Below, piece after piece: positions 1 to 64,000 of a stretch of 64,000 nt of DNA. Below the pieces are notes generated by a model, which worked only from the letters and a program-made list of their open reading frames with translations, was not told the DNA's origin and did no database searches. Position numbers and translations under genes: made by a program. The first letter of the stretch is position 1; every line of letters starts with the position of its first letter. This DNA is from Octopus vulgaris (lineage: Eukaryota): NCBI GenBank assembly GCA_951406725.2, contig OX597817.1, forward strand, positions 142,290,001-142,354,000. Direction: 5' to 3'.

Positions 1-1516
1 ACAAATAGACGGGATTGTCACGTTTGGGATGTCTTTGATGATGAGCATGCTCATGTATGAATGAATGGTAGTTTAATGACAGCAACAAGACCAACAACAG
101 CAACCTACTTTATGTATCATGACGTCAGTTCAGTTAAGCGGTGCTTCGAAATGCTGGATAAAACAGCAAGCAACCTTTTTCAAATCACAAAATGAAGGAC
201 ACCTTTTCACAACCATCGGAGCGCGAAGCGCTACACAAGAATGCAGTTCGTCAGATGGTTGTGATCTGTAAACAGTTTTGAGTAGGAACCGGAAAAAGAA
301 GAATGAACACGCGATGCGCATGTGCACACTGAATTCATGAAACGGAAGAGAAGAATAAAAACGCAATGCGCATGTCAAATGAAACCACTTATATGTTATA
401 GTCTGCAAGCTACGCCTGACACCACTATCAGCCATCCTTGCTATAATCCACTTGCCAATAATACACAAAAGAAGCAGATAGTCGCAGCCGGAAGCATGTT
501 TCATTTCAGAACCGGAAGCAAACAGTAACTCCAACGACACCATCAGCCATGATTTACTTTTTTTTAAATACTTCATTATTTTTGTGCTTCAGTTACAACC
601 TCATCTCTACCATCACTCTTACTACTTCTAATCCTGTCACAACAGCAACAGCAATAATTACAACCATTTTCTGTTGCTACTGCTGTTGTTGTTGTTGCTC
701 TTTGACGTAGAGAGAAACGTTGAGATTTCTGTGTTATAATTTATAATTACTGTCTTCCGATAAATGTTGGTCAACAATTGGAATATCCAGCAGTTAGCAA
801 GCCAGAATGTTATTCAATAATTTCAGTCTACCTTCTTTCTCTTCCCCACCTATCTGTCTCTCACGCTTTCTCTATCTATCTATCTCTCTCTATCTATCTA
901 TCTATATATATATATATCTTTCTCTCTTCATGTTTCTATTTTTCCCTCTTTACAGAGTAGCCTAGTAATAGTTATAGGAAACAGCATTCAAACTCGTATA
1001 TGAGAACAACGAAGACGAAAATCTTAAACGAAATGAAAGGGTGAATGACTTAGTTACATGCAAGGTGAAGTTAGTTTCTATAAAACAGCGAGAAGATACT
1101 TAGAGATAGCTTTGCAAATGGTGACAGACGTAGACAGTAAACGATGTGTGCAACGAGAAAGCTACGATGGATAAGAAAATACGCCACTTCAGACATTGAA
1201 TTTCAACTCTTCAAACTGTTACACTATCACAAATTGTATTGATCGTAGCTTGGATGTCTGTGAGTTTTGATATTTGTTTATTTAACATTTTTTCCCCATT
1301 ACTTCGTTCAATATTCATATTAAACTAAAACTGCATAGAATTGTCGTCCATGTGTGGGTGTATATATGAATCTCTAAGTTCGCATTGGTTGCATTGTTCG
1401 GAATACTGTGTTTTGTGACAAAACATTGAAATGTGGAGATTTTAAATGGATTCGAAACTCCTTACACAATGACTGAATTATAAATATGTCCAACGCAATT
1501 CAGCCACGATATATTA

Positions 1517-2465
<949 letters not shown>

Positions 2466-2713
2466 CGTATACATTAATGACAGAAGCAGTATTGATACCG
2501 AAATGAAATATTCATCGCTCCACTTAAACATGGATGTCCCGTTAGAACAAATTTTACTGTAGTGGATACCATGAAAGAATCTCTCACATTGGTCTTTTAA
2601 TGCAAAATGCTCTTTTGTCTATATTGCTTGCGGGGAGATAAATCACAGAGACCACCAGATCACGTTTGGTCCTGTCAACGATGGACACTCGACTGCAAGA
2701 GACAGCAGCGATT

Positions 2714-2905
2714 GTGGAGGCGCTATGGCCCAGTGGTTAGAGCAGCTGACTCGCGGTCGTAAGAACGCGGTTTCGATTCTCAGACCGGGCATTGTGAGTG
2801 TTTATTTAGCAAAAACACCTAAGCTCCACGAGGCTCCGGCGGGTGGGGGGTGAACCCTGCTGTACTCTTTCACCACAACTTTCTCTCACTCCTTTTTCCT
2901 ACTTC
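2714..2905 (+). mobile_element. tRNA-derived SINE
   Basis: Head GGAGGCGCTATGGCCCAGTGGTTAGAGCA (A box) and GGTTTCGATTCTC (B box), followed by a non-tRNA body. Confidence 0.75.
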
Positions 2906-3309
2906 TGCCACATGGTGTAACCCACTACGGTGTGGTAAACGTTCAGACCCTAGTCTAGATTGCGAATCCTCTGTACGCCAGGATGGTTCAGCTCTCTACC
3001 CGTTAAAATCCACCGTTTACTGAATGAGGATAACAACATAGCTTTCGTGCCTGTGCAACACATCGCGTGTGGTGGGTGGATCTTCAAGTTGCCGCACGCA
3101 TTCTTAGTAGCTTAGAGTAGGCTCCAATTAGAGATTATTTTTTGTGGCTAATGGCGTGAGTCCTGATTGGAAGAAGAAGACAGCAGGGATTCATCTCCCG
3201 CCAGTGGTGAGTAGACTGACAGTACCGGGACAGGTGCTGAGTTTATTAATACATACAAACATACATACATACATACATACATACATACATACATTCGTGA
3301 TAAAAACGA

Positions 3310-3600
3310 GTAGTGGTGGATGTCCCAGTAAAGACCTCAATAAACTGTAAGCATAACAGGCCTGATATAATGATTTGGGATAGAGAAGTGAAACTGTGTA
3401 TAGTTGTAGAAATTAGCAATTAGCTGCCAAGCGAATGTTAACAAAGCTGAAGATCTGTGAAAAAGAGAATACCTATGCTGAACTATTGAGAAATCTGCAG
3501 TTACTCTATTCAGATTACAAGTTTAGGTTTATACCTGTAATTATAGGGGCCCTGGGATATTTAACACACTGTCTAAATACCAATCTTGAGAAATTAGGGA
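3310..3600 (+). mobile_element. R4/Dong-clade non-LTR retrotransposon fragment (restriction-like endonuclease region)
   Basis: Manual translation gives CKHNRPDIMIWDREVKLCIVVEIS ... YAELLRNLQLLYSDYKFRFIPVIIGALGYL, with the RPD and PVIIGALG motifs of RLE-type LINEs. Frameshifted. Confidence 0.8.
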
Positions 3601-4649
3601 AGTAGAAGTACGAGGGAAATGGTAAATGGTAGACAACACAAAAGAAATCACTTTCAACTACTTGCTCAAATAATATGCAGAGTGTCTTATCTCTAAGTTT
3701 AGAAGTAGATCTTTAAGGCATGAGGAATTCTGAGGATCTGATCAAAACTTTGTTATTAAAAAAGTAAAGGAATTTTTTTAAAATATAAATAAAGTGGAAC
3801 TATACAAAAATAGATATTATTTTCAATCTTACTGTTCGTTTTATTTCGTTTTGAAAAATAAATATTTATTTTATGGTTTATTATTGTTTATATCTTGTGA
3901 GCGTTTAGGGCCTTTATCGGTTTTAATCCTGCCCTGCACAGAGGCGTCATCTCCTACGCTTCATACGTCTGGCGCCTGTTTTCCTGACAAGTGGGGCGGA
4001 GTTCGATATTTATTGGGATATAGGGATTCTATTGAAGGCTGTCTACAAGGCGATGTATATTAATATAGGAATTAAACTGGAATACAGCAGCCTCTCTGAA
4101 TTAACATGTAAGTGTTGTATTTAAATCCGTTCATAATAATATGAAATCAATATCGCGTTGTATTTTCAAATAACCCACCAACCACCTATCCGTTTTACAA
4201 AATCGGTAAATCAATGAGTTATTTATATAATGGTTCAATTCTTCTGACAATTCTCTTCCATTCATTCATCCATTTTCTCCGCCCACTATTTCTAGGAGAA
4301 TCATGCGTGTAGAGGCTACAGATATCTCTTCGACAGGCTCCTATCAAAAGCAATCGTCATCACAATTTTCTTTCTGAGTTACTAAAGCCAGTTCCTTCCT
4401 GGACCTGCTTCGGGTTTCTAGGACACTTATCCTTTGTGGTCCCACCGCAAGCCTCTCAGAATAAGGTTTATTGCTGGTTGCACCAGCAATGAGTGAAGAC
4501 TGTAATATATTTTTCGAATGAAACCCCTCTACCTAACATTCGAACACGTCATTTGATAACCTATGCGAGGGATGATGCAGAATTATCATTCTTTCAAACC
4601 CTTTCAAATTGCAGCTTTTGATGGTCTTATTCCCACCAGACCCCAAGGT

Positions 4650-4732
4650 AGTACATTATTTACGTTTGACGGATATTTCTCCTTATCTTCTCTGTTGTTA
4701 ACACAACGTTTCGCCTTCTTCAGGTGTCTTGA
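4650..4732 (-). mobile_element. 3' remnant of the hammerhead-tailed repeat (same family as 51829-52036), helix II deleted
   Basis: Minus strand reads GACAC-CTGAAGA-AGGC-GAAA-CGTT-GTGTT. It shares TTGTTAACACAACGTTTCG...GCCTTC.T.AGGTGTC with 51845-51903. Confidence 0.65.
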
Positions 4733-4929
4733 GTGTAAATAATGCACACAATTACACATCCCTTAAATATAGAACTGAATTACCAAGGTAGTAGTTGTTT
4801 TGGATCCACTTTCAATTGTCTTTTCAAGTATAAATTTGCTTTGGGTCACTGAAAGAAAATCAAAGAGGAGTATGAAGTAGTGAAAGAGAGGCAGAAGACT
4901 TTCGGGCTAATGTATTACAATATAGGTAA

Positions 4930-5220
4930 CGGTTCGTAGCCTACTGGTTGGGCGTGCTGCATTACAATCCTGAGATCGAGGTTTCGATTCCCAGACAGGC
5001 TGCCCTTTGTGTTCTTAAGCAAGGTACTTTATTTCACCGTGCTCCATTCTACTCAGCTGTAAATAGATCACACTGCAACGCACAAGCCTTCTGATCAGTT
5101 GTGGGGGGTGGAGAATGTCAGCCTGCTTGACCAGCCATCGGAGTAGCATCATTCAAAAGCTAAAACGATGCAAAGTGCATTGTATAACAACATTCAATAG
5201 TATGGTCGATCACGTGATCA
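4930..5220 (+). mobile_element. Decayed tRNA-derived SINE (head shared with 28270-28610 and 42235-42482)
   Basis: B box GGTTTCGATTCC followed by TTGTGTTCTTAAGCAAGGTACTTTATTTCAC...CTCAGCTGTAAAT. Confidence 0.6.
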
Positions 5221-6151
5221 TGTAGTGTTAAAATATACAATTTCGCTTTCTGCGATTCTCAATTAAACTACATCTACTAAGCGAACCCGCTTATACCAGG
5301 CTTAACTGCTTTATACCAGCTACTCGACAAAGGGCAATTAACTTTTCAGTTGGTAGTTCGTTACTCTATTCAATCGAATTTGGTTCTGCCTACCTCACAT
5401 CAAAATAGTAAAACTAGCAATAAAATGGCAAAAAATAAAGAAAGAGAATAAAGTTTTGCGCTGATATATTTATAAATGCTTTCTTTATTGTTAGCGTTTG
5501 CTTTCTGTTATTCGTTTCGCTGCTATGCAGCAGTTTTTGAAAATGAAACAAATCCGATAATCCGATGCCCCCTTACTCATTGGTTATCAAAATAATAAGC
5601 ATATTGAAACAATGCCAAAAATAGGATGTTTAAATATTTGATATATTCAAGGGCCCTATATTGTAAGATATATATCAAGGATTTCGAAATGCGCAGTAAT
5701 GGAGACGTATTGGACGTCGGCCAACTGAAGGCAGTGTGGAAATATACATAAATCTCTGAAGTTTGCTTTTACTTAACGTATACTTTATACATTAACAGTT
5801 GAAACAGTAAATAATTTGTTCAATTCTGAAATCAATTATTCCTTTCATTCTGGTTTGCTTGTTAACTAAACAGATCTACTTTCATCACTTAATGCACCTA
5901 GAAGTTGTTTCACCCGTTGACGGTCAATTAGAATCAAATAAAGTAGTCTAGCAAATGTTTGCATTTTTGTTCCGCTATCACAGAGACGAGCTCCGTATTA
6001 ATCATGAAATATATATTACTTCAATATATTTGATTTTGATGTGAGAAAATTTCGTTGCCTTCCCTAAAGGCAACGAACTGATACAGACGAGACGGTAAAA
6101 TGGTTCACGAAAGTCCAGTTCTCCTGTCATTCAATAACATTATATAACATT

Positions 6152-6209
<58 letters not shown>

Positions 6210-6211
6210 CA

Positions 6212-6242
<31 letters not shown>

Positions 6243-6419
6243 TAACGAAATTAAATAAGCGTAACCTTCATAGTCACTGATAGCATGTAAACGTTTAATA
6301 AAGGTGTATTCTTTAGTTTAATGTTAAAATGTTTTATATACAACGATATCGAATATTACAAATGTCAATACGCACGCACACACACACACACACACACACA
6401 TACACACATGCATGTTCAT

Positions 6420-6665
6420 CATTGTTTTATTTCAAGATTTCTTGGCAATAGAGAACTAACCGGTTTCTAACCTAGATCCAAGGCTCCTTCTTTGGAATTT
6501 CAACATCAACAAGAGGGTATTTTTGTTTGTATGTACGTATAAGTGCAGATTTGTATGGTTTGCTTTATGTATGTATTCTCATGTTTATATTTACATATCT
6601 ACACATGCTCAGATATATTCAAATGATAAACTTCTGGAACGTGTAACAGATCTTTACAGTTCCAC
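6420..6665 (+). repeat. Dispersed repeat, family shared with 31507-32030
   Basis: Shared blocks GATCCAA.GCTCCTTC, CAACATCAACAA, CAGATTTGTATG, CATGCTCA.ATATA, GATAAA.TTCTGGAA and TTTAC.GTTCCA. Confidence 0.75.
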
Positions 6666-6694
6666 TTATGACGTGTATGTATGTATGTATGTAT

Positions 6695-6974
6695 AACCTA
6701 GCCACTGATGGTGGTATAACACACCATACTAATCATATCTGTCGGGCATGTGGAAGAGAGTGTAATTCGGCAGAAGGACTTAAACGACATGCAAAGGTAC
6801 ATGAAGCCCAGTTACAACTACAGCCGGCTATTACCAGTACAGGTCTTAGGTGCCAGTTTTGTACAAGACATTGTAGATTTTTAGCTGGGCTAAAAAGTCA
6901 CATTCGATCACAGCACCAGTAACAGTTAAGCTTCGTGCAATGGCCATACTCGATAACGAGGGGGGCAGCCATAA
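6695..6974 (+). mobile_element. Probable RTE-clade LINE 3' end with two C2H2 zinc-finger motifs
   Basis: HICRACGRECNSAEGLKRHAKVH and LRCQFCTRHCRFLAGLKSHIRSQH, then a stop and a short 3' UTR. Flanked on both sides by (GTAT)n. A terminal C..C...GL.SH.R.H finger is typical of RTE ORF ends. Confidence 0.6.
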
Positions 6975-7034
6975 TGTATGTATGTATGTATGTATGTATG
7001 TATGTATGTATGTATTTATGCATGTATGTATGTA

Positions 7035-7216
7035 AATCCCCCAAAAGAATAAATAAAGAACAACAACGCAAGGACGTGATGCTTGTAATGTATTAGCAGA
7101 TGCTAAGGAAAAGAAAGATGATTTAACGTTTCGAGCAGACGCACTTCGTCGGAAACAGAGGAAAGTCCAATAGAAGGGAAGACAGAGGAAGAAAATAGCC
7201 AACGATTCGCATGTGG
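7035..7216 (-). mobile_element. Penelope pLTR-like short repeat with a degenerate hammerhead core (family shared with 38575-38760)
   Basis: Minus strand reads CCGACGA-AGTGCGTCTGCTC-GAAA-CGTT. Colinear similarity to 38575-38760 (ATCGTTGG, TTGGACTTTCCT, CACGTCCT.GCGTTGTTGT). Flanked by microsatellites. Confidence 0.55.
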
Positions 7217-7489
7217 TTATGTATGTATGTATGTATGTATGTATGTATGTATGTATGTATGTATGTATGTATGTATGCATGTATGTATGTATGTATGTAT
7301 GGCTGGCTGGCTGGCTGGCTGGCTGGATGGATGGATGGATGGACTGATGGACGGATGGATGGATAGATGGATGAAGGGATGGATGAAGGTATGCATGAAT
7401 TTCCATCGGCTTCGACGATAGATATTCGGCTGTTCAATTAAATGAAACGTCTGCTCATTCAATAAGCTTTTACGTCGCTGAATAATCCT

Positions 7490-7722
7490 TAGACGCATCT
7501 TAATTCTCAGGTAGAATCAACGAGGAAAGTAGGCACCCAAGGGCGTACCATTTCAACTCCAGCGACAATTAACGCGACGGGATTCTATAACCGAATACCA
7601 CTCGTTAGATATAGGTTGAACCAAGGCTACGTAAAAATGACATAAGCTGTCATAGGCTAGGTTTGAACTCGGGATCTCAAGGTCAGAAGTCGAAGTTCGT
7701 TCCCATTCCGCACTACTGCACC
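7490..7722 (-). mobile_element. Decayed tRNA-derived SINE
   Basis: Minus-strand tRNA-like head ending GAGATCCCGAGTTCAAACC (B box). Confidence 0.5.
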
Positions 7723-8128
7723 TAAACATTTATATAAGTCTGTGGAATTGTCACCTTATTACACACTATTTCAATGAACATGCAATTCCGTGAACCAAAC
7801 CAAGTATTATTCATCCTCGAATCCGAGTGAGAACCATTCCTCTATCTCTGTCAGATTGTCTGTCTGCCTGTGTGTATGTATGTTTGTATGTATATATGAG
7901 TGTATCTATATATGTACGAATGTATATTATAAACTGTCAAATTGTTTCAATTGATGTAGAGATTTCATACATCAAGAAAAAGGAGGCAGTCAGAATTTTG
8001 GATAATTCTTTAGTATCCCATCCTTTTCGGTCATGGAGACTTCAGATAAGTTTTACAGAATATTTATTTGCTTATTATACAAATCATTGAAAAGAGGATA
8101 TTCAAAATTCCGCCTACCTACTATTTCT

Positions 8129-8192
<64 letters not shown>

Positions 8193-8599
8193 CAAAGTGG
8201 AGCTGCAAGGCACCGCACGAGTGGAACCATATATGAAAGAATGCTTGAAAATGCAATTCCAAAATATGCTCATCCACTTTACCGGTTTCACCCCCTCAAA
8301 CTTCAGCTGTTGCCTGTCTACATTTTGAAATCAGTTTGTGGTTGACAACTTCTACTCTTTTAGAATGGATTGATGCAACTAGGATAACAATGATTCATTG
8401 GCTGTCTTCCGTTTCCAGCATCTGCCTATGGTTGCTGTGATCAATGGGTACTCCTAAAGATCTTTGAGACTGAACTGTCTTTGCTGTTGATTTTGATCGT
8501 CTGACTTTAAAAAATAAGTCCTGGGATCCATATGTTTGACTAAAACACTTTCAAGTGGTGCTCCAGTATGGCTGCAGTCAAATTACTTTTTGCTGAATT

Positions 8600-9421
<822 letters not shown>

Positions 9422-10248
9422 CATATGACATGAAAGAACAGAGGAAATATTTGAGCAATATGTAGTTATATCCTTTTTAAGGAATCTTCTTACTCTGCAA
9501 AAATGATATTTCCAGTTGCCGAGAGAATACGTTAATGAATAACTGGTTTTGCATGCTGCCGTATTTCCTTTGCTTGTAAAATTTTGAATGCGTCATGTGT
9601 GATAATATAAAGGATTTGAAACCTACATTACTTAAGTAGATATCACATTAATGGGAAGATGAAAAAGATAAATTGAAGCCTGATAAACTTTTGGGATTGC
9701 ACATGCTCTTTCTAATACGCTTTTCCTAGCGTTTCCGTTGAATAACCCATAAACAAATTTAAGGATGGAATTCAGTAAATGTGAAATAAAATCGCAGGCG
9801 TGGATTCTCTCTCCCATGTCGTCGATGACAGATGAGGGTTCCACAATTTCCAGCTGAACAACCTGCACAGGTGACTAGTTTAATGTGATCAAATGCTTCT
9901 GCTGAACATTACCTCAATGTCAAATTGACATTGCCTGCACCGGTTGCGCAGTGTGCCACACGTCAAATGTCAAAGTGATCGCAGGACAACTTGATGACAT
10001 GAGGTGCCATTACTCCACAGCACAACGTACTACCCGTTCTGCAATTCGAAACCACGACTTTGTGATTGAGGGAGCAACACCTTCACTGCTAGCCACGCAC
10101 CTGCAGAATTAAAGTATTATTTCATCATTGAAATGTGTAAAGTATCTATTCAGGTATCTATGCAATAATATCCGAGACGTGAGAAGTTTTGAAATTTCTA
10201 TCAAGTTGTTAAACTTGTCGCTATATATTTTCTATGAAAATTATACAC

Positions 10249-10408
10249 TAGGCGTAGGAGTGGGTGTGTGGTAAGCAGGTTGCTTACGAACGACATGGTT
10301 CCGGGTTCAGTCCCACTGCGTGACACCTTGGGCAAGTGTCTTCTATAGCCTCGGGCCGACCAAAGCCTTGTGAGTGGATTTGGTGGACGGAAACTGAAAG
10401 AGGCCATC

Positions 10409-10463
<55 letters not shown>

Positions 10464-10690
10464 TGTGTGTGTACTTGTGTGTCTGTGTTTGTACCCCCAA
10501 CATCACTTGACAACCGATGCTGGTGTGTTTACGTCCCCGTAACTTGGCGGTTCGGCAAATGAGACCGATAGAATAAGTACTAGGCTTACAAAGAATAAGT
10601 CCTGGGGTCGATTTGCTCGACTAAAAGGCGGTGCTCCAGCATGGCCACAGTCAAATGACTGAAACAAGTAAAAGAGTAAAAGAGTAAGAG
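10249..10690 (+). mobile_element. Family-A tRNA-derived SINE (internal TA/TG microsatellite, GAGTAAAA tail)
   Basis: Head TAGGCGTAGGAGTGG.TGTGTGGTAAG, B box GGTTCAGTCCC, body GGGCAAGTGTCTTC...GGCCGACCAAAGCCTTGTGAGTGGATTTGG, 3' end GGCGGTGCTCCAGCATGGCC.CAGTCAAATGACTGAAACAAGTAAAAGAGTAAA. More than 12 copies in the window. Confidence 0.9.
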
Positions 10691-10969
10691 TACACCGATT
10701 TTCTTTCGACGTTTCGGATCCGAGACTCCTGATATAAATGACAGCAATTTAGATCACAGATGAAAAATGGTTAACGGACATATATGCCATATTTCGGGAG
10801 TTTTTGCTCCTTCCCCAGCAGCTGTCCAACCCATTGATCATCCACGAACTCATCGCTTAAATAGCCAGTAAATACATCGGTGTAAGTATAGCAGATACGG
10901 AACATCGTAAAACTCAGTGCTAATTTCTATGGAAAATCTTTAGAGATAACATTGACAAATAGTCTTTCC

Positions 10970-11172
10970 TACTCTTGGCACAAGGCCCGATATTTGGGGG
11001 AAGGGAGCCAGACGATTAGATCGACTCCAGTACACAACTGGTACGTAATTTATCGACCACGAAAAGAGGCAAAGTTGACCCCGGCGGAATTTGAACTGAA
11101 AACGTAAAGACAGACGAAATAACACTAAGCATTTCGCCCGGCATGCTAACGTTTCTGCCAGCCCGCCGCCTT
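10970..11172 (-). mobile_element. Family-B SINE
   Basis: Reverse complement of GGCGGCGAGCTGGCAGAAACGTTAGCACGCCGGGCGAAATGC...GTTCAAATTCCGCCG.GGTC.ACTTTGCC. Confidence 0.85.
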
Positions 11173-11231
11173 AACCTTAACAGATAATGTAGTAGCACTG
11201 CTAACACAGTAGATCATGGTATTGACATATA

Positions 11232-11462
11232 CTCTCTTTACTCTTTTACTCTTTTACTTGTTTCAGTCATGTGACTGTGGCCATGCTGGAGCACAACCTT
11301 TAGTCGAGCAAGTCGACTCAAGGACTTATTCTTCGTAAGCCTAGTACTTATTCTATCGGTCACTTTTGCCGAACCGCTAAGTTACGGGGACGTAAATACA
11401 TCAGCATCGGTTGTCAAGCGATGTTGGAGAGGACAAGCACGGACACACAAGCATACACACGC

Positions 11463-11510
<48 letters not shown>

Positions 11511-11655
11511 GACGGGGTTCTTTCACTTACCGTCTAAGAAATCCACTCACATTCGGCCAGAAGCTATAGTAGAACACAGTTGCCCAAGGTGCCACACAGT
11601 AGGACTGAACCCGGAACCATGGGGTTGGTAAGCAAGCTACTTACCACACAGCCAG
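11232..11655 (-). mobile_element. Family-A SINE
   Basis: Reverse-complement match to 10249-10690, including the tail TTTTACTC repeats. Confidence 0.9.
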
Positions 11656-12719
11656 CACAATGAAATACCATGTCCTGACAAGTCGTTAATATTCAATTCA
11701 GTATGACTTCTTTCGAAACACCTAGTGTTTCCACTTCCGTCGAAACTACCGGATAGTCTTCGATTTCACAAATTTAACATAGAATAAAGTGCAAAGATTT
11801 CTAGGAATAATTCTACGTGTCAAACATACGAAGTGTGTTGGCTGATTGTTAGTGTTCAGGTGAATCGCTTTAAAAAATAGCGAGTACATCCTTTACCGAG
11901 CGAGAAAACCGATCTCTGCTGCAGCTGTGTCTTGTTGCAGTCGTGTGAAAGGCAAATATATTTGGTGCATCTTGAAGATGACAAGTCTTATAATTCCGAA
12001 GAAAGGCTGGTTGTGACAGATGGGTGATACGCAGAATATAAGATATAACCCACAACTCTAAACTGTTGGAGTACGGAATATTATAGTGAAATTTAGAGAA
12101 AAGAAGGGCAGAGAATTTGAAAAATCGATGATACTAGAATTGGGCGAATGAGGTGAGTAATTTGATCACAGGCACTTGTGGTATTCTAATCAAGAAACCG
12201 ATCATCAATCCAAAGCGGCAAATAGATCCGAATACCGGATTATTTCAGAATTGTTAAGATCAACCAAAATTAATTAAAATTAGGGAAACTAGATGGAGAT
12301 GGATAGAAGAAAAAAATTAGCGATTGCAGTAAGTTGAAGACCGAAAATATGGAATATCATATGCCTCAAAATATTATATGTATATCTTATGTTACATGCA
12401 TAATATATAGATACGTCCCTAGATTTCAGTATTTGAAATCAATATATATTTTGCTACTGATATTTCACTGATAACTAACGATTAAACGTTTTATTGATCT
12501 CTCGGGTGCATGCCAAGAAATTGATGGTTAATTAGACTCTGCCTGCATTGCACAGAGTGATGCGGAGCGACATCACTAGTATTAACAGACAGAAAGGGGT
12601 TTAACTACTGATATGTCGATCCCCTTTGATGCTTGTTGGCCTTCATTCATCGCCTTGTTTAACACCATCACGTGGTAAGTCGGGTGCTTTAAACAGAGCT
12701 ATGCTTTTAGGATATCTAT

Positions 12720-12787
12720 CTTCCCCGTGTCTCTTCCTTTCTAGTTCTCTTCTTGTATTTCTGTGTCTCAGGGTGTCTCCTTTTCTC

Positions 12788-12820
<33 letters not shown>

Positions 12821-13300
12821 TTGTCTCGTTTCTTTGTTTTTATCTTTCTATTTCTCTTTTTATTCCGCTTTGTCTCTTACTGTCTCTGATTTGCACCATC
12901 TCTCTCTCTCTCTCTCTCTCTCACTCTCTCTCTCTCAGATCCATTCTCGTTCTCACTTTCTTTCTGTGTTTCTCACTGACTCACTTCTCCCTTCTTGTCT
13001 TTCTCTGTCTCACTTTGTCCCTCTTTATCTCATTCTACCTCTCTTTCTATCTCTCTCTTTGTCTGTGTGTCACAGTGTCTCCATTTTTAATTTTTGTATC
13101 TATTCGTCTCCTTGTCTTGTTTTGTATTTCTGTATCTCCTTGTTACTCTCTTTGTAGGTCTTAATCTCTTACTGTCTCTCATTCTCTCTCTCTCTCTCAT
13201 CCTGTCCTCTCTTTCTCTTTCTCTCTCGCTTTCTTCCTCTGTCTCTCACTTACTCACTTCTCTCTTTTCACCTCCCCTGTCTCCCTTTATCTCTCACTGA
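12720..13300. repeat. Degenerate (CT)-rich low-complexity tract
   Basis: Seen directly. Confidence 0.9.
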
Positions 13301-13809
13301 TTTAGCTCCTCAATGAAACGCAAAAAACAAAAAAGAAAACTCTGTCACAGTTATAACAATGCATTCGATGTCTCGTGACATAAAATACCCTTTATCACAC
13401 AGAAATTGTGACACTAATATTTAGCAACACACGAACAAGTACGAATTTTATGTCGCTGGGTTACTTACAGACCTACCACACAATTGCACAACATAATCAA
13501 CATCCATAATAAGAAAGCAATTAATCTCCTGGGACTTTCATGAAAATATAAACAAAATTACGAGTTTTAAATGTGTACATGAATAGTTTGAGCATATAAA
13601 TATCAACAAAAGCTTGATATTGTATAATAAAGCTTATATAATTCCCATATAACAGGGTGACATCATTAAATTTGTAAATTTAATTTGGAAGTGTTTTTAT
13701 GTAAAATATTTTCATAGCTTAATTAGAAGTCAGGATAAAGGGAAATGATTTTATGTACATGATGAATACATCTGATACGTAGAACGAGTTTATGATGGCT
13801 TTGTATCAA

Positions 13810-15530
<1,721 letters not shown>

Positions 15531-16342
15531 TGAGTGGGTAAGATATCTATTATGATTAGACATGCCAGGTGTAGGGAAGTGGGGGCGGAGTGAGTTCTAT
15601 GATGAAATATAGAAGAGAATATAACGGATGCATTGTATCTCGTAAAGAAAAACAGTGATGAAACAATCCGCCATTTTGGAGCTTGTACTTTTATGTTCCA
15701 AAACCGAAATCAATATTATGTTAAATATTATATATTTTCCTGTAAAACTGAGAATCAATTGAAATTTAGTGCTGCCTTTATGATGGAATTCCATCTGTTT
15801 TTATGCTGTTATATACTTTTTATGTGCGGTTTTGGATTCACACATCAAAAGGCAATATATCTCTTACTTTATTTTTTTAAATCATGAAATCCAAACCTGA
15901 ATTTACAATGATTTCGAACAGGGAACGTAAGAACGGTAGGGGACTGGTATTCTCTTACTGTTATTATTGTTTGATCGGCCAGTGTCCTGTTTTTGTCGAC
16001 CTATGTTATATAGCACCCTAGGCGTAACGATGTCAACATTTCAGACTAACCCTATAAGGTGTAATGCGTCCCTCTTTATGAAGACGGTAGGGCATAATGT
16101 GAAAAACAAAAACTGTTCCTATATCTAGCATGAAAGAGCCAAAGTAGCGGGGTCGTTATCTCGTCGGACATAGCATACTTACAGAGATTCCTCCCGGCTA
16201 TTTGAGTTCTGAATTCGAAGCCAAATGAGGTCAGTTTTGGCATTCACGCTTTTGGGGTTGATAAATTAATATCAAGACTTCTCTCTAAATTACTGGCCTT
16301 GGTGCTTGCAACAAGCTGACGACCCCTTCAAGGGTATGTTGT

Positions 16343-16568
16343 GAGCTGGCAAAAACGTTAGCACGCCGGGCGAAATGCGTAGCCGTATTTCGTCTGCCGT
16401 TACGCTCTGAGCTCAAATTCCTCCGAGGTCGACTTTGCCTTTCATCCTTTCGGGGTCAATAAATTAAGTACCAGTTACGCACTGGGGTCGATTTAATCGA
16501 CTTAATCCGTTTGTCTGTCCTTGTTTGTCCTCTCTGTGTTTAGCCCCTTGTGGGTAGTAAAGAAATAC
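16343..16568 (+). mobile_element. Family-B SINE
   Basis: GAGCTGGCAAAAACGTTAGCACGCCGGGCG...GACTTTGCCTTTCATCCTTTCGGGGTC.ATAAATTAAGTACCAG, where the central block resembles the Deu/Nin SINE domain, then TAGCCCCTTGTGGGTAGTAAAGAAATA. Confidence 0.88.
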
Positions 16569-17110
16569 GTATGTTGTGATTTCAGTTACTTATGCGCCAT
16601 GCAAAAACCGCGTGAATAATCTTATGACATCTAGAGCTCGTGAAAAACTAATATCTATCAGGAATAGTGAATACAAGGCGCCTCTCGTTATTACATGGAG
16701 CGAAAGATATTTGTGTTAATGTTTAAAAGACGCAGCACCTAATTTAATTTTCATGTATTCTAGCCAAATGTTGAAATAAAACAACCGTGGACGTTTAAGT
16801 ATATTGTTTGTGTTGGGAATCTTGAGAATAAAATAAAATGAAATGGGATGGAGGACTTTCTAAAAATAATTTCTACCTTACATGAAAGGTATTTAAATTA
16901 CGCAGAGTGTATATAAACATGCACATCATTTAATATTTTTGTATAGAACCATAAGTATGAGGTAATTCTCTGAGTGGACGAGATATTTGCTAAGATTGTG
17001 TAAGTGTCTGTACACACAGACACACACACGTATGTACATACATATATATACATTGTATATATATATATATATGTACGTATGTATATACATTGTATATATA
17101 TATGTATGTA

Positions 17111-17146
<36 letters not shown>

Positions 17147-17258
17147 AGCATTTATGTACGTGTTTGTATGTATGCGTGTGTTTGTGCGTTGATATGTGTC
17201 TGTGAATATATATATATGTCTATATATGTGAGTGTGTGTGTGAGCATATATGTGTATG

Positions 17259-17306
<48 letters not shown>

Positions 17307-17729
17307 TGTGTGTGTGTGTGGAAATAGCTGTACTTTTATGTATCTATACATCTCCGTATCTATGTATGTGTCAGCGTGTGTCTAGTTCTTTGTGCAATAA
17401 AAGTATATTCAACGATACACACACACACACACACTTTTTCCGAAACTATAATAATTTGCCAAAAGTTATTGATTTTACAATCGGGAGAAATTTATGTTCA
17501 AAATGTTATTATTAGATCGATCGGTTATGTGTAATGCAGAAATGTAAGCATGATATATCTATTTCAACCGAGATCTTTAAAACCCCTAATTATAATAGAT
17601 ATTTCTACAAAATCTTCCCCACCAACACCACCTCACTATTGAAAATTTTGTAATAGGAGCCAAATTTTGTAATATGAGCGATTTGCATGAAATAGCAGCC
17701 AAAAACTCTCTGTTGATTTCTCTGTTATG

Positions 17730-17979
17730 TTTTACTTGTTTAGATCATGAGATTCGGTCATGCTGGAGCACTGCGTTGTAGAATTTTTAATCGAATGGAT
17801 CGACCTCAGTACATTTTATAAAATCTGGTACTTATTTTATTGATCCCTTTTGCCAAACTGTTGGGTTACGGGGACGTAAACACACCAACACCGGGTGTCA
17901 AGTTGCGGTGGGGGACAAACACAGATACAGACATACAAATATATAAGTGTGATTGTGTATACACACACTCACACAGACA

Positions 17980-18014
<35 letters not shown>

Positions 18015-18180
18015 GCTCGACAGGCTTCTTTTAGTTTCCATCTACCATATCCACTTGCAAGGTTTTGGTCGGCTCGTGGCTATAGTAGAAGACACTTGCC
18101 TAAGGTGACTCGCAGTGAGACTGAACCCGGAGCCATGTGGCTAAGAAGCAAGCCTCTTACCACACAGCCACACCTGCGCC
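17730..18180 (-). mobile_element. Family-A SINE (diverged)
   Basis: Reverse-complement match to the family-A head, body and tail. Confidence 0.85.
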
Positions 18181-19764
18181 TGTTTCGTGAAAGGAAAAGG
18201 CATATTGCGTAACGTGGTCCCCGCGTCCATCTAAAGAGACAAGATGTCGTAGTTAGACTGTTGGTTATTGTAGATGTGCAAAACCGGGTTTAACTGCACG
18301 GTGAACATCGAAAACAATGACAACAACAGAAACATTGACAGCAACAACCAAACATAAAGGAAAAGCTCTTTGCACGAGGTATGTACCTCATACTGTTATT
18401 GTTTGTTCCTTCTAGAGACATGCCTGGCTCATAAGAGCCGGCTCCCGGTTTCATTGGCGTATAGATTCCCCAACTGAAAATATCTTATGCATTCAGATAG
18501 TAATAATACCATAATAAGATCATAATTCATGGGACTTATTTGGATCCCTGTCAATTACACTTGCGATGAATTATACGATAAATATATTAGAATATTAAAA
18601 TAACAATAATAAATCTCTGAACGAGATGTAAACAGTAACCGCTCGACAACGTAAAGTATACTAGCCATCTCAATATGGCTAACCACTAAGGGTGGGTGTT
18701 ACTGTAGCTTTTAGCCCCAGGATATCATCGTCTCCAGCTGGCTTCAGGCACACTTTTTGTGCCCTTATGGTATTTGAAAAGGGAGGTCATCCCTCTCTCG
18801 TAAACCTAAGTGATACGCACGGACTGCAGTTATACTTATAGTCTATGCTTACAATACTATAAAACCAACGGTGAACAATATGTCTATGCATACACGAAAA
18901 AGGCAGATAGCGACTTCGAAGCTTAACGGACAGTCATTGTGACTGGTAAGCAGAAACTTCGAAGTCACTGTCTAACTTTTCCCTGTAAATGTTGATAAAT
19001 ACGTATTCTAATAAAAGTTCGTTAATTTGTGTTATGCATAAATTCTGATATTAGATCTTTGTAGCACAATGCAATAAAGTGTTCTTCCGATGATCCATTG
19101 CAGTTAGACGACCAAATGCACTTGGAAAATTCAGTCCTTGTTTCCAATTTCAGTGATTAAACGTACGTAGGAACTAATAATTTATACTTGTGTTTATCTA
19201 AATTTTCCCCAACATAAATTTGCATACAAAAATATATTATTATCAAGCTGGAAAGCTGGTCTAAGGGGTTGCAATAGAGTGAACTCCATTAATGGCAGCC
19301 AAAGTGTCAGATAATGACGTTAAACATGGCGACGGATTAAATCTAAATCTCTGTAAGGCGTCGGTGGTATTTGAGCTTACAAGACGGAATAAATAGAGCC
19401 AATCACTTTGTTCCAAGTTCTTGCAGTTTTGTCAATTACAGCCATTCCTTCGGGAATTTTTATTGACCTCAGATCACATCAAACGTAGGAAAGGCAAAAT
19501 TTAAAGAGGACGGGAATTGAATTCAGATTGCGGTGTATCAGTACAAACCTGGCTCCCTAAAGAGTAATTCCCTTTTTGAGAGTCCTATGGTTTTGCAAGG
19601 TGATGTTATTTACTTTAGGACAGTTTTGTACAGAAAGAGAATTAATATTCTTTAGTTCAAAGATATAGGCAAAGGGTTCGAGGAAAGACTAGCATATTGG
19701 ATTAGGTACGAATGGGACATACTTTTTTTTAAATGGTTAAAATTTTATCTCTCATCTTTTGTCT

Positions 19765-20085
19765 TCTACTAGTTTCAGTCATTAGACTACGGCCATGCTG
19801 GGGCACATCTTTGAATGATTTTAGTCTAACGAATCGATCCCTGTACACATTTTTTGAAGCCTAGTACTTATCGGTTTCATTTACAGAACAGCTATGTTAC
19901 ATGGACGTAAACAACCAAAATTGGTTGTGAAGCGTTTGCTTGGGAGGACAAACAGACTCAAACACAGACGCGCGCGCGCACGCATATACGACGGGCTTTG
20001 GTCAACCCAGAGTTATAGTGGAAGACACTTGCCCAAGGTGTCATGCAGTGTTTGGAAAGTAAATGTCTTACCACAAAGTCACGTT
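19765..20085 (-). mobile_element. Family-A SINE (diverged, deleted)
   Basis: GTTTCAGTCATTAGACT.CGGCCATGCTGGGGCAC ... GAAGACACTTGCCCAAGGTGTC. Confidence 0.75.
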
Positions 20086-20635
20086 GGGTATTTATAAATT
20101 GTAAATCAATGATGGAAGTGAAAAACTCTTCAACAAAAGTGGAAGAATCTCCTTGGTATTAACTTCTGAAACACTTTCTTTGTCTTTCGAGCGTCATTCA
20201 AGTTAGTAAGTGGAACCTAATGGTGATTAATTCTTCTTCTAATTAGTTCCAACTTTTGTTATATATGGCCACTTCGTTCTGTATTTATATTTGTTTCCAT
20301 TTCTTACTTTACTCGACGAAATAAATATCGGTCGTAAACTGATTAATGTGTCGAGTTAATTTGTTAAACCTCGCCGTTTTTCATCGTCTGCCTCTTAATT
20401 GTTTCGCTAATCTCAGAAGTTTTACAACTTTGATTAGGAGATGCGGAACCACATATGTGAGAATCTAGCGGATTCATGTTCTAAGATTTCAATGAAAGTT
20501 CAATTCAAAATAGAAGCATATTCATTTCACTAACTTTCTTTAACGTTTGTATGAGAAATATATTCCTCGAATATCTAGAGATTTTCTATTGCGAAACAAA
20601 ATAAAAATGATGTTATAAGTTAAAATATAGATTCG

Positions 20636-20747
20636 TAGGCACAGGTGTGGCACCCTGGAAAAGTGCCTTCTGCTACAGCCTCGGGCCGACCAAAGATTTG
20701 TTAGTGGACTTGGTAGCTAGGTTTATGTGGGTTTATGTGTGTGTATG

Positions 20748-20750
<3 letters not shown>
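20636..20750 (+). mobile_element. 5' half of a family-A SINE with an internal deletion; its internal TG/TA microsatellite hosts the 484-bp array
   Basis: TAGGCACAGGTGTGGC|ACCCTGG...GCCTCGGGCCGACCAAAG. The B-box segment is deleted between two GTGGC copies. Confidence 0.7.
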
Positions 20751-20842
<92 letters not shown>

Positions 20843-21051
20843 TAGGCCGCTGGTGGCAAAGAATTCTACAAATTTTTTTGCCACCCTATATTGATTAATT
20901 ATGAATTTTCTGGTTAGTTCCGTAACGGAATCGGTGGTTCATTTGCTGCCGATAAATTTGGCGCGAGTGCGACGATTTGAAAATTTTAGGTCAGATATTG
21001 CCGAGGTAGCAAGAGGAATGCCTCGTGAAAAATATCTGTTCCGATTTGGCT

Positions 21052-21158
21052 ATTTCTTACTGATGAGTCTAAGGGCCTATGGTGGATTGGCTTGATTTAA
21101 TTTAATCAGGTTAGTTTACCATTAAACGGTAGATGAAACGGTGCATCGTCTAAGAAAT
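21052..21158 (+). ncRNA. Type I hammerhead ribozyme (unit 1)
   Basis: Helix I ATTTCTTA (21052-59)/TAAGAAAT (21151-58). Core CTGATGA 21060-66. Helix II base GTCTA/TAGAT plus a 19-bp distal stem 21079-97/21104-22. GAAA 21135-38. Helix III CGG-TGCA-TCG. GTC triplet, with cleavage predicted after 21150. Confidence 0.88.
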
Positions 21159-21535
21159 TACAGGGTAAAAGTTTTTCAATTTTCTCCTGGTTTACGGTAT
21201 TAATGTTATTTTGCGGTTAAAGCTTTTGGCTGTTATTTCTAGTGGGTGAATGGCCTATTATGGCCGTTCCTTGATTGTGATGTTGAACGTAAAAATGGTT
21301 TATGACTATTTAATTTTTTCCTACTAGGCCGCTGGTGGCAAAAGAATTCTACAAAATTTTTTTGCCACCCTATATTGATTAATTATGAATTTTCTGGTTA
21401 GTTCCGTAACGGAATCGGTGGTTCATTTGCTGCCGATAAATTTGGCGCGAGTGCGACGATTTGAAAATTTTAGGTCAGATATTGCCGAGGTAGCAAGAGG
21501 AATGCCTCGTGAAAAATATCTGTTCCGATTTGGCT

Positions 21536-21642
21536 ATTTCTTACTGATGAGTCTAAGGGCCTATGGTGGATTGGCTTGATTTAATTTAATCAGGTTAGTT
21601 TACCATTAAACGGTAGATGAAACGGTGCATCGTCTAAGAAAT
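21536..21642 (+). ncRNA. Type I hammerhead ribozyme (unit 2)
   Basis: Identical to unit 1. Cleavage predicted after 21634. Confidence 0.88.
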
Positions 21643-22019
21643 TACAGGGTAAAAGTTTTTCAATTTTCTCCTGGTTTACGGTATTAATGTTATTTTGCGG
21701 TTAAAGCTTTTGGCTGTTATTTCTAGTGGGTGAATGGCCTATTATGGCCGTTCCTTGATTGTGATGTTGAACGTAAAAATGGTTTATGACTATTTAATTT
21801 TTTCCTACTAGGCCGCTGGTGGCAAAAGAATTCTACAAAATTTTTTTGCCACCCTATATTGATTAATTATGAATTTTCTGGTTAGTTCCGTAACGGAATC
21901 GGTGGTTCATTTGCTGCCGATAAATTTGGCGCGAGTGCGACGATTTGAAAATTTTAGGTCAGATATTGCCGAGGTAGCAAGAGGAATGCCTCGTGAAAAA
22001 TATCTGTTCCGATTTGGCT

Positions 22020-22126
22020 ATTTCTTACTGATGAGTCTAAGGGCCTATGGTGGATTGGCTTGATTTAATTTAATCAGGTTAGTTTACCATTAAACGGTAG
22101 ATGAAACGGTGCATCGTCTAAGAAAT
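22020..22126 (+). ncRNA. Type I hammerhead ribozyme (unit 3)
   Basis: Identical to unit 1. Cleavage predicted after 22118. Confidence 0.88.
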
Positions 22127-22503
22127 TACAGGGTAAAAGTTTTTCAATTTTCTCCTGGTTTACGGTATTAATGTTATTTTGCGGTTAAAGCTTTTGGCTG
22201 TTATTTCTAGTGGGTGAATGGCCTATTATGGCCGTTCCTTGATTGTGATGTTGAACGTAAAAATGGTTTATGACTATTTAATTTTTTCCTACTAGGCCGC
22301 TGGTGGCAAAAGAATTCTACAAAATTTTTTTGCCACCCTATATTGATTAATTATGAATTTTCTGGTTAGTTCCGTAACGGAATCGGTGGTTCATTTGCTG
22401 CCGATAAATTTGGCGCGAGTGCGACGATTTGAAAATTTTAGGTCAGATATTGCCGAGGTAGCAAGAGGAATGCCTCGTGAAAAATATCTGTTCCGATTTG
22501 GCT

Positions 22504-22610
22504 ATTTCTTACTGATGAGTCTAAGGGCCTATGGTGGATTGGCTTGATTTAATTTAATCAGGTTAGTTTACCATTAAACGGTAGATGAAACGGTGCATCG
22601 TCTAAGAAAT
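22504..22610 (+). ncRNA. Type I hammerhead ribozyme (unit 4)
   Basis: Identical to unit 1. Cleavage predicted after 22602. Confidence 0.88.
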
Positions 22611-22987
22611 TACAGGGTAAAAGTTTTTCAATTTTCTCCTGGTTTACGGTATTAATGTTATTTTGCGGTTAAAGCTTTTGGCTGTTATTTCTAGTGGGTG
22701 AATGGCCTATTATGGCCGTTCCTTGATTGTGATGTTGAACGTAAAAATGGTTTATGACTATTTAATTTTTTCCTACTAGGCCGCTGGTGGCAAAAGAATT
22801 CTACAAAATTTTTTTGCCACCCTATATTGATTAATTATGAATTTTCTGGTTAGTTCCGTAACGGAATCGGTGGTTTATTTGCTGCCGATAAATTTGGCGC
22901 GAGTGCGACGATTTGAAAATTTTAGGTCAGATATTGCCGAGGTAGCAAGAGGAATGCCTCGTGAAAAATATCTGTTCCGATTTGGCT

Positions 22988-23094
22988 ATTTCTTACTGAT
23001 GAGTCTAAGGGCCTATGGTGGATTGGCTTGATTTAATTTAATCAGGTTAGTTTACCATTAAACGGTAGATGAAACGGTGCATCGTCTAAGAAAT
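22988..23094 (+). ncRNA. Type I hammerhead ribozyme (unit 5)
   Basis: Identical to unit 1. Cleavage predicted after 23086. Confidence 0.88.
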
Positions 23095-23471
23095 TACAGG
23101 GTAAAAGTTTTTCAATTTTCTCCTGGTTTACGGTATTAATGTTATTTTGCGGTTAAAGCTTTTGGCTGTTATTTCTAGTGGGTGAATGGCCTATTATGGC
23201 CGTTCCTTGATTGTGATGTTGAACGTAAAAATGGTTTATGACTATTTAATTTTTTCCTACTAGGCCGCTGGTGGCAAAAGAATTCTACAAAATTTTTTTG
23301 CCACCCTATATTGATTAATTATGAATTTTCTGGTTAGTTCCGTAACGGAATCGGTGGTTTATTTGCTGCCGATAAATTTGGCGCGAGTGCGACGATTTGA
23401 AAATTTTAGGTCAGATATTGCCGAGGTAGCAAGAGGAATGCCTCGTGAAAAATATCTGTTCCGATTTGGCT

Positions 23472-23578
23472 ATTTCTTACTGATGAGTCTAAGGGCCTAT
23501 GGTGGATTGGCTTGATTTAATTTAATCAGGTTAGTTTACCATTAAACGGTAGATGAAACGGTGCATCGTCTAAGAAAT
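23472..23578 (+). ncRNA. Type I hammerhead ribozyme (unit 6)
   Basis: Identical to unit 1. Cleavage predicted after 23570. Confidence 0.88.
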
Positions 23579-23955
23579 TACAGGGTAAAAGTTTTTCAAT
23601 TTTCTCCTGGTTTACGGTATTAATGTTATTTTGCGGTTAAAGCTTTTGGCTGTTATTTCTAGTGGGTGAATGGCCTATTATGGCCGTTCCTTGATTGTGA
23701 TGTTGAACGTAAAAATGGTTTATGACTATTTAATTTTTTCCTACTAGGCCGCTGGTGGCAAAAGAATTCTACAAAATTTTTTTGCCACCCTATATTGATT
23801 AATTATGAATTTTCTGGTTAGTTCCGTAACGGAATCGGTGGTTCATTTGCTGCCGATAAATTTGGCGCGAGTGCGACGATTTGAAAATTTTAGGTCAGAT
23901 ATTGCCGAGGTAGCAAGAGGAATGCCTCGTGAAAAATATCTGTTCCGATTTGGCT

Positions 23956-24062
23956 ATTTCTTACTGATGAGTCTAAGGGCCTATGGTGGATTGGCTTGAT
24001 TTAATTTAATCAGGTTAGTTTACCATTAAACGGTAGATGAAACGGTGCATCGTCTAAGAAAT
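23956..24062 (+). ncRNA. Type I hammerhead ribozyme (unit 7)
   Basis: Identical to unit 1. Cleavage predicted after 24054. Confidence 0.88.
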
Positions 24063-24283
24063 TACAGGGTAAAAGTTTTTCAATTTTCTCCTGGTTTACG
24101 GTATTAATGTTATTTTGCGGTTAAAGCTTTTGGCTGTTATTTCTAGTGGGTGAATGGCCTATTATGGCCGTTCCTTGATTGTGATGTTGAACGTAAAAAT
24201 GGTTTATGACTATTTAATTTTTTCCTACTAGGCCGCTGGTGGCAAAAGAATTCTACAAAATTTTTTTTGCCACCCTATATTGA

Positions 24284-24323
<40 letters not shown>

Positions 24324-24326
<3 letters not shown>

Positions 24327-24511
24327 TAACAAAATGGAGAATTGAGGTTGTATATAGTTAATTTATTTGAACGGGCCAGAATCAAAACATATGTAGATTT
24401 TTTTCAGTCTCCTAGTGTGCTTTTTAAAACTTCATTTATATTTATATCTTGAAAACGAGCTATGATGCAAATAAATTAACTATACATCTGCAACTCTCCA
24501 TTTTCTTGCAC
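24324..24511. mobile_element. MITE-like element with about 45-bp terminal inverted repeats
   Basis: GTGTAACAAAATGGAGAATTG...TATAGTTAATTTATTTG versus CAAATAAATTAACTATA...CAACTCTCCATTTTCTTGCAC. Confidence 0.7.
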
Positions 24512-24526
24512 AATTAATTTTACCAG

Positions 24527-24740
24527 GGCGGCGAGCTGGCAGAAACGTTAGCACGCCGGGCGAAATGCTTAGCGTTAATTCGTCTGTCTTTACGTTATGA
24601 GTTCAAATTCCCTCGAGGTCGACTTTGCCTTCCATCATTTCGGGATCGATAAATTAAGTATAATTAGCACACTGGGTTCGATCTAATCGACTAGAACCCT
24701 CCCGAAAATTTCAGAGCTTGTGCCTAGAGTAGAAAAGATT
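24527..24740 (+). mobile_element. Family-B SINE
   Basis: GGCGGCGAGCTGGCAGAAACGTTAGCACGCCGGGCG ... CTTGTGCCTAGAGTAGAAAAG. Confidence 0.88.
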
Positions 24741-24880
24741 GTTAATTTTACCTATTATAAAAATCCATAAAGCATCGTGGAAATTTTCTTCGAATGTGAT
24801 GCAGATTAAACCAGTGAAACTTTAGATTTCTTAATCCCTAACGAGGATAAGATATTCTTTAATTGACTATATATATATAT

Positions 24881-25300
24881 TGAGGGTAGAAATTAATATT
24901 AATTAACTTAATATCAATTTAAACCAGTGCGCTAGCATAATTTTAAAAAATCCGAAGATTCAGAAAGATTATATTACATACAAATAAGAGGAATGACCAC
25001 TAGGTAGATTCCTAATATGCTAGAGGATGATCCCATATGGTCTGACTACCAAATTTTACCACCAAATTTTGTATCTTTTCATTTGTCTTGCTCGCCTTAC
25101 GTTCTCCGAAGATATATGCCAACATTTCTTGAGAACAATTTTTCTTAGTGATCAGACCATATGGCGTCTTCCCCAGCATATTACGAATCCACGCAGTGGT
25201 CATTCCTCTTATTTGTGTGTATTCGTATTTTTATATCAATATTCTAGACTATTGGTTTAAATTGATGTTAATTGTTTGATATGAATTTCTACCCTCATTA

Positions 25301-25352
<52 letters not shown>

Positions 25353-25772
25353 AAATAATGAGGGTAGAAATTCATATCAATCAATTAACATCAATTTAAA
25401 CCAATAGTCTAGAATATTCAAAAAAATCCGAAGATTTAAAATTTTATATTACTGTTAATAAGAAGAATGACCTCTAAAGTGGATTCCTATACGCTAGAGA
25501 TTGACGTCAAATCGCCTTACCACAAAGAGTGTGTTCTCAAGAAAAACCCAGCAGACGCCAAAATGTAAACAACAGTTTGCATTTTGAAAGTATTAATAAT
25601 GAAATTATGATACGAAGGTAATCGTTTTATTTTGTAAATTTTCATTTGCCTCGCTTATTTTTTACATTTTGTCGTTTGCTGGGTTTTTTCTTGAGAACAC
25701 ACTCTTTATGGTAAGGCGATTTGACGTCTGTCTCTAGCTTCTAGGAATCCACTTTAGTGGTCATTCCTCTTA
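24881..25772. mobile_element. Two adjacent foldback/MITE-like elements (24881-25298 and 25358-25772) separated by (TA)n
   Basis: Termini TGAGGGTAGAAATT / AATTTCTACCCTCA. In the second copy 25460-25570 is inverted relative to 25661-25772. A diverged fragment lies at about 9205-9330. Confidence 0.7.
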
Positions 25773-26444
25773 AGGTTGTAATATAGAAAACAGAGAGATA
25801 TAATGGATACAAAATACTTTTCTAATTAATCAACCTATTCACCATATTGGTGAATGTGTTGATTAATTAATAAAATAATTTGTATCTATTAGATATCCAT
25901 CATATCTCTCTGTTTACTAACTCTATAAAAATGTTTGATATTTTACGACATTCTCTATTATATATTAATTAAGGAATTATCACTTCATTATTGAATATAT
26001 TAAACCAGTGTATCTTGGATGAATATCCCTATAACAGGTTTGAATATCCTCATGGTGACTACATATATATATAAACATTCGTTATAGTACAAACATTAAA
26101 TTTGAGTCAACGACTTTATATATAACACCATACATGAAATATTTAATCGCATATAAATATTACCATGGTTCTCAAACTCATAAAAATACTTATACATAAA
26201 AATACAGACTGTAAATATATATTCGAATAAAATAAAATACAAATAGAACAACCTATCAAAAAAGGTAAATACAAACGACTAAATATTTGTAAACTACCCC
26301 AAAACTAAGAGACAACGATAAAATAAACGTCCAACGACTAAAATGGTTTTTTCAAACGATTAAAAATATCTTTTGCCGTCCTATAAACCCTTTTGTTTCT
26401 GTAAAAAAGAGATAAATATTATTTCTTGTTGTGTGTATATATAT

Positions 26445-26807
26445 TGTGCCAAATGTTGGCATTGTAAGCTACACCAATGCTAGAACGGGACGACACTGCA
26501 TAGTGCCAAAGATCCCAGCAATGGCATCACGCTTCAGGACCAGCTACTGCAACAGCCTGGGTTTCAAGGGCCAACAGCTTTTTAATATTCTACCAAATAG
26601 TCTGAGGAACCTGCACAAAGTAAATGTAGCGGTTTTAAAATCAAAGCTGGACATCTTCCTGTCGAGAACCTACCTCACGGCAAGAGGTGCAAATGAGGGT
26701 AGCTATATCAAACTCCACTCTTCACCAAGTGCCACATTTTAGAGGAGGTTCTTCGTAATAATATTGTAGCACAAAACGGCGGTGCATCAGCATGGCCGCA
26801 GCTCTGA

Positions 26808-26812
<5 letters not shown>
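26445..26812 (+). mobile_element. LINE (CR1/L2-group-like) 3' end
   Basis: Translation ...NSLGFKGQQLFNILPNSLRNLHKVNVAVLKSKLDIFLSR matches the C-terminal FN.LP..LR...FK..LD.FL motif of such LINE ORF2s. It ends GGCGGTGCATCAGCATGGCCGCAG...CTGAAAC, then (TA)n. Confidence 0.7.
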
Positions 26813-26859
<47 letters not shown>

Positions 26860-26874
26860 ATGTATATATATATG

Positions 26875-26905
<31 letters not shown>

Positions 26906-26916
26906 ATGTATGTTTG

Positions 26917-26980
<64 letters not shown>

Positions 26981-27344
26981 TGTATGTATGTATGTATGTA
27001 TGTATGTATGTATGTATGTATGTATATATGTATGTATGCATGTATTAAAAGCAGAACAGCTTTTGTGATATTTCTGCTGCTTTTAATAAAGCATATTACT
27101 CTACCTCTGGTATTTGAGTACTCTCATTTACCACCTTGTTTCTCATCTATGTGCTTACTCTGGTATACATATATATATATCGTTTTTAGAAACACAAAAA
27201 TCCGGAGAAGAAGACCACTCTAAGAAGTAGAGCAGTCTATACATCCTGGTGAAGACCGGTTTATGCGGATACCCTGGGTTTCTCGTTCATAAATGATATA
27301 ACTTCATGGTGTATCGTCAGACTCCAGAACCAAACCTATATACA

Positions 27345-28035
27345 TAGGAGTGTGTGTCTGTTTGCATATGTTTGTGTGTGTGTGTGTGAGTTTGTCCACT
27401 ACCACTGCTTGACAACCGGTGCTGGTGTGTTTACGTCTCCGTAATACAGTGGTTGATCTAGGGCACCGATAAAATAAGTACCAGACTTTAAGAAATAACA
27501 ATTAATGAGGTCGATTCATTGGACTAAGAATTCGTCAGGTCGGTGCCCCAGCCTGGTCGCAATCATAAATGACTTAAACAAGTAAAGGATAAAAGATAAA
27601 CGAATCATTATTGAGCAGATATAGCTATGAAGTTAAAAAGCTCGCTCTGAAATGGCATGATGTCGGGTTCAAACGCAGTTGGCGGCAGCTTGGGAAAGTG
27701 TCTTATACTATAGCACCGAGGGAGTTTGGTAGACATATAGATATGTGTGTGTATGTGTGTGTAAGTGTGTATGTGTGTATGAGTGTGTATGTGTGTGTAA
27801 GTGTGTATGTGTATGAATATTGTGTGGGCTTGTGTGTATGTATGTGTATGTATATGTGTATGTATGTGTGTATGTCTGTGTGTGTGTGCGCGTGTATGCA
27901 TATGTGTATGTTTCTGTGTGCATGTATGTGTAAGCGTGTATGTGTCTGTGTGGATGAATGTATATTCGCCCCCCCCCCCACCTGTTGGTTCGTTTACATC
28001 TCCTAACTTAGCGGTTCTGCAAAAGAAACCGATAG
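27345..28035 (+). mobile_element. Two diverged family-A SINE copies in tandem
   Basis: GCTTGACAACCGGTGCTGGTGTGTTTACGTC...GGTGCCCCAGC tail, then a second head GGGTTCAAA...TTGGGAAAGTGTCTT...TAACTTAGCGGTTC. Confidence 0.7.
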
Positions 28036-28044
28036 AATTCTTTT

Positions 28045-28805
28045 ATTCTTTTATTTCTTTTGCTTTTTCAGTCATTTGACCACTTCGGCTATGCTGAAGC
28101 ACCGACTTTAGTCGAACACATTGATCCCAAGACTTATTCTCTGGAAGCCTAATACTTATTCTATCGGTCTCTTTTGTCGAACTGCTAGGATACAGGGATG
28201 TAAACACACCAATATTGGCTGCAAGCGATGGCGGGAGCACAAACACAGGCATACAAATGCATATATATATGTGTGTGTGAGTGTGTGTGTGTGTCTGTCT
28301 GTCTGTGTGGTGAGACCACCTTCGGTTTGACTGACCATGGGATTGTACCTAGTCCGGGCAAGGTTGTTTATGGAAGACCAGCAGTCGCCCATGAATACCT
28401 GCCTCCCCTCGTCATGCCACCGATGTTATCCAAAGGAAAGGCAAAGGGGCCGATACAGCTTGACACCTGTGACGTCGCAACTCATTTCTACAGCTGAGTG
28501 AACTGGAGCAACGTGAAATAAAGTGTCTTGCTCAAGAACGCAACACGTAGTCAGGTCCGGGATTCGAACTAACAACCTCACGCTCTAACCAGTGAGCCAT
28601 GCGCCTTCACACATATATATGTGTGTGTGTGTGTGCGTGTGTGACTGGCTTCTTTCAGTCTCTGTCTACCAAGTCTTCTCACAAGACTTGGTCGGCCTAA
28701 GGCTATAGTAGAAAACAGTTGCCCAAGGTGGCACGCAGTGGGACTGAACCCGGAGCCACAAGGTTGGGAAGGAAGTTCCTTACCACACACTCACTCCTGC
28801 GCCTA
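28045..28805 (-). mobile_element. Family-A SINE interrupted in its TG microsatellite by a second SINE (28270-28610)
   Basis: 3' half at 28045-28270 and 5' half at 28620-28805, both on the minus strand. The insert has the minus-strand head GAAGGCGCATGGCTCACTGGTTAGAGC...GTTCGAATCC. Confidence 0.8.
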
Positions 28806-29600
28806 AGTATGCGAACTAGATTTTTTTTTAAATAAGCTCTGGTGTCGATTTGCTCCGCTAAAACCCTTCAAGGCGTGCATGGCCCAGCATGGCCGCCGTC
28901 CAATGATTGAAACATATAACAGATAAAATATTGGATATCGATTACATAGTGAATCATGCACAAAAGATATCCTTGAAAATGCTTAAACCTTGTAATAAAT
29001 GAACGAATATGCTTGAATTGTTACAGAATTAAATAAGCCACCCATTTATTGGTATTGTAATCAATCAATTATAAAGGATTTTAGCATCTTATAGATATTT
29101 CAGTCGATAATACTTGCAAATTTTATATTTGAACTGTTAGTGTTGCGAAAACGAAGTCGATATTTTAAGAATATAGATAGAAGACAAAAAGAAAAAAATA
29201 AACAATAATATAACAAAATGGCAAATAACGCAGCGTATTCTGCCAAATACATGCATCGCTAACTTTGTTTCGTCTGAATCAAAGAATTCGGTGAACCATT
29301 AAATTTCTCGACAAAATAGTTGAAGATAATTATTTTAAGGTTTTTGGTGAAAATGGAAAAAAAATATATATTTCTAAAGACACATGTAAGGAGAAGAATT
29401 GGCATAAAAAGCAACCTCGGAAATTTAGGCCAACGATCTGAAGTCGCATTTTTTTTTTCTTTTTTTCAATTCAGTTTGATCATGTTTTCTTTTTGTGTCT
29501 GCCTGACTGTCTGTCTAACTTTCTCTTTCTCTCTTTGGGTATCTCTCTCTCTCTTTCTCTCTTTGGGTATCTCTTTCTCTCTCTCTTTCTCTCTTTATGT

Positions 29601-29635
<35 letters not shown>

Positions 29636-29679
29636 TGTTATTATTACATTCTGGTTAACACGAAAATACAGTGCTTTTA

Positions 29680-30110
29680 TCTTTTATGCTTCACTTGCTT
29701 CAGTCATTAGACTGTGGCCATGCTGGGGCACCGCCTTGAAGAATTTTTAGTCGAATGAATCAAACCCCGGTGCTTTGTTTTAAACGATCGAACCGTTAAG
29801 TTATGAGGACGTTAACACACCAACATCGGTTGTCAAGCAGTGGCGGGGAAATACAGATACAAAGATGCACACACACACACACACACACACACACTCATAT
29901 ACAATCACACATTCACACACATAAACATATGAGAGAGATACACACACACACATACATACGATGTACTTCTTTCAGTTTCTGTCCAGCAACTCTACTCACA
30001 AGGCTTTGATCGGCCTGAAGTGATTGTAGACCTCGCTTACCCAAGATGTCACACAGTGGGACAGATTCCGGATCCATATGGCTGAGAAGTAAGCTTCTTA
30101 CGACACAGCC
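29680..30110 (-). mobile_element. Family-A SINE (diverged)
   Basis: Reverse-complement match. Confidence 0.8.
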
Positions 30111-30120
30111 TCTATATATA

Positions 30121-30479
30121 CGAGGGTCAGGCTATAATTACCAGCACAGGAACATGTATCATACATCAAAGTGAAGCTGGTTCTCTGTGGATCACATCCC
30201 TACTTCTCAATATAGTAACAGTTTCTCTCAATAGCACTGTCCCACCTTCGAATGAGAGCATGTATCCCTGCTCCGTAAAATTCTCTTGACTGTTCCTTGA
30301 TCCACTTTTTTCACTTCCTCGTCACTGGACTATCATCTCTTCGACCCAATGAAAGAGGGTTTGAGAGGCAAACATTATTCCACAGAGGACCAACTTCATT
30401 TTGATGTATGATACATATTCCTGTGTTGGTAATATTACCTGTACTAAACAAAATGGCATTACTTTTTGACTCACCCTCG
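30121..30479 (-). mobile_element. Non-autonomous mariner derivative
   Basis: TA|CGAGGGT ... ACCCTCG|TA termini. Internal inverted arms 30136-30190/30379-30437. Minus-strand translation QSREFYGAGIHALIRRWDSAIERNCYYIEK* matches the mariner transposase C-terminus. Confidence 0.8.
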
Positions 30480-31506
30480 TACTTTATATGCTTTAGTTAG
30501 CTTTGTTTTCAGCATTTCGTTTTTCAGTAGTAAGATATGTACTTATTAATATGTGGTGTTATCATTTTATAATCTTTCCTGAAAACCTGTATGTGTAGAG
30601 ACTCAGGATTTATGACAAGAGGCAGGAGAATGATTACGAGCGAACATGCCAGCCCATCATGCTAGAAACAACAGTCAAATCTCGTTCAACAGTCAAATCT
30701 TGATAGCCTCTTATATAAAGTAAGAACTAATCTGATAATTAAGCCCTGGGTCTCACTCACATATAAAGATAGCTTGAAGCTAATATAACATTCCGAAGGG
30801 ATGTTTTATTAGCTTCGAGTTATATTTATTATGAGTGAAAAGATGTGCAGTTGTTGATTGTGTTTAGCGATTTTGAGATGTGGTGCTCTGTTTTGCACTT
30901 AAGGTGGGTACAGACAAACCATATATACATAAATATATGTGCACCTTGTGAATTCAAACCTGACCAAAACAAAGTACAAAGGCTGATTACTTTAGTAGAG
31001 TAACTTGCAGCTGGTGTTGTGGAACTTGAGAGATATATGGAGATGATGGGTTGTTAATATAGTAGGAATGATAGTTGTTAGTCTGGTTAGATGTGTGCTT
31101 TGGTTTCATTTTGTGGATGTGAAGCTGAGGTGAGGAGAGTATGAGGTAATTTGTAGAGGGTGAAACCTAGTCCATCGCCTGTAAATGAATATATTGAGTG
31201 ATAGGAGTGGTGGTGGTGGTGTGGCGAGGTCGTACGTTAATTGATTTGAGTTTAATTAATTTAACAAATAAATGGGAATGATAGTTAGGCGTATGAGTGG
31301 AAATATGAGTAAAAATATAAACACACCCCATCAGATGTCAGTAGAAGCTATCTGATGAAATAGTTCAGTCCTGCGTGCCCACGAAACTGTAAGTCATACG
31401 TGTCAGACTATTACAATATATGTGCGTGTATTGTTGGTGTACGTATATGTGTGTGGGTGTATGTATGTATATATGTATGTATGTATGCTTGTATGCTTGT
31501 ATGCCA

Positions 31507-32030
31507 CTAGAGAAAGAGCCGTCTTCCAGCCCAGATCCAACGCTCCTTCACCGGAATCTCAACATCAACAACAGGGTAGTTTTGTATGTATGTATGTATG
31601 TATGTATGTATGTATACAGATTTGTATGTTTTGCTTTATGTATGTATTCCCATGCATATACTTGCATATCTAGACATGCTCATATATATCTAATTGATAA
31701 ATTTCTGGAAAGTTTTACGGAATTTTACTGTTCCAGTGATGGATTAGATTTGTAGTCTTCGAATTACCTTTCTCCTTTCTGAATGTATTCGTGTATGTCG
31801 TATGTATGTATGTATGTATGTATGTATGTATGTATGTATGTATGTATGTATGTATGTATGTGTAGATTTGTATGTGTAGATTTGTATGTTTAATGTATGT
31901 ATTCTCATGCATATAGTTACATATCTAGACATATTCATATATATTTAAATGATAAACTTCTGGAAAGCTTTACAGATTTTTACAGTTCCAGTGATCTTTA
32001 GTCTTCGAATTACCTTTTTCCTTTCTGAAT
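31507..32030 (+). repeat. Dispersed repeat with a tandem partial duplication (31615-31790 and 31876-32030), separated by (GTAT)n
   Basis: Direct sequence similarity between the two copies and with 6420-6665. Confidence 0.8.
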
Positions 32031-32618
32031 GTATGCATGCATGCATGTATGTATGTATGTATGTATGTATGTACGTACGTACGTACTTACGTACGTATGT
32101 ATGTATGTATGTATGTATGTATGTATGTATGTATGTATGTATGTATGTATGTATGTATGTATGTATGTATGTATGTATGTATGTATGTATGTATGTATGT
32201 ATGTATGTATGTATGTATGTATGTATGTATGTATTATCCTAAATTCGAACAGTGGCTGATATTACTTCGCTTTTCCTACAGCTGTAATCGACATAAAATA
32301 TATCACACATTTGATAAAATAATCGAGTTGTTCTCATTAAGAATATCCTTGCTCTGCAAATGTTTTCTATGTGTCTGTTGTAAAAAAAAATCCTTATATT
32401 GTAATTGTTGTTATTGTTAATGGTGTTGTCGCTGTTATTAACACTTAGGCAGACCAAGTGAGAGTTTATGGAAATAATCTATATTTTTATTTGTTAATGG
32501 TGATGACAATAGATCTAGAGATAAGAGTTCAAGAAATCGAGATTTAAACGCATTTTCAATCGCTAGTTCAAAATCTAACGTGTTAATGCCATAGCTTTCA
32601 CATATTGTAGTTTTACTA

Positions 32619-33185
32619 AGGCGGCGAGCTGGCAGAATCGTTAGCACGCCGGGCGAAATGCGTAGCCGAATTTCGTCTGCCGCTACGTTCTGAGTTCAAA
32701 TTCTGCAGAGGTCGACTTTGCCTTTCATCCTTTCGGGGTCGATTAGATAAGTACCAGTTACGCACTGGGATCGATATAGTCGACTTAATCCGTTTGTCTG
32801 TCCTTGTTTGTCCTCTCTGTGTTTAGCCCCTTGTAGGTAGTAAAGAAATAGGTATTTCGTCTGCCGCTACGTTCTGAGTTCAAATTCCGCCGCGGTTGAC
32901 TTTGCCTTTCATCCTTTCGGGGTCGATTAAATAAGTACCAGTTACGCATTGGGGTCGATATTTTCGACTTAATCCGTTTTTCTGTCCCTGTGTGTTTAGC
33001 CCCTTGTGGGTAGTAAAGAAATAGGTATTACGTCTGTCTTTTGGTTCTGAGTTCAAATTCCACCAATATTGACTTTGCCTTTCATTCTTTCGGGGTCGAT
33101 AAATTAACTGTTTATCATTGCGTTGATCTACTCGACTGGTCCCCTCCCAACAAATTTCGGGCCTTGTGCCTAGAGTAGAAAAAAA
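32619..33185 (+). mobile_element. Family-B SINE with internally triplicated body
   Basis: One head followed by three successive (T/A)CGTCTG...TTCTGAGTTCAAATTC...GACTTTGCCTTTCAT.CTTTCGGGGTCGAT blocks at about 32672, 32856 and 33029. Confidence 0.88.
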
Positions 33186-34547
33186 TATTGCAGTTCTCCG
33201 GCCTAACTATATCGATCCTTTTCTACCTAGCCAATCAGATACATCTACTTAGATATTATCGAGAATTTGTTCCTATTTCATCCGAGATATGTAGAGAAAA
33301 TACCATATATCAGAGAATCGTGTTTGTGGTCGCTATCTATTCCCAGTAGGATCAAGTGCACTTCAATAAGATTGCTAATGCCCTAGATAAAGGCATGAAT
33401 TTACAGAACCTTATTCCTGCTATCTTGTAAATATGGATGTGTAGGCTTATGTAAGAAATCGATAATGTGTTATTGGCTTCCATCTTGCCGTTTACTTTGA
33501 ACGCCGCTACCGAATTTCAGTTCAATTTATATTATATTCTATATTTGATCAAAGGTTCAAATAATAATACATCAAATAAACATTTATGAGTGATATGTTT
33601 CATCAAAAGATCTGGGTTCCCAAATTTTGTTTTTTGTATTTTTACTCCAAGATGAAAGCCCCGGCTTTCACCTTTATTACTTATAAACGGTTGTACTCGA
33701 AGTTGCTCAAAAACAAAATCAAACACTCAATCGTAATTTTATTATCCATGCATCTCCACTTTTGCGTGTTAAGAATTTTTCCCCGTGAGAAAACTGAATA
33801 CTACTTAACAAAATTTCAATGGACTTATCAAAGTCCAGAAGAACAAAAACAAGCAAGTATTTTTGTATCTCCAGTCTATTGGTTACATAATATTACTCAA
33901 TAATTTGACACATTCTAATAAAACCCTCATATCACATGAATTTCAACAAAAACAATTTAGTTAAAAGTCGCTATATATATATATATATATTTTATATATG
34001 TTATACTAACGTACAGATGGAGAGCTAGAGAGAGAGAGAGCGTGTCTGTGTATGTGTTTGTGTGTGAGAGAGGGAGAGAGAGTTGTTGAAGGATAGGTTT
34101 AGTCATTCGAACGCGAGAGAACCTCATGTAATCTAGAACTGATTAGAGTGGAAAAATAGGAGAGGAGCATAAAAATCACCATGGATACACCGGTTAGAGC
34201 ATCTTGGGATTTCGTTCCTCAACAGATAGTCATGGGCAGAACAGAATATTTGCAGCATAGAGCACTTTACTTTCATTTGCTTATCGTAAGAATTTGCATC
34301 TATTTCCATGAATTATCATGCTCTTCATCGACAGCCAAGCCCTCTGATCTACCGTCCAACTTTTGCATCGTGTAAACATCAGATGGCAAATAATTCAAAG
34401 GCTAGAACCAAACGTTAAGCCTGCTCTCCGCAGAGTGTAGAATTCACTTACACCTACTTCAAACGTTTATATCTTCTACGTTGTTTGGCCCTTATATTCA
34501 AATAAAAATATCTCAAATTCTTACAAAACTTATCAAAGAAAATACAC

Positions 34548-34740
34548 ACCCTTGTAGGTAGGAAATAAATGGGTATTTCGTCTGCCGCTACGTTCTGAGT
34601 TCAAATTCCGCCGAGGTCGACTTTGCCTTTCATCCTTTCGGGGTCGATTAAATATGTACCAGTTACGCACTGTAGTCGATGCAATCGACTTCAACCCTTT
34701 CCTCAAAAAGGAGGCCTTGTGCTTCCAGTAGAAAGAATTA
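34548..34740 (+). mobile_element. Family-B SINE, 5'-truncated
   Basis: CCCTTGTAGGTAG...GGTATTTCGTCTGCCGCTACGTTCTGAGTTCAAATTCCGCCGAGGTCGAC. Confidence 0.85.
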
Positions 34741-34861
34741 TTTTAAAGGAGGTTTAAGAATAACACCGGGATATCTGTGGAGTTGACTCGACACTGAGAA
34801 AACATTGAAACTGTTTGTGTGGTCTCAGACTTCGTCTTCATAATATATGAAATGCATGTAC

Positions 34862-35080
34862 AGACGCAGGTGTGGCTGTGTGGTAAGAAGCATGCTTTCC
34901 AACCACATAGTTCGGTGTTGGTGTGTTAATGTCCCTGTAAACTAGTGGTTCGGCAAGAGAGAAAGAAATACTAGACTTAAAAATGCAAGTACTGTGGTCG
35001 GTTCGTTCGACTAAAAATTCTTCAAGGCGGTGCCCCAGCATGGCCGTAATCTAATGACTGAAACAAGAAGACAAAAGATA
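34862..35080 (+). mobile_element. Family-A SINE with a large internal deletion
   Basis: Head GACGCAGGTGTGGCTGTGTGGTAAG joined directly to the 3' half. Confidence 0.8.
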
Positions 35081-36028
35081 GAAGATGAGAGTTTACACAG
35101 AGGTAGCAGGCTAGAAGGAATATTGTCAAGAGACTTAGAATAAATAACTCCAAGCAAGTAATCTGAAAATCAATATATTTATCCATAATTGTGAGTCCGA
35201 CAAAATATGATTGTTTCGCTGGGATGCTTCGTTAGGAACTGGATAGAGATATTTTTAGTAAAGAATTTAAGTTTGTCAAAGATCATGGCTGGTAATTGTT
35301 CGCATCGAAAGGGAGAAGAAAATGTTCGCGGAGGTTACAAGTTCAAAGGGACGTGCAAATAAAGAAATTAAGGTAAGAAGTTTGAGTGTCATAATATTTA
35401 ATCCATAATCGTATATCCAACGAAATATATTTCGTGGGACTCACAGCTATTGAATGTATAGACGAAAATGAATTTTACTACATGAAATATATATCATTTA
35501 AATACACAAGCACATATTTTGGTGAAGGGTATAGTTGAGTAATTCTTTCATATTCGTTCTCTTGCAACTCATAGTAATTTAATCATCACGAAATATAAAA
35601 GGTAACGATGAAACCGGTGGTATTTAAACTGAGAACCAGGCTAAATATTGTATGGCATTTTATCGTTAGTCTTCCAATGCTGTCAGTCGGTCAAGGATAC
35701 ACTTACCTAAATGCATGGAATATCAAGAAGGAAATTTAAATTAAATATCTTGTGAGAGAAATATAAAATTCGGCGTGGAGTAATCCTTTTTCTCTTCTTC
35801 CACAAGTAATAAAAAAAATTCTGGACAAATTCCTATGTCACTGAACATCAACTGCGAAAGTTTAACGTTGAAGTAAGTTACCAGACCGTTGTTATAGAGA
35901 ACCGGATATTTAACAATTAAATGTGTCTGAGACGCTATCAAGGGTATTAGAGGAAATTCTATTGGCTTTTAAAATGCGTTTGCTTGTTGCCAGAAATGTG
36001 TCAGAAACAAATACACAATGACAATGTC

Positions 36029-36460
<432 letters not shown>

Positions 36461-36828
36461 GTAAACAATAGTAACAATTGTTAATTGACGTAACGCCAAA
36501 CATATATAAAGGAAGTGGATTGGTCGATTAAATAAACTGTCAGTCGATTAGGTAGACATATTTTTGAAGAAAGATGTAAAGAAAAGTCGTCTTGGAAAAG
36601 ATGTCAATACACAACCCGAAAGAATTTAAATAAATAATGAAGTTGGCTTTGTCTCTTTGCTTCAAGTGTCCCATAAATACAAAATATACCAAGAAATGTG
36701 TTGAAGACTAACAGTGTGTGTATGTGTGTGTGGGGGGGGGGCCTGTGTGTGTGTGTGTGTGTAACTGTACATCCATGTGCAAATTTCTATCGTAAAATAT
36801 TGGCACCGAGCCATGTATGATATTTATA

Positions 36829-38053
36829 CAATGTCCCGAAATTAAGGCAACCGAAGTTTTGGGATGTAATAACTGTTAATAAAGGTGATAAGATATGGAA
36901 ATTACACATCATTAGAAAAGCTTAATATATGTTCTTTTTGGTTCAGGCTAAATAAAGTCAGATTTATAAATTAGATAATGGCTATAGACCGAAATACAAT
37001 TATAACCCCCACCCCACAGAGGAAGCGAAAGTAATACAACTGTAGCACAAAAGCTTAAAATTAACCGAACAGTGTGGAAAATTGTCAAGAAATTTCTAAT
37101 TTCAAGTTCCACTACTGATCGATCTGGACACGGCCGAAAAAGAATAATGTGGATCCTTCAGCCTATCAAAAGCACCGAAGAAAAGATACAGCGAAATTCT
37201 CATCGTTCTGTTAGTAAACTGACTCCTAAAGTAAAAATAGGCCGCGCATTGATCTATCGAGTGCTGAAGGAGGATTTCAGGACCCATCCCTACAAGTTGA
37301 TTTACCGTCGTTATCTCACGTAAGTTTATAAGGACATGAGACTGGAAAGAAGTTGCCGTATCATGCGTCGGATTGTTGAAGCCACTCTGCTCAACTTGGT
37401 GTTTACTGATAAAAAGAAATTTGACATCGAATAAACATAAACAGTAAACCACCAGAATGACTGCTTAGGAATGTATCTGACTTTATCGAGGTCAGACTCG
37501 TGTATCGACGTGAAAATCCAGTCAGTTATGGTTTGGGCGGCTGTGACAGTCACTAGAAGGCGTCCCTTGGGTATTAAAATTAACACCCAGCGATACACTA
37601 GCGATATTCTGGAGGCTGAACTGCTTCCATGAACGAATCAGCACTTCCAAGGCGCATCTTGGTGCCTCCAACAGGGATCGGCACCATCACACAGCTCCAA
37701 ACAGACACAACGCTGGATTCAGAAAAACGTTCCATGACCCTCAAGAAGCCCCAATCTCAACCCATTGGATTTTTATTTATGGTTCATTTTGGAGACGAGA
37801 GTCTCGAGTACTCCTCATTCATGCGGCAGGAATGGGCTTCGATTCCGCAAAACAACAGTGTGCCGCGTGTGAAGCGTTCACACCACGACTTAAGGCTGTG
37901 ATTCAAAACAGTGGCGGTCATACCGAATAAAGGTGGTAGTGTCATAATTGAGTATCCTTTACCAATGCATCGCAACGCTCTGACCCGAAATATAACAATA
38001 TTTAGCCTTGAAAAACTGAAAAAAGTTGGTTGCCTTAATTTTGGTACACGTTG
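36829..38053 (+). mobile_element. Near-full-length decayed Tc1/mariner transposon
   Basis: TA TSDs. TIRs CAA.TGT.CC.AAATTAAGGCAACC / GGTTGCCTTAATTTTGGTACACGTTG. Broken transposase: VWKIVKKF...DRSGHGRKR, LVFTDKKKF, VMVWAAVT, QQGSAPSH, SPNLNPLDF. Confidence 0.9.
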
Positions 38054-38463
38054 TATGTATCTACAAACATACACGCATAGAGAGCCAGATACATATGAAC
38101 GGGAAAATATATACACATGTATGTATTCTTGAATTCTATTTAAAGGCTTCTAAGGCTGGGCATATTAACCATTTTTAGCCCGATGAAAGACCAACTGTCT
38201 GCAAGATCTTTCCTCCCAGACTAGTTAATTCAACATGCATAATGTGCGGGAAATGTTCGAATCTATTTCAGGTTCCGCAAAGGACATGGCAGTTCAAAGT
38301 GCTCGCTTCCTATACGTTACCCCGATCAATCCAGGTAACGTTACAACTTTCGTCTAACAACTTTGCTTCAAGCCGTGCTGATCTCCAGCTGGGCTGAATG
38401 GTTACCTGAGTTCAGAGATGGAAAGTCTAAAATACCACTGACAACAAAAAGATGGCAATCACC

Positions 38464-38554
<91 letters not shown>

Positions 38555-38574
38555 TTCAAAATTTAACTGCATCT

Positions 38575-38760
38575 GAATCGTTGGAAATTTTTTCCTTCCG
38601 CCCTCCTTTTCTGTTGGACTTTCCTTTGTCTCCTGTTCCTGAAGAAGAGCTTTGCTTCAAACGTAAAAGAACCTTTCTTTCCTTCTCTGTTAATACTTTA
38701 CATGTACCACGTCCTCGCGTTGTTGTCTTTTTGTGTTTGTTCTTCTTTTTTTTATTTACA
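38575..38760 (+). mobile_element. Penelope pLTR-like short repeat with a degenerate hammerhead core
   Basis: CTGAAGA (38639-45)-AGAGCTTTGCTTC-AAACGT, with the G of GAAA lost. Same family as 7035-7216. Confidence 0.55.
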
Positions 38761-39109
38761 ATATATATGTTCACATAGTTTCAGAATTGATTCATGGAAT
38801 TTCGATCCTCTACTTGGTCACAAATAGGCATACACACACACACGCGCGCGCGCGCACCCCAACCACATATGTATACATATAGAAGGAAATGTGAATATGA
38901 GGATTAGCAAGTTCGCCAGATCAATATAGAAAGTGTATTAAATACATGGACTACAAAATAAAAAGTAAGTATGATTACATACAAGAAGGTCTGACTTAGA
39001 CAGAATAGAAATGATATCGAGAATTAAAAGGGTTGAAGAAAAGTAATTAACCGCCTTAATTCTTGATATCATTTCTATTCCGTGTGAGTCGGACCATTTT
39101 TTATGCAAA

Positions 39110-39259
39110 AGTAGCTTGTTTACCAACCACATGGTTCCGGGTTCAGTCCCACTGCGTGACACGTTGGGCAAGTGTCTTCTACTATAGCCTCGGGCCGACC
39201 AAAGCCTTGTGAGTGGATTTGGTAGACGTCGTATATATGTATATATGTATATATGTGTG

Positions 39260-39327
<68 letters not shown>

Positions 39328-39528
39328 TGTGTTTGTTCCCCTAGCATTGCTTGACAACCGATGCTGGTGTGTTTATGTCCCTGTTACTTAGCGGTTCGGC
39401 AAAAGAGAACGATAGAATAAGTACTGGGCTTACAAAAGAATAAGTCCCAGGGTCGAGTTGCTCGATCAAAGGCGGTGCTCCAGCATGGCCGCAGTCAAAT
39501 GACTGAAACAAGTAAAAGAGTAAAGAGT
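39110..39528 (+). mobile_element. Family-A SINE, 5'-truncated
   Basis: High similarity to 52500-52915. Confidence 0.9.
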
Positions 39529-39870
39529 ATACCTACATTTTTGGTTTTGTATCTCATCTATTTAATACACTTTCTATATTGATCTGACGAACTTGCTAAT
39601 CTTTACATTTCCTTCTATATGTATATACATATATATATGTGGGTGTGGGTGAATATGTGTGTGTGTGCGTGTGTGCATATTTGTTACCAAGTAGAGGATC
39701 GAAATTCCATGAATCAACTCTGGAACTATGTGCCAAGCACTTGATGACAGCGGATCAAAGCGGTCGAAATGATAAGCGAAGAAGCAAATAATTCTGAATA
39801 GTATTTCAAACCCAAACATGAATTTATGAAGAACGATTACAATATAAAATGAATTCCTATAAATACATAC

Positions 39871-39925
<55 letters not shown>

Positions 39926-40014
39926 CATATAAACAGATGCACACACACATATATAGATATTTATATTTTATAGTATATATGTATAAATATATATATATAT
40001 ACATACACATAAAC

Positions 40015-40047
<33 letters not shown>

Positions 40048-40924
40048 TATACATATATGCATGCGTGCATGTGTGTCTGTCTTCGTGTGTGTGTGTTGTG
40101 TGTGCCTGTGTGTGCATGTGCGTGTGTGCGTGCGTGTGTGTACGCGTGTGTGTGTGAGAGAGTTCTGTATGTGTATGTGTATATGTGTGTGTGTGTGTGT
40201 GCATTTGCGACTTGAATCTACAAACAGCAATTATCGAGAAATTATTGCAAGATAGCAACAGAAACTATCTAACACTGCAATCATTCATCAAGCCGGTGCT
40301 TCATTTTCATGAAACGCATAAATAAATATGTTTATAGAAAAACCTGTAAAAAAAAGTACAAGATGCATAAAGTTTAAATATAGAACTAGCAGAATGATAT
40401 AAAAATGGCTGCTTTGGTAGCACCAAGGAATGGCTTAGAAAAACGTTTCTGATCTCTACTTTCATTTTCGCACCGCCGAAGAAACAGAATTTCTTTCACA
40501 TTGAATAACATCTCATAATACCGACCGTTAATCTTCCAGTCGAGTAAATAGCTATTTTTATACGCCATGAGGAATTTTGGTCACGTCTACGTACGTTTCT
40601 GAGTTCAAATGTTCCAAAGATCGATAAAATAAAAAAAAGTATTTACACTTGGATTCAATTCCACTAACTATAACGTTTCGCTATAAATTGTGGCCTCGTT
40701 ATTACTGTGAGAAACTATAAAATATTACCGACATTCTCACTGTTATCATCATCATGGCCATCGTCGATATCGCCGTCGTCGTCATCGTCGTCGTTGTCGT
40801 CGTTATCATCAACAATTCTGAGAAGTATTGGCCTCCATTTCTTCAGCTACACCGTTTCCACATATCATTAACTTTTCCTTTTAAATCATTCCAGTGATCT
40901 AATTGGTCAATCATACGCCGCACT

Positions 40925-41110
40925 TTGGCAACAATGATGATGAGGAAGAGGAGAGGGAGGAGGATACTGAACATGCGGATGAGGATGAGGATGAGGATGG
41001 TGATTATATTGATAATGATGAGGACATCGTCGACGACGACCACGACTAATACGACGATGATGATGATGACGATGATGGTAATGATAATGATAATGATGAT
41101 GGTGATGATG

Positions 41111-41189
<79 letters not shown>

Positions 41190-41190
41190 C
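40925..41190. repeat. (GAT/GAG)n degenerate plus (AAT)n microsatellite
   Basis: Seen directly. Confidence 0.95.
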
Positions 41191-41479
41191 AAAACCAGAA
41201 AAATGTTGACAGTACACGGAGTCGTCCATTGTATGAGTAACACCGAGAGGTTGTATTTGTCAAGAAGAAAGGCTGGGAGAAGTTTTATCAGTTGCCAGGA
41301 CTGTATAGAAGCAGAGAAAAGCAGTCTAAGGTGATATATAAAAAATGAAACACACGAAGAAGGCCGGCGTCATCAAAACTGAAAATTGTGTAACTAAAGG
41401 AAAAATTGAAACAAGAAACAAACAAAAAAGCAAATAAAAGAAAAAGCATAGAAGGAAAAGAAATTTTACTGTTAGTTTG

Positions 41480-41930
41480 CAAGAGATGTGAACGCCAAAA
41501 CTGATACAGAGGACTGGTAGCTATGGATGGAGAGAAGGGAAGATAGAGACAGAGGCACTCATATGTGCAGCTCAGGAACAAGCGTTAAAAATCAATTAAA
41601 TAAAACAAAAAAACTTTTTTTTTTAGACATTCATTAGTACAACATCCCCACCCCCCAAATATATGGCACACTAGGCATAACAACAACATGAACTTCCAAC
41701 CCTGTTATCTCTTGAGGTCTCTGGGTGAGACTTGGAGCCAACTTGTACAAATATAAAGCAAAAGTCAAACATAGAATAATAATAACAATTATTTGTGCAG
41801 TTGCGGTGGTCAGATACAGTGCATTTATCCTCAAATGGACTAAGGAGGAAATATCAACACTGGATAGAAGTACGAGAAGTATGAGGCGCTATACCCTAAA
41901 GCAAACGTAAACATACTATATATGAAACTA
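41480..41930 (+). mobile_element. R4/Dong-clade LINE fragments
   Basis: Translations ETEALICAAQEQALKIN (about 41546-41596) and AVAVVRYSAFILKWTKEEISTLDRSTR (about 41796-41877). Confidence 0.7.
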
Positions 41931-42234
41931 ATTAATATAGACCGTTATATAAAGGAGAACACTTGCCGAGTATTCGATAAATAGTGATGAAGTCCTGCCG
42001 CAATATGCTGCGAAAAATATGGGTGTAATGCAGATGAAATGGTGGGCAAGGAAGAGTTTAACTAAAGTACTGAGAAGAGAAGACCTTCTTGATCATGTAT
42101 TTGTCTGCATGTCTTCCGCAGCATTCTGAGTGTTGTGCCAAGTGAACCAACTACAGGAATAATAACTGGTTTTTCACTGTCTCCTCAGCTCTCTATCTAA
42201 TTCCTGATAATTATCAATTACTTCAATTATTTAG

Positions 42235-42482
42235 TGGAGGCGCGTGGCTTAGTGGTTAGGGTGTCAGCATCATGATCGTAAGATTGTGGTTTCGATTCCT
42301 GCACCGGGCGACGCGTTGTGTTCTTGAGCAAAACACTTCATTTCACGCTGCTCCAGTCCACTCAGCTGGCAAAAATGAGTAACGCTGCGATGGACTGGCG
42401 TCCCGTCTAGCTGGGGAACACATACGCCATAGAAACCGGAAAACCGGGCCCATGAGCCTGGCTAGGCATTAAAAGGGCGCAT
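42235..42482 (+). mobile_element. tRNA-derived SINE with a V-domain-like central block
   Basis: A box TGGCTTAGTGG and B box GGTTTCGATTCC. CTGCGATGGACTGGCGTCCCGTC.AG...AGAAACCGG...GGGCC resembles the V-SINE domain. Confidence 0.8.
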
Positions 42483-42869
42483 TTATTTTTTTGTTATTTC
42501 GATTATTTTTTATGGACTCTGCTATCAAAGGAAAATACAAACTGTATGATCATAAAATGTTTATTTTGTCCTCTATGATCACGTCCAATCTTTTTGCTTC
42601 AATCGTTTGGTCAGCCTTCATGGGGAAATCCCACTTGATCTTCTAATTCTCCTTTTCTACCACAGCCTCTTGTATTCATACCACTTTCGTTTTGAATACA
42701 TATACTCGGTTAACATCCCTTTGCAGCATTCTTTTGCCTACACGGCCGTATCTGTGTTACATCATCACCATCATCATCATCATCATCATCATCAGTAAAG
42801 CTGTTACACGCTACTTTAGTTGGCAGGGATGTTGTCCTCAGGTTCGGTGAAAACAGTTTCTTCATACCA

Positions 42870-43060
42870 TAAGAATCCTTCACAGAATTCTTGAAGAATA
42901 CATGATTGCATTTTCCTGCAAGTCGACGAAGCCAGTCTCAGTTCCAATATCTCTCAGCCTCTTAGGTAGCTGATTGTGTATTATTCCAAGTGCACCAATA
43001 ACCACAGGAATATTGTACCTTTGCATTCTACAATCGCTTCATCTCAGTGGCTAACTCTGG
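42870..43060 (-). mobile_element. R4/Dong-clade LINE 3' fragment
   Basis: Minus-strand IPVVIGALGII...KRLRDIGTETGFVDLQEN. A (CAT)n tract lies downstream. Confidence 0.7.
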
Positions 43061-44001
43061 TTATATCTCTTTTTTTTTTATTATCCATTCTATTACCTTA
43101 TCGTATTACGAATTCTATATTATATCATATATATAGTTGAAAACATTTGTTATTTGTCATAGATTTAACATTTTCAAAAGAATGCTTAACATTCCCATAA
43201 ATTGAGATTAGTTAACGCAACGCTGTGATTTATCGACAAGTTAAAAATATGGATTAATGTGCGAAAAGTTTGGATTTGTGAAACAAAAATGTTCAATGCA
43301 ACATAAACACAAAATTAAAGAAACTTACTGTGGTTTCGACAACTTTTGAAGACTATGAATGAATGTACTAACACCAGTAGCATTTATGTCACATTAAATG
43401 AACTGAAGTAAAAGAGGAAATATAATTCAAGCTGGTATTTATACGGAAAGGTAGAAATGTTAAATTATGTATGGCAGTGTATATATATATATATACATAC
43501 ATACATACATACATACAGATATATGTGTATATATATATGTATATATAATAAATATATACATACATAAATACATACAGATATATGTATATATATATATATA
43601 TATATATTAGTCATGACAGGTTATATTTTGAAGGAAGAATTCGTATATTCAGCAAATTTTTGTAAATGCTAGAGGTGAGTAAAATGTCAAATTGCGCAAT
43701 GTAAAAAAATGAGTAAATATTCATAAATCTAGGTTTTAGGTTATGGTTAAGAAGATGAAGACTCAATATGTCAAAGAAAATTTAGCACTTTGAAAGTGAA
43801 TCGATTCTGAATGGGACTAGGGAACAGAACAAACATAGATAATTGTATGAATATATGCATGTACATATGTATGTATGCATGTATGTATCCATTATATAGG
43901 TATGTATAAGAAGAGAGAGACGAAATGACAGAAATAGAAGCAGTACTGTATGATTTGGGGTAACAGCCTTTTCGGAGTAAAGAGTTAAAGGAAAACACAG
44001 C

Positions 44002-44054
<53 letters not shown>

Positions 44055-44126
44055 ACACACACACAAACATACATACACACAAACATATATATATGTAAAA
44101 TATTCATTTATGTATGTATGCATGTG

Positions 44127-44158
<32 letters not shown>

Positions 44159-44832
44159 CGTGCATGCTTATATGGAGGTATTGAGCTATGATTTATCTTC
44201 TTAACCCATATCGGATGTTGAAAGTATCGAATCACTTCGAACGTTCTCTGTGGACAAGGATGTATAAGTTCAGAGTATTTGTTGTTAAGAAATAGAATTT
44301 GTTGCATAAATACATCTGAAAAGGAAAGGATCCCGTTCTCTGTGTGTGTGTGTGTGTGTGTGTGTGTCGTATTTTTCAACTGATTTTCTCCAGACTTGGA
44401 ACAAGCATTACTTAAGTTCCAGGAATGGTTTTAGATTCTTAAAATCTTTCACATAATGAGTAACGCGGCTCCTGTGAGCAGAAAATACCCGTTCCTGGGT
44501 TACGTGAAGGGAGGTAACTGTCTGCGAAATAACATTCAGAAATTGACTGCGTCTCTTCATCCATTAGTCATAAAAAATATTAATTATTTTTATATTAGAT
44601 TCACGTCTTTGAATGTTTTTAAAAATATTTACTTCCTGTTTTCTAGCATTATTGACGTATATATATTTCCTTCTATCTCTCTCTCTCGCTCTAACCATCT
44701 ATCTCTATATATCTCTCTCTCTCCATATCTCTCTGTCTATATCTCTATATAGCTATCTTTATCTTTCTATCTGTCTATCTCTCTGTATTTATCTGTCTAT
44801 ATCTTATCTATCTATATCTTATTTGTCTAACT

Positions 44833-44882
<50 letters not shown>

Positions 44883-45329
44883 CCATCTCTGTATCTCACT
44901 CAGACGCTATTTTTGCACCTTAATTTCAGCCTCTATTGATTTCACTAAGTTTTCAATCCCTATTTACAAACAACGGCAAATTATTGACAGAAAGAAGTTC
45001 ACAATTACTGATGGAAGTAATTTCATAATATACTGACATAAGTAACTTTATAAATTTCACTTCAATCCGTACACTTAGGAAATTTCCCTTCAAAATTCTT
45101 ATTTACTTTTGCAACGGTTATGTCTTTTCCTTTTGTTAGCGGCTTTTTCTGGTTCCTTCGATACTGGCTCTTTGTTTCCCTAAGTGACAAATTTCGCTTC
45201 AGCCCATAAAATTCTTTATTTTCCGTAAAAATTTATTTACTTTCTGACGTCGTGTTAAGAAATATAATTTCCGTTACCCAGTTATTTTCATTGTTTAGTA
45301 TCTTCTGCACCCGTGTATTTCTGTATATG

Positions 45330-46143
45330 TATATAACCATGCCAAGGGAAGTGTCAAATTTGTCTACAATGTCAAGGTCAGCCAAAAGACTGTCTCTGTC
45401 CAGGGAAAGAGAGACAGCTGCAAAAAGGGAAGCATACCATGGCTGACAAGGAATATGATCGTCACTGCAGAACAAAAGGCAGTTGCAACAACTCAGAGAA
45501 ACTCAGAGAAACAACTTCTATGAAGCAGCTTTCAATTATGAACCAGCAGCTCATCATGTAGGTGATGCTAGAGTTTCCATTGGTACAATGACAACTGAGT
45601 GCATACATTGTAAAGTAAGGAAGTGGTCTGGAGAGACACCTAGACTGTGCTGCAGTGGTGAAAAGTCTAAACTCCCTGCAATCCCCCAACCTCCAGAGCC
45701 ATTGAAGGAACTGTTGTCATGTTTGCCAAGATTCCAAGCACTTTTAAAACAAAATTAGACAATACAACACTGCACTACAGATGACAACTTTCAAGATCGG
45801 ATTGGTTCTCTACTACCTCTGTCAAATGTATCACCAAAATCGGCCTTTCATTGATTATAATCTGTAACTAGTTTTTTTTTTTTTGGTGGTGGTGGGTTAC
45901 GAAATAAGCTACACGAAACGTGTTTTTCAATTATGTTTAATTTATTTATATACATATATGAGTTGAAAACCTTCTTGTAATACTTCAGTTAACGTCTATG
46001 TTCCATGCTGGCATGGGTTGGAAAGTTATTAATGTAGAATGTTGGTATCTCAGCTACTAGCAGTTGAAACCTGCATAATCTAGACGGCGTTTTAAAATTT
46101 CATTATTTTTTTCAACCCGGGCAACAACGAGTATTTCTGCTAG
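45330..46143 (+). mobile_element. Internally deleted Helitron (RepHel N-terminal fragment plus 3' terminus)
   Basis: AAFNYEP...IGTMTTECIHCKVRKWSGETPRLCCSGEKSKLPAIPQPPEPLKELL, then after a frameshift IRQYNTALQMTTF, matching the Helitron N-terminal Zn motif. 3' end ACCCGGGCAACAACGAGT (decayed hairpin)-ATTTCTG-CTAG|T at 46140-46143. The 5' end is not located and may lie near 44445. Confidence 0.85.
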
Positions 46144-46406
46144 TACAATATATTTCAAGTTGGTATATTTATTTTACAGGACTTTGTCATTGACGTCTCC
46201 AGTAAGTGGTTCAGCTTCGATACGAACTAACAAGAATTCATGCGAAAATTCTTGGAATTGTTTATATTTGTATATCTGTTTTTTTCAATACGTGGAGTCG
46301 CTGGCGGCAGTTATGGAAAGGGAGATAATCACTTCTAGATAAAACTTGAGTCACGGCCAGGGATAAAATTTGAAGTTTAAATTTAACAGTTACGAAGACG
46401 TTAAAG

Positions 46407-46477
<71 letters not shown>

Positions 46478-46485
<8 letters not shown>

Positions 46486-46589
46486 AGTGAATTGAAGAAA
46501 TGGAGTTGAACGAAGATTGAACAGATTTCTGTTCAATCTTCGTTCAACTCCATTTCTTCAACTCCATTTCTTCAATTCACTAATAATAT
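46478..46589. repeat. Near-perfect palindrome with about 48-bp arms and a 14-bp internal duplication, adjoining (TA)n
   Basis: ATATTATTAGTGAATTGAAGAAATGGAGTTGAACGAAGATTGAACAGA-TT-TCTGTTCAATCTTCGTTCAACTCCATTTCTTCA[ACTCCATTTCTTCA]ATTCACTAATAATAT. Confidence 0.92.
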
Positions 46590-46724
46590 TAAAATTCAAT
46601 TATCCGCACCAACGCACGGTTGCAACACTATATGGTTGTACCTCCAACCGTGCTTTCTTCTGCTGTGATTTTTGCTACCAAGGTATCGGTTAAACTTTTG
46701 ATTAATCTGCAACAAGATTATTCA

Positions 46725-46797
<73 letters not shown>

Positions 46798-48104
46798 TTA
46801 TTTAATCATAACAAAGATCCAAAATATTTTTGGAATGCATGTTGTAAGGAATAAGTCTTTCTAATTGAGTGAAGAGTGTTGTTGTATCACCTATAGTTCG
46901 TGTGGCGCCAGTTAAGTTCTGCTGCGGATTATAAGACTTGATGTTTCTTTTTGTTTTTGGTAGTTCATCTTCGGCAGATATCCTGTGTACACTTAATTTC
47001 ATCTATGAACAAACAACAGACGAGAGAGCAGCCATATAATATTTAGAGAAAATGTTCAAATATAGCTTTCAACGTTATTTTCAGGGAACTATTTCTATCA
47101 AATCTACAAATGATATTCTTGGGCTGGTTAGAATGTCTTAGAATATAGCACAGATTGTCATCAGGTTAACTGTAGGGACATCTTGGTGAACTATTGAAAC
47201 ATAAAAAGATATCTCAGAATTTGACAGTACTTAGCTTCCTGTCAATTACAGTTTCCCAGTGTCTATTGGTGACAAGTATCACGTTATATTTCATTAGTAA
47301 GAGCAAAATTTTTCCGTTAGACCATAGAGTTTATAATATATCTATTATTGTCCATTTGTTTCGTAACTTTCTTCATGCAATCACGAGTCAAACCAGATAT
47401 TGCTGTACTTTCTGATATGAACTCTGCTTATACAGACACAAATGTTATTAGTTGATGTTCTGCATGGGATAAATTACTACGTAATAAATATTTCTGTTAT
47501 AAAAGTATTTCACCATGTATTTGTAATATTCTCTGCAACTAGATGTATTCGTTTTGCGTGTGTGTGTCCGCGCGCGTGTGTGAGTATGTCTGCGGGCGCC
47601 GAGCATTTGGGTGTCTGTTATTAGCTATATATTATATACCTAATTATAAAATTAGTTATACAAATGGCTTTTATCACAATTCTCTTTCAAATGGAAACAC
47701 TGTCCCATATATGTATATTTTCACACCAAATATACTTTAAAACTGGATTCCACAAATAATTCTATATATTCGTCTTCTTGAATCGTACGCCTGCAGCGCA
47801 TTGACGATGCTGCAACGAAGTCCTTCCCGATTAAGCAAGAGTTCTCCATCTGCTTTGCCACTCTTGTCCAACCAGCTCCAGATATTAGCCTTCTTTCGCA
47901 TTCTTTACCTGCCTCCTGATCTGCCACCCTCAACTTTTCCTTCCATGATAATGTTTTTCAAACTTCCGCTTTTTCGAAAATGGTCGTCATCAATGTGCTT
48001 TCACTTTTTGTTTCTCGCTCGTTTATTTTTGGCGAGGGACATATTTCTTGAACAACTCCCAGCGTATTCGCAATGCCTTTTTGTCATGGTGTTTTATCAT
48101 TATT

Positions 48105-48138
<34 letters not shown>

Positions 48139-48139
48139 A

Positions 48140-48182
<43 letters not shown>

Positions 48183-48214
48183 GTTGTTGTTATTGTTTTT
48201 GTTGTTGTTGTTAT

Positions 48215-49145
48215 TTCCTTTTTATCACAAGTTTTGATGGAGCTCTTGGAGTTTTGCATGCGTATGGGCTTACTAACTGTGGCCTACAGCACCTTGCTAT
48301 TCGTTCTTTTCAGCTATCTAATACTTCCCCTGAATATTCTGGCCATGCCAAGGAGGCACACCTTTTGTAACAGTTCTCCTGAGTACTCTATTCCAATTTC
48401 CTTTATATTTCTATTGATGCCTTCTGATACTTTTCCCCAGGATCTAACAATAATTAGCAATATCTTCCCTGTCTTCATTTTACATATCCGGTATATTTTG
48501 TACTTAAGAGAGTTGTATATATCTATCTTACTCATTCCAGTGGTTGACCTTCCAGTTCGTGGCCAAAGTTTGGTCTTGCGCTGTCAGTATAGTGCCCTCG
48601 GTCTCATTTTGGTGTTCCTTTCATAAGCCTATCCCATATATTTTTCCAGCAACTTCTGTTATGGCTACATGGAACTGATTGATTGTGAAGTCCCAGAGAA
48701 TTGACATATTTTCTCCCTCAGTCACAGCTTCAGGATGGTGTTTATACCATTTGTCAGCGGTTTTGATTTTATAATGCCGACATATTGTCCAGTGAAAATA
48801 CTGGCCGACTCTGTCATGTTTTACTTTATATTCTACAGGTACTAAGACTCTACACCCTGAGATTAGGTGGTCTATTGTTTCAATCTCATTGTTACAGAAT
48901 GAGCATTTTGGGTCAGCTCCATTTTTTTATCACATTGGCTTGCTAGTTCCGGGTTAATAAGCTTTGGTCTTAAGCAGTCAATACGAAACCTTCAGTCTCT
49001 GCTTTTAGTCCTGAGCTTCGTAACCATTGATGCGTGTGTTTCTGGTCGACATCAGCTTGTTTGCTACGAGCCACATACTTGCCATGCAGAGGTTTCTGTT
49101 CCCATCTGCTAGAAAGTTTTTCATCTGCTTTTGTCTTTGCAATAT
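48215..49145 (-). mobile_element. R4/Dong-clade LINE, 5'-truncated, inside (TAA)n
   Basis: Minus-strand WEQKPLHGKY...HQWLRSSGLK, AETEGFV, CCHC knuckle KCSFCNNEIETIDHLISGC, KHDRVGQYFHW, ILWDFTI, LQKVCLLGMARIFR. Both flanks are (TTA)n, matching the known TAA-repeat targeting of Dong elements. Confidence 0.9.
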
Positions 49146-49147
49146 CA

Positions 49148-49232
<85 letters not shown>

Positions 49233-49396
49233 CATTATTCTAGGATCGAAAGGAATGAGAATGAAAAGTAAGAAAATACAATCCCTTAACATTGTTGATA
49301 CTTAAGGTTATAAGGCTGTAACCCGCTCTCCTACATAAATCCCACAAGGAATAAGACCGAACCTGAATTAAAACAAATAATAATAATAATAATACT

Positions 49397-49742
49397 TTAG
49401 GTACAAGGCCAGCAATTTCAGGGGAAGGGGTAAATCGATTTTATTGACCCCAGTATATAACTGGTACTAATTTTATCGTCACTGAAATGGTGAAAGACAA
49501 TGTCGACCTCAGTGGAATTTGAACTCAGTACATGATGACGGACGAAATGCCGCCAAGCATTATGCCCGGCGTGCTAACGATTCTGCCATTTTTATGTTAT
49601 AAGATCAAACTCTACCGAGGCCTACTTTGCCTTTTATCTTTTTCGGGGTCGATGAAATAAGCACCAATTGCGCAATGGGGTCGATGTCATCGACTTCCTC
49701 CATCACCCAAATATCAGGTCTTATGCCTATAATAGAAAAGAT
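49397..49742. mobile_element. Two diverged family-B SINEs, divergently oriented (minus 49397-49590, plus 49605-49742)
   Basis: Matches to the family-B consensus on opposite strands. Confidence 0.75.
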
Positions 49743-50185
49743 TATTATTATTATTATTATTCTTTGGGGAAGACTCCGTCCGACGTGCCGAATTTTTGAT
49801 GTTTTCGATGCGGCTCAAAGTCACACCTTCATTTCTAAAAGAAATATTTTTAATATATCTAATAACACCTTGTGGGAAAATAAAAAAAAATAACAGACAC
49901 TTGTGGAAGATATAAAATTGTTAATAAATTTTTTTAACAGATTTTTGTGATTACAGTTCTATATCGTAATTTACAACATTATTTATGACCTCTGTATAGG
50001 AATAAATTGTTTATGAAAGACTCATATCACTGTGTTTTGTACCTTTCTACACGCATTATTTAGAAACGGTCTTGATAGGAAGCATTGTAAAAAAAGTTTC
50101 TGTTTTATTTATTCAAAAATGTCTCTCTTGGTGTGTTTTTTTCCACGTAGTATAACCACATAAAGGCACATGCAAATGTAGACGA

Positions 50186-50253
<68 letters not shown>

Positions 50254-50377
50254 TATATAGAAGGAGCTTCTACAGGACTAGAACTGAATAAGCTCCTTCT
50301 ATATAATAAATTAATTATACTCTGCTATGTATTGAGTACCTTATTTACTGTGGTTAACCCCGAATCAACCCGGGACC

Positions 50378-50440
<63 letters not shown>

Positions 50441-50839
50441 GACAAGAATGCAAAACATTCAGAAGACGATACAAAAAACACGGACTGGATCATTCGAAGC
50501 CTTCAATCTTCAGTCAAGAACCGGATCATCCTCGCAATTTCGGCTGATTAATCTTGAGATTGATCCAATCTGGCCAGCCCCAAGGAAAAACTAAGCTAAG
50601 CGCATTAGATTCCTTGGAAAAAAAGCTTCGAATTATACGAAACAAGAACGGAAAAACAGACGATGTTACACGAATATGAATACAAAAATAATACGATAAA
50701 ACAACAACAATAGTAATAATAATAACAATAACAGGACATCACAACAGACGTCTTTCGACTTAAATGAATTGAACTCAGCTGGCATGATAGGAATGTGCCT
50801 TGGGGCAGAGAAACAAAATGTTGATGTTACCACGACGAC

Positions 50840-50995
50840 GGTTTTTAAGCAGTTTCATTCAACCAAATCCACTCAGAAAGCTTTCGTCGGCCCGAGGTTA
50901 TAGTAGAAGACACTTGCTCAAGGATCTACGTAGTGAGACTGAACCCAGAACTACCTGGCTGAGAAGCAAGCTTCTTATCGCACAGCCACGCCCGC
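50840..50995 (-). mobile_element. Family-A SINE 5' half
   Basis: CCAAATCCACTCA...GTCGGCCCGAGG.TATAGTAGAAGACACTTGC...CACAGCCAC. Confidence 0.8.
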
Positions 50996-51828
50996 GCTGC
51001 AGTTTTTCTAAAATAACTTGAATTGGTTTTACATACGAGGAAAAGGTGGCAGATGATAAGTAAAAACGATGGTGAATGTTGGTTGAAAAGAGTATGGAGC
51101 TGATAATTCAAGAGAATAGTCGATGAGGACTTAATAACGTATAGGTTTATATAATTTGAGTTGGTTGTGGAACAAATAAAAGTGATCTCAACTAGCAGAG
51201 AAAAAAATTTGATGTTTTTGTAATAGCCATAGAAAATATAACGTGTGCAAAAGACGGAAATGGTAAAAGAAGACGGCATCAAAGAAAGAAATATATAACG
51301 AGATGATATCAAAGGGAGAAAAATGGAGTAAGTGGTTTGGAATAAATCATAGAAATTGCTTGTAAGAGACAAACCTTAAAGTCGAACTGAAAGTTTTCAT
51401 ATGAACGCAATAACTGTCCATCAAAAGCAAACTAATTCAAGACTAAAAGAGATAATATCAATAGATAAGAAAAGAGAATGATATGCACTGGGTATCTATG
51501 AAACAATTAAATATTTGGTTAGGCATAAAATGAAATAGCTGAAAGAGATTAGGAAAGACAACGTGATTGGTTAGACGAACAAAAAAATGCAATCTGGTAG
51601 AAAAATAGCGAATGGGTGGACTTGGTTTGCAGGATGTAGTTTCAGACTTTTTTGTTTAGGTTTGAGTCAGGCATAATCGAAGAGACAGGATCGAATACGT
51701 CCCAAACCGCCACATTCACGGATATATGAAGGCGTGTGCCCTTCTGGTAAGAATGTCACACTTACAATTGTAGAATCGGAGTTTCGATTCCCTAACCTGA
51801 CGGTGTGTGGTGTTCTTAAGCGAAATAA

Positions 51829-52036
51829 TTGTCCTCATCTTGTTTGTTGTCAACACAACGTTTCGGCTGATATAAATATACCCTCCAGCCTTCATGAGGT
51901 GTCCTGGGGGAATTTCGAACTTGATTCATCTTTTTCTTCTTCTTCTTCTTATTATTATTATCCAGGTCACTACCTGGAATCGAACTTGGGATCTTGGGGT
52001 TAGTAGCCGGCGCTCTTAGCCACTACGTCATGTGTC
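51829..52036 (-). mobile_element. tRNA-headed SINE with a hammerhead-like (Penelope pLTR-type) 3' region
   Basis: Minus-strand head TGACGTAGTGGCTAAGAGCG...CAAGTTCGATTCCAGG (A and B boxes). Tail GACAC-CTCATGA-A-GGCTG...CAGCC-GAAA-CGTT-GTGTT at 51852-51903. Confidence 0.7.
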
Positions 52037-52129
52037 TTTGGGCAATTATGGAGTGAATTTTAGGGCTTATAAATCTATTTTTTTTCCTATTCTTTCTTAA
52101 TACCGGTCCCCATACTCTACTCATATCTG

Positions 52130-52915
52130 CACATGGTTCCGGGTTCAGTCCCACTGCGTAGCACCTTGGGCAAGTGTCTTCTTCTATAGCCTCGGGCCGA
52201 CCAAAGCCTTGTGAGTGGATTTGGTAGATGGAAACTGAAACAAGCCCGTCGTATATATGTGCGTGTATATATGTGCGTGTATGCTTGTGTGTCTGTGTTT
52301 GTCCCCCTAGCATTGCTTGACACAACCGATGCTGGTGTATTTACGTCGCCGTCACTTAGCGGTTCGGCAAAAAGAGACCGATAGAATAAGTACTGGGCTC
52401 ACAAAAAGAATAAGTCCCGGGGTCGAGTTGCTCGACTAAAGGCGGTGCTCCAGCATGGCCGCAGTTAAATTACTGAAACAGTAAAAGAGTAAAATAGTAT
52501 AGGCGCAGGAGTGGCTGTGTGGTAAGTAGCTTGTTTACCAACCACATGGTTCCGGGTTCAGTCCCACTGCGTGGCACCTTGGGCAAGTGTCTTCTACTAT
52601 AGCCTCGGGCCGACCAAAGCCTTGTGAGTGGATTTGGTAGGCGGAAACTGAAAGAAGCCCGTCGTATATATGTATATATATGTATGTGCGTGTATGTTTG
52701 TGTGTCTGTGTTTGTCCCCCTAGCATTTCTTGACAACCGATGCTGGTGTGTTTACGTCGCCGTCACCTAGCGGTTCGGCAAAAGAAACCGATAGAATAAG
52801 TACTGGGCTTACAAAGAATAAGTCCCGGGGTCGAGTTGCTCGACTAAAGGTGGTGCTCCAGCATGGCCGCAGTCAAATGAATGAAACAAGTAAAAGAGTA
52901 GAAGAGTAAGAGTAT
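52130..52915 (+). mobile_element. Two young family-A SINEs in tandem (truncated 52130-52495, full 52500-52915)
   Basis: Nearly identical copies with full tails. Confidence 0.92.
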
Positions 52916-53391
52916 ACAGTACAGTATTGTTTCTACTTCGCAGATTTTCACCGATCTCGTGGTGGGGTGGAACATAACATCCGCGATAGACGAGGGATTA
53001 CTGTATACACACATTTATACCTACATACGCATACACATACACATACACATAAATACATGCATGTGTATTTGTTTGTTTGTGTGTGTGTGTGTGTGTGTGT
53101 ACTCTGATTTTAAATAGTTTTAATAGAACTTGATGCAATCACCGCAATCGCCAAGACCACATCGATGACAAACACCTCCGTCTCCGTTCCTACCATTCCC
53201 AACACCGCTACCACCACTATAACAACTACTGTCTTCTATCACTTCTGCCAATCATCAATCTGTGATGTAGTTACAAAGAGGATGGACAAATATTTTAAAT
53301 GTGTTACAAGCACAACGTGGTGTTAGGTAAAAACTGATTTAGACCAACGAGTTTTAACAGCCAAAATGTCTTACACCACGTTACTTTAGAC

Positions 53392-54296
53392 CAGTTGTTC
53401 CCAAAACATCTTCGGGTTGCCGCCCTATTGACACCGAGGCCATATTCCTAGCGCCCCCACCCCAACTAGCTATTACAACCATAGACCTCTTTCTGAAGCA
53501 AATTCAAAGCAACTGGACTTCACATGTTTTTACATGAATCGCTACCCCATTATCGTCCCACTTTTCACATGAATCGCTACCTCATTATAGTCCCACTTTT
53601 CACATGAATCGCTACCCCATTATCGTCCCACTTTTCCCATGAATCGCTACCCCATTATCGTCCCACTTTTCCCATGAATCGTTACCCCATTATCGTCCCA
53701 CTTTTCCCATGAATCGCTACCCCATTATCGTCCCACTTTTCCCATGAATCGCTACCCATTATCGTCCCACTTTTCCCATGAATCGCTACCCCATTATCGT
53801 CCCACTTTTCCCATGAATCGCTACCCCATTATCGTCCCACTTTTCACATGAATCGCTACCCCATTATAGTCCCACTTTTCACATGAATCGCTACCCCATT
53901 ATCGTCCCACTTTTCAAATGAATCGCTACCCCATTATCGTCCCACTTTTCCCATGAATCGCTACCCCATTATCCTCCAACTTTTCCCATGAATCACTACC
54001 CCATTATCCTCCAACTTTTCCCATGAATCGCTACCCCATTATCGTCCCACTTTTCCCATGAATCGCTACCCCATTATCGTCTCACTTTTCCCATGAATCG
54101 CTACCCCATTATCCTCCAACTTTTCCCATGAATCGCTACCCCATTATCGTCCCACTTTTCACATGAATCGCTACCCCATTATCGTCCCACTTTTCCCATG
54201 AATCGCTACTCCATTATCGTTCCACTTTTCTTTAACACCCCCTTGGCACTTTCCATCGCTCCACGATGGGCAATACTGCCCACTTTGAGAACACTG
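53392..54296. mobile_element. Non-autonomous hAT (Charlie-like) transposon carrying a minisatellite
   Basis: Perfect 8-bp TSD CTTTAGAC (53384-91 and 54297-304). TIRs CAGTTGTTCCCAAA / TTTGAGAACACTG. Confidence 0.9.
53528..54230. repeat. 35-bp minisatellite, about 20 copies
   Basis: Unit TTTTC(C/A)CATGAATCGCTACCCCATTATCGTCCCAC, with minor variants (ATCCTCCAAC, ATAGTCCCAC). Confidence 0.97.
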
Positions 54297-54470
54297 CTTT
54301 AGACCAAAGTGATGAATACCATAAGTTAGACTTCTATCATAGCTCCAATTCGTAAATAATTTACCAGTATTTGTAAGCGGTTATTGAGCACTTTCAGTGT
54401 TGTGTACTTAGCTTAGATGAGGTGAGATAAATTCTGTGATGAGCTTAGATGAGTTGAGATAAATTTCATA

Positions 54471-54550
<80 letters not shown>

Positions 54551-56372
54551 ACGCTCACATGCACAAATGGACACACTTTTTTTGAATTCATATAAACATA
54601 CACCCCAACCTGTATGCACATACACACACGTCCTACACACACGCACATATACATACAGAGGCTGTCTACGTAACTTCATTACTCAGTTAATCTTTTGTTT
54701 TGGTATATAAATAAAAGCACAACATTTATATATTAATGAATAAACTCTCTTGTTATGTAAGGCCATTTATAAACTCAATAAATGTAACAATAATAAATAC
54801 AGCTTTGTATGGAAAACATTCCTCTCCCACAAATTAAAGTCTGTAAATCTGTCTAAAATGTTTACTACAGAAAACCGAACATTCTATCAAGGGGATTAAG
54901 TGTTCAATTCATTTTTATTTTTACTTTGTATTTGTAAATTTTATTTGAAGATACAACAGAACATAAATATGATTTGGAAAGCGATCAAATGTCCTTCTGC
55001 TAACAACTTAATACAATCGTTTGAAGTCGATTCATTCTTCATGATCAAAAAATATTAAATTTCGAAGAAATATCAACCCATTCCAGAAAGAGCTTAGAAA
55101 TAAGATTTTAAAAAAAAGAAAGCTGTTTAAAACAAGCAAAAGACATTTTTTAGAGCGTTGATATGAACTTATCAAACTAGTTTCAGAAATAACTTTGGAA
55201 CAAAATTAAAAAGTTGAAAACGAACAGCATCGCTTTTTGTTATTTCAGATGAAAGGAAACAGCTTATATATATTATCAACAAACTTACTATCGATCATTA
55301 ATCTATATGAAATCAAATTCTGCCATATTAAACGATATCAATACTTCTGCTAAAACATGGCCACTTTACTAGATTCAGCTAACAGAGCCATTCACAGGTA
55401 TCACAAGATTTATACTTTAAATTTATGAACCTTATACTGAATTTCAACAAATGGAATTGGACTAAACTCACTAACGCTCCCTTATTTAGGTATCATAATT
55501 AAAAACGTATTAAGGTCCAATAGCTCTCAAGTCTTTGGCATCTTTGCTATAATAAAACAACCTCTTATCAATTTGTTATGAGTATGTAACTTTTACTAAA
55601 GGACAACAGTTATTAAAGTCACCACTGATAAGATAATTATTAAAAATATCTAACTTTTAACATTCATTTATTTTTCTCTTTATCAAAACGTGGCTTTCAA
55701 ATCATTGAAGATTTCATTAACACGAATGAATCTGAAAACTAAATCTAATTCACTGCAACATTGCCTATGTTAACACTGCGAGAGAGTTGGCATTTTAAAG
55801 TAATTATATCCTTTCCTCTCCGACATTTCTCTCTCATACATATTATACCAATGACACAATTTTTAAATATTTATATTTTGTTTGAACTTCCAGAAATATA
55901 AAAGTTATCTAAATATTTCCAACGCTTGGTTCCACAAACATATCAGTGAAAACATTTCACCAAATTGTAAGTTTAATCCAGCTTTAGCCAAATATTGTTT
56001 ATTTTAGTAACCTTTCATATTTGGGTTTTTTTGAAGAAATAGAAAGCTAAAGAGGAAAATGGTTTTAATTCACTTACATCAATTCTACCAAATAATAACT
56101 TATGTTATTTACTTTCATCTAAAGTATTTGGCTGTTGAGTAGAATGTTTTTTTTTTAACCATCATTATAGGAGACCGTTACCGCACTTCAAAAGGACTAT
56201 AACATGATTTTTTTCTCTCATATATATTTCTGATAGGTAATTCTTTTCCTGAGATCTCCGCAGTTCGTGTTGTCGGAATTAACAGGAATACAAAAAAAAA
56301 GAAAAAATATTTTCTACATCTGTACATCTGTAATCAGTTTACGTTGCTTATTAATACTAAAATGTACAAATA

Positions 56373-56424
<52 letters not shown>

Positions 56425-56490
56425 GTATGCATGTATGTATGTATGTTTTTTTTTTTTTTTTATATGTATGATTAGTATGTTATATATATG

Positions 56491-56918
<428 letters not shown>

Positions 56919-56944
56919 ATATATATAAATTTCGGGTGTATATA

Positions 56945-56997
<53 letters not shown>

Positions 56998-57921
56998 CAG
57001 ACTTCAAGTAATAAAGAAAATCCGTCGTATACATACAGGCTAGGTGAGGAGTCACAGATTCTGTGGAGCTGTTCACTAGGTCTTTCTGGTATATTTATAG
57101 CAGTTGTACAGTCATAATTACGGACATAAATACGAACGTAGTAGATGTGTATTTTTTTAATGAACGACTAATGAATCAGCCGATAGCCTGCAGGATGCAT
57201 CAATGCCTGGGTTAGGATCTCCAGTGTAGATAGGCGTAACTTTTCTGCGTTTTCGTCCCTTGGTGAAGGATACTTATTGAGAGACGCAAATCAGTACCTT
57301 TCTCACTTTAAGCGGTATACAATGGCTCAGGGGTATCCCAGTCATGTTGGTAACAAGTGTGGCACTGTGTTTATAAAAAGTAGGGAGGTAAGGTGTGGTT
57401 ATTATTTTAGTCAACGATCACCCTAATTCATGCCCGCTACGCTCTGAGAAATTTTGTGAAATAAGGAGAAGCTGGTTAATAGGATTTCTGAAATACTCTC
57501 AAGATATTTGCATGCTACAAAATTCACTTTCGCACAATTCAACGGACATGAATTAGAGACAGACCACGAATGTGTGGGCTTTTCTACTTCCATATCTACG
57601 AACGGTTATATATAATACTTTTTTCGCTGTATATATTTCTTTTTGTATCTCGTATTTGTTACACATCTTCTATAAGGCTGAAGCTGTATACCTTAATATT
57701 ATATTTTAATATACGAAAATCAAGAAGAAATCTTGAGAAACAGAGCTTATTTTAACGAGCTACTCCTTGACATCACCTGTGGAGAGACACCTACACCGAG
57801 GGATACACCTAAAACAAATGTCTATTGTCCCACCTTCAATGCTAAATGAGTCGAAACAATTGTATAGACCGATAAATATCCTCGTCTCTTCCATATTCGT
57901 CTGTCGTAAATCGAATATATA

Positions 57922-58478
57922 CAGTGTGGCCCAAAAGTAGGTTTACAGTTATTCACCAATCTCTTTCGCATTCATATATTAACAGCTTAGATCTTGATTA
58001 TAAAAAAATATGAAACCATTATTCAGCAAAATGGAGCAATTCCACATTATGCGTGGATAGTAAGAGACCACCTTAAACCAAGCCTTTCCACGCGTTGGTT
58101 TGAAAGACGGGGCAGCATCGAATTGCCACCACCTTCACCAATGGATTTCTTTTTGGCGGGTGTTGTAAAGAACAAGGTTTATGAGAAGAATCTCAAAACA
58201 GTAAATGAATTAAAAGATTACATTTCTGACGCATTCACTTAAATTGATGGCGATCGGAATTTGTCCTACACTGTGATGTCAGAGTGTTCTGAAGAGGTTT
58301 GAAGAATGTTGCAATGTTGAAGGAGGACATTTCGAGCATCTGAGTGATTAAACATTGTCTGTTTAAGATGTGCATAAACAATATGATTGTAAGATAGAAA
58401 ATTAAATACAATAAAATATTTCAAAAGAATTTTAAAGTGCCTACGTGATAACGGTAAACCTACTTTTGGGCCACCCTG
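57922..58478 (+). mobile_element. Internally deleted Tc1/mariner-superfamily element (rosa/maT-like)
   Basis: TA TSDs. TIRs CAGTGTGGCCCAAAAGTAGGTTTAC / GTAAACCTACTTTTGGGCCACCCTG. Transposase remnant QQNGAIPHYA...RWFERRGSIELPPPSPMDFFLAGVVKNKVY. Confidence 0.92.
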
Positions 58479-58574
58479 TACGTATATATATGAATGTGTA
58501 TGTGTGCATTTTTATGTGTGTGTATGTATGTATGCACGTATTTATATACATAAATATATATTTACGTGCGCGCG

Positions 58575-58795
58575 TGTGTGTGTGTGTGTCTTTCAGGCTG
58601 TGTCTGTCCCTCACTACCGCTTGACAACCGGTGTTGGTGTGTTTACGTCCACGTAACTCAGCGGTTCCGCAAAAGTTATAAACAAAATAGGTACGACGCT
58701 TAAAAAAATGACTGGGATCGATTCCTTGGACAAAAATTCTTCAAAACGGTGCCCTAACATGGCCGCAGTCTTGTGACTGAAACAAGTAAGTGGTA
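58575..58795 (+). mobile_element. Family-A SINE 3' half
   Basis: GCTTGACAACCGGTGTTGGTGTGTTTACGTCC...CATGGCCGCAGTC...GACTGAAACAAGTAA. Confidence 0.8.
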
Positions 58796-58987
58796 AATTC
58801 AGAAACTAAGAAAACTTTTGAATCACACCATCGCTTATGTCGTTTAGAAGTTTCCTTTGAACCCGCGTGTTTCCGAGTTCGATTCCATTGCGCAGCTGCT
58901 AGTTACTGTATTATAGACCCCGGTCGACTCACAACTAACGACTGAAATTTGAGAAGTGAAAATAGTACGGAGGCCCTTTCATATATG

Positions 58988-59019
<32 letters not shown>

Positions 59020-59191
59020 ATGATTCGCCATGATACATCGCTAGCCACTAAACCTTTTTCTATTTTCTCTCCCTGTTTCTTTCACTGTTCCTTTCTGTCG
59101 AAGAGAGGAGGCTCGAAACGTCAAAGACTTTCTCACTTCCCGAGCGTTAAACTAATACATCTGTTTGTTGTTTACACACCCGTCTTCGTTC

Positions 59192-59236
<45 letters not shown>

Positions 59237-59441
59237 CGTGTGCGTTCGTATGGACGTGTGTGTACGTGTACATATGCGTGAGTATGGGATTTTGTGTGTG
59301 TGTGTGTGCATTATAAGCCTACGCGTATCAGTGGAATATAAATTGCATAAAATCCTGGGGATTACGAACCGCGTCCCTACTATATATATGTTAGTGTATG
59401 TCTATATATATATATATGTGTGTGTGTATCAGTGTGTGCAT

Positions 59442-59538
<97 letters not shown>

Positions 59539-59954
59539 TGTGTGTGCATACATATATATTATTTCTATAAATATATTATTCTGCAGAATACAAACAACTT
59601 TTTTTAATCCCATATGTGGAAAAAGACAAAAAAAGACGAGGGTCATGAAACACGTCAATCAAGAATGAAAAGAGAAGTCAACAACAGTAAAACAACAACA
59701 ACAACTTAACAAGCAGATTAACGATCAGGTGTAAATTTTTAAAAACTATTTCAAACAAACCTAGGCCTACGCAAACCTAGGTCTCCCCTATCGCCTGAGA
59801 GCCTGTGTTAGAAGAACACGACGTAAATGTCATTGATTTGGCGGGGGTAAATTCTCGGATCGAAAAATCCCACTAAAGCGATATACAGCCGTCAATCCAC
59901 ATTTATATACGTATCTATCTATTTATATACATATATATATACATACGTATATAC

Positions 59955-59989
<35 letters not shown>

Positions 59990-60117
59990 CATACACATAC
60001 ATATACACAAACACTCACACACACATATGTATGTATATATGTATATCTTTATATATCTGTCTGTCTATCTACCTATGTATCTATATATGCATATATACAA
60101 ACATACATACATACATA

Positions 60118-61036
60118 CATCATCATCATCATCGTTTAATGTTCGTTTTCCATGCTAGCATGGGTTGGACGGTTCAAATGGGGTCTGGTAAGCCAGAAGG
60201 CTGCGGCAGGTCCAGTCTGATCTGGCAGTGTTTCTACAGCTGGATGCCCTTCCTAACGCCAACCACTCCGGGAGTGTAGTGGGTGCTTATTATGTGCCAC
60301 CTGCACAGGTGCCAGACGAGGCTGGCAAACGGCCACGATCGGATGGTGCTTTTTACGTGCCACCGGCACGGGGGCCAGACGAGGCTGGCAACGGCCACGA
60401 TCAGATGGTGTATTTACTTGCCACCGGCACAGAGGCCAGTTGGGGCGGCGCTGGCAACGGCCACGTTCGGATGGTTCTCTTACGTGCCACCGGCACTGGT
60501 ATCTTATCTACAATTTCTATTGATGTTGAACGCTTTCCATTTCAATTTTCACTTGCCTCAACAAGTCTTCACAAGTAGGGTTTGTGCCACAGGAAGGAAA
60601 GGTATGCATAAGTGGGCTGGCTACATCCCAGGTAGCGGCCACGGGTTATGGTCTCACTTGTCCTGCCGGTTCTTCCCATGCAGAGCATACTTCCAAAGGT
60701 CTCAGTCTCTGGTCATTTCCTCGGTGAGACCTAAAGTTCGAAGGTCGTTCTTCACCACCTCGTCCCAGGTTTTCCTGGGTCTACCTCTTCCACAGGTTCC
60801 CTCAACCGCCAGGGTGTGGCACTTTTTCACACAACTATCTTCATCCATTCTTGCTACATGACCATACCAGCGCAAACGCCTCTCTTGCACACCACAACTG
60901 ATGCTTCTTAGGTCCAACTTTTCTCTCAAGGTACTTACACTCTGTCGAGTATGAACACTGACATTACACATCCATCGGAGCATACTGGCTTCATTTCTTG
61001 CGATCTTACGCATATCCTCAGCAGTCACGGCCCAAG
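60118..61036 (-). mobile_element. RTE-clade LINE, 5'-truncated, with a long 3' region ending in (GAT)n
   Basis: ORF 60702-61028: EASMLRWMCNVS...QERRLRWYGHVARM...GRGRPRKTW, the RTE C-terminal signature. About 62-bp subrepeats at 60290-60500. (CAT)n at 60118-60132. Confidence 0.88.
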
Positions 61037-61145
61037 TTATATATACACATATATAACACGGCCCAAGTTATATATATACATATATACATATATATAAATA
61101 TATATATATAACATCATATATATATATATATGATATATATGTATG

Positions 61146-61197
<52 letters not shown>

Positions 61198-61267
61198 TGT
61201 GTATGTATGTATATATATATGTATATACATACATATATATGTATTATATGTATACACACACACACAT

Positions 61268-61321
<54 letters not shown>

Positions 61322-61459
61322 GCATCGAGCGAGCTCGCAGAATCGTTACCACGCTGGACAAAAGGTTTAGCAGAATTTTGTACGTCGCTACTTTCTCAGT
61401 TCTAATTCTGCCGAGGTCGACCCTTGCCCTTCATTCTTTCGGAGTCGAGAAAATAAGTA

Positions 61460-62387
61460 TTGGGCCATCACATAAATAATGCAGAATTTTTTCAATTGCA
61501 TGAATTAAAGGTTGGAGTAGGGACGAGATAAACTACCTGCATCAACTTGCTAGAAAAGCAGGTAGTAATTTTTATTTGGTCCTTATTCTTAGTGCAAGTT
61601 TTGAAAAGTGCAGTTCGATTTTAACTGTTATTGTTTCAAAGCAATAATGGAAGTGACAAAGGAGCATATTCGGCATATTTTGTTTTATGAGTTCTATAAA
61701 GACAATACAACGGAAAGTGCGAGGAATATTAATGCAGTATATGGGGATCAGACAATAAGCGTAAGCCAGTGTCAACGGTGGTTCCAAATATTCCGAGTTG
61801 GAAACTACAGCCTAGGAGACAAATCTCATTCTGAAAGATTTGTAGAGCTCGACAAAGACGTCTCGCAAACCCTGGTGGACCAAAATATCATCGTAACTGT
61901 TGAGGAACTAGCAGAGAAGCTTGGAATTGGTAATTCAATCATTCGTCAACACCTGCATGCCATCGGAAGTCAGCAAATTGGGTCAAAGGGTTCTTCACAA
62001 ACTTTCCGAGGCTAATCGCGCGGCCACATATAGCGAGGATGACATTCCAGAAACTAGAGCAGTTTGAATGGGGTACGATGCCCCAACTGCCATATTCGCA
62101 GGACATTGTCCTATTTGATTATCATTTATTCTGCAATCTTCAAGATTATTTGGACGGAAAAAATATGCATTCTGTAGACGAGGTCAGAACAGTAGTGGAG
62201 GAGTATTTTTCGTCACGGATAAGTGAATTTTGGAAGAGGCGCCTTGCAAGTCTACCAGAAAGATGGAAGAGCATTGTAGAAAATGAAGGAGAGTATATTT
62301 TAGATTTCCCCAAAAAACTTTGTTTATCTTCATTTTGAAAAATAACAGAAGTATAAATAAAACCGCGTTCTTTATGGGATGACCTAA
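61460..62387 (+). mobile_element. Mariner (Mos1/Hsmar-like DD34D) transposon, internally deleted, inserted in a family-B SINE
   Basis: TA TSDs. TIRs TTGGGCCATCACATAAATAATGC / GCGTTCTTTATGGGATGACCTAA. MEVTKEHIRHILFYEF...CQRWFQIFRVGNYSL (HTH) and PYSQDIVLFDYHLF (YSPDLAPSD motif). Confidence 0.93.
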
Positions 62388-62559
62388 TACAATTGAACGC
62401 CTTGATCCATCACCCGAAAGTGCTGGCCTTGTGCCAAATTTTGAAATTAATACATGTGTGTGTGTGTAATATAAAATGGTGTACTCTTCCGTCGAAGCAC
62501 AAATGATTTGTTTATTATGAGCAAATGTGTATATTGTACAACAGGTCACTCGTCCCATC

Positions 62560-63747
62560 AAATCGATATTTCCTGAACATGTGCACAATTCCCACCGACG
62601 AAGTTCCGGGACATTCCGGTATTGTGTTACCAACTGCCGGCAATGTCTTGTTTCCATTTTTTTCCCTCTGACTGGATCCATAGAGTCAAAATTGCCTTTG
62701 ACCCGACCTAATCAGCCACAGGTAGTAATTCAACATTAAGGAGCTTAGTGCCGCATCCACCCAAACCCCGCCGGATAGTGTGCTCTATTCAGCCTGGTTT
62801 TAAATTCGGTGGCAATTCACAAACCCAAGCTCGTGTCAGTTTCCTCCCACAATACGTGAGAAGAAACAAAATTTTATTGCCCTCCAGGGGTTGGCTCGCA
62901 AAAATGCGAGCCTCTTCCGGTGTGTCAAATAGCAACGAAATCATCGCATATCCGTCACCCCGGGCAATAAACTTCACAGTTGGTAGATAGTCCTCAAACT
63001 CTTCTTCTATTACTTCTTTGGAGAACACGAATATGTTCTCAACACCACCGTCTTCTCCTCTTGTTGTTTAATCCACTCTTTCAGTGGGATAATCTCCCAC
63101 TCCATGGCATTCTTTTCCACTATGCTTTTTTTAAAAAAAAGTTGTCTTATTAGTTCAACAAAAAATATGAAAAGTAAAGAATTAAAAACAAAATATAAAA
63201 AAACAATTAAAAAGAAGACAAGAGAAAAACATAAAGACAGAAAAGATAAGAAGAAATGAAAAAACAGTTCAGCACAACGACAGTTCTTTGCGCTGTGATA
63301 GTTCAAATCACTGCAACAGCTTCTTCAAAAAGTTAAATTCCGGCCAACCGGTACTCCTGGCCCCTTGTAGTTTCCAAAAAAGGCATTCCAGTCGAGTCGG
63401 GAACACAGTAGCAGAAACAAAATTTAATTTATCATTAAATGGTAATTACACAACAAAGAACATTTTTTCACAGCAGCAAAAAAAAGTCCACAGTTTATGG
63501 CGGCAGAGGATCCGCCCACCGAAATAATTCACTGAAAAGTGAACAATTTTGCCCAAATGTAGGCAGACCAGAGTCCAGAATCCAGTGAGGATTTCTTGTT
63601 TGTACAAAATATAATACAGCAAACAACAAACCGTACTGGACCCAAAAATCAAAAGTCTTCTTTTTCAATCAATATTTCGCCAGCTGTACAACAGCGTGGC
63701 GACTTCTGAAGTGTAAGAACAGCACTGACACAACCGGAAGCGGACGC
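62560..63747 (-). mobile_element. Probable LINE (L1/Tx1-like) 5' region with a decayed ORF1
   Basis: Frameshifted reading frame MEWEIIPLKEWIKQQEEKTVVLRTY / FSKEVIEEEF...FDTPEEA...RKLTRAWVCELPPNL resembles an RRM-type ORF1, followed by a degenerate Cys/His knuckle. It is preceded by a long T-rich leader. Confidence 0.5.
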
Positions 63748-64000
63748 ATGCTTCTTACCACACAGTCACATCTGCGCCTATTCGATTAATGAATTATTTA
63801 TTATATTAATTATCCCGCATAATTAATTATATCTATATAATATTAATCATATAGATTACAACATATATTAGTTATATTGATTATCCGATATCATTATGGT
63901 ATGTACTAAATATATTGACCGGACACACATTAATTACAATACTCCATATATTAATTATACTAATTAAACATTATCGCCATTGTATCAGTTATACTAATCA

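What the first reader, a model, noticed from the sequence alone, without database searches (positions are those of the whole stretch)
21067..21150. Unusual hammerhead geometry: very long G·U-rich helix II and a minimal helix III with a palindromic UGCA loop
Helix II consists of GTCTA/TAGAT, a 7x7-nt internal loop (AGGGCCT / TAAACGG), and an uninterrupted 19-bp stem ATGGTGGATTGGCTTGATT/AATCAGGTTAGTTTACCAT with six G·U pairs. G·U pairs work only on the + strand RNA (they become A·C mismatches on the other strand), so the structure points to selection at the RNA level. Helix III is only CGG/TCG closing TGCA, and CGGTGCATCG is self-complementary. Short palindromic helix III is the known signature of hammerheads that cleave as dimers (newt satellite 2, PLE/retrozyme type I). 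That would make the tandem arrangement functionally required (inference).
Basis: partly seen in the sequence, partly recalled or inferred. Interest (0 to 1): 0.75.

Follow-up and report, generated by a model that had tools for sequence, protein, structure and literature searches.

The report
Knotted hammerhead ribozyme in jumping repeat
This is a predicted self-cutting RNA inside a young, protein-free jumping repeat with thousands of copies in this animal genome; its long arm is real and kept across related families, the loop in that arm likely pairs with a second loop to brace the ribozyme, and cutting is predicted to be helped by, but probably does not need, a neighbouring copy.

Summary
It lies in each 484-bp unit of a 7-unit array between TA repeats, one insertion of a non-LTR retrozyme superfamily (3,145 exact pattern matches, 3 in the control). 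The long stem is kept but usually carries one mismatch, and G·U richness covers the whole unit. Helix III is not minimal (four pairs). Folding favours the double hammerhead by 13 kcal/mol, yet a non-palindromic UACA lineage has spread to six arrays, so 'dimer required' is not supported. Insertions carry the Penelope footprint: 25 of 25 complete inverted copies use two different fixed ends. Cleavage, circles and the partner enzyme are untested. Verdict: new variant of a known kind.

The parts
20840..24288 (+). One retrozyme insertion: 7.1 head-to-tail copies of a 484-bp non-coding unit, 5'-truncated at unit position 172, 3' end at unit position 233 (numbering from the cut site)
   Evidence: no ORF of 110 aa or more overlaps it
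20744..20841 (.). (TA)n target, left side
24287..24323 (.). (TA)n target, right side
21048..21051 (+). GGCT, 5' strand of the predicted loop 1-loop 2 pseudoknot (just 5' of helix I)
   Evidence: 76 of 76 cells pair in 19 sequences
21052..21059 (+). Helix I, 5' strand (8 bp with 21151-21158)
21060..21066 (+). Catalytic core strand CUGAUGA; repeated at 21544, 22028, 22512, 22996, 23480, 23964
21067..21071 (+). Helix II proximal, 5' strand (5 bp with 21130-21134; G·U instead of G-C at 10.1-11.1)
   Evidence: all 5 pairs show changes on both sides
21072..21078 (+). 5' side of the internal loop (loop 2); GGCC at 21074-21077 is the 3' strand of the predicted pseudoknot
21079..21122 (+). Distal hairpin closing loop 2: 19 bp, six G·U, loop TAATTT
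21123..21129 (+). 3' side of the internal loop, A-rich and variable
21130..21134 (+). Helix II proximal, 3' strand
21135..21150 (+). GAAA, helix III (ACGG-TGCA-TCGT, 4 bp as hairpin or 12 bp as inter-unit duplex) and GUC triplet; predicted cut after 21150
21151..21158 (+). Helix I, 3' strand (5' end of the predicted monomer)
21248..21281 (+). Hairpin 21248-21269 followed by fixed 3' end E1 (unit position 131), an inferred reverse-transcription start; not the end used by this insertion
21334..21388 (+). Hairpin 21334-21369 followed by fixed 3' end E2 (unit positions about 231-238), the second inferred start; the copy at 24288 is this insertion's end

Best explanation
This is a type I hammerhead motif in the 484-bp unit of a young non-LTR retrozyme, whose helix II carries an internal loop that likely pairs (4 bp) with the strand 5' of helix I to brace the active fold, closed by a long G·U-rich hairpin that is likely structural rather than catalytic, and whose cleavage is predicted to be faster in tandem units than in a lone unit without strictly needing the dimer. 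Working model: (1) read-through transcripts of an array (inferred; promoter not found) fold the long hairpin locally, which fixes loop 2; (2) loop 2 GGCY/AGCC pairs with RGCY 5' of helix I, replacing the usual non-Watson-Crick loop contacts (pairing potential shown, function inferred); (3) two neighbouring units join their palindromic helices III into a 12-bp duplex and cut, while a lone unit or circle sits mostly in an inactive fold (computed, no tertiary term); (4) monomers are ligated into circles (inferred from known retrozymes and from array-wide shared variants); (5) a Penelope-like RT/endonuclease nicks (TA)n on both strands and starts copying at two fixed sites 131 and about 236 nt after the cut, giving single or back-to-back multi-unit arrays (footprint shown, enzyme inferred).
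For: Family: 658 candidate places for the window unit, 40 scored; 3,145 exact matches to a superfamily pattern, 3 in the reversed control; lineages 70-96% alike. Structure: 93.3% of 685 cells pair, covariation score 0.280 against 0.186 shuffled, 0 of 500; slid controls 27-47% paired; the consensus fold of seven natural monomers taken as circles is the active hammerhead. Pseudoknot: 76 of 76 cells pair; G-C to A-U on both sides in D1, G·U and C-G in C2, U-A in E and B4; the unpaired A·C combination occurs once in the genome. Long stem: 290 of 306 cells, 84 G·U, 5 A·C; only 2 lone damaged copies have it shortened by 12-42 nt among A/C/D-type motifs. Dimer preference: -13.4 kcal/mol for the window, -6.0 to -8.5 for D lineages; active fold penalised by 2.7-6.9 kcal/mol in six monomer circles. 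Circle bottleneck: 20 of 25 multi-unit loci uniform at family-wide variant sites, permutation mean 1.9, maximum 7 in 10,000; 7 loci have rare variants in all units, 4 of them in both arms. Penelope footprint: 25 of 25 complete inverted loci have one E1 and one E2 end; TA runs at 33 of 40 left and 36 of 40 right flanks; same two ends in lineages B-E; a one-sided tail and inverted copies are the described PLE signature (10.1101/2021.04.23.441226) and the tail lies between two RT start sites (PMC11167929).
Against: No cleavage, probing or circle data; public runs hold the unit only as assembled contigs whose RNA label is a guess. The pseudoknot is short, was anchored on its own RGCY motifs, three of four purine-pyrimidine combinations pair by chance, and it rests on one double change and three single ones in related lineages; in the machine alignment, where gaps fall badly, it scores 86.8%. 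'Pairs with a change on both sides' is 11 against 8.5 shuffled, 35 of 500. The long stem shows almost only one-sided changes. The folding model omits the pseudoknot and co-transcriptional order, and any palindromic hairpin gains energy as a duplex. Five of 25 arrays are mixed, the window's own among them, which a single monomer circle does not explain. None of 20 Penelope-like loci shares sequence with the unit beyond one inserted fragment. The 40 loci are the best-scoring, youngest ones.
Confidence: 0.6

Rival explanations
1. Obligate double hammerhead: a single unit cannot cleave, so tandem arrangement is required and the monomer circle is protected.
For: Lone helix III hairpin -0.1 kcal/mol against -17.5 as duplex; window monomer trapped with the core paired to the helix III 3' strand, penalty 5.2 kcal/mol; loop switched UGCA to UAUA in lineage D, two changes that keep the palindrome; 92 of 100 listed matches palindromic.
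Against: Four-pair helix III; UACA lineage with 40 matches, 34 of them in six arrays, dimer gain 1.1 kcal/mol; invertebrate motifs with 2 bp plus tetraloop cleave as monomers (PMC7229834; PMC7761336). A UACA dimer could still form with two central mismatches (10 of 12 pairs), so this does not exclude the model.
Confidence: 0.2
2. Ordinary monomer-competent hammerhead; the palindromic loop is inherited and the dimer fold plays no part in vivo.
For: Local folding is faster than waiting for 484 more nucleotides (inference); the pseudoknot would add stability that the model omits; D1 monomer penalty only 1.2 kcal/mol; UACA arrays exist.
Against: Two palindromic loop states dominate and the intermediate is rare (40 matches against 3,145 for the wider pattern); active fold penalised in all six circles.
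Confidence: 0.2
3. The long G·U hairpin is kept as a protein-binding or protective element (for the Penelope RT or a host factor), not for the ribozyme.
For: Its length and much of its sequence are kept across 70%-alike lineages; no shortened version has amplified; PAc hammerhead cleavage needs its protein (PMC11167929).
Against: The whole unit is built of similar G·U-rich hairpins; no partner protein identified; the two insertion ends lie beside other hairpins, 130-240 nt away.
Confidence: 0.25
4. No circle: uncleaved linear multimers from already uniform arrays are the template, and cleavage is not needed for insertion.
For: Unprocessed RNA was the dominant substrate for PAc in vitro (PMC11167929); 5 of 25 arrays are mixed, including the window; 8 of 9 Xenopus retrozyme dimers did not cleave in vitro (10.64898/2026.07.22.740005).
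Against: Core, helices and pseudoknot are conserved with compensatory changes; rare variants fixed in every unit of both arms need a one-unit bottleneck at some step.
Confidence: 0.2
5. A DNA satellite whose hairpins are chance or DNA-level features.
For: Below Rfam's gathering score.
Against: Strand-specific folding, G·U against A·C bias, dispersed copies with fixed 3' ends and variable 5' ends.
Confidence: 0.02

Closest known systems
Metazoan non-LTR retrozymes (coral, mussel, axolotl; Cervera and de la Peña 2020, PMC7229834, main-text parts 2-4 of 6 read, supplement not readable; Li, Clavereau and Pollet 2026, 10.64898/2026.07.22.740005, parts 1-3 of 5 read)
   Same: Tandem non-coding units, low GC (37%), one type I hammerhead per unit, dispersed arrays, co-occurrence with PLEs, palindromic helix III loop; weak base of helix II as in axolotl Amex2 (U·U; seen here in lineage D2).
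   Different: 484-bp unit is above the 150-450 bp of the 2020 paper (inside the 51-972 bp of the 2026 preprint); helix II is interrupted by the contact loop and extended by an 18-20-bp hairpin; Watson-Crick pseudoknot instead of the canonical loop contacts; two fixed insertion ends and inverted arms are not described in the parts read.
Pseudoknotted hammerheads (Perreault et al. 2011, PMC3088659, passages) and the type III hammerheads of toad and termite HDV-like RNAs and dipteran genomes (PMC7936874, section 3.1 and passages)
   Same: A helix broken by an internal loop and capped by an extra hairpin, with a 4-nt GC-rich strand (GCCR) pairing to the other loop (YGGC); about 40% of hammerheads in the 2011 survey can form such a pseudoknot.
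   Different: There the extended helix is helix I of a type III motif with about 20 extra nt; here it is helix II of a type I motif with about 44 extra nt, both partners are internal loops or flanks, and the motif sits in a tandem retrozyme.
Dimer-dependent hammerheads of newt satellite 2, axolotl Amex1 and PLE minimal motifs (PMC4209133, parts 1-2 of 4; PMC6765202, passages; Lünse et al. 2017 not held)
   Same: Palindromic helix III that can form an inter-unit duplex; predicted dimer fold is favoured.
   Different: Helix III has four pairs, not 0-2; a non-palindromic lineage has amplified.
Penelope-like elements: tail and inverted insertions (10.1101/2021.04.23.441226, passages; PAc, PMC11167929, parts 1-2 of 4)
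   Same: Two 3' ends, the longer on one side only of inverted insertions; 5' truncation; (TA)n targets.
   Different: No ORF; tail about 105 nt instead of 30-40; each arm holds several whole units; no sequence match to the autonomous elements examined.

Membership tests
Type I hammerhead ribozyme | Core CUGANGA ... GAAA ... NUH in order, helix I open-ended | tested here: met
   Seven identical copies; RF00163 model positions 1-45 matched at 22 bits, under the 34-bit cut-off. Lineages B and E have CCGAUGA, the U4C variant mentioned in PMC3088659.
Type I hammerhead ribozyme | Helices I-III kept by compensatory change | tested here: met
   changes on both sides in 1 helix I pair, 5 helix II pairs, 2 helix III pairs.
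Type I hammerhead ribozyme | G10.1-C11.1 pair at the base of helix II | tested here: not met
   G·U in the window, A-U in 11, G-C in 6, U·U in 1 of 19 sequences.
Type I hammerhead ribozyme | Site-specific self-cleavage | not testable with these tools
   Only assembled contigs available.
Pseudoknotted hammerhead | Four or more Watson-Crick/wobble pairs between loop 1 and loop 2 regions | tested here: met
   76 of 76 cells pair in 19 motif-anchored sequences; 7-bp potential in lineage B. One double change only.
Pseudoknotted hammerhead | Rate loss on disruption and rescue by compensation | not testable with these tools
   Bench test.
Obligate-dimer hammerhead (newt/PLE type) | Helix III of 0-2 bp | tested here: not met
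   Four pairs including A15.1-U16.1 in 18 of 19 sequences.
Obligate-dimer hammerhead (newt/PLE type) | Palindromic loop 3 | tested here: met
   UGCA here; 92 of the first 100 listed matches UGCA or UAUA; UACA exception, 40 matches.
Obligate-dimer hammerhead (newt/PLE type) | Monomer inactive, dimer active | tested here: inconclusive
   Computed only: dimer favoured by 13.4 kcal/mol, monomer penalty 5.2; no tertiary term.
Non-LTR retrozyme | Short tandem non-coding units, each with a type I hammerhead, GC under 50% | tested here: met
   181 G+C of 484.
Non-LTR retrozyme | Dispersed copies; long target duplications when present | tested here: met
   direct flanking repeats of 47-70 nt with non-TA letters at 3 of 40 loci.
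Non-LTR retrozyme | No PBS or polypurine tract | not tested
   No LTR-like layout in 40 loci; PBS and PPT were not searched.
Non-LTR retrozyme | Accumulates as circular RNA | not testable with these tools
   Indirect only: array homogeneity.
Non-autonomous Penelope-like element | Two 3' ends (tail), tail on one side of inverted insertions, microsatellite target | tested here: met
   25 of 25 complete inverted loci; 65 of 65 scored ends fall in two classes, one more end cut by a contig end.
Non-autonomous Penelope-like element | Sequence shared with the pseudo-LTR of an autonomous PLE | tested here: not met
   20 GIY-YIG loci of 6,136 candidates compared; only one inserted retrozyme fragment matched. 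The sample is small.

The most novel reading that the evidence does not exclude
A retrozyme whose hammerhead is a built-in switch: braced by a loop-to-loop pseudoknot presented on an extended helix II, active as a double hammerhead in multi-unit transcripts and off in the monomer circle, which a Penelope RT dimer then copies from two fixed sites, one per DNA strand, to write back-to-back arrays. This would answer how animal retrozyme circles avoid cutting themselves and show their insertion route, with natural UGCA, UAUA and UACA lineages as ready controls.
Probability: 0.3. Interest if true: 0.7.

Novelty: new variant of a known kind. Interest (0 to 1): 0.48.

Why it matters
Two points are left open in the retrozyme papers read here: why the circles do not cut themselves (PMC7229834 suggests an unknown block) and which enzyme inserts them (PLEs proposed; PMC7761336 says the repeats show no motif that identifies the partner). 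This family offers a graded natural series (helix III loop, helix II base pair, pseudoknot pairs) for the first question and a strict two-end insertion rule for the second. The helix geometry itself mirrors an architecture already known in type III hammerheads, so it extends known designs and does not overturn them. Searches of the held library for hammerhead or retrozyme with octopus found no description of this family; subscription papers and the supplement of PMC7229834 could not be seen.

Tried and rejected
ADAR origin of the G·U pairs: no A>G excess on the RNA strand among variants of 40 young loci (locus-private: A>G 7, T>C 16, G>A 24, C>T 10) or among lineage-level changes (A>G 23, T>C 27, G>A 29, C>T 17). 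Rejected.

Core migration between lineages: the first sister copy (L064) seemed to have the hairpin upstream of a short core; other copies showed that it carries a deletion. Rejected.

U1-type internal promoter: local alignments of five monomers to 21 U1 upstream stretches scored within or at most slightly above shuffles, with no common position. No support. Other promoter types were not tested.

Autonomous partner by sequence: a young two-ORF PLE with intact 781-aa RT/GIY-YIG frames, TA targets and its own two ends was found but shares no sequence with the unit. Not identified as partner.

Expression: 19 runs hold half or more of the unit's words; 8 runs were laid; all are contigs, the RNA label is a guess for all but one, and no silent control stretch was laid. 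No claim made. The single run on record as RNA holds 0.09 of the words.

First alignment had three minus-strand rows mis-cut and was not used. One search stopped after five lineages, so lineages B, C and E have no two-unit energies; one search stopped early and was rerun. One search's pattern could not match lineage D1 and only counts the G·U intermediate (3 lone copies). In one search hits under 88% identity were dropped, so L040 counts as single-armed and the B-type element beside L064 is left out. In one search two sequences with an indel in the stem were left out of the 306-cell count (all 19: 318 of 342 on +, 235 on -). Lünse et al. 2017 was not held; it is cited only through reviews.

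Full report
Observation. The core CTGATGA starts at 21060, helix II is GTCTA/TAGAT, the internal loop is 7x7, the distal stem has 19 unbroken pairs with six G·U, and helix III is ACGG-TGCA-TCGT before the GUC triplet ending at 21150. The stem folds far better than shuffles on the + strand (z -8.01, 0 of 200) and not on the - strand (z -1.51, 17 of 200). Rfam reports nothing at gathering score; Hammerhead_1 matches at 22 bits, under its 34-bit cut-off, as expected for a motif with a long insert.

Context. The motif lies in each unit of a 484-bp array, 7.1 copies at 20840-24288, 99-100% identical, with (TA)n on both sides and no ORF of 110 aa. The genome is 2.8 Gb in 227 contigs; earlier notes of this scan call it a cephalopod, which I did not test. 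The unit finds 658 candidate places, of which 40 were scored. A sister family gave 2,356 candidates, two more lineages 33 and 226 exact matches, and a pattern over the 3' half of the motif 3,145 matches against 3 in the reversed control. Seven natural monomers are 474-492 nt and 70-96% alike.

What the internal loop is. In 19 sequences from five lineage groups, a purine-GC-pyrimidine tetramer sits 9-12 nt before the core and another in the internal loop of helix II, and all 76 cells of the 4-bp pairing between them are standard pairs. Fifteen sequences have GGCU with GGCC. D1 has AGCU with GGCU, a change on both sides. C2 has GGCC with GGCU, and E and B4 have GGCU with AGCC. In lineage B the pairing could reach 7 bp. 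Genome-wide, the unpaired A·C combination occurs once and the G·U intermediate three times as lone copies. The evidence is modest: the anchors are the motifs themselves, three of four purine-pyrimidine combinations pair by chance, and only one double change is seen. It fits known biology well. About 40% of hammerheads can use such a pseudoknot, and disrupting one slowed cleavage 20- to over 100-fold (PMC3088659, passages). Toad and termite HDV-like hammerheads use the mirror design, an extended helix I whose internal loop GCCR pairs with YGGC in loop 2 (PMC7936874, section 3.1). I therefore read helix II as a normal 3-7 bp helix whose loop 2 is closed by a long hairpin.

The long stem. It is kept in all lineages. 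Leaving out two sequences with an indel, 290 of 306 cells pair on +, 211 would pair on -, 84 are G·U and 5 are A·C; ten columns show G·U and one shows A·C. Only the window's lineage is unbroken. Changes are nearly all one-sided. Among A/C/D-type motifs only two lone, damaged copies have the stem shortened by 12-42 nt. G·U richness is general: 20-30 G·U pairs in the predicted + strand circles against 2-8 on -. A-to-G changes are not in excess, so RNA editing does not explain it. On the machine alignment the whole structure has 93.3% of 685 cells paired and a covariation score of 0.280 against 0.186 in shuffles (0 of 500), while the count of doubly changed pairs, 11 against 8.5, is reached by 35 of 500 shuffles.

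Helix III and the dimer. Helix III has four pairs, more than the one pair of the newt-type motif or the two of typical invertebrate motifs (PMC7229834), and most invertebrate type I motifs are reported to cleave as monomers (PMC7761336). Still, the lone hairpin is marginal (-0.1 kcal/mol) against -17.5 for the 12-bp duplex. For two natural window units the dimer-active fold equals the unconstrained minimum energy (-204.1) and is 13.4 kcal/mol better than two monomer folds; the single motif is trapped by the core pairing with the helix III 3' strand, at a 5.2 kcal/mol penalty. D lineages give 6.0-8.5. In six monomer circles the active fold costs 2.7-6.9 kcal/mol. The loop is UGCA or UAUA in 92 of the first 100 listed matches. 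Against a strict need, the intermediate UACA has 40 matches, 34 of them in six arrays of 3-8 units, and its dimer gain is 1.1 kcal/mol. The model lacks the pseudoknot and folding order, so the verdict is dimer-favoured, not shown to be required.

How the element spreads. Numbering from the cut site, all 65 scored 3' ends in 40 loci fall near position 131 or near 231-238 (classes 125-140 and 222-250); one more end is cut by a contig end. All 25 complete inverted loci have one end of each kind; 14 loci are single-armed. TA runs flank 33 of 40 left and 36 of 40 right ends, and 3 loci show 47-70-nt direct flanking repeats. The same two ends recur in lineages B-E. A tail on one side of inverted insertions is the described PLE signature (10.1101/2021.04.23.441226), and in PAc it is the stretch between two internal RT start sites (PMC11167929); here it is about 105 nt. 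Units within a locus share variants: 20 of 25 multi-unit loci are uniform at family-wide sites (permutation mean 1.9, maximum 7 of 10,000), and 7 have rare variants in every unit, 4 of them in both arms. That fits repeated copying of one circle. Five loci are mixed, the window among them (two of seven units carry C>T at unit position 274), which points to linear or multimeric templates, later conversion or assembly mixing. The genome holds young PLEs with intact 781-aa RT/GIY-YIG frames, TA targets and two ends about 38 nt apart, but 20 such loci share no sequence with the unit, so the partner is unnamed.

Expression. Nineteen public runs hold at least half of the unit's words, many guessed to be RNA; pieces identical to the window's ribozyme are in several. 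All are contigs and no silent control was laid, so transcription, cleavage and circles remain unshown.

Comparison and novelty. It meets the sequence features of a type I hammerhead, apart from the G-C at the base of helix II, and of a non-LTR retrozyme. It works like a PLE-mobilised element but fails the sequence-sharing test on the sample examined. It fails the short-helix-III feature of obligate dimers. Library searches gave no description of this family or of a type I retrozyme motif with a pseudoknot on an extended helix II; the supplement of PMC7229834, with the mussel motif, and Lünse et al. 2017 could not be read. Other agents in this scan reached the same retrozyme and Penelope reading on other copies; I reached it before that look-up, and it is not independent support. 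The few lines shown of those notes do not mention the pseudoknot or the UACA lineage.

Verdict. Observation confirmed; interpretation partly supported; new variant of a known kind; interest 0.48. Confidence by step, as judgement: retrozyme 0.93, PLE-type insertion 0.85, pseudoknot 0.7, circle template 0.7, dimer-favoured but not obligatory 0.55.

Noticed in passing
L120-L129 (e.g. L124:2206-5580; L123:768-4468): Young two-ORF Penelope-like family with intact 781-aa RT/GIY-YIG frame and a CxxxxCxxC linker (Neptune-like; label from the description and recall), inserted in (TA)n, two 3' ends about 38 nt apart, and a candidate minimal hammerhead with a U3-A8 core and palindromic helix III in its terminal repeat.
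   Followed up: partly
window about 21436-21465 (unit positions about 286-315): TTGGCGCG followed 10-11 nt later by TTTGAAAATT is kept in all seven monomers aligned; resembles E2F and CHR promoter sites (recalled motifs). Possible internal promoter, untested.
   Followed up: no
L073-L098, L215 (lineages B and E): Core reads CCGAUGA (U4C) in whole amplified lineages, together with a canonical G-C at the base of helix II; lineages with the canonical core have A-U, G·U or U·U there. Possible trade-off that keeps activity low.
   Followed up: partly
L073-L098: In lineage B the tip of the long hairpin has grown by 5-nt TTTAA/TTAAA repeats, so its length varies between copies.
   Followed up: no
L064:1958-3391: A young lineage-A element sits directly beside an older lineage-B element in a shared TA run; L184/L185 show a similar mix of lineages.
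   Followed up: partly
run X15 (organism B): A second species holds the superfamily at high summed depth, mostly with GUA at the cut site.
   Followed up: no
window 53533-54230: 35-bp minisatellite, 20 copies, 95% matches.
   Followed up: no
window 32670-33104 and 24525-24730: Dispersed SINE-like repeat, in 2.5 tandem copies of 184 bp at the first place and one copy 240 bp after the array.
   Followed up: no
window 24860-25050 and 25350-25490: Two related copies of another AT-rich repeat beside a TA run just right of the array.
   Followed up: no
G000:C18:48.97-49.21 Mb: Cluster of more than 20 U1 snRNA genes whose upstream sequence differs from that of dispersed U1 genes.
   Followed up: no
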